DNA of 64,000 nt from Neoconidiobolus thromboides FSU 785 (taxonomy: Eukaryota; Fungi; Entomophthoromycota), in NCBI GenBank assembly GCA_025603075.1, contig MU626296.1, positions 62,001 through 126,000 on the forward strand. Direction: 5' to 3'. Both the position numbers and the translations under genes were made by a program. The notes below the pieces were generated by a model. It saw nothing but the letters and a program-made list of their open reading frames with translations, did not search any database and was not told the origin of the DNA. How positions within the stretch are numbered: the first letter of the stretch is position 1; each line of letters opens with the position of its first letter. This document shows, piece after piece, positions 1 through 64,000 of the stretch.

Positions 1-776
1 TTTTAAAACGAAAACAATATGTTGAAGAATATAAAAAGCTGATTGGACGCAAATTTATTTATATTGATGAGGCTTACTTTAATCGCTTTGCAACCAACCA
101 AAGTGAGTATGTTGTATTTAAAGGACAAAATTTTATTTTGACGCCAGAATCTACTCCTAAAAGCATTAATTATATCGTGGCTATATCAGAATCTGGGGTT
201 GAAAGTTATAAAATTATTGAAAAAATGAAAACTATTAATACTAATCAAGAAGATTTTGAAGAATTTATGAATGAATTATATTTAAAGAATGAAAATCAAC
301 AGATTGTTTATGTATTTAATGAGGCAAATAATAACCTTATTTCGGACACATTAAAACAATCCATTATATCCTCAAATTCATTTGTATTAACTGTACCTAA
401 ATACTCTTCATTCTTAAACCCAATTGATTTATATTTTAATATTTTAAAAGCTGGAGTAAATAAATTACCACATAGTGGTAATTCAGATGTTATTAAAAAT
501 ATATTAAAAGTTCAATTTATAATTGGGGGTACTGAGCATTGTGGTAATTATTTTAAACATGTAAGTGAATATATTCCTTTATGTGAAAAGGGTTCTATGT
601 TTAAAGGGGAAATTTTCAAACCAGAAGTTTTGTCACCAGAAGAAGTGGCGGAAATATCAGTGGGAAATACAAGGGAAAAATCAATTGGAGATATAGCAGG
701 AGGATCAGTTGAGAATACAATTGAAGGATCAATTGAGGATGTAGCAAGAGGATTAGATGAAAATTTAGTTGAATAG
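1..776 (+). mobile_element. Tc1/mariner-IS630 (DDE_3) transposase-derived ORF, 5' end outside window, catalytic triad degenerate
   Basis: Frame is open from base 3. KFIYIDEAYFN matches the first-Asp motif, VYVFNEANNN sits where VMDNAxxH is expected, PKYSSFLNPIDLYFNILK matches PPYSPxLNPIExxW, and HCGNYFKHVSEYIPLC resembles the C-terminal helix of zygomycete Tc1-like transposases. No terminal inverted repeat is seen downstream. Confidence 0.75.
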
Positions 777-1236
777 TTAATGAAAAATTAGTATATATAT
801 ATAAAAACAAACGATGTTAAACATATTATTTTGATTCTAATAATAAATATGCTTAATCAATTATAAACTTCGGCTTTTTTACTTTAATTTCATTTAGTCT
901 TTTAACTTATTATTGACAATTAGTTACTAAAGTTTAAATGTATGATTTAAAAAATGATACTTTAAATAGAATAAATAACAAGACAAATAAAACAAAGAAT
1001 AAAATGGAATATTTGATTAGCATCTAAATACAATTCATAATAAAATAGTAACTATCGCTTCAACTCCATTTATAATATCAAATATAGAAGGACACATTAT
1101 GATTAATATTTTTTATTGAAAGAAAAGGTGTAATAATAATGTTATAAAAGATAAAATTTTAAACCATAATAAAATGATTACTTTTTAACATAAAAAGAAA
1201 AATAAATTCAAATAGATCAACGTTGACCTGTATTCC

Positions 1237-4200
1237 TTATTGAATAGCTTTACCACCAAGGATCTTAGCTAACATAGCATGTACTTGAGCTCCAACCAAT
1301 TCATTAGTGGATCGAATAGTAGCTCTAAACATCTAGAAAAACAATAAAATAAAATGAGTATATACAAAACAAACAACTTACTTGCTGATCCAAATTCGGC
1401 TCCACCCTAAATAAGCAACCAAATTTACCTTCATTACCGCAATAAGCTACCCCAGCTGCTACGATATTATTTGGATTTGGATCCAAACCATCCAAGATAT
1501 CAATATTTAATCCAAGTAGTACTTTTTTAACCTTACTAATATCAATATTAACACCTGATCTAAAAACTGCTTGGGTCTCCCTTGGAGCACCTCCAATTTG
1601 TTTCCATCGTGGGAAAAAATCTTGTGGTTGAATTTTAGCTGGTCCTAAAAAGCTTAACATTACAGCTGGTAGTTTAAATAATATAGATTGTGCTCCATTA
1701 GTAATATAAGTAAGTCTAAGATGAGGCACTTCAGTAATTGGAGCAATACAATCTACTTTAAAAATTTGATGTAGCTGGGATTTGGGTGGAATTTGAGATG
1801 GAATAGATTGAATAACACTAATTGTAAGTCCAGGTACTCCTCCTTTTTTAGCTGGCACAAATTTTAAACTGGATAATTGGACACCTAATTTATTACCAAC
1901 ATATAATGAAATCTTTCCAGAATTACCACTATATTCACTTTTAAAACCCAATTGTAATTGATCATCTTCAAACAAAATGCCACTCCTAGTAAATAAAGCA
2001 CGTTCAAAGTAAGTTTCTGTGTTAGCATGAACTTTTGCAGAAGGTGAATTAGTTGAACCAGTTTCATTAATACCAAGTAAATCTGAGTCCATACTTTTAC
2101 TCTTTTCTTTTTTATCCTTTTCCATAATACTCCATGTTCTTTTGTCTTCTGTATCCGCGTTCTTTTTATATAAACAATTAACTAATGCTGATTCTCTTTC
2201 TGGGAAAGGTGGCATTTCCTCGCAAATTGTTTGTAAAATATCATCATTTGGCATATTAACTACAGTAAAATATTCACATGCTCTTTGTTGCAATTCAGAA
2301 TCTAAAATATGACGATATTGATTTAAAACGGAACTAACTTGCGGTTTAATTTCTGGAAATAAATTGACTAATTTTATATATGTAGTTAAAAGTAAGGCAC
2401 GAGTAGGCAAACTACACATACTAAATTTAGCATGTAAAGTAGTAAATTGTTCAATGGGTGTACATTGTGGTAGATTAACAATTAAATGACCAAATTCACC
2501 TAATATATACCCACCCACTTTAACCGCTGTTTCATGATAAGCTGAATTACGTAAACTAGCTAATACTGTTTTAGCCGCGTATTCTTGTAAATCTTCATTA
2601 TTAGTGACAATTTGTACTACACGGTACCAGACTTCTTCAGAAACATAATCACCAGCAGCAGCAATTAATTGTAATATAGTATCTACATACCAAGAATATT
2701 CTGTAGCAAATTTTTCAGTTAAAATAGCAATTTTCAGTACCATTTCTTCTCTAATATTATAATCAGCTGTTGATAATACTCTTAACAACTCAGCTACAAT
2801 TACTTTAGCATTGGTAACATCACACATGGAATATAATAAATCTAAAGCTCGACGACGTACACTAATATCTTTATCTTTTAATGAGGAGATAACTATATCT
2901 TGGTGTTCTTTAATTGCGTCTAAGGATTTTGTATAGGCAGCTAAATGAGCCATTGCTTCAAGTGAAAGATATCGAACATTGGTTTCTCGAGAAGAAATAA
3001 ATCTACCAAGTAAAACAGTGGATTCAGCTACTAATGTAGAATCGCTATCTAAATGAATGGATAATGAAATAGCTTCAAAAAGGACTGCATTTTGAGCATT
3101 AGTATGTTGTACATTTTTACTTTGATCTTGGGAAGAGGAAATAATGGCATGTAACACATTGTTTAGTTTTTGTAGCAAATGACGATCAACTTTAATATAG
3201 AAAAAAACAATTAGTTATTACTAACAATAATACATAATACATAATTTTACCTGGAGGTGGATAATACTGTAAAAATTTCAAAATTTTAACTTGAAGCCAA
3301 GGGATTGGTACTTTATAATAGACATAGTCATTGGAATATTCTTTTTCTACAATGATCTAATAAATTAACGAATTATCAATTTTATTATTCAAAAATAGTT
3401 TATTAAATCTTACCTTATAAAGTCGGTTAATAAGAATTGGAATTGCATTTTTAAAATCCGCTTGATAAGTTTGAGCTAATGCAAGTACAAGACTAGTAGT
3501 ACAAAGAACAACACCCTAAAATAAAAATATTATTTAAAATTATTTAAAAAATCAGCAAAAAATAAAACTAACTAAATCATGGTCATCAAGTAAATTAACA
3601 AAAGAAGAAGCCCAATCTCTAGCAGGAATAACATCAGGATGTTTTCTATAAAGACGAAGTAAAGTTAGGGCTGCTTTCTTTTTAACAAAATTTCGGTGAT
3701 TTCTATAAATGTTTCAATTTTTTAGTATAAAGACTTGAAATAAATAATAGTAAAAAAATTTACCCAAGTAATAATCGATGAACATCAGAAGCCAAAACTT
3801 CAGACATTTGTCTACCACCGATATTAGCAATAGCATGTAATGCTAAACAATTAAATATTTCATTGTAATCTTCCAAATCTCTTTTTAAATTATTAATAAC
3901 CATCCGAATTAAATCTGAATTTTCATTTAGCATTAAAGTAATAGCTAAATAACCCTTTTGTAATAAAATTATTAGTTAGTTATCATTTATTAAAAATATA
4001 AAGAAAAGAGTAGAATCAAAAACTTACAATTTGTTTTTCACTATATTTATTAGAAGATATTAATTGTACTGCTTCAGCATGTCCAAAATCAATATCCCAA
4101 CCTAATATATACATGTATAATAATTTGCATACATATTTCTTTTTATGATAACCACTTAAACCAGCATCTGTGTTTTTAATTTAGTAAAAGTATTATATGT

Positions 4201-4405
4201 AATTCGTATTTGTTTTTTACCTTTAAATTTAGTACGTATATTAGCCATCTCTTTATTAATCCTCTTATCTTCAGCCTCACGCACACGACCTTTATTTAAA
4301 GTATTATTATATATCAAATATATATATAATGACATTTGTATTAATAAATTACTACTTACATTTTCTCAAGTCAGCAATAAACACAGTCAATCCTCGCATC
4401 GACAT
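1237..4405 (-). CDS. APL3: AP-2 adaptor complex alpha subunit (alpha-adaptin), multi-exon
   Basis: Starts [15 protein letters not shown] (ATG 4405). The 617-aa ORF has [52 protein letters not shown] and the ear domain. The last exon [11 protein letters not shown]...AIQ ends at TAA 1237-1239. Confidence 0.95.
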
Positions 4406-4879
4406 TTTTTAAAATATCACTTAAAAGATTAAATTGAGTTCAACTCGGTTGAATCAAGTAAATTTTTTTGAGAGTGGTTAACCAATAAGATTAAGCTTTG
4501 CTAATGGGTTACACAGAACATTTGTAATACTAAAAGTTGGGTTATTGGTGGCTTAAATTTTTGATAAAAATTTCAAGTGTTTGTAGTGAAAACAAAAGTA
4601 TATTGAAACAAAAAGGAAAATTAATATTATATTATATTTTAATCTGTGTTATTGTTTATTGTACATATATTATTAAAATTTTAATAAATGATTTTATTCA
4701 ATCTTTTTAGTTTTTTAGAATTTCATTAGAATCTTGGAAGTTAAAAAGTTTCAAAGTTTTAGAATTAAGATAAATTACTAAATTTAGTCAACTTTATTGA
4801 AAAGAATCAAATATCCATCATTATCAAATTAACTTTTTCTAATCAAAAAATTGCAATCTTCATCTTACCAACTCCATTT

Positions 4880-7800
4880 ATGAAAACGTCACATAAAACG
4901 AGTTCGATAAATGCACCAAGTAAACTCAAGATATTGGTAGTACCTGTGGGTAGCATTCAACGGTCTAAATTTTTTAATTATTTCAATTTACTACAAAATT
5001 ATTCCACAGTATCATGTTCTGAATTAATTAAAAGTAGTCCAATGATTCAATCTAGATTAGAAAAAAAACTATATTTAGAAGGAAAAATCCATATTGAGTT
5101 TATTTTAGAATATAACCCAAATCATCAACTATTTGAAGATATTCAAACTTTTAGGAAAATTTTTGGTGTAAGTATATTAGTTGGAAGATGAAGTTAAGAT
5201 TAAGTTAATGATTGAATAGGTTATTGGTATTATGGATAGCCAACAAAATGAACGTAAATTTGAATCTTATTGTCAATTTTTAGATTATACGAAAAAAGTA
5301 TTTTTATTTTATTTTTAAACTTAGTTTATCAGCTCATTTAAATTTTATCATTTAAAATTCTTTAGTTTCCTACTGCTATATCCAATTTATGTTATTCTTT
5401 TCAAACTCCTGATAATAGTCAACCAATTGAAGGAGTTATCAATGTACCTATGGAAGTGGATATGGAATTTTATATCAAATTATCATTATATGATTTTTTA
5501 TCTAAAATTATTGATTTTTGTTGTGATACGGTAAATTTATTTAAAGCAACACAACTAATTTTCAATATTCAATTAATAACTCTATTTTATATTTTAGGCT
5601 GATAAATTATATAGTAATAATTCAGGCTTTTTATCGCCTCCAACTTCTAGTTTAGAAATGCCTAATAATAACTTTAACCCTGCTTTTAGTCCCCATAAAC
5701 GCTCTATATCTTTTCAAATGGATTTGTCATCAAGAGTATTAGATTTAGCTAACTCAGTAGGATTAGGTAATGATGGCAAAATAAAAAAACAAACTTCTGG
5801 AAGAAATTTAAAAATAATTGCAGATTATTATTTATTATGTGGAAGATATCCAGAAGCTAGTCAAATGTAAGTTGAATTAATGTCTATAAATGACAATAAG
5901 AAATTAATTGTTTTATATTAATTTAGGTATTTAAAAGCCATTGATATAACTAGAAATAATGGAGATAATCTATATTATTTAGGTTGTTTGGAAGGCTATT
6001 ATTGTACATTACTATGTTTATGTTTAATTGACAAAGATTTAATGGTAAATTTAATTAAGAAAAAAAAATAGAATAGAGTAAAATAGAATATTAAACTAAT
6101 AATACCTTCCTCTTTTTAATTTATTAATCAAATAATGTAGAAAACCTCTTCTTATCAAGGTAGTCCTGATGAATTATTAATGACCATAGCAGATAGTTAC
6201 TTTAAAGAAATGATTAAATTATATGAAGAATCACCACATCCCTTATTGTATATTGAAGCTTATTTAAAATTAGCAAAAATATTAACAGTTATGTGGAAGA
6301 TGCAAGATTTTAAATTAGGTATTCAAATGTTAATGGAGGATCAATTTGATCAAGGATATACTGTAAATAGTAATGATAATAATAATGAGGGACAAATACC
6401 AAAAAGAAAAGTTAATAGAGCAGATGTAACTGCTTGGACTATGTGTGCTTGGAATCCAACCATGAATTATTTAAGCTTAGGGGATAAAGTAATAATAATA
6501 CAAGTTTGATAAAAATAAATTTAATTCTAATGTATTTAATAGATTGATGTATTTTCTACAATGGCAGATATCTTTGGAACTTTAGGTTATAAAAGAAAAC
6601 AATCCTTTTTTTTAAGACATGCATTTTTATTAGTATTTCCGTCTTTAGTACAATCGAGTGCACAAAGAGAACAAACTATTTTAAATGAAAATCAAAACAC
6701 AATTAAATTTTCATTAAATCGAATTTGTTTGGGTTATAATATCAATGTTGTTGAGCCAGATAATGAAATTTGTAAAGAAATCGAAATGAGTGAAAATAAT
6801 AATCTAGGTTGGATTGAAATTCAAAAAGATATACTAAAAGAATGTATTGCTATGGAAGAAGCCTTTTCAGGTAAATTATTTATAATTTGTTTTATATAAT
6901 TTAATTTAATTTATATTCAATTTAATTTTAAAAAGATTATCAACAAATGTGTATTTATTTATTACATTATTTGCTATTGTTTTATCCGTATTTAACTAAA
7001 ATTGATCAAGATGAAATTTATAAATCTTTAATGTATAAAATTCAATTTAATGCCATCTTGCCATTTAATTTTAATATTACAAAAGCATTAAAAAACTTTG
7101 TTCAATTTAAAAGAATTATGTAAGTTAATTATATACATATATATTAATCATATATAAAAATTAATTTGGGATAGTAATTAATTAACTGTGATTCTGTTTT
7201 CTAGTAAAGATTCAAGTAAAGAGTTTTCAGAATTAAAAATTAAGAACATCGACAATAATTTGGATGATCGACCTTTTTTCTTTAATTCTACAAGGATAGC
7301 GGTAAAAGAAGAAAAGGTAAGTTTGATTTTATGTAAAATTATAATATTCAATTTATTAAAATAAACTTATTATAGATATTATTAGCTATGAATGAAAAAG
7401 TAGAAATACATTTCGTAATTAACAACCCACTAAGAATTGGATTAGAATTAGAAAATATTAGTTTAATGTAAGTAATAATAATATAGAGAAATTTGTATTA
7501 AATTTAATTATTATATTTATCTAGTACAGAAGGTGTTGATATTACTTATAAATTAGAAAATCATGTATTACCACCTAAATCAAGTTATTTATTACCATTA
7601 ACATTTATACCAACTACTATTGGAAATTTAAAAATATTGGGATTAAAGAGTAAATTATTAGGTTGTAAAGAACAAGAATTTTATTTAAATGATAATAATA
7701 ATAATAATAATAATAATAATCAAAGGTAATTTAATTTAATATTTTAATATATAATATATAATAATCTATTAAATTATTTACTTTGTTTAGTTTATTACAA

Positions 7801-8153
7801 AGTAAGTCAATACATAATATAATTTAAACGGGTTTTATTGAAATATTTTTTAGCAACAAATGTAAATAAAATATCAGAATTTGAAATTATCAATCCACAA
7901 CCTTATATAAAAATAATTGATGCTTCATTATCTCAGCCAATGGTAATGTTATATGAAGGAGAAAGGTAAAAAAATTATAACAATTGTTATATTTATTATA
8001 TTTATTTAATTTGATTTTTATTTAATAGCACTGAATTTACAATAACAATAGAGAATGATAGTGAAATTGATGTTAATTTGATTAATTTTTCATTTGAACA
8101 TTTACAATGCAATATAAATAATTCAATTAAATTTAATAATAAAAATGAGTTAG

Positions 8154-8218
<65 letters not shown>

Positions 8219-9636
8219 TCAAATAAAATTGAATTATTAGAATGTATAAATAAAAATGAGGTTAATTATTTAAAGAGTGGGGAAAGTAAAATATTAAAGT
8301 TAAAAGCATTTGGTAAATTAAATTAGTAAGCTTTATTATTATTCTTATATTATAATTACAATAATTATATTTTAAAATAGTAATCAATCCACATTAATAT
8401 TAAGCTATGGTAATATTAATGTTAAAGAACAAGATAAAGTTAGTAAAACAGTTGTGCGTAAGAAAACATACAAAGTGAATTTTACAGTAATACCCACATT
8501 AATACCATTATCTTTTGATATAATAATAGATTCAGAAGCTTCAATTAATTTATTTCAAAAAGAATATCAACAATATTTAAATAATCAAAATATCATTAAT
8601 GATCGACACAAATATTGTTTATTATGTTTCGAATTTAAAAATAATAATTCTATTTTAGTTAATTTAAATATTAATATCAATATTAATGATGATGAGTTTC
8701 AATTTCAACATTCTCTAAAAGAATCTATTTCAGGATCTGAAATTAAAAGAATTTTAATACCATTTAAAAGATATTTATTACCAAAAGAATTAATAAATAA
8801 TAATCAAATAATAACAAATAATAATAATAATAATAAGATGGAAAGAGAATATCAATTATATAAAAAAGAACTATTGAATAAAATTCAAGTTCAATGGGAA
8901 ATGGTAAGTTTTATTAAATAATAATAACATATTTATTAATTAATATTCTAATCATTAGACAAACGAAAACCGAAATGGACTATTAAATTTAGATTGGATA
9001 AAAATCAATAATAATAATTATAATCAATTAAAATTAAATGATATATTTCTATTTACATCTTTAAAAGTAATGAATTTAAATGAAAATGAAAATTTAATTC
9101 AATTTGATGCATTTAATTATCAATGTAAATTAAATACAATATTGAAATTTAATATACAAATTAAAAATTATAAAGGTAAATCAATTAATTATATACATTA
9201 ATATTATAATATACTAATAAACTATTTTTTATATATTTCTTTATTATATTCTATAGATACAAGTATTAAACCTCAATTAAAATTAATAGCCTATTTAGAC
9301 TTTGTTAATGGAAAAGTGGAAAGTATTAACAATAATAATAATAGCAATAAAGGAATAATAATTGAACCTAAAATAGCACCAATAATAATATTAGGATCAG
9401 ATCAAAAATTAATATCTAAAATTAATTCTAATGAAATATATGAAACCTATTTTGTAATATTACTTAATGGAATTGGAGATATTAATTTAGGGTGTTTAGC
9501 AATTGATTTTTATAATAAAATTAATAATGAACAAATTGGAAAGAATAATGAAATAGATCAAATGAATTTAGAAGAATTAAAGAATCAAAATTTAGTTTTA
9601 GATTTAGCACCTATTAATTTAAAAATTATTAATTAA
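4880..9636 (+). CDS. TRS120: TRAPP II complex subunit Trs120/TRAPPC9, multi-exon
   Basis: LKILVVPVGSI, KKQTSGRNLKIIADYYLLCGRY and ADIFGTLGYKRKQSFFLR motifs; successive + strand ORFs are joined by short GT-AG introns. Confidence 0.85.
7694..7720 (+). repeat. (AAT)9 coding microsatellite, poly-Asn in Trs120
   Basis: Direct read of the sequence. Confidence 0.9.
8156..8218 (+). repeat. (AAT)21 coding microsatellite, poly-Asn in Trs120
   Basis: Direct read; ORF 8078..8326 shows 21 consecutive Asn. Confidence 0.95.
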
Positions 9637-9660
9637 AATATTGAAAGTTAAAAAAAAGAG

Positions 9661-9765
9661 TTTATTTATTTATTTATTTATTTATTTTATTTTATTTATT
9701 TTATTTATTTTATTTATTTTATTTATTTATTTATTTTATTTATTTATTTATTTATTTAATTTTAT
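9661..9765. repeat. (TTTA)n/(TTTTA)n low-complexity tract downstream of TRS120
   Basis: Direct read of the sequence. Confidence 0.85.
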
Positions 9766-10221
9766 TAAAAATGAATTTTAACTTATTTTTTATTATTTAG
9801 AATAATATTCACAATTACTTGAAGTTATTAAATTATTTTTTATTTTAAATTTAATAAAGTATAATAAAATAAATAAAATAGACATAATAAAACAATTTTA
9901 GTTTGAGATAGTTCAATAAACAAGGATTTGATTTTGAAACAATAACGACAATAGCAATTTATTAAATATTATATTAAACTAAATAATAATAATAATAATA
10001 TTCAATTAATAAATTAATAAATTTAATAAATCAATAAAAGAATAATAATGATTTAAATATGACTTAAAAAAATATTTAAGCACCAATTTTTCCACACTTA
10101 AAAACTAAGAAAGACTATTGGTCCACGTCACGAAAAGAAAGTATAAAATTTAAAAATTAATATTTAATTTTAATATTAATCCAACTTTTGCTTTAACTTC
10201 AATATTAATTTTCAGTCCATT

Positions 10222-11745
10222 ATGAGTGATCAAAGTAGCGAATATTCTTATAATGAACATTATAGTGATGAAGAAATGGGTCCGAAACTATGGGGAGGAG
10301 CTTTTTATTGTGGTACACATGATATTGCTGATAAGTTAAATTATACAATTCAAAACGATAAATTTTTATATAAACAAGAAATACAAGTCTCTTTAGCCTA
10401 TTGTGAAGCATTGCATGATATTAACATTTTAACATCTGAAGAACTAATTCAGGTTCAACAAGGTTATTCTACTATTTTAAAAGAATGGGAAGAAAATCAA
10501 TTTATTATTGAAAACACAGATGAAGATATTTATACTGCTAATGAAAGAAGATTAGTTGAATTAATAGGTCCTACTGGTTCTAAAATAGGAACTGGAAAAT
10601 CAAGGGATAGTCATTCAAGTACAGTATTAAGATTATGGTTAAGAGAAGAAATTAAAGAATTAATATTAATGTATAAAAAAACAATATTAAATGTAGTCAA
10701 AAGAGCAGAAGATGATAAAGACTTAGTTATGCCAGGACATACTCATAATCAATTAGCTGAACCTATCCGTTATTCTCATTTGTTATTAAGTTATGGATTT
10801 AAATTTCAACAAGATATTGAAAGAATTGAACAAGTTTTAAAACATATTAATCAATTTCCATTAGGCGGTGGTGGTTACGCAGGTATTAATTATAATATTG
10901 ATTTAAATAAATTAGCAAAACAACTTGAATTTGATGGAATTATAAAAAACTCTATTAATGCAGTAGCTGATCGTACATTTATAATGGAATTTTTATTTTG
11001 GGCTTCAATTACGGGATTAAATTTTTCACAATTATCTGAAGAAATGTTAAAATTAGATTGTTATGGTTATATTCATCCTAATCCAGTTCATGAAACTGGT
11101 TCAAGTTATTATGCTCATCAAAGTCATGCTAATTGTTTAGAAGTTTTAAGAAGTAAAGCAGGTATTATTTTTGGAAAGGTAATAATAGAAACTATTATTT
11201 ATTATATTTTATTAATTCTATTTATCTTATTTTATTTTGTTTTTTAGTTAACTGGATTTATGATGACAAGTAAATCCTTATCTAATGGTCCGAATAAAGA
11301 TTTTAATGAAGCTAATCAATTAATATTTGATACAGTTAATATATTAAAACAATGTATACCAATGGTAGGTCAATTTATAAGATTATTAACTGTAGATAAT
11401 ATTAGTATGAAACAAAAGCTAAATGAAGCTTTATTATGTAATGAAGCTATCAAATATTTGGTATTAAAAGAAGTACCATATCGACAAGCTCATCATATAA
11501 TTGGTAAAATTAAATCCCAAGTACCAATTAAATCTAATTCTTCTATGTTTAAATTACCAATGAAAGTATTAACTCAATTTAGTAATAAATTTGATGAAGA
11601 TTTTCAACAATTACATGAGAAATATGAAGATGCTGTTAATAATTGTAATAATATTGGAGGTACTTCTTTAGATTCTATAAATAAACAAATTGAAGAATTA
11701 AAACAATGGTTAAATATTACAGAAGAAGAGTTTAGTAATAGTTAA
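10222..11745 (+). CDS. Argininosuccinate lyase-like protein (fumarase/aspartase superfamily) with divergent active site; one intron about 11180-11247
   Basis: KLWGG, EDIYTANERRL, PGHTHNQLAEP, EFLFWAS, LRSKAG and PYRQAH align colinearly with ASL/ARG4; the signature GSSxMPQKKNP is replaced by GSSYYAHQSHA. Confidence 0.9.
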
Positions 11746-11782
11746 ATGAGAAGTTAATTACAGATTTAATAAAATTATTTTA

Positions 11783-11820
11783 TATATTATATTATATTAT
11801 ATTATATTATATTATATTAT
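11783..11820. repeat. (ATATT)n microsatellite, about 7 units
   Basis: Direct read of the sequence. Confidence 0.85.
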
Positions 11821-12220
11821 GTCATATTATTGTATTTATTTTTATTTTATTTATTTTATTTTTATTTTTATTATATATTCATTACTATTATTTAATCTGT
11901 TCTATTATTATTCTTTAATATATTAATATTAATATTATCTTTTTTAATATTAATAGCATTGATTATATTATTTATTCTAGCTAAATTAAATTTATTGTAT
12001 TATTAATCATACTGTATCAATTCCAATAATAAATTGAATTCATTTAATTCTTTTTAAAAGTGACGTAAGAATTGGAAAATATAGCTAATTTTTATATAAA
12101 TAGTAAAGTTTAAGGGATACAAATTAAAACATACATGATCATTTGAAGTATCATAATTATTGAAACCTTTATTTTTAAATTCTATTATTTTATCTTTTAC
12201 TTTGATTAAGTTTAAATTTG

Positions 12221-13228
12221 ATGCCACATTCAAATAAATTCAATATCAATAATAATTATAAATTAGCTTATTGTGCTTTATTAACTAAAGAATCATATAC
12301 TCCAGGTGCTCATGCGTTAGTTATCTCCCATTCACAAGTAGCTAGCAAATATCCTTTACTCTTCCTCATCAGTTCTGAGATAACTTTAGAAACTCAAAAG
12401 AAATTAAGATTATCTAATCCCAAAGTGATATTTCAACAAGTAGATTTAATTTATCCCAAAGATAAATCTATTGAATCATGTTATGCCTTCTCACATTTTT
12501 CAGAAGTATGGACTAAATTACAATGTTTTTCGTTAGAACAATATGATTATTTATGTTGTCTAGATTGTGATATGTTATTTTTAAAAAATCTAGATGAATT
12601 CTTAGAATTAGCATCAAATAAGATATTACATCGATCCAAGTTTAACTATAAAAAAGAAGTTCGATTTCCTGAAAATACAACTAATTTAATGGCATGTCAT
12701 GCTTGTGTTTGTAACCCTATGAAAAGAAAAAATTACCCAAAATGGTGGCAACCTATGAACTGTGCTTATAGTAATAGTATGAATGTAGAAAATAGAATTG
12801 ATGTAGAAAATCATTGGAATGAAGTTCAAGTTGATGAATGGAATACATTACTTGAGTTTCCAACTTTAAAAAAAAGTTATTTTAATACAGGTTTATTTAT
12901 CATTAGTCCTAATCTTCAAACTTATCAACATTTATATGAGATTGTAATCAATTTAAATTCTAAGAATTGTATTTATCAATTTCCAGAACAAGATTTATTA
13001 AATTTATTTTTTTATAAGTCTTGGGAAGCATTACCATTGTCTTTGAATTTTTTAAAAACTATTGTTATCTCTCATCCAGAGTTAGTTAATTTAGATAAAG
13101 TTAGAAATTTGCATTTTATTATGGATAAACCTTGGAATTTTGATTTTGAAGATGAGGAAGATTTATTTTTTGAATTAAATATGAAATGGAGAGAGGTGTT
13201 TAATAATGAGAAGAAGTTGATTCAATAA
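12221..13228 (+). CDS. Glycosyltransferase family 8 (glycogenin/galactinol-synthase-like), single exon
   Basis: AYCALLTKESY, WTKLQCFSLEQYD, LDCD (DxD motif), ACHACVCNP, YFNTGLF, FPEQDLLN and HFIMDKPW motifs. Confidence 0.9.
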   Translation: MPHSNKFNINNNYKLAYCALLTKESYTPGAHALVISHSQVASKYPLLFLISSEITLETQKKLRLSNPKVIFQQVDLIYPKDKSIESCYAFSHFSEVWTKLQCFSLEQYDYLCCLDCDMLFLKNLDEFLELASNKILHRSKFNYKKEVRFPENTTNLMACHACVCNPMKRKNYPKWWQPMNCAYSNSMNVENRIDVENHWNEVQVDEWNTLLEFPTLKKSYFNTGLFIISPNLQTYQHLYEIVINLNSKNCIYQFPEQDLLNLFFYKSWEALPLSLNFLKTIVISHPELVNLDKVRNLHFIMDKPWNFDFEDEEDLFFELNMKWREVFNNEKKLIQ

Positions 13229-13628
13229 ATAATTCAATTTATATATGTTTATTTTTCTGTTAATATTTTCTATTTCTCAATTTCATTTTATTACAAGTCG
13301 TAATGTATTTCTATTATAATATTTCAGTTCATTAATAATTTTCGATACTTTAATATACCTACAAATTAAATTAATATAATACTAACCTAGCTTATAGTCA
13401 TATATCTTAAAATAATTGTATCCTACCTAAAGAATCGAAGTCTTAACTAAAAGTTAATATTAGGTAAAAACATTTCCAATATTTAGAAAATCTATTTCAT
13501 TTCAAAGTGGCTTATTTCTTGAAAATTCCATTTTGATTCATTTAATTGGTTAAAATAGCAATTCACTATTTAAACAATGTAAACATAACTCATTCAATAA
13601 ATTTTAATTTTAAAAAATAAAAATAAAG

Positions 13629-14270
13629 ATGGCATTTCGACAAATTGATATTGATACAATTGAAGGTAAAAGATGGGTGAATTCAGATTTTATATTAGCT
13701 GATAATAGTGTTATTGAACAAGAATATAATGAAAGAAGTAAAGAAGTTAAAACTTTATTATCAAAGTAGGTTCATGATTTTTTAAATGATAAATGAGTCA
13801 TAAATAATTGATTTAACTGAGATAAATTTTAATTAGGGGCAAAAATCAAGAAGCTTTAGAAAGAGCACTTTTAAATCCACCTTATTTTTCAGATAATGAA
13901 GAGTTAAAAGTAAGTTACAATAATAATAATTAACAAGAATTATCATTGTTTATAAACTTAAATCATTTTAGAATCAGAATTTACATTCCGTCATGGATGT
14001 CTTATCTTCTTTTAAAAGCAATCAATTACCAGATGTTATTGGCTCTTTATCACCGGATCATTTAGATGTTTTAATGAAATATGTTTATCGTGCTATGGCA
14101 TATCCAGCTCAATTTAATAGCTCTGTGGCTTTAACTTGGCATGAAAAAGTAAGTTTTTACTTTCTTTTTTAAACTTGAACTTGAGTCATTGATCAAAATT
14201 AATATAGTTAGTTGAAGCTAATGGTACAGCTGCTATTGTTCGTGTTTTGACTGATTATAGAACTGTTTAG
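13629..14270 (+). CDS. ARPC5: Arp2/3 complex subunit 5 (p16-Arc), 4 exons; absent from ORF track
   Basis: MAFRQIDID, ALLNPPY, DVLMKYVYRAM, LTWHEK and GTAAIVRVLTDYRTV* assembled across GT-AG introns. Confidence 0.93.
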
Positions 14271-14439
14271 TTTATCAAATGGTTTAAATGGAAGGTTCAT
14301 TAAGTAAATAAGTTTGATTTAATATTTTTTACTTTTAGATTGTAGTTTTAATTTATTTGTTCCGTGATTGAATTTTAATTTGATTATTTAGTTTTAATTT
14401 AATGCCAATAATATAAGACTAATATTAATATAGAACAAC

Positions 14440-14548
14440 ATATAAGAATGTATTTTTATGTTTAAGAATTTTAGTGATAGTTTTTTTTACTCAAATAGCG
14501 CTTACAAGATGGAAAAAGTGATGAAGCCAAAAAAAAACATCTCGATAT
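14440..14548 (-). mobile_element. MITE-like dispersed repeat copy
   Basis: Reverse match to the family consensus core (CTCAAATAGCGCTT..AAGATGGAAAAAGTGATGAAGCCAAAAAAAACATC). Confidence 0.85.
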
Positions 14549-14949
14549 AACAACTAAAGCTCATATTTCGATGAAAAACTAGTTCATAAATTGTCAATCA
14601 TACTCAATTTTACTGATAATTATAATTATAATACTCCAAATTTACAAGTTAAATGTATCAACTATAAATAGGAACCTTGTTTAATCATTATAATTTAAGT
14701 ATCTTATTTGAATGAACCTTTATTTATAAATAGTTAACTTTTAAACCTAAATCAGGATATAATATGTTTGGAAAAATATAAAATTATTGAGATTCGTATA
14801 TAATAAAAAAACTTAAAACTATATAAAGGATAAATAAATAAAAAACAATAATACCTTTTTAAACTAAGGATTAATTCAAAAGAATAATTCAACTAGTTTG
14901 ATATGATTTTTATATTTAGTAATAAAGAAAAGAATGTCTGTTTTAATAA

Positions 14950-16153
14950 TTAAATAGACTGCATATTTGTAATAGTAACTCCCAAATCTTGTTTTGCTTT
15001 ACCATTGGCGATAGATTTCCTAGCAATTTCCACCCCATGTTTAAAGTCATTAGCGATACCAGCGGTTACTAAAACAGCAGAAGTATTTAATAAAATAAAA
15101 TCCAAAATTGGGCCATGATACTCATTATTTAATATCCTTGAAAATAACTTTGCATTTTCTTCACTTGTTCCACCTTTAACTAATGATAATTCATGTCTTG
15201 ATAAACCAAAATCTTCCGGTGTTATTATTCTTTCAGTGATTTTACCACTTTCAATTTCCCATACCTAAAAAAAATTAAAGTTAAAGCAAAATTAATTATA
15301 AATTATATAAATAAAACTTACAAAAGTTTCCCCGGCTATAGAAATTTCATCTAAACCTTCTTTACCATGAACTACCATACCTTTAACTGCTCCTAAAAGT
15401 AATAATGTTTCTGCCATAATTTTACCCAATTCTTTAGAATAAACACCTACTACCATTCGACCAGGTCTAGCTGGATTCGATAATGGTCCTAAATAATTAA
15501 AGATAGTTGGAAATCCAAGTTCTTTTCTTGGTTTTGATACTGATACCCATGCTGGATGAAATAATGGAGCAAATAAAAAACAAAAGTTATTATTTTTAAT
15601 TACGGAGGGTACATTATCTTTAGTTATCTTTTCAAAATTATACCCAACAGATTGTAAAAAATCGGAAGACCCTGATTTTGATGTAGAAGCTCGATTACCA
15701 TGCTATCAAGTAAATAAAAATATTATTATAATTTTTTATCTAATATTAATTTTAATAACTCACTTTAACTACCTTAGCCCCACAAGAAGCAGAGATAATA
15801 GCAGATGCTGTAGACACATTAAAAGTATCATGACCGTCACCACCAGTACCAACGATATCAACCAAATTATTTCTAAACTCATCTTCTTCAAAATGAATCA
15901 AATTAGCATGTTCTCTTAATACTCTAACACAAGCTTCAACAATTTTTGGATTTTTATCTATCTTTGCTAATTTAATTATAGTTAAAAAAGAACCTATCTG
16001 TGCAGCTGTAGCTTTTCCACTCATGATTATTGTCATGGCTAAAACAGTATCATCATAAGTGAATTCTTCTGGGATGGATATTAACTTCTTTAACAATGGT
16101 TTAAAGCTATCTGAAGTTAGTTCTGAAGTTAGTTCTGAAGTCATTGAAGTCAT
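14950..16153 (-). CDS. TRP4: Anthranilate phosphoribosyltransferase, 3 exons
   Basis: DIVGTGGDGHDTFNVST, HGNRASTSKSGS, PTIFNYLGPLSNP and GLDEIS motifs. Confidence 0.95.
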
Positions 16154-16227
16154 TATAAGGCTTATAAATTAATAAATAAAGGTTTGATTGAGGTTGATTT
16201 TTGAGTTCTTTTGTATTGATTTTTTTT

Positions 16228-16242
16228 ATGATGACTCATCAT
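16228..16242. promoter_or_regulatory. Gcn4/CpcA (AP-1-type) element ATGACTCAT within a 15-bp pseudo-palindrome, about 75-90 bp upstream of the TRP4 ATG
   Basis: Sequence ATGATGACTCATCAT; TRP4 is a known Gcn4 target in yeast. Confidence 0.5.
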
Positions 16243-17518
16243 ATGTACAAATTAAGAAGTAATATTATCAAAGTTTACTAAATTTTCGATGTAATAAAGT
16301 TATTATTTTGGATATTTGAAGTATTTTTTAAATTTAATAATATATACTCCTTTAAAAAATAAAATGTTTTAAATTAATATTTAAATGTTTTATTAGTTAA
16401 CTCTAATTATTGATATTTAACATATTTAATAAATATTATAGTGGTAATATTTTTATCAAATTGATCACGTTGTAAATTAGACGAAAAATTAATCAGTCTT
16501 ATTTCAAAATATGACAATAAAATTCATGTATAGTTTTATTTTTTAAAATACATTTTTACTTATAAGTAAATATAACAAGTAGATTACGTTATAAATAATA
16601 TAATTTATTTAAATAAATCGGAAATTATCTTTTCCTTTATATTATCATGTAAATGGCTTTGGATATAAAACAATAAATATATTGAAAATAATTTTATCTA
16701 ACTTGAAAAACAAAGCTATCTTAATATGTATACAATAGAACCCACTTCAAATTTCTTAACAACTCATTTTTGATAGTTTCTTCTTTTTTGTCTTTACATT
16801 ATCTTTATATAAATATATACAATGTTTGTTCCATCTACTTTAGCTTTAGTATCTTTTTTTATCTTTTTTGTTTCAATATAACTATTGATTTTTTTTATTT
16901 TTCACTATATAAAAATGAATCAAATATTAAAATAATAAAAAATCGTCTTCAGTTTCATAGCTATCAGTTTTGATTTTAGTTATTTTAATTTTAAAATTAA
17001 TTACACCATATATTATTTTCAATATATTCTAATTCTTCTGGAAAATCACCTTGGTAAAATAACACTTTTATAATATTTTCATTTTTGTATAAAATTTCAC
17101 AAATCTCTAGATATTTGTTATTTACCTTGCTTTTTAAGTAATTCCAGTTTATACTATCTTTTGCTAACCCAGAGTAAATAGAAAATCTTTACTATATATA
17201 AATATTTTATTATTTTGACCTATCGCTGAATTATTTTAATATTTTCTTCACTATAATGACAATATTTAATATATCAATAGTGATATAGTCTTTTAAAATA
17301 CTACTATTTTTTCTTAATATTATTTTAAACTTTATATTAATATCAAATAGCCTATTTCATTAAATTATAACTGCTGCAAGTGTTGTAGATATTATAAAAG
17401 TATTAGTTTTTGACTATAAAAAATAATCCAATAATAATGGGATAAATTAGAATTTTAAATTTGAACATAAACAAAAATTTAAAAATCAACTAAAGAGTCT
17501 TATATTAATTTCATCTAA

Positions 17519-18369
17519 ATGTCGGCAGTACCAAATTTAACATTATACGTCAATAATCTTAATGATAAGATCCACAAAGAAGGTAAAATTCGTACTTATT
17601 TTTTGTAAATAAGATTTTATCATTTACTTGTAGATTTAAAAAAGAATCTTTATAATTTATTTACAACTTATGGTACAATTGTGGATATAATAGCTTTAAA
17701 AACGAAAAAATGTCGAGGACAAGCATTTATTGTTTTTGACAATATGCCATCTGCTACCGCTGCTTTAAAAGCTTTACAAAACTTTAACTTTCTTGGTAAA
17801 GAAATGGTAAATAATTTTTGATTTATCAACTATAACTAATAATTTAGAAAATTCAATTTGGAAAAACAAAATCAAACGTTATCAAACAAATGGAAGGAAC
17901 TTTTAAATCAGCTTATATTCCATTAAATACAGCTACTCCTATAACTTCACAAACTGGTAATTTTCAATTTGTGTTACTTTTGACCTAAAATTTATATGAT
18001 TATTAGAAAAAAGAGAAAGAGAAGAGGAGGAAGATGAAACCGAAGAATCAGGTAATAGATTATAAAAGATAATAGAATAAGGCTAATTTATTATTAGCCA
18101 ATAAAAAAGCAAGTAACGAAGAAACAGAGGAAGAAGCCAACCGTATTTTATATATTGAAAACTTACCAGCTGAAGCAACAGATGAAATGGTATCTTTCCT
18201 TTTTCAACAATATGCTGGATTTAAAGAAATTCGAATGGTACCTGGTAGACCTGGTTTAGCATTTGCTGAGTTTGAAACTTCAGCTCAAGCAACTGCAGCC
18301 AAAACTATTATGAACGGTTTTCATTTTTCAACTGAAAATATTATCAAGGTTACCTATGCTAAAAAATAA
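17519..18369 (+). CDS. U1A/U2B''-family snRNP RRM protein, multi-exon
   Basis: PNLTLYVNNLNDKIHKEDLKKNLYNLF, KCRGQAFIVF, second RRM ILYIENLP...LFQQYAGFKEIRMVPGRPGLAFAEF...KVTYAKK. Confidence 0.92.
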
Positions 18370-18965
18370 ATTTAAGTTATGTTGTGAGTGGAAGTTTTAT
18401 AGTAATGTTTATTTTTTGCTTTAAATCATCAAAATTAAATATTATACCAGGATATTATGAATGTTTATCAGATCTTGAGTTACTGTTTGCTTTTTTAAAA
18501 TAAATGCTGTCAGATTATACTTATTCAATTTTGTATTCTATATAAATTTTAATAAGAGTTTTATTCAAATCTAAGATAAATAATTAGAGTAGAATTATGG
18601 CAAATAATCCAGATCTTTTTTTAATTTTCAGTATACATTAAATTAACTTAATAAGAAATATATAAAGTAAACTCTTAATTACTTTTACTATGATAATTCA
18701 AAAGCCGACACCTATTAAACTATGGCGTTTTACAATTATATTATAACTTAATATCTCCTCAAAATTCACTTTATCTTATTATATGTCCCTATACATTTTG
18801 TTCTTATTAGGTAAATTGAAGTAAATTATAATAGTGTTATTACTATGACTCTTGATTGGTTAAGGAATAGCCAATAAATCATCATCAATCCTACTTAGTG
18901 ATACATAAACCGTGCTTTAGTCAAAAATTAGTTTTTATTTTTAAATAAAAGGAGTATCACTATAA

Positions 18966-19510
18966 ATGGAAGGGCAAGAAGTCGAAGAGAAGAAAAGGTT
19001 TGTTGTAAAGAAGGTAAAAAAAGCTTTGAGATTAAATTAAATCAACTAAAACTATCAAATTTAGTGGAATGCTGTCGCTTTATGGGCTTGGGGTAAATAA
19101 ATTCAGCTTAAATTTGAATAAATTTGTAACTTAAATTAAATAGATATTGTAGTGGATAACTGCGCTATTTGCCGTAGTCATATTATGGAGCTATGTAAGT
19201 ATCTAATATTTAATAATAAAATATTAAGATACTAATTTTTGGTAGGCATAGAATGTCAGACAAATCAACCTAATGCTTCAAATGAAGAATGCAAAGTTGC
19301 TTGGGGAGTTTGCAATGTAATTAAGCTTTGATTTAATTACATAAATACTAATTAGTTTTAGCATGCTTATCATTATCACTGTATTTCAAGATGGTTAAAG
19401 GATCGTCATGTTTGTCCACTTGATAATCGTAGTTGGGAGTTCCAAAAGTAAGTTTTATCAGATTAAGTTTTGAGTTGATTTTAAAATTCCAAATTAGATA
19501 CGGCGAATAA
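18966..19510 (+). CDS. RBX1: RING-box protein Rbx1/Roc1/Hrt1, 6 small exons; absent from ORF track
   Basis: RFVVKK|WNAVALWAW|[17 protein letters not shown]|CIECQ...VAWGVCN|[29 protein letters not shown]|YGE*. Confidence 0.93.
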
Positions 19511-20321
19511 ATTATTCGAAATGAAGCGAAATCAAATACTTGGTATAGCTTTCAAATATTTTTAATTATTACATTTCACGTAGATTAATCTGCAATCAAT
19601 TATTTTTAAAAAGTATTAAATTTGTAAAATAAATTTTATATTGAAGGGATAGTTTAATATTATATTTTATCTAATTATTTTTGTCAGTATTTCCGATATT
19701 GTTGCTGTATGTTTATAGAATCTGTCAAACATTTAAATGTATTCCATATACTTTATATTTACTTTACTATTATTATTTTTTTACTTTTAGTTTATAAATA
19801 AAATCATGATATCTAAAAGTGAAATATATATAGAAATATATAAAAATTCAATCAAAATAATAACGAATATATTTTATTTTAAAATAGTGCTATTATATTC
19901 TGATTTACATGTTAGAATTGTCAAACGGCTTGTTAAAATATAACTAATTTATTATAATTAAAGAATAGATTGTATATCATAACTTTCTAACGCATGTTAA
20001 GCTATCTGAGTAATAGGCGTTATAGTTTCATTTATTGTAGCTAGAACCAAAATCAAGGCTGTATTTCTTAGAATACCTATTGGAATATCTTTTTTGGTTT
20101 GATCATTTTGTCCATTTTTTTAGGCTACTAGATCAAAAAGCATTCATGAATAAAAGATTAAATAGATTTTTAGTATAAAATGCTTGATATTTATTTATTA
20201 TGGTTTAATAGAAAAAAAGAATATAAAGTACAAAATTTATTTGAATTTTAGTTTCTAACTCAAAATTACTCAATATGTTTGAGTGATACTATCCTGAAAG
20301 AGATGTATTACCATTATATAA

Positions 20322-20429
20322 TATATGAGAGTGTTTTTTTTAGCTTCATGACTCTTTCCATCTTTTAAGTAGTATTTAAGTGGAGAAATTGTTAGTAAAA
20401 TTCTTAAACACAAAAACACATTCCTATAT
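20322..20429 (+). mobile_element. MITE-like dispersed repeat copy
   Basis: Matches the family consensus; degenerate TIRs. Confidence 0.85.
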
Positions 20430-21200
20430 GTTACATTTGACTACTTGCACGTTTATACCTGATACTGGTAGAAGTTGGACACTTCAAGTTTATTTATCTG
20501 TAGGCAATGTAGTTGTGTGTTTTTATCTTAAATATTTAAACTAGATGTAGTTAACCATTATTATTTATAATGGTTAGCCTATTTCTTTGTATCAAAAATT
20601 CATAGCTCATTCTAAAATTAATAATCATAAACATTAATAATAATAATAAATATTAGTTTTTATACTGTTTTTAACTACATGGTCCTGCATCTTATATTTA
20701 GCTAAAATCTCTTTTTCCTAAAATGTTAGCTCAAAGCAGCATCAAACATTGCTGTCAATACATAAATAACAGCTTAGCCTAGTTTTGTATCGCAAAGATA
20801 TTTAGAACCAATATTTAGTAGGCTCAGCTATTACTTATTTCTACTGATAAGCATTTATTTTTAGTTTTTAATAGATGTCTTACTTGATCAATTTTAGTTG
20901 GCTAATTTAATATATTTGCTTCTTGTAATATTAAATTATCGAAGCAACACTTCTTACCACAGGCTTAGTAAAGATATCAATTTTATGTTATAATTTATAA
21001 AATACAAGTAGAAAGTATAAAATATTTACAAAAAACCGTAGCTTCTATTAGCAATTTTGGTGGAACCTGACCAGAGTTGGATTCATAATCTTCATCATTC
21101 TTAATAATATATATATATTCAGTAACAAATGTTAATACAGCATGGATACAGTTTATTCACCCATTATTAACAATTCATGGAATCAACTTTATCACTAGTA

Positions 21201-21309
21201 TATATGAGGATGTTTTTTTTTGACTTCATCACTTTTTCTATCTTTTAAGCGCTATTTGAATGGAAAAATTGTTAGTAAAATTCTTAAATACAAAAATACA
21301 TTCCTATAT
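21201..21309 (+). mobile_element. MITE-like dispersed repeat copy
   Basis: TATATGAGGATGTTTTTTTTTGACTTCATCAC...CAAAAATACATTCCTATAT. Confidence 0.88.
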
Positions 21310-21352
21310 TATAGTACTAGTATAAAAAATACCAGCTTGTATTCATTATTAT

Positions 21353-21458
21353 ACATTTAGAGATGCTTTTATTTGTTCAAAAACTTTACTAATATCCTTT
21401 TCGCTCAATAAAGCTTTAAAAATGGCAAAATAGATGAAACCGAAAAAGACACTCCTAT
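21353..21458 (-). mobile_element. MITE-like repeat, degenerate inverted copy
   Basis: Reverse complement aligns to the consensus with many substitutions. Confidence 0.7.
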
Positions 21459-22341
21459 TTATTTCTTAAATCATTTAAATATGACACTATAAATATATTC
21501 AATAGTAAAAATTTCATTTTTAAAATTTTTACATCAAATAAACTCACATCGATATCATTATTTATATTGAAGTTACTACCATAAAACATGACATTCGGGG
21601 CTACACAGTGGAAATAGAACCCTTTTTAGCATGGCTTTTTCTCCAATACACAAATCATGAAAACTTCATAATTATTTTATACAACATTTCAACAGAGTTT
21701 TGTAGTAATACGACTTACTATAGAATTGTTAATATTGAATTAGAATATAACCTGGATTTGATGTTTTATTATATCCTATGACAAACTAAATAAAATAGTT
21801 TATTTATGTATTTCATATAATAAAATTATAAATTTTAGTACTTTTTTATTTTAAGCATTTTTTATAAATTTAAACTCATTTCAAGCATGATTAAAATTAA
21901 TTTTCACCCTATCATTAGTTTATATATTTGCTTTTATAGTTCCTCCAACTTATGTTTCTTATAAAAAGCATTACTAATATATCAGTGATATTAAAATAAA
22001 CTAGATAAAAAGAGGGCTATCTGGGCTATATTAGGATTAAACTATGATTTTTTACTTGTGAGTATGATTTTTAGTCTTCAACGAATGACGTCAAATTAAT
22101 TTAAAATAGATGAATTTTGTTTTTAAATAGGTAAATCTAATTATTACATCACTATTCTTACATAATATTGTGTTCAAATATTTTTTATAGACAGCCAACC
22201 ATGTCCATTGACTACATGCAAAGGAAAAACTAAATTTCGGAATAACCAAATATAGGCATATGTAGGTGATAATTACCGCTAAAATAGCATAAATTCGAAA
22301 CTTATCATTAAATAGCAAAATCAACTTTTGAAATTATAACA

Positions 22342-24541
22342 ATGAGTGAAATTAAAAGTAATACTATCCCTCAACAGCGTTTACAGTCCTTAAAGAATCA
22401 TTTGGTACCCCAATCCAATGAGACTCGCGCTAAACAACCAAAGTAACATAATTAATATTAGAACTGCTATTTGTTTATTTTATTTTAGTAGTTTTGACAT
22501 AAAAGAAAATACCTCAGGACAGACTTTTACTGTTCAAGCACCAGACAGTAAAGATAAACCCAACAGCTTTCATCTTTTAAAAGGAAGGTAAGTGCTTGTT
22601 TAGTTGTTACTCTCATCATTAAATTAAATTATTTTATTTAGTGATAATCCAAATACATTAACAGTGTTAGACAACCGTACTAACAAAATCTATAACATTC
22701 CAATTGATAATGACACTATCAATGCTTCTGACTTTAAAAAGATAAAGGACAAAGAAAATGAGTCTGGTATCATGTAAGTAGAATAACATGAAAAAACTGT
22801 ACTTAACTAAAACAAAGTATTTAGGATTTATGATCCAGCATTTATGAACACTTCTGTTGCACGTTCTACTATTACCTTCATTGATGGTGATAAAGGAATT
22901 TTACATTATCGTGGTTATCCAATTGAAGAATTAGCTGAAAAGAGTAACTTTTTAGAAGTTTCTTACCTTTTAATTTATGGAGATTTACCAACCAAGGTAA
23001 CACATAATGAGTAATATAGCATAACACAGAGTATAATTATTTGTTTAGACCCAATATGATCACTTCCAAAAAGAAGTTATGACTCACACCTTCTTACATC
23101 GTAACTTTATTGATTTAATGAAAGCATTTAACTACGATGCCCATCCCATGGGTATGTTTATTAGGTAATTCAATAATATTAACATTGAATTTATAATTTA
23201 ATTTGGAATATAAAGTGGTGTTTCAGCTATGTCCACTTTTTCGCCTGATGCTAACCCTGCTTTAAGAGTAATTTCAGCTATAATAATTCCAAAAAATAAT
23301 GATACCAATATTGTTAGGGTACTAATCTTTATGATAATAAAGATGCTATGGATAAACAAATTATTCGTATCCTCGGAAAAATGCCAACTTTAGCTGCTTT
23401 ATCCTATCGTAATCGTATTGGACGGTAAATTGAATATAGATTTATAATTCAACTCAATAATAATATTATGTTTTTAGCCCACACAATCTACCACAAAATC
23501 ATTTGAGCTATACTGAAAATTTACTATTTATGATGGATAGGTTGTCAGAACATTCTTATCGTCCAAATCCAAAATTAGCTAAAGCTTTAGATGTTTTATT
23601 TATTCTTCATGTAATATAGATAACAAAAATATTTGGAAAATAATAAACTTTGACTTATTAGGCTGATCATGAATTGAATTGCTCAACTGCTGCTATGCGT
23701 CATATTGGATCTAGCCGTGTTGATCCTTACAGGTAAATATATGATACTTTAACAATAAGTTATATTAATGAATTATTTAGTGCAATTGCAGGTGCTGCTG
23801 CAGCACTTTATGGACCACTTCATGGTGGGGCCAATGAAGTACGATTTATTTTTATTGTAAATGTATCATATTAAATTGTAAATTGTAGGCTGTATTACGT
23901 ATGTTAGAAGACATAGGAAGTGTTGATCAAATCCCAACTTTTATTCAACAAGTTAAAGATAAAAAGAAAAAGTTAATGGGATTCGGCCATCGTATCTATA
24001 AAAATTATGACCCTAGAGCAGCTATTATTCGTAAAACTGCCTATGAAGTAAAAATTATACTTTTTAATATCTCTACTATTATATTTAATTTGTGAATAGG
24101 TATTTGAGATCTGCGGACGTGAGTCATTGATTGATGTAGCAGTGGCTTTAGAAGAAGCTGCACGTAAAGACCCTTATTTTGTTGAACGTAAATTGTATCC
24201 AAATGTTGATTTCTATTCAGGACTTATTTATAAGGCCATGGGATTCCCAACCGATTTTTTCCCAGTTTTATTTGCAATTCCAAGAGTGGCAGGTTGGTTA
24301 GCTCATTGGAAAGAATCTCTTGCAGATAAAAAGGCAAAGATTTGGAGACCAAGACAAGTTTATGTTGGCGAAACTAAAAGATCCTATCTTCCAATGGATT
24401 CAAGAAATGAAGTTAACGTAAAAGCAGAGGATGTGTCTCCATTATCAAAGGTACCTTAATGTATATTTTATTTTTACAGTAGTAACTTTTTTATAGCATC
24501 AAACTTCAAAGAGATCTTCTGTCGCCTCTTTTAAATATTAA
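22342..24541 (+). CDS. Citrate synthase, peroxisomal/glyoxysomal (bacterial-GltA-like) type with N-terminal PTS2, multi-exon
   Basis: YDPAFMNT...[79 protein letters not shown]. Last exon and stop position are inferred. Confidence 0.95.
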
Positions 24542-24585
24542 AATAAATATTTTATTATAAACTTTATTAAAAAAAATAATGTATT

Positions 24586-26244
24586 TTATTTTTTCTTTTC
24601 ATGCAATTCTTCATAAAAGAATGCGTAAGCTTGATTCACTTTAGTAATAGGTATATTAAATAAAGGATGTATAGGAACCTAAGTATATTGATTGTTATAA
24701 ACAATAAGTAATAACTCATAAAAGCTTACTAAAAGATTCCACCCATTCTCGTCCTTGTTAATTAACTCTGCCTCCCAATTATTTGGTTGAAATTTAATAT
24801 CTTGCTTTTTGTTCACTATCTTATATTTATACTGTGAAAGAGATAAGCCAGAAAGTACATAACATGTATGATAATAATCTACACCTCTAATAAAACAAAA
24901 ATATATTCGGTAAATTAAACATCTTAAAATTAAATATCTTTACTTTCCAGGTTTGTCTCTTAATCCGCCCAAAGGTCCTTGACAAGCATTAAGGATATAA
25001 GCTTGAAGTAAATCTAACTATCGCTATATAAATGCTTTTATAAATATTGATAGCACTATTACCTCGGTTATATAATTCATTATTATCTGCATGAGTTGAT
25101 AGTATTGGGAATGTAGCACCTATCCAAAAAGAGTAACAGCCATCTACCAATTTATTTGTTCTTCCCTGAAAACCTCCTTCTGGGTCCATTTGTCTATTGC
25201 AACACCAAGACTAAAATTAAAGATATAAACTTATTAACATTATTATACAAATATATACTACCATCAAATAATTTAAGTTAATTCTATCAACTTCGTTTAA
25301 TAGCTCTAAACTAGCTAAACCACAATATGTATACCCACCATGAGACTCTACCCCAGGATAACAACCTAAACCACCATCAAAACCTTGACAACTAATAACA
25401 AAAAATTAATAAATAATAAATAAAGTAACTTATAAATTACCGTTTGATAAATTGTCCAATATTTTTTAAAAGTATTTCATCATTTAAGTTCAAAAGTGAG
25501 CTAACTGATAAAACACAGTAAGCACCTCTGATATCCACTTCCCCATTAAGTGTCATCAGAAAAGAACCATCATCTTGTTTTAAAGTAAGGAACCATTTAT
25601 ACAACGTTTCCTTATTTATGACATTATATGCTTCCTCATTTCCAATTAACATAAGAGAAGAAACAGCGGCATAAGTGGCCGCTAAATGAGATATTTGCCC
25701 GGGCCCACCACCAAAACCACCGTCGGGATTTTGCATTGTTGCTATTGTTGCTATCACTCTATTTTTATAAAATAAGTTACTGTTATCCTATCTTATCTTT
25801 TACTGTACCTCTGTTTTGTTTTCTCATGAGTTTCGTGTTTAAGTAAATGTAAACTTTGTAACATCCAAAAAATTAGCCAAGGTTGACTAGCATCCAAGCC
25901 TGCATAACCTCCAGATAGCTTATTCAAACCTCGTAATATATATCTTATGTGCTCATTCCTATCTAGCTTTTTACTAGTTCTAAATAAGCTTTGATTTTAA
26001 GAATATACTATTATTTTACTTTGTTTCTTTTGTTTTTCCATGCATATATGGAAAGATGGCTAACAATGCTTCGTCCTAATGATTTGAATTTGAATTTGAA
26101 TTTGAATTTGAATTTAATAGAATAAATTTATTCAATTATTACTTGATTTGTCAAAGTGGTTGATATATTTTCATCGTGTCCTAAGTGTCTGTTAATCTTC
26201 CAAGTTTCCGTTCTTTCATCCTTTTCAATTTCGTTAAAAAACAT
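24586..26244 (-). CDS. RAM1: Protein farnesyltransferase beta subunit, multi-exon
   Basis: [89 protein letters not shown]. Confidence 0.93.
26083..26112. repeat. (TTTGAA)5 hexamer repeat in the first RAM1 intron
   Basis: Direct read of the sequence. Confidence 0.85.
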
Positions 26245-26603
26245 TCTGATTTATTTAAAGCAAAGATAATATATATAAAAACTATTTTTATAATAACGCA
26301 AACAGCAAATAAATTCTTGAAATTTTATCTAATTACGTATAATCAATCTATCAAGAAAAATAAATAATATTTTAGATTAAAATCAAATTAAATATTTTGT
26401 TCCAAATAATATTCTTAAACAATGAATATAGCCTTTGTTATATGTTTAAAATATTAATTTAAAATGTTAATTTAAAATATCAAAACCAAAAGCTAAATTA
26501 TATGAATTGTATTAGTCATACTATTTATTATTTTTAATTGAAATACAATATGTTTCTGTAAAATAATATATTTAACCTTGATGCCAATTGATAACTATGT
26601 AAC

Positions 26604-29333
<2,730 letters not shown>

Positions 29334-29684
29334 AGCTTACAAATCTTTCAAGAACTTTTTTCACTACCTGATTTGAATAAGTTAAAAATGAATCTTAAGC
29401 AATTTGATTTTCTATCCCTGTTTTTATTGATCCATTTATTTATCAAAAATCCCATAAAATTTGTTTATTAACTATGTTAAATATTATTTTAAATTATTTA
29501 ATATTTATAGAACACACATTACAATAGGAAAAAAGTCAAAATCATACTAGTTTGAAATTGTAACATATCAATATGCATATGTCAAATTTTACTTTGAAAA
29601 TCATAAATCATGATATTTTTATTTAAAAAAGATATTAGATCATTAATATAAGTAAACTTAATATAAACAAATTGAATAAAAAAA

Positions 29685-29790
29685 ATATAGATATTTTGTT
29701 TGGCTTCATCACTTCTTCTATCTTTTAAGTACTATTTAAGCGAAAAAATTGTTAGTAAAATCCTTAAATATAAAACTACATCTCCATATA
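29685..29790 (+). mobile_element. MITE-like dispersed repeat copy
   Basis: TGGCTTCATCAC...GTTAGTAAAATCCTTAAATATAAAACTACATCTCCATATA. Confidence 0.8.
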
Positions 29791-30589
29791 TATTTTTTAG
29801 CATAAAGTAGCAAAGCAGTGATTAGTTATAGTAAACTAAAAATATGAGATAACAATAGTATCAGATATGAAAAAACAATTTCAGATGTTTTATTATAGAA
29901 ATTTATAATATCCCTTTTATTATTGCTATGAAAATACTTTAATTCTACATTTTGTATTTTTTTATAACTAACTATTGAAAAAACTCTTCTAATAACAGTA
30001 ACCAATATTCTATCAAAAAATCCATAAAAACTTGATAAAACAATATAATAGTTGGTTCCTTGATTGTCATTAAAATTGTATAACAAATAAATTAAAAATA
30101 CTGCACTTATTTAGTTATGAGGAATTCTTAAATTTTTATCGATTATTTAATATAAGCATGTTAATTGCAGCCCTCGATCGAGGCGATTTGATAAGTCTAG
30201 AATATAAATTAAAATCTTTGCTTTAATAAATGTATACTAATTCCCATATAAAATAATACTCAATATCTAAATAAAAAATTAAAGTTTGCTTTTTGCCTAT
30301 TTAGTGAAATTAAAATATTTACTAAATATAGAATATAAATTGCTAAAAATTTATTTACAAATCTAAAACATTTTAGTTTTTTAAAATTGTTTTAAATTAT
30401 AAAACGTAATTGGAGATAGGTTCCACTTAAAATAATCAAAAAATCAATTGAAATTTAAATAACTAAATATACTTTATTTTTACAACTTTACTAAGTTATG
30501 TTATTTAAAGTGTGATTGAAAAATAAACACATGAAATCTTTATTATAATTGAAACAGCTAAATAATAAATAAATAATAAAATGTCATTA

Positions 30590-31561
30590 TTATACATATG
30601 AGTTAATACTATTAGAATCAATAGAACGATTTAAAGTGTGATTCGATTTAATACCAATAAAACGCAAAAAGCTATCTTTGCTTTCTTCATGTAATGTAAC
30701 AACAAAAATTCCGTTTACTAAAGTGACTGAAAATAAAAACAACATTACAATGCCATCAGCTAACCCTAACCTTGGTTGTTGAGTAAATGTAGTATAGAGA
30801 AATAATATAAATTCAGGACATAAACATATTAAATAGAAGATGATTACTATTAAAAATTTAAGGATGGTACTGTCAAAGAATCTTTTCTTAATACTTTTTT
30901 TATATGCTATTGTTTCGATTCCAGTATTTAAACTGTCGATTAACTTTCTATAATGATTGAGTACTAATAAATAACATATCGGAATCAAAAAGACAGTTGG
31001 GATAACAAAAAACAAGATCATAAAATTGAAAAATTTAATTGTAATTGTATTCCTATTCCCCGGTAAACAGTAGATACCAGATGGCATCAAAATTAAGTTA
31101 GTGGTAAATGCGGCGACACAAATAATAGAATAAAGTAATACCAAAGATATTGTTATAATTATGACAAATCTTTTATTAGATATATGATAATTTTTGACTA
31201 TAATCAAATATCTTACTAAGCTTAATATTCCTGTAACAATGATTGATATAAAAGTAGCTGAAATAAAGATCAATAGGCTAAAATTACAGAATATTGAAGT
31301 TGTAGTAATTTCATCCCCTATACTCCATTTTATTATTTGAGTTATAATTAAAAACAAGGACCCTATACTATCTAATATAGCAATTATACTAATCAAAATT
31401 GAATCTATTGCTAAAAATTTATTTCTATTAAATAGTGTTAAATAAGCAATAACAGTATTCAAGGCAAATGAAAGTATGGCGATTACAAATAACACAATAT
31501 CTACTCCAATCCATGGTTCCACTACTCCTATTTTTGTGTTTGCAAAGTTGGTGTCTTGCAT
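30590..31561 (-). CDS. Class-A (rhodopsin-like) GPCR-like 7TM protein, intronless
   Basis: Seven hydrophobic segments; TM2 Asp (AILDS), TM3 Cys (FCNF), DRY-like LVRYLIIV, ECL2 PSGIYCLP, Pro in TM5 and TM6. Confidence 0.8.
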   Translation of the reverse strand: MQDTNFANTKIGVVEPWIGVDIVLFVIAILSFALNTVIAYLTLFNRNKFLAIDSILISIIAILDSIGSLFLIITQIIKWSIGDEITTTSIFCNFSLLIFISATFISIIVTGILSLVRYLIIVKNYHISNKRFVIIITISLVLLYSIICVAAFTTNLILMPSGIYCLPGNRNTITIKFFNFMILFFVIPTVFLIPICYLLVLNHYRKLIDSLNTGIETIAYKKSIKKRFFDSTILKFLIVIIFYLICLCPEFILFLYTTFTQQPRLGLADGIVMLFLFSVTLVNGIFVVTLHEESKDSFLRFIGIKSNHTLNRSIDSNSINSYV

Positions 31562-33250
31562 TTAATAATTAAAAATAAAAAGAGATAAAAAACAAAAATG
31601 TTAAAAAGTAGAAAAAATACAAAACATTAGTTTGAAACCTTGAAAGTACATTACATTACATTTTAAATAATTATTTATGAATACAGTTACTGCAATTCTA
31701 TTGCGACTTGATTAGATGTTTATTTAACAATATTTTTTTATCAGAGTTAGAGCAAAATGACGAATTAGATGACAAAAAATTCAATAAACAAATAATTAAC
31801 TCTAAAAGCCATAGCAAATCAGGTTGTAGTAGAGTTAGAGTAGTTGTAATCATTTAGTTTTTTATAGGGTGAAGAATAAAGGCTAGAACAGAACCATTTT
31901 ATTTTTCATTGGTAAAGCTTACTTGTTTTAGCCTGCAATCAGTAGTTTAAATTAACTGAAATCTTACAACTTACTCTAAGTAAGTTTAATAAATTAGAGA
32001 ATGATTTTATTGGCGATTTTATGGTATTTGAATTTCCAAAACTTTGAAGCCAAAGACTCCTAAATATCTTATTTAGAAGAAAATTTGATAAGGAAAGGAG
32101 GGAGAAATGATTATCTAGCAAAAGATAATTAGCACTTGATTTTTTGAGGTAAAAGTTCAAATTAAACAAGATTGTTTGAATTTTTAATACTTTTATCTAT
32201 TTAATATTCTATTTCACTAATACAATATGTTTGTGTATTATATTGTGTACATATAAAAAGATTGTAAATCAAAAAATAGAAGCAAAGTGCTATAGATATA
32301 ACCCAATATGTAGACAATATATAAATTAGATAATTTATATAACCTCATAATTGTTTATTAAGTTTAAAAAATATCTGTTATTCTGTGTAATTATAGAATC
32401 TAATATTATATCAAGTTGATAAACATAATATTAGATCTATCTTTAACTTTTAACAAAATAAACCTGTTTTATTATTATAAAAATAAAGATATAAAAAGCA
32501 ATTAACTTAAGCTTAATTTATTATTTATTATCTCATTCTATACTTTAATCTATGATATAAATAAAATAAATCTTAAAACTTCATCTTCTTTAAAATATGT
32601 AATACAATAACTCGGTATAATCCACATTAATTAAAACTACGCTATAATTTATTACTGTTACCATAGTCTTTGAACCTCTTATTTACCTAATAATTTTATT
32701 GGGATTTGAGTTAATACTAAAAAAGTATAAAAATTAAAATAGTAGTTTTGCCTTATCTATTGAAACAATAATTAGTAAAATAAAAATATGATATATTATA
32801 ATGTAGTGAAGTATAACATACTATATGATAAGTCACACTATCATAGATTACTAATTTATAAGAAGTAGCTAACCTGCTTTGACTATTTTAGAATAAACTA
32901 AAAATAACTCTAATAGAGTGATTAATGATATTGTTTTAATACTACATAATTTAAGATATTGATGAATACAAACATAACATGATTTGATAAAATATAAAAA
33001 ACAAGGACAAATAAAGGTTAATTGAATATAGAAATGGATGGTGCATGTCAGTACCAAATTAAGTCTACTTAATTAAGTAGTTTAAAACTACTAACCAATA
33101 AAAGTGAGTTTAAAACCTAATGACTTAGAATCATTATTTTTTTCTAAGAATATAATTCAACCATAGTAAGATTATTAAATTATTATCAATTTTATTATAT
33201 AAAATTTCATTAAGATTTTATAGTTATTTTTTATTTCTTTCATTGATAAA

Positions 33251-34231
33251 ATGGATTCCATCAAGGACTACGGTGTAAATAGAAGAGACAAACATTTCGG
33301 TCCCTTAGAAATCTATCCTGCAGTCGATGCAATTGCTTTCATTGTTGCAATCCTTTCAATTCTTTCAAATGCTTTATTGTTTTATATCACCTGCTTTAGA
33401 AGGAAGTTCAACTTTGCTATTGATTCCATTATGGTCACTTTCATTGCTGTTTTTGATTTAATCGTTAGTGTGTTTATGTTTATAAGTCTTATCTTTAAAT
33501 GGGCCACTGATAATGTTTATACAAAAGATCAATCTTATTGGTGTCATATGTCTTCTATTTTATTTGGTAGTACTACATTCGCTACTTTAACATTAGTTGC
33601 TCTATTTGCAGTGTTGAGGTATTTAGTTATTGTAAAGGGATATAGAATACATTCTATGACATCAGTAATTGCATCTATAATACTTATTGGTTCTACATGG
33701 GCTATATTCTTAGAAAGGTCGTTCTCTTCAAGTCGATTGAAAGTTAATCCATCAGGTTTATATTGTGTTCCACAGATGTGGGGTCGAGATTGGGATGATC
33801 GAGTCCTTGCCTTTTATTTATTAATCATAACGGTGCCTTCAATAATCATGATCCCATTATTTAATTCTTTAGTTGCAGTCCATTATGGTAAAATAGTTAA
33901 AGAAATGGGTAGAGAAAGTAAAATACCAGGTATTGGAAAACTTAGGTCTAATGTTATTAAATTATTTATAATAGTATTTGCTTATACTATTACCACGTTA
34001 CCTGAATTTATATCTGTAATATATGTTGTTATAACAGATGGAATAAGGTATTCACTACTCGATGGTATAGTGATAACCTTGTTTTTCTCTGTTACACTTG
34101 TCAATTCTTTTTTTACCCTCTTTTTACATGATGACACTAAACGAGAATTGTATGATATGCTTGGATATGGAATGAGCCATTTTGAATCGTTTAAAATGGA
34201 TAGAACTGACTCTGATTCTGAAATATGTTAG
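33251..34231 (+). CDS. Class-A GPCR-like 7TM protein, intronless paralogue of 30590..31561
   Basis: Shares FAIDSI, AVFDL, WCH, VLRYLVIV, PSGLYCVP, PEFI, DGIV..LFFSVTLVN and LHDD motifs with the neighbour. Confidence 0.82.
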   Translation: MDSIKDYGVNRRDKHFGPLEIYPAVDAIAFIVAILSILSNALLFYITCFRRKFNFAIDSIMVTFIAVFDLIVSVFMFISLIFKWATDNVYTKDQSYWCHMSSILFGSTTFATLTLVALFAVLRYLVIVKGYRIHSMTSVIASIILIGSTWAIFLERSFSSSRLKVNPSGLYCVPQMWGRDWDDRVLAFYLLIITVPSIIMIPLFNSLVAVHYGKIVKEMGRESKIPGIGKLRSNVIKLFIIVFAYTITTLPEFISVIYVVITDGIRYSLLDGIVITLFFSVTLVNSFFTLFLHDDTKRELYDMLGYGMSHFESFKMDRTDSDSEIC

Positions 34232-34773
34232 TTATAAATAATAATGTAATCAATTAAAAATTAATATTTGTTTTTGTATTAATAAAATACATGCCTACCC
34301 AGATTTGATTTATAGCTTAATTTTAATGTATAAATATTGCCAAAAACAAATAATATAGATTGGAGTTATTTATCAATCTTAATAATTTTACTTTTATATC
34401 AAAACTTCAATTCCGGATTATTAATAGTAATAATGATAATAAAATACAGATTAAATAATTTTGATAACAAATTTATTTTAAAAATATAATATTTATAATT
34501 ATTAATTTTATAAATTATTAACCAAATTAATATTTCAATAATGTCTTAAACTAAATAATATACTTTTGCTATTTAATATAAGCTAAAACTGACTAAAAAG
34601 TCTCGCATAAACAAGTGTAAGATTCCGATCATCAATTCCTAATTTGGCCAATTTAGAGGGAAAAATAAAATCATAGATAATAAAAAGTTGGCTTAAAAGC
34701 ATGAAAGAGAAAGTTAGTGGAACAAAATCTTCATAATAAAGAAGAATCTTTTTTATTTTTTTTTGAAAAAAAG

Positions 34774-37539
34774 ATGTTGCAACCAACTGATGACCCAAGA
34801 ATAACTGCCACCACACCATTATTAATTAATAATGAATTTCGTACTAGTTATAACGATGAAACTGTGACATCAAGTAGAAACTCATTTACACCACCAGAAA
34901 TGTTGTCAGATGAACAAAAGATGGCTAGTTATGGTCCAATAAAAAGATTTTTAATAAAATTGATGACGGTAAACTATAAGTATCAAGTAAAAATAACTTA
35001 AATTTTAATATTTTATATAGTTAGAAGGCTTTAGAACAGTAAGATTATCTTTACAAAGCGTTGGTGTAATTTATGGTAATATTATTTAGCAACTGATTTT
35101 TGATTTTTTAATATATGTCTTTAGGTGACATCGGAACAAGTCCATTGTATGTATTTTCAACTATATTTAATGGTCATAATAGCCCGACTGAAGTTGAAAT
35201 TTATGGTGCAGTATCCTTAATATTTTGGTCTTTATGTTTAATTTTTATACTAAAATATGTCACTATTGTATTATTTGCTGATGATAATGGTGAAGGAGGT
35301 ACCTTTGCTTTATACTCTTTGATTTGTCGGTAATTTTAGTTAAATCATTTTTGTCTTGTTTTTTTATTATTATTATTATAGTTATTGTAATATTGTGCCA
35401 CGTGGAACTCAACACGATTCAGATTTAGCTCTTACACATTATGACACCGATGACTTTACTTATTTTACACCGAATGACGCCTATGTTCCATGGCAAAACA
35501 AGGTCAAAAAGCTTATAAGTAAGAGTAGCCTATTTCGCTCTGGTTTACTGTTGGTTGTTTTATTTGGTACTTCATTGGTAATGGGAGACGGTATATTAAC
35601 GCCAGCTGTTTCTGGTAATTCAAATAATATGTTGTTATAGTTACAATTTAATCTTGTTTAGTATTATCTGCTGTCGAAGGCGTACAAATTGCTTTTCCAC
35701 AAATGGGGAGTTACATTGTACCTATAACAGTTGTTATTATTTTGTTCTTGTTCTTAGGTCAAAGATTGGGAACAAGTAAAGTCTCTAAATTTTTTGCGCC
35801 TGTGATTATAGTTTGGTTATTGAGTATTGCTAGTATAGGTGCTTATAATATTTCATTTAATCCAAAAATACTAAATGCGATCTCACCTTATTACGCTTTA
35901 AAATATTTTGAAGTACGTGGTTATCAAGGTTGGGAATCATTAGGCGGTATTTTATTGTGTATATCAGGTAGTTTAAGAATGCTCTATTTTATTACTTTAT
36001 TAACCCTTTTTAGGTGTTGAAGCTTTATTCGCTGATTTAGGTCATTTTAATAGAATTTCAATAAGATTATCTGCTACTTCAATTGTCTTTCCATGTTTAT
36101 TATTAACTTACTTTGGACAGGCTGCACAGATATCTTTAAATCCATCAGTTGTAAGCAATGCATTTTGGTTAACTGTACCAACCCAAGTGTTTTGGCCAAT
36201 GTTAATTATAGCTACTTGTGCTGCAGTAGTTGCATCTCAAGCTATGGTTTCTGCAGCATTTTCAATTATTCATCAAGCTATGGCATTAGCATGCTTTCCC
36301 AAAGTTAATATTGTCCATACTAGTAGAAAAATTCATGGACAAGTTTTTGTTCCTGAAGTTAGTGCTATTCTTATGATACTTTCCATCTCTTTAGTCATTA
36401 TCTTCCAAGAATCTACAAGTTTAACAGCTGCTTATGGACTTGCTTCATGTATGTTAATGTTCCTTACAACCTGTTTAATCAGTTTAGTTATGATAGTGGT
36501 TTGGAAACTTAACTTTATTTTAGTTTTCAGTTTTTTCCTCATCTTTTTTTCAATCGATCTAGCATTTCTTTCTTCAACCCTTTTAAAACTAATGTCAGGC
36601 GGATGGATTCCATTAGCATTTGCTTTCTTTTTTTCTATTATAATGAATGTTTGGCGATGGGGAACAGATTTAAAACATAGAGCAATCGTAGATTCTCAAG
36701 TTTCTCTTGATTCTTTACTTTACGACCCTGTACCTTCAAGCACTCCTACTCATCTCCCATCAACAGATGACATACTAAAATGTGCACCAAACAATTCATG
36801 GTCAAATGGATGGTTATTGAAAACGTCTAATGAACCACAACCAGTAGCAAGGGTACCTGGACTTGCATTATTTTATTCAGAAGCAGAAACCAATGTTCCT
36901 GCTGTATTCAAACATACTTTGAATTGTTTTTCTGCTGTACCTGAAGTTGTAGTTTTTGTAACTATAAGGCATATTGTAGTACCTACTGTTTTACCACATG
37001 AAAGATTTCTTCTCACTAGATTGTCTATTCGCGGTTTTTACCGTTGTGTTGCAAGATATGGATATATGGATGTCATAGAACGTGGGGATGAATTTGTTAG
37101 TTTATTAACGGACCAACTAACAGGGAACATCCAAGAATCATTAATTAAATTAAAAAGAAAAGAAGAAGAAATAAACAAGATTGTAGAGAATAATTTTAAT
37201 CCAGAAGACATAAGTAATAAAAAGGATGTAAATCCAAGAATAAGTTTAAATTACCCGTCTGGGCTAGAAGTTCAATTTTCCAATTTAAGCAAAAAATCTC
37301 CTACTCAACAACGTATTCTGTCACTTGAAATGGAGATGGATATACTAGAGTCTGCTTTAAGGCATGGTGCTACCTTTGTGTTAGGCAAAAATTTAGTAAA
37401 AGCCAAAGAAAAATCACCAGTGTTACACAAACTAGGGTTGAACTATATCTATAGTTTCTTATCTAACAACGATCGTTCCTTTTCACTTAAAACAACACCA
37501 TCTAAAACCATTCAAGTCGGTATTCCTCTTAGAGTATAG
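34774..37539 (+). CDS. HAK1: KUP/HAK/KT high-affinity K+ transporter, multi-exon
   Basis: [78 protein letters not shown]. Start may instead be 34717. Confidence 0.94.
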
Positions 37540-38050
37540 AAGCTTATTTTATTAAATGCTATATATTTTATTTGTACATTTTAGATAAAAATAAAAATTT
37601 AATAAATTCAATTGACATAAAAAATAATTAAAGTAGTTTTATATTTAATTTCAAAAGAGCAATTTTTTTTAGATTACTCATCCATATGGAAGATTTGGTT
37701 TATTTAAGACAATGGAGAGCATCAATATACGATACCTAAAGGAAGTCTAGAGATTCAAAAGATTCAGGATTCTTTAACAGGTAAGGCAGAACGTAACGCT
37801 TTGATCAGTAACTCCTTTTTTAATAGTCAAACTACCCTATGATCTGTTCAAGATTTGAATTTGAACCTTGGCTGAAGAAGGGAGCATACTACTACTGGGT
37901 CACCTTTCCCCAAAATAATAAATATTTAGTTTGATTATCTAATATCAATTTTATAATAAACTTTATAATTTTACCTCATAATGTTTTAAAAATAAATATA
38001 CTTATAAGCAATAATAATAAAATGATGACTTTACATTTTCCTAAAGTAAC

Positions 38051-38158
38051 TATATGGGGGTGTTTTTTTTGACTTCATTATTTTTTCCATTTTTCAAGCG
38101 ATATTTAAGTGGAAAATTTGTTAGTAAAATTTTTAAACATAAAAATACATCCCCATAT
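38051..38158 (+). mobile_element. MITE-like repeat, well-preserved copy with TIRs
   Basis: Left ATATGGGGGTGTTTTTT, right AAAAATACATCCCCATAT (inverted complement). Confidence 0.9.
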
Positions 38159-38242
38159 GTTAAGTTGTCTATACAAAAATTAAATGTTAATGTATTTGAT
38201 AAATAAAAAGATTAATCTTAAATATGTTTATTTAGTAATAAT

Positions 38243-39028
38243 TTAATTCAATGTTACAGTTTGAGATGTAGTAGTAGCAGTGGCAGCTAATTTTAATTTG
38301 AAATAATCTTTATGAAGCCCACATTCTGTTTTAGTTTGATTAGCCCATCTGCCAGAACGCTCATCATTTTTATCTTTAGAAGGTGTTGTAGAATGATAAT
38401 CTCCAATAGAAAGATAACCTTGATCTAATAGTGGATTATATGGGACATTATTACGTTTTACGTATTCTTCTACTTGACTAAAAGTCCAATTTGCTAATGG
38501 ATTAATTTTTAATAAACCAGTAGTATCTAACTCTAAAATAGGAATTGAACTACGTTGCCCATGTTGAGATCTACGCCTACCAGTGAATACTGCGCTGACA
38601 TTTAATTCATTATAAGCACGATGAGCAGGTTCAACTTTAACTAAATAATCGTATTGATCTTCATTAGACTTCCAAAGTTGAGCACCATATTTTGATTCAA
38701 AATCACTTCGATTATTTACTTTATTTGGCTTATAAATGTTTATAGTAGCATTGTATTTTTGCTTTACTTTATTTACCAATTGTAACGTTTCTTCAAAATG
38801 ATATAAAGTATCTATAAATATTAAGTCAATTGGATGTTTGTCTGATTTATTATACTTCGAAATGATATCAGTGATAACTAACCCTGTTAACCCAAACGCT
38901 GTAGTTTGATAAAGATTTGGCAAGGTAGTGATACTCCATTCAATGATTTTTTCAGGGCTTAAATCATTTAATTGTTGATTTAAATAAGATAAATGTTCTT
39001 TTGTAAACAAAGTTTGATTCAATGCCAT
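38243..39028 (-). CDS. MET16: Phosphoadenosine phosphosulfate (PAPS) reductase, intronless
   Basis: QTTAFGLTG, FIDTLYHFEET, FTGRRRSQ, KINPLANW, GYLSIGD, RSGRW, TECGLH. Confidence 0.96.
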   Translation of the reverse strand: MALNQTLFTKEHLSYLNQQLNDLSPEKIIEWSITTLPNLYQTTAFGLTGLVITDIISKYNKSDKHPIDLIFIDTLYHFEETLQLVNKVKQKYNATINIYKPNKVNNRSDFESKYGAQLWKSNEDQYDYLVKVEPAHRAYNELNVSAVFTGRRRSQHGQRSSIPILELDTTGLLKINPLANWTFSQVEEYVKRNNVPYNPLLDQGYLSIGDYHSTTPSKDKNDERSGRWANQTKTECGLHKDYFKLKLAATATTTSQTVTLN

Positions 39029-39526
39029 GTTAGAGAGATTGTAAATAATACTAACTATATGTTATTTTTAAATAATATAGAATATAATAAACAAATTTAA
39101 TCTAAACTCTAGTTTATTTATATTTTTTATTTATTAGTAATAATTTTCATTTGATGCCATAATGTATTAAAAGCACGCAATCTATAAACGCTATAATTAT
39201 AATCAATCAACTTTGATTCATTTGAAGTTAGGAGGGTATTAAAAGCATAATAGATCATATTTCATCATCTTAAACAAATATTAGCAATCTGTCTTATGTT
39301 TATCTTTCTTTTTAAAAGCCATGTTATAACTGTTTTCATTAATAATAGTTAATTAATAATATAGTGTCATTAATAATAGCACTATAGCAATACGTAGAAC
39401 TGTTATATAAAGTAAGTGGGTTTGTGGTATTATAAAATGTAATATAAACTATAATATTTATAAACTATAATCTAACTATTTTGAATATTTTGAATTAGTT
39501 AGTGGTTATAGCTATAAGCAGCAAAT

Positions 39527-39634
39527 AGATGGGGCTATATTTTTATGCTCAAGAGTTTTGCTATCAATTTTTCTGCTCAAATAGCGCTTAAAAGATGGAA
39601 AAAGTGATGAAGTCAAAAAAAACATCCTCAGATA
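39527..39634 (-). mobile_element. MITE-like dispersed repeat copy
   Basis: CTCAAATAGCGCTTAAAAGATGGAAAAAGTGATGAAGTCAAAAAAAACATCCTCA. Confidence 0.85.
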
Positions 39635-40419
39635 ACTGTAGTAAATATACTAAAAAGCACTATAGGAATACCAACTCAAATAAATATTAACTTTGTATTT
39701 TTACTATATTTTTATGAATAATTTTTTAATATAATATCATTAAAACCTAAACAATGACACTTGAACTTACAAAACGCTTGCTTTTTACAAAAAGTTTAAG
39801 TTTTTCATTTTATAATATCAAATGTGTTAAAAACTAATAATAATTTTAATAATGTATGCGCCTGTCAATTTATATCTATTACATAATAATAGATTTTGTG
39901 CGAATTTAACCAAAATTTATATCGATAAAAAACTACATGTTTTATTGGTCTTTATTTACTACTAAAGTTTATAAATAAAATTAATATTTAAAAAAACAAC
40001 TGGTATTCAAATAGCTATAAAATGATTCTGACTCCAGGTATATACAACCGAACTATTGACAATATTCAGAATTATCTACGAAATAAAGCATATGATAGAA
40101 ACATGTATTGTTATGAGTTTATTTGTATATTAATGGGAGGTCTTGGCAAAGCTTTATAGAATTGAAGATTCTACGACTGCTTTGATTTTTATAAAGTACT
40201 TGAAGTTTCATTTAAAAAATTCAAATATTTGATAGCTTTTCAAAAAGCGAGTTAAATTTTAATTGTTGACTATTGAAAAAAATCAAAACTATGCACAAAA
40301 TAATTTGATAATTTCACCAAAAATATAAAATTAATAAATAGTAAGGGGAAATTCAATTAGTAATGAATAGTTGCTTATATTTTAATATTTGGCAAAGATA
40401 ATAACATAAATAATTAGAA

Positions 40420-43400
40420 GTTAGATATAAAGTGTACGCGTCCTTGTTTTATGCAAATTCAGTCCTTTCCATAGCTGATAAAGCATATGATGTTGGTGTA
40501 CTGTTCAAAATGGGGAGATTTTTAAAGATAGGTGAAGTAATATAATTTTGATTATTTTTTAAGACAAATACATAAAATTTAATTAAATGTTTGATACCTA
40601 AATCAATATTGTTTAATAATAAAATAGTAAGCTCTTATTTCAACCTTGAAACCATTTTGTTCACTTTTGTAAAATATTTGATAGCGTTAAAAAAATAGAT
40701 ACTGTTTTTAATTAATAGTATTTGTTTAGAAGCAAAACACTTAATGGTGACTTGAAATAATTTAATATGCTATTGGTGATAAACAACAAAACCCTTCATA
40801 TTAGTACACATTTTTTGATTTAGTTTGATCTAATTTTTGATTTATAAATTCTTCTATATGCTGTCCTTTACGAAATCCTAGTAAATTATAACCCAATACT
40901 TTATTATTTTTTTTGATGAATGCTAATGGCTTGTGATTTCCAAGACTCCGTTTAAGAATGTACCAAAATTAATGACTTTATTTTTAGTAAGAGTTAGCAA
41001 AATAGTTTTTAAATGATCAAAGAATTGTTTTATTAGTACAAAGGCAGATAAATATCCGGCACCTATTTCATGTAAAATCTCTATAAATTTTGAATAGAAC
41101 AAGGCTTCTTTTTAATATACAATTTTGAAACAAGTGCTGTACGATTTTTTTTCGATCAAAATGATTCAAAGATCAATAATCTTTTTCTTTTATTAATCTT
41201 TTGAATACTATATTTCGATTTTGAGTATGCTGGTTAAATTCCTCAATTAGTATGTCTAACTTGACTCCATTTTTTTCTTATTCGCTTGAGTTTGCCCATT
41301 TATTTTGAGTTACTTCTTTTAATTCATTAATTTAGTCTTTATAACGCATCTTTTGATACGAATATATTATAAAGCTGTAATTGCTAAAAAAATAACATAA
41401 AACTCAGCCCCAATGTCATCTAGTAAGTCAATGCAAAATAGGCGTTTACAATTATTTATATGTAAACTTAAACTTTTCTGCTAAACAGTACCAAATGTAT
41501 TACCATTTTATATCTCTTTGCAAGTTGGGCATTATGATTATAAATTATGAGTTCTATTTGAAATCAATTAAATATAAAACAATAATGTAATTCAATATTT
41601 CATTTATAAAATTCATTAATTGTTGGTAAATATTCTACAGTTTCGGTTTAAATATTATAAATTTGAATGAATTTATTGAACTGAGTTATTACTTCTCTTA
41701 TTGAACCTAATCTATTTGATATTACATTAATATCCTTATAGTAGTATAAGCTATTTTTTGATAACATTGAAATAGTAGCATAGTTAGTTCGTTTAGTAAT
41801 TTTGACTTGGTCAAGTAACTTATAAAACATAGTGTAATATCATCTGTAGCAACGGAATCAAGCATTAGGACATAGGCCTGTTTCCTTAGTTGAATTCCCC
41901 TACTCAATGCCTCTAATTGTTCTTTTGTAGCTGTAGTATAGCTTTTAACAACACTTAAATAAGTAATAAAGCCTTTAAGGATTAACGAATCATAACTATT
42001 ATTATATAGTTCTGTCATGATATATTGTGAAAAGAAAGGTATATCAATTTTATCATTATAAATACATAAATCTGTTATAAATTTACTTAAATTCTTAAAC
42101 CATGACGAGTAAGTCATCTTATCTTTTAGTTTGTGTTTACTCATATTGTCTAATTGTTAAACTATAAAATACAGATAATTTCACTAGAATAATTGGATAA
42201 ATTTACAAATAATTTAATAATTGCATCAATTTGATTTTCAAATTTCATTACATTGTCTATTAATAGCTGTATTAGCTGTATCGGATTATGAGTTAGATAA
42301 AAACAATAAATTATAAATATATTCAAAATTATCATTGGTCGATCTTCTTAAATCCCCTAATACTAACTTTTATATATAAAATTTACTGCATAATACATTC
42401 ATTTTTTATTGCTTTTAATTCATACAAATACGCATAATTCGAAAGCCTTGTTTCAATATTAAGCTGACTTAGTATATCTCATAATACATTATTCCGTTTT
42501 GGTTTACTGTTACAAAATGAAAGTACAGGGATAATTGATTTTATAATACTTGATAGCCAGACATTGTATACATTTTAATTTAGATTGTTATTAGAAAGTG
42601 ATATTGAGACAGTGGATAGCCTTTTGAATAAACTAAAACTCATAATGGAGTCCTAATATATCAATTAAAGGTAGTAATCCGGATGTTGGATACTTATCGT
42701 TTATATTTCCAATTGAATTTGTTTTATATTGCTTATATAATAATTCATATTGTCTTTTGTATTTGTATTTGTATTTGTATTTGTATTTGATGATTTATTA
42801 GCTTGTAGTTTGATGTCTATTATATAGTCTGTAGACAAAAGAGGACAACTTTCTTTAAATAAGTTAAGTGTGAAATCAATTATATTGCTAATGAGATATG
42901 AAGTTGTGGTATCTAGACAAATACATTAGAGGTAATGAAACAACATGTACATTGCTTCTTCAAGGTATCTTAAAGTTAGTAAACAATTTAAAAATAAATT
43001 TTATGGTTATTTTTGGGAAAAATATTTAACTTATTTAATATCTAAGTAATGTTGATTACTGAACTGATTTTAAAACCAAAATGACAAAATATCTTACAAT
43101 AGTATTGTTATTTTGTACATTTATTCTTAGTATTTCGTGAAAAATATGACTTTCCTAAATAAAGATATTAAATTTACATGATTATTCTTAAAATAGAGAT
43201 AAGTACTTGGTTTAACGTTGTAAAGTTTATTGATTTAGTCTTTAACTGTTTTATAGAATTAGCATGCTCTTTCTCTTAACCTTCTTCAGAAGCTAAAAGT
43301 TGTACACTAAAATCTAAATGTTTAAAACAAATAAATAATAATACCTCAAATTCTATATCTTTCATTTCAATTAAACCTTCTTTTATTAATAAACTTATTG

Positions 43401-44337
43401 AATGAAAATACTCAGGCTTTAAGTCGATCTAAAAATAATTAGTATTGATTGTTATAATAATAGCTATAGCTACTTTAGCACTACTTTTAATAATTTATAT
43501 CGAGAAGATGTAATAGAAGCCAACTTTTCAGGAGATAAGTCAGAATACTTAAATAAAGAAAACAATCATAATGGGTTTGTATAAATATAGGAAATGAATG
43601 CGTTGAAATATATATAGCTCTAAATGGGTCCATATCGAAGGTCCCTATTTTCAATTAGACATATCTATGCTTTTTATAATATTTTTTATTTATTTGTTCT
43701 TTTATGAAGTTCAAAACCTCACTTAATCTTGTTTTATCTTCAATAAGCTCAAATAAAGAAGTGATAAATGAAGAATAGTTGAATGAGTTTCCTCGAAAGA
43801 GATTATAAGTATTGAGCATATATCTGGTAATAATCTTCGGTTTGATATAGTAAAAACAAAATAATCGTTTGCTTTAATTTCCTTTCATAATAAGTTTTTT
43901 GCTTAAATTTTTCCGAGTCTTTATCAATATCGAGAGATTTTAATGTCTTTGCTTTGCTCTTAAAAATAAGTTTTTACAACTAATAAATTTCTATTCCTAG
44001 AATAATTAAACTAAATGTCGATATGATGAATAATAATAAATTGCCATAAATAAAACTATAAGCTCATAAAACTTTTTCTCCAATTCAGAATCCAAAGAAT
44101 CTTCAATGGTAATCATTACATCTGTTATACGATTTTTTAAATTTATTACGTTTGATTCTATCAAGTTGGATAACATTTCCTCTTCATTAGTATGTTTGTT
44201 TATATAATTCTCTAGTATAGGTTATGAGTTAAAATAGATGACACTGTCTTCTCCTGTTTCACCAGTAACCAACATGCTCAAACTTTAATTTTTAACATAA
44301 TTTGGTTATTTAATAGAAGTTTTTAAGCTTATTTCAT
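40420..44337 (-). pseudogene. THO2: THO complex subunit 2 (THO2/RLR1/THOC2) pseudogene, multi-exon, many stops and frameshifts
   Basis: Manual translation gives THOC2-colinear blocks: YNLFRGNSFNYSSFITSLF (cf. FNLLREENEGYAKLIAEL), IGTFDMDPFR (IGxFxLDPNR), SLLIKEGLI, SSWFKNLSKF...QYIMTEL...SLILK...EQLEALSRG (ORF 41722..42144), IGAEFYVIF, RLIKEKDY*, ALFYSKFIEILH, HQ*HIKL. Similarity is from recalled sequence, not a run search; ends are approximate. Confidence 0.8.
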
Positions 44338-44587
44338 GATTTATATTCAGCTAATTTATAATCTATTTTGAACCACTATTATTGTTTTTGTAAGATTTTG
44401 ATCAGATTATTATAATAGTAGCAATAAATTAATATGTTACTAATTTTAAAAAGGCATTGTATTTAATAATGAATTCAATGAAAAGTTAAATCAACAAATG
44501 ATTAAAAATATATTGATTTTAAGAATTAAAATTTATATCTAAGATTGAATATATTATAAACTATTAATGCTACTTTTTGAAAAGAAT

Positions 44588-47500
44588 CTAATTCATTGAA
44601 GATAAGCTAAAGGTACAGCAACTCTCTTTCAAATACTTTGATAAGGATTGAATTAACTCTGGGTTTAAAGATCGCATTTCAAGTGCAATGCTAAGCTTAT
44701 TAACAGCAGATACATTCTTATTAATCTGGTTCTTAACTAAAGCCACAATTTCTTCACCATAAATATTACGTCCTCGTAATGTATAAGCAATGCCATTCAT
44801 ACTTTCAATAATCGAGAGTTTCAAAATATATTTACTTAAATGAGTTGTCACTTGGTTGAATAATTTGTAAACGTTTGATGCGCTAATGGGATGTGGTAAA
44901 TCAAATTCAAGGTCAGTTCGAATAGAAGATGAGAAATTTTGTGGGTTTTCTTGCATCATTTCTGCAAACTCATCTGGGTTCATGTCATTGATTCTATGTG
45001 GCGGTAACATTAAACTTGAAGGTAATATACTTATTTGGAAATTGGTTGATTTACGCGTAGCAAAATCATTCTAATAAAATTTTAGCTTATTTGTTATTAT
45101 AAAATACTTAATAAACTACTCACTCCTGTAAAATAACCTAGTGACACTGATAATTCGACCATTTCATTAAAATTAGTTATACTTGTAGGCGATATTCTTA
45201 TGGATAAGCTTGATTGTCTTCCAGGTTGAGTTGAGGTCGCTAGCTTAGCTGTATTCCATAAATCAATACCATAAACCTTTAATGGAGGTTCATTAAATAC
45301 TAATTCTGAGTCGTTGATAATCATTTCTTCAGATAAATTGACTAATCTAAAATGTATTAATGTTCCTGCATCTTCTAAAGCAGAAGGTCCGCTTCCTTCC
45401 AACTCATAAACTAAGCGTAGTTCTTCATTTTCAACACCAACCTTTTCTTCATTAATTCTAGGAAATTCAAATAAAATGTCAGCTAATGGTGTTACAGGCA
45501 TTGAGCTTGATTCATCTATGAAATCATCTTTCTTTTTTGTGCTTTTTGATTTCTTTTTAGTTTTCTTAACTTTCTCTTTATTCAAATTTGAAGTTAATGG
45601 GTCTAAGTCTATTAACGAAGTTTGATTATCTTCTTTTTTAGGCTCCTTCGCTTTCTTCTTCTTTTTCTTTGTTTTTTCTTTCTTTCCTTCAGCTTTCAAA
45701 AGCTCATGTTGCTGAGCACGTAATTGGTTGGGGCTCTTATAAGCCTCAATCTGTGGTAGCTTTTCATTTTTCTTTAAAGGAGTTACTAAATCAATGGATG
45801 CCAATGCTACTTCTGAGCTATCTTTAACACCATTCTTGGATTCTTCATCTGAGACATTCACCCCTTCTGGCATTTCCTCTTTATCTATGATAGCTGGCTC
45901 TACCTCTTGTGCTATACGATTTATTCCATTATTTTTAATTTTACTACCTTTTTTAATATTTTTTCCTATTTTGATTGATTCAAGGAGTGATTTAGATGTC
46001 CAGCCTGTCGAGTCCTGATTAATTTCAAGATTTACTATTGGAATCGAATCAACATCAGGTAATAGTGAGTCATTATTTTCATCATCGCTCTTTGCATCTA
46101 TATAAAATGGATCATTTTTCATCCTTTGCTTCCTTTGTTTCCGCTGTTTACTATTATTAATGTTTTTATCTTTCTTAGAATCAATTAACTTGGACTTTTC
46201 TCCAGAAAGTTCATTAAACAAATCATCATCATCTGGTATTGGAGAGAATATTGCTTTTCTAGAATTGAAGTCAACATTTGATCCTGGTAAAGAAGGAAGT
46301 GAGGCCTTTGGAGGAGGCTCAAATAGCCAAGGGTCCAAATCAAGCCCTTCTGGGAGTGGGACTTTAGATTGAGCCTTTGCAGCTACAGCATTTAACTCAT
46401 AAATTTGAAATAAAACTTCCATATCTTTTAAGATATTGAATTTAGGTGGAGATAAATTAAGATGCTCATTAATTAAATTTAACAGTTGAGATATATTACA
46501 AGCCTACAACAATAGTTAGTATATGTTTATATTTGTTAAATCAAAATAGTACTCTTTCCTGAACTTCTAGATCTGGTGAAAGAGTGAAGGGCTTAATGCC
46601 ATTTAACATTTCGCTAACTCCTTCGACTATTGAATCTTTTGAAGACTCAAATCCGTTTTCGTTTTGAAGACCCATAGCATGCGATATAAATATTTTAGCA
46701 GAGGATTGAATATAGACAGCTTGTACTTCATAGCTCAAGTTACTTAATCTATTATCAAAGATGCTTTTTATTAAAATCCCAGGAGAAAGTAAATGTCTTT
46801 AAGATAATTAGCTTTTAACAATTTAATTTTATAATGAATTACTTTGAATATTCTCCAATAATTAATGAGGCTGATTTTAATACTTCTGAATTTGTTTCAG
46901 GCAAATGAGCATTATTATATAGTGATTGATCAGAAATAAGTCGAGTCTAAAATTTTAATTAATTTAATTGAATATAAATATTATTTACCATCATTTTGAC
47001 TGAATATGGTCGTACAGACTTGACTCTAACAGAAACATCGAGAAGTTGCTCAGCTAAAATGGATCCAACTGCAACTTTAGAAACATAAACTAAATCAAGG
47101 AGAGTTGCGATATACCATTCAAAATTAGTAATATTAATGTAAGTTTGCTTTGAGCACATCTCTATAATTGCTTCAACGACTATACGACGGTAAATTGGGT
47201 CAGAGTTGTACTGCCATGTCCCTTGCTGGGTATTTGATATTACTACTTTGCCTCCAGGCGATCCAATTTCATTAGCTTCATCTCCAATCAAAAGGCCAAT
47301 AAGCTTTTTAACTGTATTAATCAATGAATTTTTGGTTACCATTTTAGCAAGAAGATCGATGGATCTTATTCTTATACTGTAATCAAAATCATCAACACAA
47401 GAAAGCACTAAACCACCATGTTCTAATACTAACTCAGGATAAAGTGGTTGAAACTTTTCTAAAGCAAGGATTCCTATGTACTTTAAATTTTGATCCTGGT

Positions 47501-48551
47501 CTTCTAAAAAACACCTGAGCTTATTTGAGCACATTTTTGCAAGCTCTTGTGATGCTTCATTTTGAGTATCATTTAAAAAACCACCAGTAATCACTGTATA
47601 AATACATTCATATAATAATGACATTGCAGGCGTAGTTTCAATGATTGATCTTAATGGCTGCAAAAGTTTTTTGACTAAACGCGGTTCATGTGGTGTTAGT
47701 GAAGCAAATAATTTTACAATTTTAATTAACATCCAATTATTATTAGAAGTCGTAAGTAAACGATATAAAGTTGGAACTAAAGGAAGATAACTCTGAGGTG
47801 ATTTGCGAGACAATTCGCAAATCACATTGACCGCAGAAGTAACAACAGCTTTATTAAGTTTTAGTAATGTTTTGAGTTTTCATGTTAAAATATATATACT
47901 TACACTGGTCTTGGTCCTCCAATTTTTCTTTTAGTTTTGGAAAACAAACACGTAAACCTTCTGGAAATTTTAAAAATACCTTATAAAGAGCTAAAGAAGC
48001 TCTTTTTCTTACATAACTTCGTGAATGAGATAATAAATTTAAAAGATCTTGACAAAGGAACTGCGCAAGGTCAGGAGTTAAAAATTGAGATAACCCATTA
48101 ATTGCGATCCCAACCTCAAAATAACGTGGCGATGTTAAATCCTTTTGATTTTTTATTTAACTTGTAACTACCATTTTTAAAATTGTTACCTTTTTAAGTT
48201 GATTAGTGGCAAGCATTAAAACCTCTGTATCTTGGCGAAAAGATTGAGTACCAGCTAAATAACCGATCCTTTTGTATGTTAAATTAGGGGAGGATATTAC
48301 TTCAACTACATGAAATGAAGCCCAACCATAATCATAGCCGAACATTTGTAACTAAATAATAAATCTATTGAAATAAAATTTATAATAAAAATTACGTAGG
48401 CTAGTTTTGAGATTGCGGCAGCTTTATAATCCATATCATCTGTTTTAAGTTCTTTCCTTATTTCTTCAATACATTTTAAGATGTACTCTTTTTCATTCTT
48501 TTTGTGGGCCCTTATGCCTTTTATAAGGTCATTTAATGACTTTTCAAACAT
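44588..48551 (-). CDS. APL5: AP-3 adaptor complex delta subunit, multi-exon
   Basis: MFEKSLNDLIKGIR, GYDYGWASFHVVEV, KRIGYLA, MLATNQLKK, NNWMLIKIVK, AMSLLYECI, DQNLKYIGIL, EVQER. Upstream in-frame ATG at 48629. Confidence 0.95.
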
Positions 48552-49164
48552 TTTACTTTTAATAGAATTGAAATTTAAAAGCTTTATTTTGACTATTTCA
48601 TCATTATTTTGGTCATTGCTTTCTATCATTGGCTCCTCAGCTTACTAAATTTGTACATTTGTCAGTTTATTATTTAATAGCCACATTATATATCAAACAA
48701 TAATAAGGTTTTACGAAATATTTGATAATAATAATTATATTTTATAACAAAATAATTACAATGAAAATATATTAGTCTAAATAGTTTAAGACTAGTTTTT
48801 GGTGGCTATTTGCTGTAAAACAATTTAATAAAGTTAAAATAGATAAGAAATAACTGTATTTAATTTTGGGTATATGCTATTATTTAAATAGTTATAATAA
48901 TGATAAACTATTATATGTTTTAAATTATAATTCATAAGAGTTTCATTATAAAAATTAATAAAATGGTCTATAAGGTATTTATAAATACAAAATAATCAAC
49001 GATAACCTTTGTATTTTTGGAGAATAGTTAATTTATCAACCTATTATGATTTTTAGTAAGCCAAAATTTTAAACCAAATCATTTAATCATTTTTAAAAAA
49101 TATAAAAGTTTTGTTCAAAGTTTTATTAAATAATATCAAATTTATTTTCAACTAAAAAAAGCGA

Positions 49165-52100
49165 ATGTTTAATTCACTAAAAGATCGATTAAACTCGGCT
49201 GTAAATAGTGGGCTTTCTCCAAAACTTGAAGAGGCTAGAAGAAAGGTAGCTGAAATTACGTCTCCATTATCCGAGTCAAATGAGTTAGAATTAAAGATTG
49301 ATGCTACTTCTCCATCTGAGTCCTTATTTAATAATGACCAGGACTCAGAATCTATTTTAGATACTGATAAGGATAAAACTGAAGAGGAGAATAAGCAAGA
49401 ACAAGAGAATTCTAATGAAAATGAAGAAACAAAAGAGGATACAGAGAATTTATCTAAAGAAACTTTATTAAAGTTGGAAAAGCTTAAAAAATATGAAACC
49501 AAATATCCAGGTAAATAATCAAAACTAAAAGAAAAAACATCTGATATAATACCTTTATTTAGAACTAGCTAGAGCTTATAAGTTTCAAATGACAAAGATT
49601 AAAGAGTTGGATGAAGTTTTAAAAAATGAAACTCCTATTGAAGGCTATACTGATGTTCAAGGTTTAAAGGATTATCTAAAAAACTTAGCTACTCAAAATG
49701 AGGTAATTTCTAAAGATAGTTTCAATATTTTTGTAGTTAATTTTTGATTTAGATTGCCATGTCTGAGTTTAAAAATGTTTCCAAATTACATGGAGGTAAT
49801 AGAATATATGCTCTTCAATATTTTACTTAGTTTATTAGAAAAGGAAAATAAACTCAAAGAGTTAGAAAAGGAAATAACAGATTATCAAAATAAGATATCA
49901 GCTTTAGAGGAGGAAAAAGTAATCATTATAAGTCAATAATAACTGTTTTAGTTAAATTATTTATAAAGGAAACCATAATTCCCCAAGACTTATCATTGCA
50001 AGGTATAATATTTAAAAGATTTTAGGAAATGGCTTATATTATTTAGAGCTCTTGACCAAATTAAATGAGAAAATTAAAGATGAAGGAATCGAAGAGTGTG
50101 GTGAAAGTATAAATATTATTGAATCTTTGTTTAATAATCTGGACGCAGAAAGTCAAAATAAAATATTAGAATCAAATCCAAAAATGCAGTCGTTGAATCT
50201 CAGCCTATTTCAACTTAGAGAAGATAATGACAGCAAGGCAAAGGAACTTACAACTAAATACGATCAACTTTTTAATACTCATCAAGAGTTAAAGAAAGAA
50301 TTTGAGGCTTGTGAAATAAAATTTAAGGATTTGGAAAGCTTAAACAGTAAACTTGAGAAAGGTAAGCTCTATTTTTTATACTTTCAAAACCATTTAAAAG
50401 TAAATTAGATCTTATAACACACAAAGAAAACGAGAAAGAGAAGAATGAGTTAGATTCATTTTATCAAAGCATCCTTGGCTCAGATAAATCTTTTAATACT
50501 ATCGATGAACAGAAAAAAGCTATAAGCGAATATTTTTCTAGTTTAAAAGTTGAAAATGGAGATATTAATAAAAAAATTCAGGTTCAGCAGAGTTTAATTG
50601 ATCATTTAAAGTCGTTAAATGATAGTAAATCTATACAAATTGAAGGATTGAAAAAAGAAACTGAGCAAATAAAAAGCAGAAGCACAAATGCTAACCAATC
50701 TAAAGTAATTACACCAACTCCAAAAGGTAAAGGAAAGAAAAAGAAGCAAAAGGGAGCAATAAGTCCTGGTGCAAGTCCATCTACGATTGAACCTACTATA
50801 AAAGCAGAATCTAGTGAATCAATAATAAACGAGCAATCCAAAGAAGAACTTTTGGAAGATATACGCTCCAAAGACGAGAAGCTCTCAATTATTGAAAAGG
50901 ATCTTGAACTCAAATCAATGGAAATTTTAGATTATGAAAAAAGAATCAATAATATGCAATCTGAATTAAAGGAAAAAGAGGCAAGTTATAAAAGTGAGTT
51001 TGATAAACTGAATGATCATAGTGAAAAGGATAAAATGAAGATGCAAAAAATGAATGACAAGATAAATGAGCTCAATAGCAATATATCCTTATTAAAAGAA
51101 AGTACTAAAAAAGATGAGCTTGAGATCACGCAATTAAAAAAAGAAGTTTCTAATGATAAATCATTAATTGAGGATTTGAATAGTAAAGTTTCTGAAATTG
51201 GAAGATTAAAAGACATTGTTAAGGAGAAGGAAGATAATATATCACAACTTAAACATGAAGCAGAAAACACAAGTAATGCTGAAATTGAAAAGCTAAAAAA
51301 ATCAATTAAAGAAAAAGAAGACGGCTTAAACCAAATGAGAGAAAAGCTTGGTGAGTTACAGAAAGAAATTGAGACACTTTCCAAGGCCAAAAAAGAGCTC
51401 GAATTCAATTTAAAGAAAGAAACAGACTTGAGAGTTAATTCAGAAAAGGAACTTGTCACTTTTAAAGATAAGTCCAATAAAGAAATTACACAATTAAAAC
51501 AGAGCACTCAAAGTAAAGATAAAATTTTACAAAACTTTAAAAAAGAGAAGCTTAGTCTTGAAAGCGATAAAAAAGAGTTAGAAAAGGAGCTTTTAAATCA
51601 ACAAAAGCAGACGAAACAGTTAAATCAGGCTATACAAAGCAATGAAAAGGCGTTAGTTTCAATTAAGATAGAATTAGATTCATTAAAAAAATTATCCGAA
51701 GAGAAAGAAGCGCTACTTTTGCAAACTGAGAAATCCAATAGCAAGACTAAAGAAGATCTCAGTAAAACTTTAGAAAACTTGAAAAAGTTAGAAGAATTAA
51801 ATAAGATTTTAGAGGAGCAAAGAAGAGAAACCGAAAGTCAATTAGATGAGGCCAAAAAATCAATCAATGAATTGCAAGCAACATCTCAAGAATTTGATCA
51901 AATGAAACAAGGTCTTGAGACAAAGGAAAAAGAGTTACTTGGTCGTATTGAGATTTTAGAACAAGAGCTCGAAACATCTAAACAACTATTTAAAGAGAAA
52001 GCTAAGCAGCTCGATGAGTTACATCTCCAATATGCCCAATTACAATCAACTTCTCAAGAAGAGTCACATAAGTATAGTAAAGAACTTTCTGTGACTCAAA

Positions 52101-52874
52101 TCAAACTAGAAAAAGTTAACGACCAACTTAAAAAGAAAGAACAAGAGCATGAGGTATTAATCAATCAAGTTATTAAAGAGAAGGAAAGGATCGAAAAAGA
52201 GTATGAAGATACAAAAAATAAACTTAATGAGATCAACTTTGAGTATCAAAAAATAGTAAAAGAAAAAGAATTATTAAATGAAGAAAGTGAACAAATTAAA
52301 GACAAATTGCAAAACAATGAACATAAACTTATCAAATTGGAAGAAATTAAAGTAATTTAATATTTAAAATACTGAACATGTTATTTATTATTATCTAGAA
52401 CAAGCTAACCCAAGTCGAAGAAGAATTCGAAAAGATACGATTAGAGAAAGATTCAATATTAGAAAATAGTAAACAAAAAGAAACGCATTTAAGAAACTTA
52501 AATAAGGTTATTAAAACAAACTGTATATTTAACGTTTATATTAATTTTTATTAGGATCTAAAAGAAGAGGTTAAAAGGTTACAAAAAGGTAGCCCAAATA
52601 CCAATAATAGTGTGTTCTCGCCTCCAGTTTCACCTACTGCAAGGAGATCCCTTTCAGAACTATCTGAATCCGATCCTAATTTATCTTTTAACATCGAATA
52701 CCTTAAAAATGTTATAATGAAATTTTTAATTGATAAAGAGCACAGAGTAAATAGATTTTCACTACTATTAGATCATAACTAACACTATTATTTTAGCCTC
52801 AATTAATTATAGTTCTTTCTCATCTTTTGAAATTTAATCCAGTAGAAGTTAAAAAATTACAGGAGTTAATATAA
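49165..52874 (+). CDS. IMH1: GRIP-domain coiled-coil golgin (Imh1-like), multi-exon
   Basis: Long heptad-rich coiled coil; C-terminal NIEYLKNVIMKFL...PQLIIVLSHLLKFNPVEVKKL is a GRIP domain. Confidence 0.8.
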
Positions 52875-53063
52875 AAATAATCGTATATCTATTATTCAAA
52901 ATATTTTCTACAGATTGAAATTTATATTACTTTATTACTATTATTATAACATTTATTAGATTGATAAAGTATAAATTTTAAGTTCGATTTAATCCTACCA
53001 TCTATATCTTACAATTATTGATTATCGTCTATGTATTACTTTAATTTAATGTTGGTAGATCAA

Positions 53064-53169
53064 TACATGGGGATGTTTTTTTATTTCATTACTTTTTCCA
53101 TCTTTTAAACACTATTTGAGTGGGAAAACTGTTAATGGAATTCCTAAACACAAAAATACATCCCCATAT
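53064..53169 (+). mobile_element. MITE-like repeat copy with TIRs
   Basis: ACATGGGGATGTTTTTT...AAAAATACATCCCCATAT. Confidence 0.9.
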
Positions 53170-53233
53170 CTTAATAATATAAATCAACTTTGATAAAATA
53201 TCCATTAAATTTAAATTCTAATAGTAAAGAATA

Positions 53234-53341
53234 ATATGGGAGTGTTTTTTTTTGGCTTCATTACTTTTTCCATCTTTTAAGCGCTATTTGAGTGGAAAAA
53301 TTATTAGTGAAATTCTTAAATACAAAAATACATCCCCATAT
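53234..53341 (+). mobile_element. MITE-like repeat copy with TIRs
   Basis: ATATGGGAGTGTTTTTT...AAAAATACATCCCCATAT; closest to consensus. Confidence 0.9.
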
Positions 53342-53480
53342 CTTGTTGATTTAGTATACTTAGTCATATAAGATATGGTAAACTAATAGTATGTTGAGAT
53401 GTTTTTTTTATAAGTTAATTAATACTATTTTGATCTTTAAGATATTTAAAGAGGATAAAAGATTGAAGTAAAAATCATAT

Positions 53481-53588
53481 ATATAGGGATGTATCCTTGT
53501 GTTTAAGGATTTTACTAATAATTTTTCTGCTCAAATAGTACTTAAAAGATGGAAAAAGTGACGACGCCAAAAAAACATACTCACATAT
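53481..53588 (-). mobile_element. MITE-like repeat, inverted copy
   Basis: ATATAGGGATGTATCC...CTCAAATAGTACTTAAAAGATGGAAAAAGTGACGACGCCAAAAAAACATAC. Confidence 0.85.
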
Positions 53589-54008
53589 ATAATGAAGTTC
53601 CCTTCAATTTGTAAAATAAGAGAGTTAATTGATATATTTTATAAAATTGTATTAGATCAGAATTTAAACTCATAAGATCAAAATGCAGTTGTATGCTATC
53701 TAATTTTACAAAAAAGCTAACAAAGTTTTACTAGTTGAAGTTGAAATTATTAAAATTTTGTGTCATTTTAGTAGTTTTATGAGAAAGACTAAAAAAAGCT
53801 TATTAAATTATTTTGATTGAGTTATAAAAAATATTATTATTATTTTAACCTATTACTAGCACACATTTGATAAAGAACGTAACTATAATATACATGTAAA
53901 AATAAAAAACTCAAAAATTCAAAATATTAAGTAGTCGTGCTAAAAATTATATATATTTTAACATCAATAAAATATAATTCTAAACAATCAAGACCAATTT
54001 ATATTAAT

Positions 54009-54599
54009 TTAAAGTTCATCAAGTAACGATAAAGTATCTTGAAGTTCTTTCTTGGTAGCTTCTAAAGTTTCTTCAAGTGCTTTGTTCTTATCTTCCCATT
54101 GATTGATTTCTCTGTTAAACTTGATAAGAGTTTTTTCTAAATGCTCAGCTTTAATGTCGCTTTGTCTTATGCTAAAATTACCAGGTTAAACTAATTTTGA
54201 ATATAAAGATATAGACTATACCTATCTAAAGTTTCACTAAGCTTAAGTTTGTTCTCTTCGATCTGTGCTTCAGTCTCATTAATAATATCATTAAGTTGAT
54301 CAGCATCTTCAATATTTCCAGGAGTACCTTCTAAAGCCTTATGTTCTTCAGCACGTTTTCCTATTTTCAGAAGTTCCATCTGTAATAAAGTTACGCGAGA
54401 CTTTAAGTTAAGGATTTCTTGATCTCTTTCTTGTTGAGAACCTTTAGCGATCTTGAGCTTAGCTTCATTTTCTTCAGCTTTAGAAATAAGACTGTCGGAC
54501 TCTTCACGAAGAGCACTAAGTTTCTAATTTAAAGTTAATTTAATAAAGATCACTTATACAATACAAGCAAATTACTTCTTTAAATTTTTCCATAGCCAT
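54009..54599 (-). CDS. TPM: Tropomyosin (Tpm/Cdc8-like), 3 exons
   Basis: (MA)MEKFKE|KLSALREES...QEILNLKSRVTLLQMEL...|IRQSDIKAEHLEK...WEDKNKALEE...DEL*. Confidence 0.88.
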
Positions 54600-55443
54600 T
54601 TTTACACTTAATAATTAATAAAGCAAAATTAAGCTCCTATCCTTTCCCTCTCAATATTTAAATCTAGGTAGAGCACGCTGATTGGTTATTTCATATTTCA
54701 TATTTCAACTAGAACAAAAAGTGAATCATCAAAAAAGAAGCCAATAATAAGCTTCAAAGTTTTAGCGGAAAAAATAGCAAAATAAAAATTTGGATATGAA
54801 CTCAAAAAACAATGGTATTGTAAGTGCTTTTTCTTTGTTTCATCATTTTCTCTTTTTTAAAGTGCTATTGAAGAAAAAAGATGTTAATAATTTCGAAAAA
54901 AAATCCCCCTAATTACAAGTCAATAATATAGGCTGTTAAGCTTAAGCTGAAAGGTCTTAGATGTCAAACAAAAATATATCTTCAATAAATAAAAAAGTTT
55001 TTCGCCAAATATTAGGCAGATTTATCCTTAGTTACAACTTCTTAGCTCTGTTGTGACCTAATTAGCGATAATTTTGAAGTCAAATATTTGATAATTTAAT
55101 TTTTAAAGTTCAATTTACATTTGAATCGATTTTAGCAAAACTCTAGCCTTGAGTAAATTGTTAATTAGATTGTAATGTAAGATGTAAAGCTGTAATTGAA
55201 AATAAATCTTCCTTTGATATTTATGGGGTGGTATATCTTATTATTTATCGAAGATCTATTTTTGTTTGATATCTAAGATCTTTCAGCTTAAACAAACGAC
55301 CTATATAATCAAAGTTGTAAGTTCAAGCAATCTGATTTTTTTTATAAGTAGTATTTTACAATTACAATTATAGCTAAAAAAATTTAAATAAACTAAAATA
55401 AAAATTTTAGGAAATAAGCAAGGTAAATATAAATAAAGTTCAA

Positions 55444-55549
55444 TACATGGGGATGTTTTTTTGGTTTCATTATTTTTTTCACTTTTTAAGTGCTAATTGG
55501 GCGGAAAGATTATTAGTAAGGCTTAAAAAAATACATCCCCCCCACATAT
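55444..55549 (+). mobile_element. MITE-like repeat copy
   Basis: ACATGGGGATGTTTTTTT...AAAATACATCCCCCCCACATAT. Confidence 0.85.
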
Positions 55550-55735
55550 GGAAATTTTTTCAATCTTGCTCACTTTTGTTGAAAATTATCTAAAATTTCT
55601 CTAATTAAGTTTATTTAAATTTATTTTTGCTATAATTATAATTTGTTAAAATATTGTGTATAAAAAAGAAAAGTACTAAATTGTTTAAATTTTTTAAAAT
55701 GTAATATTACTGTATCATAATAGAGTACTTTACAT

Positions 55736-55836
55736 TAGATAGGATGTTTTTTTTGGTTCATTACTTTTTCCTTTTTTAAGTGTTGTTTAATAGAAAGATT
55801 GTTGGTAAAATTCTTAAATAAAAATACATTCTTAGA
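55736..55836 (+). mobile_element. MITE-like repeat, degenerate copy
   Basis: AGGATGTTTTTTTTGGTTCATTAC...GTAAAATTCTTAAATAAAAATACATTC. Confidence 0.75.
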
Positions 55837-56204
55837 TTAAATTTTTGGACTATAGAACTATATTACAATAATATTTTCAGACAAGATATTTGAAATAAAT
55901 ATTTAAAGGTCATCCTGTAAATAATACAAAATGGGCAAAAAAAATCATACAAGGACAAAAGGTTAACTTTCTAACTGTCTTCATAATAGCATATATTTAT
56001 AATAACAATATATCAAAAGCTATACTAAACTTCACCATACTTTTAATTTAGGCAATATATTTTTTATAAATCAGTAACAATAATTATAAGCATAAAATGT
56101 TTTTGTTAATATTAAATTAGATTAAACTGACACATTATTTACCTTATTCAAATTCAAAATTCTCAATAATAAGCATTGTTAATAACAAAATTAGTGATTG
56201 TTTA

Positions 56205-57677
56205 TTAAACCTTCAAATAAACAAAATAAATTATAAGGCCAAAGACTAATATAGTGACAAAAATGGCAGGGAAAATATAATTTAGGATGTTCTTTTTAGC
56301 CACACCATCCTTTTCTAACTCCTTGTTCTCATCCAAAATGGCTTTTCTTTTGTCGCTATTAACATTCCAAATCCATTTATTTTCCTTAAAGTCTATAAAA
56401 TTATAAGCAAAGATAAGTAAAATTACAACGCACGATTGTATAACAAACATGAGTAAAACGTTATCATAAGAACCATGATCTCTATCTTGTATCCTTCCAG
56501 CTATAATTGCAAATAAACTTACACCAGCATTTAAAGCACTTTGATGAAAACCAAACGCTGCACCAGTTAACCTCTTTGGCAAAATCAATGGGACAGAAGA
56601 TGCTAATGAGACTGGGCCAATAGCAATTGAAATAGAATACAGTACTAAAGCAACAGCAGGTTCAATGTAAGTAAATCTAATTAATGACATTGCAACTAAA
56701 AGAAGTCCTGATGCTGTAAACAAAATAATTCCACGGAAGCCAAATATTTCAATAAAAGCCCCAGTAATGGGTGCTAAAGCAATAGGAAAAACTAATGATA
56801 TAGTTGAATACCATCCTGCTTTGGTTTCATCGTGTAAAAACTTAAGTTTGAGCAACTCAGGTGCAATTTGTAAAAATGGGGTCCATACACCACCAATTGT
56901 AAAATTGATCAAAGGTAATAGCCAAAATCTTCTGGGCAAATCAAATATCCCTTTTATACTTATTTTCTTCTTTTCCTTTAACTTCTCAATTTCTTCTTCA
57001 TTAAACCCTCTTTCTGCCTTTTTTACTAAAAATATATATGAGAAATTGATAATCCAACTAAGGGCTGCTAATCCAAATGCAAGCCAAAATGGATTAGCAA
57101 ATGAGGCACTACTATATACTAAACTAGCACCAGCCCCTTGGGCAGCAACTGCAAACACCTTTGAAGATGCAAATGATAGGCCTATTACAAACGATAAACC
57201 TCTACCACGAAACCAATGTGATAATATAACCTCTTGTGCTACTACAGTACAACCATGTCCTAAACCAAATACTACTCGACCTAATATCATAACCCAAAAC
57301 AGTCTAGAATAAGCACCAAGGGCCACAATCAAGTTCCCCAAGGTTGTTAAGGTAGTTGCTATTAATGAGCCCTTATCTGTACCAAACATATCCATAAATA
57401 AACCACCAAACAAAGGCATAAATGAATTAACGATGAATAACCCAGCATCTAATGACCCATACTGTGTATTATCAATTTTTAACTCCGATTTAAGTTTAGC
57501 CTTTAATGAGTTTACAACATTACTCCCAAAATGGCCACCAGCTGCTAAAAGTAAAGTACATGCTAAAGCTAATGCTTTAAAGTACCAGGTCGAGCTTTCT
57601 AGTTGGACACTTGAATTAGTTTCTTCATTCTTTTCAGTATGACCTTCTATTGCTTTTTCATTTCTGCCTTCAGCCAT
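56205..57677 (-). CDS. Major facilitator superfamily transporter, MFSD1-like, intronless
   Basis: 12-13 TM segments; FMPLFGGLFMDMFG, MILGRVVFGLG, SHWFRGRGLSF, GAAFG; 490-aa ORF. Confidence 0.88.
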   Translation of the reverse strand: MAEGRNEKAIEGHTEKNEETNSSVQLESSTWYFKALALACTLLLAAGGHFGSNVVNSLKAKLKSELKIDNTQYGSLDAGLFIVNSFMPLFGGLFMDMFGTDKGSLIATTLTTLGNLIVALGAYSRLFWVMILGRVVFGLGHGCTVVAQEVILSHWFRGRGLSFVIGLSFASSKVFAVAAQGAGASLVYSSASFANPFWLAFGLAALSWIINFSYIFLVKKAERGFNEEEIEKLKEKKKISIKGIFDLPRRFWLLPLINFTIGGVWTPFLQIAPELLKLKFLHDETKAGWYSTISLVFPIALAPITGAFIEIFGFRGIILFTASGLLLVAMSLIRFTYIEPAVALVLYSISIAIGPVSLASSVPLILPKRLTGAAFGFHQSALNAGVSLFAIIAGRIQDRDHGSYDNVLLMFVIQSCVVILLIFAYNFIDFKENKWIWNVNSDKRKAILDENKELEKDGVAKKNILNYIFPAIFVTILVFGLIIYFVYLKV

Positions 57678-58439
57678 TTTTTAAATTTGAATTAAAGATG
57701 CTTTTTTTTTATATTGATACTCCTTTTTATAATGTATTATGCATGATATTAATTTTATCAGATAAAGCTATAAGGTTTATTTTTTAAAGATAAAAAATTA
57801 AATTAAATTACATCTGATAAGGTTTAAATATACAATATTGTCTTAAATTTTATCATCTTTGAATACAACTAGTTCTGTTAAATAGCTTAATTAACAATTA
57901 GCTATTTTAAGAAAAGTCAATAGCATTTATTTATAATATTATAATTATAAACTACCTTAGGTTAGAATCAAATGATATTATGCAGATTTATTAGGTTAAA
58001 AAGATTACATGATAATATTTTATAGTTAACTATAGCTTATGTAAGGTTATAAAATACTATACTATATTTAATAACTTCCGATTTGATATTTTATAAAATT
58101 TTGATTAACTTTGTTTGATCTAATCTTTGTTTAAGATCATTTTAAAACTGGTAATTTACGCTCTTTTTATTCCCGTAATCAAGCCTTAAACTATACTTTA
58201 ATTTTGTGAAGTCATGAAAGAACAAATCAACTCCTCACCTTTCATTTGAGAAGAAAGGTGTTTTTTGTAGACATTAGTGATGAGGGGGAAAGTTAAAGGG
58301 AAAAACTGGGAGATAAAGTAAAATTAAAGAATATAATGGATTTTAACTTAAAAACATTTCCCAATGGAGGGATACCTTTTTCCATCCAATATTTTTTACT
58401 TATATAGATAAAATTAGAAAAAATCCTTAAGCTAATATT

Positions 58440-58540
58440 GAAACAAGCTATCAAATATTTTTCCTAATTTATTAATGAATTCCTCCACTTTATTGCATAA
58501 AAACAGATGAAAAATATGACAAAATAAGACATCCCCATTT
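58440..58540 (-). mobile_element. MITE-like repeat, very degenerate inverted copy
   Basis: Ends in GACATCCCCAT; interior only weakly alignable. Confidence 0.5.
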
Positions 58541-58824
58541 TAAATTTATTACTACTTCCGTTTCATAGATTATCTTATTCTTTTTGTTAAACATTGATCT
58601 TTTAAGCAAAGGCTTTTGAAAAAGTGTGTTAATACTATTATTTGGTATTCTCATTTCATTAAAATAATAGATATAACAATATAAAAATATTTTTGTTTAA
58701 TAAAAAAGCTCTAAAGTTTGAAAATGTTTTTATATTTTGATTATTAGAATAAACCCACTCATTTTCTTTAAATTACTCTTGTTATTGCTTTTGCAATAAA
58801 TTGAAAAAGTTAAACTCCGGATTC

Positions 58825-58926
58825 ATATGAGGACATATTTTTGTGTTTAAGAATTTTATTAACGAATTTTCCACTCAAATAGCCCTTAAAAAATGGAAAA
58901 AAGTGAAGCCAAAAACATCCTTATAT
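58825..58926 (-). mobile_element. MITE-like repeat, inverted copy
   Basis: ATATGAGGACATATTTTTGTGTTTAAGAATTTT...CCACTCAAATAGCCCTTAAAAAATGGAAAAA...GCCAAAAACATCC. Confidence 0.85.
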
Positions 58927-58960
58927 TAACTTATATTATTGATAAATAGGTATATAGGGG

Positions 58961-59066
58961 TATAAGGGTATTTTTTTTGACTTGATTACCTTTTACATTT
59001 TTCAAGGGCTATTTGAACAGAAAATTTGTTAGTAAAATTCTTAAACACAAAAACACATTCCCGTAT
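58961..59066 (+). mobile_element. MITE-like repeat copy
   Basis: TTTTTTTTGACTTGATTAC...GTTAGTAAAATTCTTAAACACAAAAACACATTCCCGTATA. Confidence 0.8.
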
Positions 59067-59211
59067 AATCAGTATATAATTAATATATAATCAATAGCTT
59101 TTTTTATAAATCTCTTTGCTTTTAAATAAAAATGTAAGGATTACTAGTTGTAATAGTATTTTTTTTGAAATTTTAATGAGGAATTGATTTTACATAATAA
59201 AATGTAAACAA

Positions 59212-59312
59212 CAGGGGATATATTTTTTCAAATAATTTTACTAATAATATTTCTACCCAAACAACCCTTAAAAAAACGAAAAGTAATGGAAACTAGAAAA
59301 GAAATACTCAAC
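59212..59312 (-). mobile_element. MITE-like repeat, degenerate inverted copy
   Basis: CAGGGGATATATTTT...TTTTACTAATAATATTTCTACCCAAACAACCCTTAAAAAAACGAAAAGTAATG. Confidence 0.6.
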
Positions 59313-59642
59313 GAATGCAGACTATTTTTAGCATAAATTTTTTCATTATTGCAATTCTGTTCTGTATATTGATGGTTTTGACTTTAACTAAAAAACAAAG
59401 TAACTGATGAAAAGGGTTATATTTGGACAAAAAATTAGAAGTAGATATATATTGTTGTATTCAAGTTATGAAGAGTTCTAATTATTAAGAGCTGTTTTAA
59501 CACACTTTCAAATTTAAAGGTTTAAATATCAAATATAATCAATTTTTATTAAATAATTAATTTTGATAAATATCAAAACATACAACTATGTTATTTCTTT
59601 GACATCAGATCTAATTTATAAAGTTATAAGTTTTTTTGTGAT

Positions 59643-62600
59643 TTATTTAAATCCTACCTTTCCATTTTTTACTATTGAGTTGTTGAATATAACTACTAGC
59701 TGTCTCTTGATCCATTTCTTCTGTAGAAACCATACTTATATTAGAATGAGAGCTACTAAAATAAAATTAGGTTTTAAGGTATTCTTGTGAAACAAACTTA
59801 CTCTCCACTAAGTGAATAGAAACTAGTACTTGGGTGAATCGAAAGTGGTGATGCGATTATTATACTATCGGTACTCTTTTCATTTGAATTTGGACTTATA
59901 ATGTTTATTTGAAGTGTTGGGCCTAATAATAATTTAGTTATATTTATATATAAGACTAGTTTACTTTACTTTTTACTGCCTCTTTTTCTCTTTTCTCTTG
60001 AAGGTAAGCTAAAAATTTTCTTCGTAAAACAAACGTTTGTAACAATCCTATAACCTTCTCCATATGCATTTGAAATAGTACTTCTTCTTTTAATTTATTA
60101 TATTTTATAAGGTCTGATATTTCAAATGATGATAATGGATCTATAAGCATTTCTCTCGATAGCGTTGATAATGCATCATTAAAATGAATGCCTCTCCCAG
60201 GTTTGATTAACAGTCTCAACTCATGATATATTCTATTTAAACGCAACTTTTTCTCTTTACATTCTCTTTCACTCATTGTCCTTAATAAACTATTTAATAC
60301 TTTTAAATTTGGTGCTTCTTGATTATATGCCCCGTCTTTATTGCTACTTGGGTTGTTGAACTTACTACATTCTACTAGGTTTGAAATAGAATATATTTTG
60401 TTGTAAATTTTACACTCAAATGGCTCTTTGAGTTTCATCAAGAACGGTACTAAGTTTCTAAGGGGAATATATTCACTTCGCTTAAGGTCATATTTTATCC
60501 ATGCTGATTTATAATCTCTTATTTGGTCTCTAGAAAGCATATCCGTGGTTGTTGCTTCTCCATCTTTTTCATCATTAATTTCATAGCAAAAAGAAAAATT
60601 GTCCACTATAACACCAACAAACATATTTAAGAAGATATACATGGATAGGATATTAAATGACATGAACAAAAAATAGCTCCAAGCAGGAGAGCCACAGTCT
60701 GAGGTCAAGAAATTACTTTTATTATCGATTACGCATTCTGGTGCCTGGGTTGTAAAATCATACATTACACTGTTCCATCCTTCACCTTGAGAAAATCTTA
60801 CTAATAGTAGCAAGGTATTAAGAGGAGTATAGAAATTGACATAACTTTCTGTTCCATTTACACCAACTTTAGTATTTCCAAACACTTGTATAAAACAAAC
60901 CGCATACACTAAAAATAGAATCACCCATACGAACAAGAGATTTAAAATACTCTTAGCACTTGCTTTAAGGGTTAAAAATAATTGATGTAATCCATCAAAC
61001 ATTGACATTAATCTCAATGATATAAATATCAAAAATAAATTTACAACATTATGGGAATGTCTACTATCAATCATTGCAAACCTTATCACACATAACGCCA
61101 AGGTAGAAGTTACTAGTGCAAAGTATAATATATTTGATAAGTTGCGGAAGTATACATTAGCTTTAAGCCCAATGATTTTAATTACAACTTCAGCTGCACA
61201 AATGGACGTAAGTACTACAAATATAATTGCTTTAATATATAACTCTTTTGTACTCATACCTGACCTTTCTGTTGCTAATGTTACAAAAATTAAAAAGTAA
61301 ATTACACCCATAAATTTTGTAAACCAGGTTTTCTTGGTTGTAGCTAATTCATGGCAATAAGCCACAAATTGGTTTTTAGGAGCTGTTTCACGAAGCTTTG
61401 AAGGCTTTATATTTTTTATGATTTTTTCAAAATCTTTCCATCTTCTTTGCTCCGAAGATAACAATGCGGATCCAGAACGAGTTGTGAAGTTATCAATAAT
61501 AACTGAAACAAAAAGAGAAAGTACCGAAACTGAAACCATGAAGTTGAAGGTTATAATGATAAAAGAATGATACCAAGAGACATAACTTTCTGGCTGTAAA
61601 CCAAGGCCTTTTACCTTCATGGAATTTTGCATAACATCAGTCCATCCTTCACCTGAAGTAATTTGAAAAAGTATGTTCAAAGCGGATGAAAATGAATCAA
61701 AACTATATTTCCAAGGATTGGCCCATACCCTTGGGGTAGTTAATCCGTTAGAAGGATTTACAAATTCCCCTATACACTCAGTAACACCACTTACATTGTC
61801 ATCATTACAACTATAAAATAATCCTCTGAATACATTCTGAAGGTAAATTGACCATGGTATTAAGAAACTAAGTGCAATTAATGCTGCTTCAAACAATTTA
61901 CTAAAGCCAGAAACTAAAACTGCATCAAGCGTAAACTTTGCAGTATTTGAGAAATTAATTAACCGAAGCACTCGAAGCGATTTTCCAGCTCTAGCAAACC
62001 TAGAAAGTCCCTCTGCTTTACTAAACTTAGCATAGTAGTCAATAAATGAAATGACTAAGGCAATAAAATAAGGGATATTCCAAAAATTCTGAAGATAAGC
62101 ATTTGGGGTAAATAGTAGTCCATCGGCGATTGCATGAATTGCAACATCAACACCAAAAATGATCAGAAATATGGCATCAGAAATGATAAAAGGATTTGAT
62201 AAGCCTCCACTATCAATTTCAACCATGATTTTAGGGGTCTGAAATAAAGTAAAACCAATATTTACAATAACTGATATAACCATAAATACAAAATAAAATT
62301 TCTGAAGGATCCAAGCAAAACTGAGAGATGGGAAAGGATAATTAGGGTGGTCATGGGAACCTGAAATCATCTGGCAGATCCTTCTAAGTCTTGAACTTCT
62401 TGAAAATAAAAAGAAGGATTTATCATAAGTTGGATGTACTTCCATGAATTCTTCCCTTTGTAAAGAAAGCTGTTCATATCCGTAAGGCTTTACCTTTGGT
62501 TCTTGTGTATCATTTTGAGCAATGAAGGTCAAAAGCCTCCCATGAACAGTTTCTTCATTTACAGAGTCCATTGCCAAATGTTTATTTGCTTTTTTGTTAA

Positions 62601-64000
62601 AATGATCCATTTTAATAACTTCCTTGAAATTAAACTTCTCAATCCTTTCCATGAGAGAAGATTTATGTTTAACTTTTTCGGATTTTTGTTTATAATGTTT
62701 AAGAAATTGTTCAGCATCAAAGGCCTTTAAATCTAAAATTAGACTGTCTGGAATACCATGAACTTTGAGTTTTTGTGGATCTGGTTTTATATATTTATAA
62801 ATGTTCCAAGGACTAAGATAATTATTAATTCTTTTGATATCAAGTTGCAAACTATTAAAATAGTTTTCAAGTTGTATTCTACGCTTCTCTTTATCACTAA
62901 GCTCTAAATTTTCAACTAATACTGCAACAAATAAATTGACCAATATGAAATTGGAAAGTGCAAAAAACATGAATATAAATATCACGGCTACCACAGAAAA
63001 TACAAGGTCTTTTTGTGAGTCTAACAATATATAAAGAACTTTGGACCAATCTTCTCCAGAAAATACTTGGTACAAAGCCAAGAAACTCCACCCAAAGCTA
63101 TCAAATCTTTGGAAAATCTCATCATCGCCATCTTTTTCAGGAACAAGGCCCCCAAACAACTGTATCGCAATTGCAGAACATAAAAATATCAAAGTAAACA
63201 CGAATAAAACCATATTACCGATGGCTTGTATACCACTAGCAATTTTCATCAACAAGCTTCTAACGATTGGGATCATCCAAACTAATCTATAAGTCCTTAC
63301 TACTTGAAATATAGTAAAATACTTATAACTCTCAAATCCAGATGCAAGGTTAATCATAGTAACTACCAAGTTTATAATAGCTAAAGAAGCATCAAATATA
63401 TTATAAGCTTTTTTAAAAAATTGAGAAGACAAGAAGTATCTCAGTATAATTTCAATAAAAAATAAACAATTTATGACCGTTTCTGAGATTTCTGTCAAAT
63501 TTCATTAAAGTTAGCTTAATCAATTAAATATAAAAATAAATTTACCTAACATTCGAACCTCATTATCTGAAGTATGACTATTTTTTGATCCAAGGACTCC
63601 TAAGTTAACAGCAATTAACAACAACCAAAAATATTTGTTTATAGTATATAATGTTTTTTTATCAAAGCAGCCATATGACTTGGATTTAGTGGTCAAAGGG
63701 GATGTCGCAGCTTCTTTCTCTAAATCTCTGGTGCTTGTTATCCTTCCAACATCTTCGTAATGATTTTCCAACTCATTATGTTTGTTTACTTCGTCAATAA
63801 GGTCAATTGGCCTAAAGTTAGCATTAGGGTAATAGTTTTTATAGTTTGGAAATAATGTCATACTTTTTTTTAATTGAGGCACTAATCTGATTACTTCTTA
63901 TGCTCCCAAAGACTTGCGATATGACGGCAACAAACATATTTAACAACCAAAAATTAATTGCAATGATTAATGAAATAAAATAGACTGAAGCCCCGCTACT
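59643..64000 (-). CDS. CCH1: Voltage-gated-type Ca2+ channel Cch1, 5' part outside window, multi-exon
   Basis: Domain I S6 LNMFVAVIS at the right edge; pore loops FSGEDW (II), TSGEGW (III) and SQGEGW (IV); S6 NLFVAVLVENL, LFVSVIIDNF and LNMFVGVIVDNF. Short extra 3' exons PTLQINII... and DQETASSYIQQL lie downstream of the 1180-aa ORF; exact stop is uncertain. Confidence 0.93.

What the first reader, a model, noticed from the sequence alone, without database searches (positions are those of the whole stretch)
10222..11745. Intact argininosuccinate lyase paralogue with a rewired active site (pseudoenzyme or new lyase)
Seen: a full-length open two-exon gene colinear with ASL, with these replacements: signature GSSLMPQKKNPD becomes GSSYYAHQSHAN, GRSRNDQ becomes GKSRDSH, EDIH becomes EDIY, and YNKDLQEDK becomes PNKDFNEAN. 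The catalytic Ser (GSS), the TH of region 2 and the downstream Glu are kept, and there is an acidic N-terminal extension. Established: the Met/Lys/Asn of the SSxMPxKxN loop bind the fumarate moiety across the fumarase/aspartase superfamily, the YNKDLQEDK block binds the arginine moiety, and delta1-crystallin is a precedent for an inactive ASL duplicate. Inference: this protein cannot be the housekeeping ARG4. It is either a non-catalytic, structural or regulatory subunit (for example in heterotetramers with ARG4) or acts on a new substrate.
Basis: partly seen in the sequence, partly recalled or inferred. Interest (0 to 1): 0.72.

Follow-up and report, generated by a model that had tools for sequence, protein, structure and literature searches.

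The report
Expressed, rewired argininosuccinate lyase duplicate
The fungus Neoconidiobolus thromboides transcribes and preserves under selection a second copy of the arginine-pathway enzyme argininosuccinate lyase whose substrate-binding residues have been replaced, so it almost certainly does something other than make arginine, while a normal copy elsewhere in the genome does that job.

Summary
Window 10222-11745 holds a two-exon gene of Neoconidiobolus thromboides FSU 785, annotated publicly as 'L-Aspartase-like protein'. It has the argininosuccinate lyase (ASL) domains and fold.

- **Motifs.** Ser-Ser, Thr-His, Glu294 and Lys323 are kept.
- **Extent of change.** It departs from the family residue at 31 of 84 columns that are at least 90% conserved. 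Its paralogue departs at 1, and the median is 2.
- **All three refutation tests fail.**
  - A canonical ASL lies on contig C1, with a Gcn4 site in its promoter.
  - Contigs from two studies skip exactly the predicted 69-nt intron and match the window across every rewired motif.
  - A second haplotype gives dN/dS 0.08.
- **Origin.** It is an entomophthoralean duplicate with about 6.5 times more unique changes than its sister copy. No closer relative than ordinary ASLs turned up among 15 billion proteins. It lies beside Trs120, where a relative keeps a canonical-type ASL.

Verdict: a functional ASL-derived protein that is no longer an argininosuccinate lyase. Whether it is a pseudoenzyme (my lean) or a lyase with a new substrate is unresolved. 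It is a new variant of a known kind, of moderate interest.

The parts
10222..11178 (+). Exon 1 of the divergent ASL paralogue (319 codons), holding the N-terminal and central helical domains and conserved regions C1, C2 and C3.
   Evidence: The ORF is. Pfam finds Lyase_1 at E 2.3e-46. TIGR00838 positions 1-300 score 251 bits. A run X1 contig covers 10191-11176 with 0 differences.
11179..11247 (+). The single intron, 69 nt, GT..AG, placed after the codon for the Lys of FGK. The first intron of the canonical paralogue sits at the same position.
   Evidence: Contigs in all 4 runs laid skip exactly these 69 bases. P0002 and P0003 both break after FGK/YGK.
11248..11745 (+). Exon 2 (165 codons plus TAA), holding the rest of the helical domain and the C-terminal ASL_C2 domain. 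The second intron of the canonical gene (after MLTV) is absent here.
   Evidence: Pfam finds ASL_C2 at E 1.4e-9. TIGR00838 positions 301-454 score 82.6 bits.
10222..10275 (+). Acidic N-terminal extension. The public model P0001 splices out 10235-10273 (39 nt, 13 codons), and that joint was not seen.
   Evidence: The sequence of P0001 is. The X1 contig is continuous from 10191, and no joint is reported there in any of the 4 runs.
10522..10533 (+). EDIY in place of EDIH. The His is 99% conserved among 269 relatives.
   Evidence: H91Y in P0001 numbering.
10594..10614 (+). Region C1, GKSRDSH in place of GRSRNDQ. Ser114 and Arg115 are kept; N116D, D117S, Q118H and R113K are changed.
   Evidence: In haplotype H2 the Asp and Ser codons differ only synonymously.
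10735..10752 (+). Region C2, GHTHNQ. Thr161 and His162 (the proposed general base) are kept.
   Evidence: T161 and H162 are invariant columns. The role of the His is described in PMC2779060.
11098..11133 (+). Region C3, the flexible 'SS loop': GSSYYAHQSHAN in place of GSSLMPQKKNPD. Gly-Ser-Ser and the loop length are kept. M284Y, P285A, Q286H, K287Q, N289H and D291N are changed. Glu294 just downstream is kept.
11290..11316 (+). PNKDFNEAN in place of YNKDLQEDK. Y321P, Q326N, D328A and K329N are changed. Lys323, Asp324 and Glu327 are kept.
   Evidence: The roles of K323 and E327 at the subunit interface are described in PMC2779060.
9637..10221 (+). Upstream intergenic region (12.5% G+C). It has no Gcn4-type TGASTCA site. 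An ACGTCA half-site lies at -97 and TATAAA at -80.
   Evidence: The canonical gene has TGACTCA at -94, and the relative's canonical-type gene has TGAGTCA at -109.
4904..9636 (+). Neighbouring single-copy TRAPPII Trs120 gene. It is not part of the gene, but it marks the locus for the synteny argument. The end coordinate is taken from the last open frame upstream of the gene and was not checked.
   Evidence: Pfam finds TRAPPC9-Trs120 on 8454-8918. It is the only Trs120 locus in the genome. The relative's Trs120 fragments match window 5946-8915.

Best explanation
This is a transcribed, correctly spliced and selectively maintained duplicate of the fungal argininosuccinate lyase gene (ARG4/ASL) that no longer cleaves argininosuccinate.

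Shown here:
- It descends from the entomophthoralean ASL.
- It keeps the whole ASL fold.
- It has replaced the residues that the family keeps for the fumarate and arginine moieties. The loop Lys and Asn are lost, along with the Asn-Asp-Gln of region 1, the His of EDIH, and the Tyr, Gln and Lys of the YNKDLQEDK block.
- A normal ASL with a Gcn4 site does the housekeeping job elsewhere in the genome.

Inferred, and my commitment: it most likely acts as a non-catalytic ASL-fold protein, a pseudoenzyme. It would still assemble into ASL-type tetramers and work by binding a ligand or partner rather than by turning over a substrate. Its own homotetramer seems more likely than mixed tetramers with the canonical enzyme.

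Its history looks like a burst of fast change after duplication, followed by renewed constraint that holds the new sequence in place.
For: - **Homology and fold.** Pfam finds Lyase_1 plus ASL_C2. The AlphaFold2 model has pLDDT 93.5 and pTM 0.91. Foldseek gives TM 0.91-0.96 to duck delta-2 crystallin and human ASL.
- **Loss of family residues.** 31 of 84 columns at least 90% conserved are replaced, against 1 in the paralogue and a median of 2. They include K287Q and N289H, which are 98% conserved, and N116D, which is 99% conserved.
- **Canonical copy.** P0002 on contig C1 has all motifs. TGACTCA lies at -94 in its promoter, and there is none upstream of this gene. argG is present.
- **Expression.** Spliced contigs occur in 4 runs from 2 studies.
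- **Selection.** dN/dS is 0.084 over 188 codons, p 5e-11. The frame is open for 484 codons at 26% G+C, where a random frame stays open with probability 3e-22.
- **Acceleration.** It has 129 unique changes against 20 in the paralogue, with Entomophthora as outgroup, p 4e-19. Its end branch is 6.02 against 0.19.
- **Assembly residues kept.** H162, E294 and K323 form an inter-subunit hydrogen-bond triad, and K315 and E327 hold the double dimer together (PMC2779060). All five are retained.
- **Complex prediction.** The heterodimer with P0002 scored 0.77, with the best of 3 controls at 0.00. That mark was reached by 51 of 78 solved complexes and 2 of 108 mismatched pairs. The runs agree in at least 93% of contacts, and the partner's pLDDT is at least 86. 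This shows likeness to the ASL dimer, not binding.
- **Spread of the changes.** The changes lie all over the conserved positions, not only in the pocket. By my recollection of which residues contact the substrate, roughly half of about 16 contact positions changed, against about a third of the other conserved columns (my own tally over, not computed). This looks more like a general release from catalytic constraint than a targeted redesign of the pocket.
Against: - The catalytic core is intact: Gly-Ser-Ser of the flexible loop, Thr161/His162 and Glu294. The loop also kept its exact length. Other degenerate ASL-likes lose these residues, or delete part of the loop as Octopus P0130 does. That is what a substrate switch would look like.
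- The replacements are polar and rich in His (Q118H, Q286H, N289H), so they could form a new site.
- The predicted dimer interface is not better preserved than the rest of the protein: 40% against 45% of canonically conserved sites are replaced, p 0.59.
- There is no protein-level data of any kind.
- No orthologue from another named species was found, so long-term conservation of the new motifs is unknown.
- The role of the loop Lys and Asn is taken from my knowledge of the superfamily, not tested here.
Confidence: 0.5

Rival explanations
1. It is a real enzyme with a new substrate. On this reading it is an ASL-fold lyase that keeps the Ser/His/Glu acid-base machinery. Its pocket has been rebuilt so that it no longer accepts a succinyl (dicarboxylate) adduct. 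His residues at 118, 286 and 289 would take over the roles of the lost Gln, Lys and Asn.
For: - Ser281, Ser282, Thr161, His162, Glu294 and Lys323 are retained, and the SS loop has the same length.
- Selection on the present sequence is strong: dN/dS 0.084, and the new Asp and Ser codons of region C1 change only synonymously between haplotypes.
- A burst of change followed by constraint is the classic mark of neofunctionalisation.
- ASL-like enzymes with other substrates exist, such as DabC (PMC10906522).
Against: - To my knowledge, every characterised active member of the superfamily keeps the loop Lys. DabC still releases fumarate.
- Three positive charges are lost (R14A, K287Q, K329N) and one negative charge is gained (N116D), which argues against any fumarate-releasing chemistry.
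- The changes are not concentrated in the pocket.
- There is no gene-cluster context pointing to a pathway. The neighbours are Trs120 and a GT8 glycosyltransferase.
Confidence: 0.33
2. It is still an argininosuccinate lyase: a second, divergent isozyme with low or conditional activity.
For: The two exon scores to the argH equivalog model add up to 332 bits, above the 279.5-bit cut-off. The catalytic Ser and His are kept.
Against: - K287, N289, N116, Y321, Q326 and K329 are conserved in 91-99% of 269 relatives, and all are replaced.
- The canonical copy scores 415 bits on its first exon alone.
- The Gcn4 element present at both canonical-type genes is absent here.
- 6.5 times more unique changes than the sister copy is not how a conserved isozyme behaves.
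Confidence: 0.05
3. It is a duplicate on its way to becoming a pseudogene, with no function. Its transcription would be a leftover.
For: It has a very long branch and an odd amino-acid make-up. Its GC3 has fallen to 9%, against 26% in the canonical copy, which suggests weak codon selection. It has no detectable orthologue elsewhere.
Against: - The reading frame is intact for 484 codons at 26% G+C (P 3e-22 for a random frame).
- The intron is kept, and the contigs skip it exactly.
- dN/dS between haplotypes is 0.084, with 25 synonymous against 10 non-synonymous changes.
- The model is confidently folded.
Confidence: 0.04

Closest known systems
Canonical argininosuccinate lyase (fungal ARG4; P0002 of the same genome; human ASL, PDB 1K62/1AOS)
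   Same: It has the same domain architecture and fold (TM 0.91-0.96). Its first intron is at the same position. It keeps Ser-Ser, Thr-His, Glu294, Lys323, Lys315 and Glu327. It is 45% identical to P0002.
   Different: 31 of 84 near-invariant positions are replaced, including the loop Lys and Asn, the SRND block, the His of EDIH, and the Tyr, Gln and Lys of the YNKDLQEDK block. It has no Gcn4 site, has lost intron 2, carries an acidic N-terminal extension, and has about 6.5 times more unique changes.
Delta-1 crystallin of birds (inactive ASL duplicate used as a lens protein; PDB 1HY0, 1I0A)
   Same: Both are ASL duplicates that have lost ASL activity, sit beside an active copy, and keep the fold and tetramer (PMC2779060; fold match).
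   Different: Delta-1 is over 90% identical to the active delta-2 (PMC2779060) and, by my recollection, keeps the catalytic signatures. Here the signatures themselves are rewritten and identity to the active copy is only 45%. There is no evidence of bulk structural use.
Enzyme-prozyme pairs (for example TbPRMT1 ENZ/PRO heterotetramers; inactive ALDH2 variant in heterotetramers), reviewed in PMC10211241
   Same: Both involve a dead paralogue of an oligomeric enzyme that could join its active sister. The heterodimer prediction passes its controls (0.77 against 0.00; the reference counts are given in the For line).
   Different: Binding was not shown. A close relative of a true partner usually passes this test. 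The interface is not preferentially conserved, and the promoters differ.
DabC, an ASL-like lyase of 2,3-diaminobutyrate biosynthesis (PMC10906522)
   Same: It is an ASL-fold protein recruited to a substrate other than argininosuccinate.
   Different: DabC still eliminates fumarate from an aspartate adduct and sits in a bacterial operon. The fungal protein has lost the residues that I take to bind fumarate and has no pathway context.
Other degenerate ASL-like proteins found here: Octopus 'argininosuccinate lyase-like' (P0130) and metagenomic P0137, P0166 and P0225
   Same: They are independent ASL homologues with broken C1, C2 or C3 signatures.
   Different: They are unrelated lineages with different changes. 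The Octopus protein deletes three loop residues and loses Thr-His. P0137, P0166 and P0225 also lose Thr-His. None shares the YYAHQSHAN loop.

Membership tests
Fumarase/aspartase (Lyase_1) superfamily, ASL branch, by descent | Lyase_1 domain followed by the ASL_C2 domain | tested here: met
   PF00206 at E 2.3e-46 on exon 1 and PF14698 at E 1.4e-9 on exon 2.
Fumarase/aspartase (Lyase_1) superfamily, ASL branch, by descent | Three-domain, mostly helical ASL fold | tested here: met
   AlphaFold2 pLDDT 93.5 and pTM 0.91. Foldseek TM 0.91-0.96 to duck delta-2 crystallin, human ASL and E. coli ASL.
Fumarase/aspartase (Lyase_1) superfamily, ASL branch, by descent | Groups with ASLs of its own fungal lineage in a tree | tested here: met
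   It falls inside the Entomophthoromycotina clade (99/100*), in a 3-row clade with its own canonical copy (98/99*). The exact sister is not resolved (AU p 0.465 and 0.116).
Functional argininosuccinate lyase (argH/ARG4 equivalog) | Score above the TIGR00838 equivalog cut-off (279.5 bits) | tested here: inconclusive
   The exons score 251.2 and 82.6 bits separately and 332.2 when added. The canonical copy scores 415 bits on its first exon alone.
Functional argininosuccinate lyase (argH/ARG4 equivalog) | C3 signature GSSxMPxKxN, with the loop Lys and Asn | tested here: not met
   The loop reads GSSYYAHQSHAN, with M284Y, P285A, K287Q and N289H. These columns are 95-98% conserved.
Functional argininosuccinate lyase (argH/ARG4 equivalog) | C1 signature S-R-N-D-Q | tested here: not met
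   It reads S-R-D-S-H. The Asn is 99% conserved.
Functional argininosuccinate lyase (argH/ARG4 equivalog) | C2 Thr-His (general base) and the Glu that bonds to it | tested here: met
   T161, H162 and E294 lie in invariant columns and are retained.
Functional argininosuccinate lyase (argH/ARG4 equivalog) | Y-N-K-D-L-Q-E-D-K block | tested here: not met
   It reads P-N-K-D-F-N-E-A-N, with Y321P, Q326N, D328A and K329N.
Functional argininosuccinate lyase (argH/ARG4 equivalog) | Cleaves argininosuccinate and complements arg4 | not testable with these tools
   This needs an enzyme assay or yeast complementation.
Functional argininosuccinate lyase (argH/ARG4 equivalog) | General amino-acid control element (Gcn4 site) in the promoter, as at the canonical-type genes | tested here: not met
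   There is no TGASTCA in the 585 nt upstream. The canonical copy has one at -94 and the relative's gene has one at -109. This is supportive only, not a formal defining feature.
Pseudoenzyme that joins its active paralogue (prozyme type) | Forms hetero-oligomers with the active enzyme | tested here: inconclusive
   The complex prediction scored 0.77, with the best of 3 controls at 0.00. That mark was reached by 51 of 78 solved complexes and 2 of 108 mismatched pairs, with at least 93% contact agreement and partner pLDDT of at least 86. Close relatives of a true partner also pass, and the interface is not preferentially conserved.
Delta-1-crystallin-like recruited ASL | Very high, tissue-specific abundance as a structural protein | not testable with these tools
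   Only assembled contigs were available, and their depth cannot rank expression.

The most novel reading that the evidence does not exclude
The protein is an active enzyme with chemistry new to the fumarase/aspartase superfamily. It would be an ASL-fold catalyst that keeps the Ser/His/Glu machinery but has dispensed with the otherwise universal loop Lys and Asn. It would use a His-rich rebuilt pocket (His118, His286, His289, Asp116) for a substrate that is not a dicarboxylate, possibly with a bound metal.
Probability: 0.2. Interest if true: 0.75.

Novelty: new variant of a known kind. Interest (0 to 1): 0.42.

Why it matters
- **A natural experiment on an invariant loop.** It shows the most conserved loop of the fumarase/aspartase superfamily being rewritten and then held under strong selection. 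That either defines a new pseudoenzyme built on the ASL scaffold or points to a new activity.
- **A clean evolutionary case.** The rewired copy lies beside Trs120, where a relative keeps a canonical-type ASL. The housekeeping function is carried by a copy at another locus.
- **An annotation trap.** The summed score passes the argH cut-off, so pipelines and metabolic reconstructions would count two ASLs in this fungus.
- **A correction to the public gene model.** That model removes 13 codons as a 39-nt intron, and no contig shows that joint.

Tried and rejected
- **Orthologue searches.** The word search with exon 2 alone found nothing at E 1e-5 or better. That search only sees proteins of 91-289 aa, so this says little. 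The exon 1 word search and the exhaustive search found no protein closer to this one than ordinary ASLs. P0001 is alone in its 50% cluster, and the next hit is 39% identical.
- **Exact look-ups.** P0001, P0002 and P0007 are not on record in the contig collection.
- **Timing of the duplication.** AU tests cannot reject a duplication older than the split from the ERR10900026 organism (p 0.465), or older than the entomophthoralean ASLs sampled (p 0.116).
- **Segmental duplication.** Nothing but the ASL gene itself is shared between the window and C1:1-10000.
- **Deeper synteny.** Smittium's ASL has no Trs120 neighbour.
- **Interface preservation.** There is no difference between predicted interface sites and other sites.
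- **Papers.** The key structural paper PMC1134128 is not held, so the roles of individual substrate contacts rest on PMC2779060 and my own knowledge.
- **Calls that failed.** I then used stop-free pieces. A first large MAFFT run timed out and was redone.
- **Horizontal transfer.** I rejected this origin because of the shared intron position and the placement in the tree.
Full report
**What is there.** Window 10222-11745 (+) holds a gene of two exons: 10222-11178 and 11248-11745, separated by a 69-nt GT..AG intron. Exon 1 matches Pfam Lyase_1 (E 2.3e-46) and exon 2 matches ASL_C2. The argH model TIGR00838 matches colinearly, at 251 and 83 bits. The best solved relatives are human ASL and duck delta-crystallins.

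The word search identifies the organism as Neoconidiobolus thromboides FSU 785. The gene is the public protein P0001 (KAI9296521.1, 'L-Aspartase-like protein', 471 aa). Residue numbers below are those of P0001; add 13 for the 484-residue form.

**The observation.**
- GKSRDSH stands for GRSRNDQ.
- EDIY stands for EDIH.
- GSSYYAHQSHAN stands for GSSLMPQKKNPD.
- PNKDFNEAN stands for YNKDLQEDK.
- Gly-Ser-Ser, Thr161-His162 and Glu294 are kept.

In an alignment of 100 ASLs, P0001 departs from the family residue at 31 of 84 columns that are at least 90% conserved. Its own paralogue departs at 1, the median is 2, and the next worst sequence departs at 12. The fold is nevertheless predicted with high confidence (pLDDT 93.5, pTM 0.91). 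It superposes on duck delta-2 crystallin and human ASL at TM 0.91-0.96.

1. *Is it the only ASL?* No. The genome holds a canonical ASL at C1:~4085-5581(-), which is P0002. All its signatures are intact, and it scores 415 bits over its first exon alone. Argininosuccinate synthase is present too. The two other Lyase_1 loci (C12, C191) are not ASL-like.
2. *Are the changes sequencing errors, and is it silent?* No to both. A 1491-nt contig of run X1 matches 10191-11176 joined to 11246-11750 with no differences, skipping exactly the predicted intron. Three runs of a second study show the same joint, and contigs with 0-1 differences cover 10305-11767. The X1 contig reads straight through the 39 nt (10235-10273) that the public model removes. 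No run shows a joint there, so the acidic N-terminal extension is in the message.
3. *Is dN/dS near 1?* No. The second study holds a second haplotype. Over the 188 codons it covers, it differs by 25 synonymous and 10 non-synonymous changes (Nei-Gojobori dS 0.27, dN 0.022, ratio 0.084). The excess of synonymous changes has p 5e-11. The new Asp and Ser codons of region C1 differ only synonymously. A frame open for 484 codons at 26% G+C would occur by chance with probability 3e-22.

**Origin.**
- *Tree.* The protein sits inside the Entomophthoromycotina clade (99/100*), in a clade of three with its own canonical copy and a canonical-type ASL from an unnamed relative (P0003, from a Logan contig of run ERR10900026) (98/99*). 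Its end branch is 6.02, against 0.19 for its sister.
- *Rate.* With Entomophthora as outgroup it has 129 unique changes against 20 in the canonical copy (p 4e-19). Three other outgroups agree.
- *Introns.* The first intron lies at the same codon in all three genes, which argues against horizontal transfer. The second intron of the canonical gene is missing here.
- *Timing.* Whether the duplication is younger or older than the split from the relative is not resolved by the tree (AU p 0.465).
- *Synteny.* In the relative's contig L015, the canonical-type ASL lies directly beyond the 3' end of Trs120, convergent with it. In the window the gene directly beyond the 3' end of Trs120 is the rewired one, in tandem orientation. 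Trs120 is single-copy in this genome. The canonical copy on C1 shares no flanks with the window. So the rewired copy appears to hold the old position, inverted, while the housekeeping role is carried from another locus. Smittium does not share the adjacency, so the adjacency is not ancient.
- *Relatives elsewhere.* Among 15 billion proteins nothing is closer to P0001 than ordinary ASLs. It is alone in its 50% cluster, and the next hit is 39% identical.

**Regulation.** The canonical gene has a perfect Gcn4-type site, TGACTCA, at -94. The relative's canonical-type gene has TGAGTCA at -109. By my own estimate from base composition, the chance of one such site is about 0.04 and 0.02 respectively. 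The 585 nt upstream of the rewired gene have none. Third-position G+C is 9%, against 26% in the canonical copy. Both points suggest that the gene has left arginine-pathway control. This rests on motif presence only.

**How it most likely works.** PMC2779060 shows three things:
- The active site is built from conserved regions of different subunits.
- His160/162 bonds the fumarate moiety and is taken to be the general base.
- Glu294, His160 and Lys323 from different monomers form one hydrogen-bond network, and Lys315 and Glu327 hold the double dimer together.

All five of these residues are kept here. The residues next to them are replaced (Q326N, D328A, K329N, K287Q, N289H).

From my own knowledge of the superfamily (not tested here), the loop Lys and Asn and the Asn of SRND hold the carboxylates of the substrate, and the Lys is needed for activity in fumarase, aspartase and ASL. 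Three positive charges are lost (R14A, K287Q, K329N) and one negative charge is gained (N116D). A succinyl adduct should therefore no longer bind. I conclude that the protein does not cleave argininosuccinate.

- *For a non-catalytic role:* the changes are spread over conserved positions in general, not focused on the pocket.
- *For a new catalytic role:* the Ser-Ser, Thr-His and Glu core is retained, the loop keeps its length, and the new residues are polar and rich in His.

I put the pseudoenzyme reading at 0.5, a new substrate at 0.33, residual ASL activity at 0.05, and a decaying gene at 0.04.

**The heterotetramer idea.** A heterodimer with P0002 was predicted with a score of 0.77, against a best control of 0.00. 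That mark was reached by 51 of 78 solved complexes and 2 of 108 mismatched pairs. The runs agree in at least 93% of contacts, and the partner's pLDDT is at least 86. Close relatives of a true partner usually pass this test, so the result shows only that the protein still looks like an ASL subunit.

Using the predicted interface, I found that sites conserved between two canonical ASLs are replaced in P0001 as often at the interface (31 of 77) as elsewhere (98 of 220), p 0.59. This gives no sign that a contact with the canonical enzyme is specially preserved. It fits a homotetramer, whose two faces can change together, a little better.

**Comparison with known cases.**
- *Delta-1 crystallin* is the classic inactive ASL duplicate. 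It is over 90% identical to the active delta-2 and, by my recollection, keeps the signatures.
- *Enzyme-prozyme pairs and heterotetramer-poisoning variants* are known in other families (PMC10211241).
- *DabC* is an ASL-like lyase with another substrate, but it still releases fumarate (PMC10906522).
- *Other degenerate ASL-likes* turned up here as independent cases: an Octopus 'ASL-like' protein and several metagenomic ones. None shares this loop.

The gene is therefore a member of the ASL branch by descent. It fails three of the four sequence signatures that I take to define a working ASL.

**Limits.**
- No protein-level evidence exists.
- The haplotype comparison covers 188 of 484 codons and comes from assembled contigs of coded runs.

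**Handling of the joined model.** The joined 484-residue model was not sent to any search or folding tool. Searches used the exons by reference or the public model P0001. Three local scripts joined the two exons: two for codon bookkeeping and dN/dS, and one for base composition.

Noticed in passing
window 10235-10273: The public gene model (P0001, KAI9296521.1) removes these 39 nt as an intron. The run X1 contig reads through them, and none of the four runs shows a joint there. The real protein is therefore probably 484 aa, not 471.
   Followed up: yes
window 10305-11767 (runs X2, X3, X5): The two haplotypes of this transcript form a mosaic. They differ by 6.6% over 10305-10726 and at 7 sites in 11418-11472. 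Over 10727-11417 they share one contig whose depth equals the sum of the two, so they are identical there. That stretch holds the rewired loop. This suggests recent recombination or gene conversion, or a sweep of the central part.
   Followed up: partly
L015:166-1706 and L015:2619-5977; window 4904-11745: In an unnamed relative (Logan contig of ERR10900026), a canonical-type ASL lies next to the 3' end of Trs120, convergent with it. In the window the rewired ASL copy holds that place in the opposite orientation. The canonical copy of N. thromboides is on another contig, beside a carbonic anhydrase-like ORF.
   Followed up: yes
L016:~5675 (G000:C1), upstream of the canonical ASL start at 5581: A perfect Gcn4-type site, TGACTCA, lies 94 nt upstream of the canonical ASL start codon. 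The relative's gene has TGAGTCA at -109. The rewired copy has none in 585 nt.
   Followed up: partly
window 11248-11745 against L016:4085-4605: The rewired copy lacks the second intron of the canonical gene (after MLTV) but keeps the first. This is a precise loss of the 3' intron.
   Followed up: partly
window 12218-13228 (+): An intron-free glycosyltransferase family 8 gene (Pfam E 4.7e-15) lies 470 nt downstream on the same strand. I found no evidence of a functional link to the lyase-like gene.
   Followed up: partly
proteins P0130, P0137, P0166, P0225: Other ASL homologues have broken signatures. An Octopus 'argininosuccinate lyase-like' protein (549 aa) has a 3-residue deletion in the SS loop and has lost Thr-His. 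Three metagenomic proteins have lost Thr-His or the loop Lys. These are independent cases of ASL degeneration.
   Followed up: partly
window 10222-11745 against L016:4085-5581: Third-position G+C is 9% in the rewired copy and 26% in the canonical copy. Overall G+C is 26% against 36%.
   Followed up: yes
L016:~2560-3490 and 9410-10000 (G000:C1): Stretches of contig C1 near the canonical ASL are withheld and read as N, so the gene on the far side of the canonical ASL could not be read.
   Followed up: no
Degenerate duplicates of metabolic enzymes may be a recurring feature of this genome.
   Followed up: no
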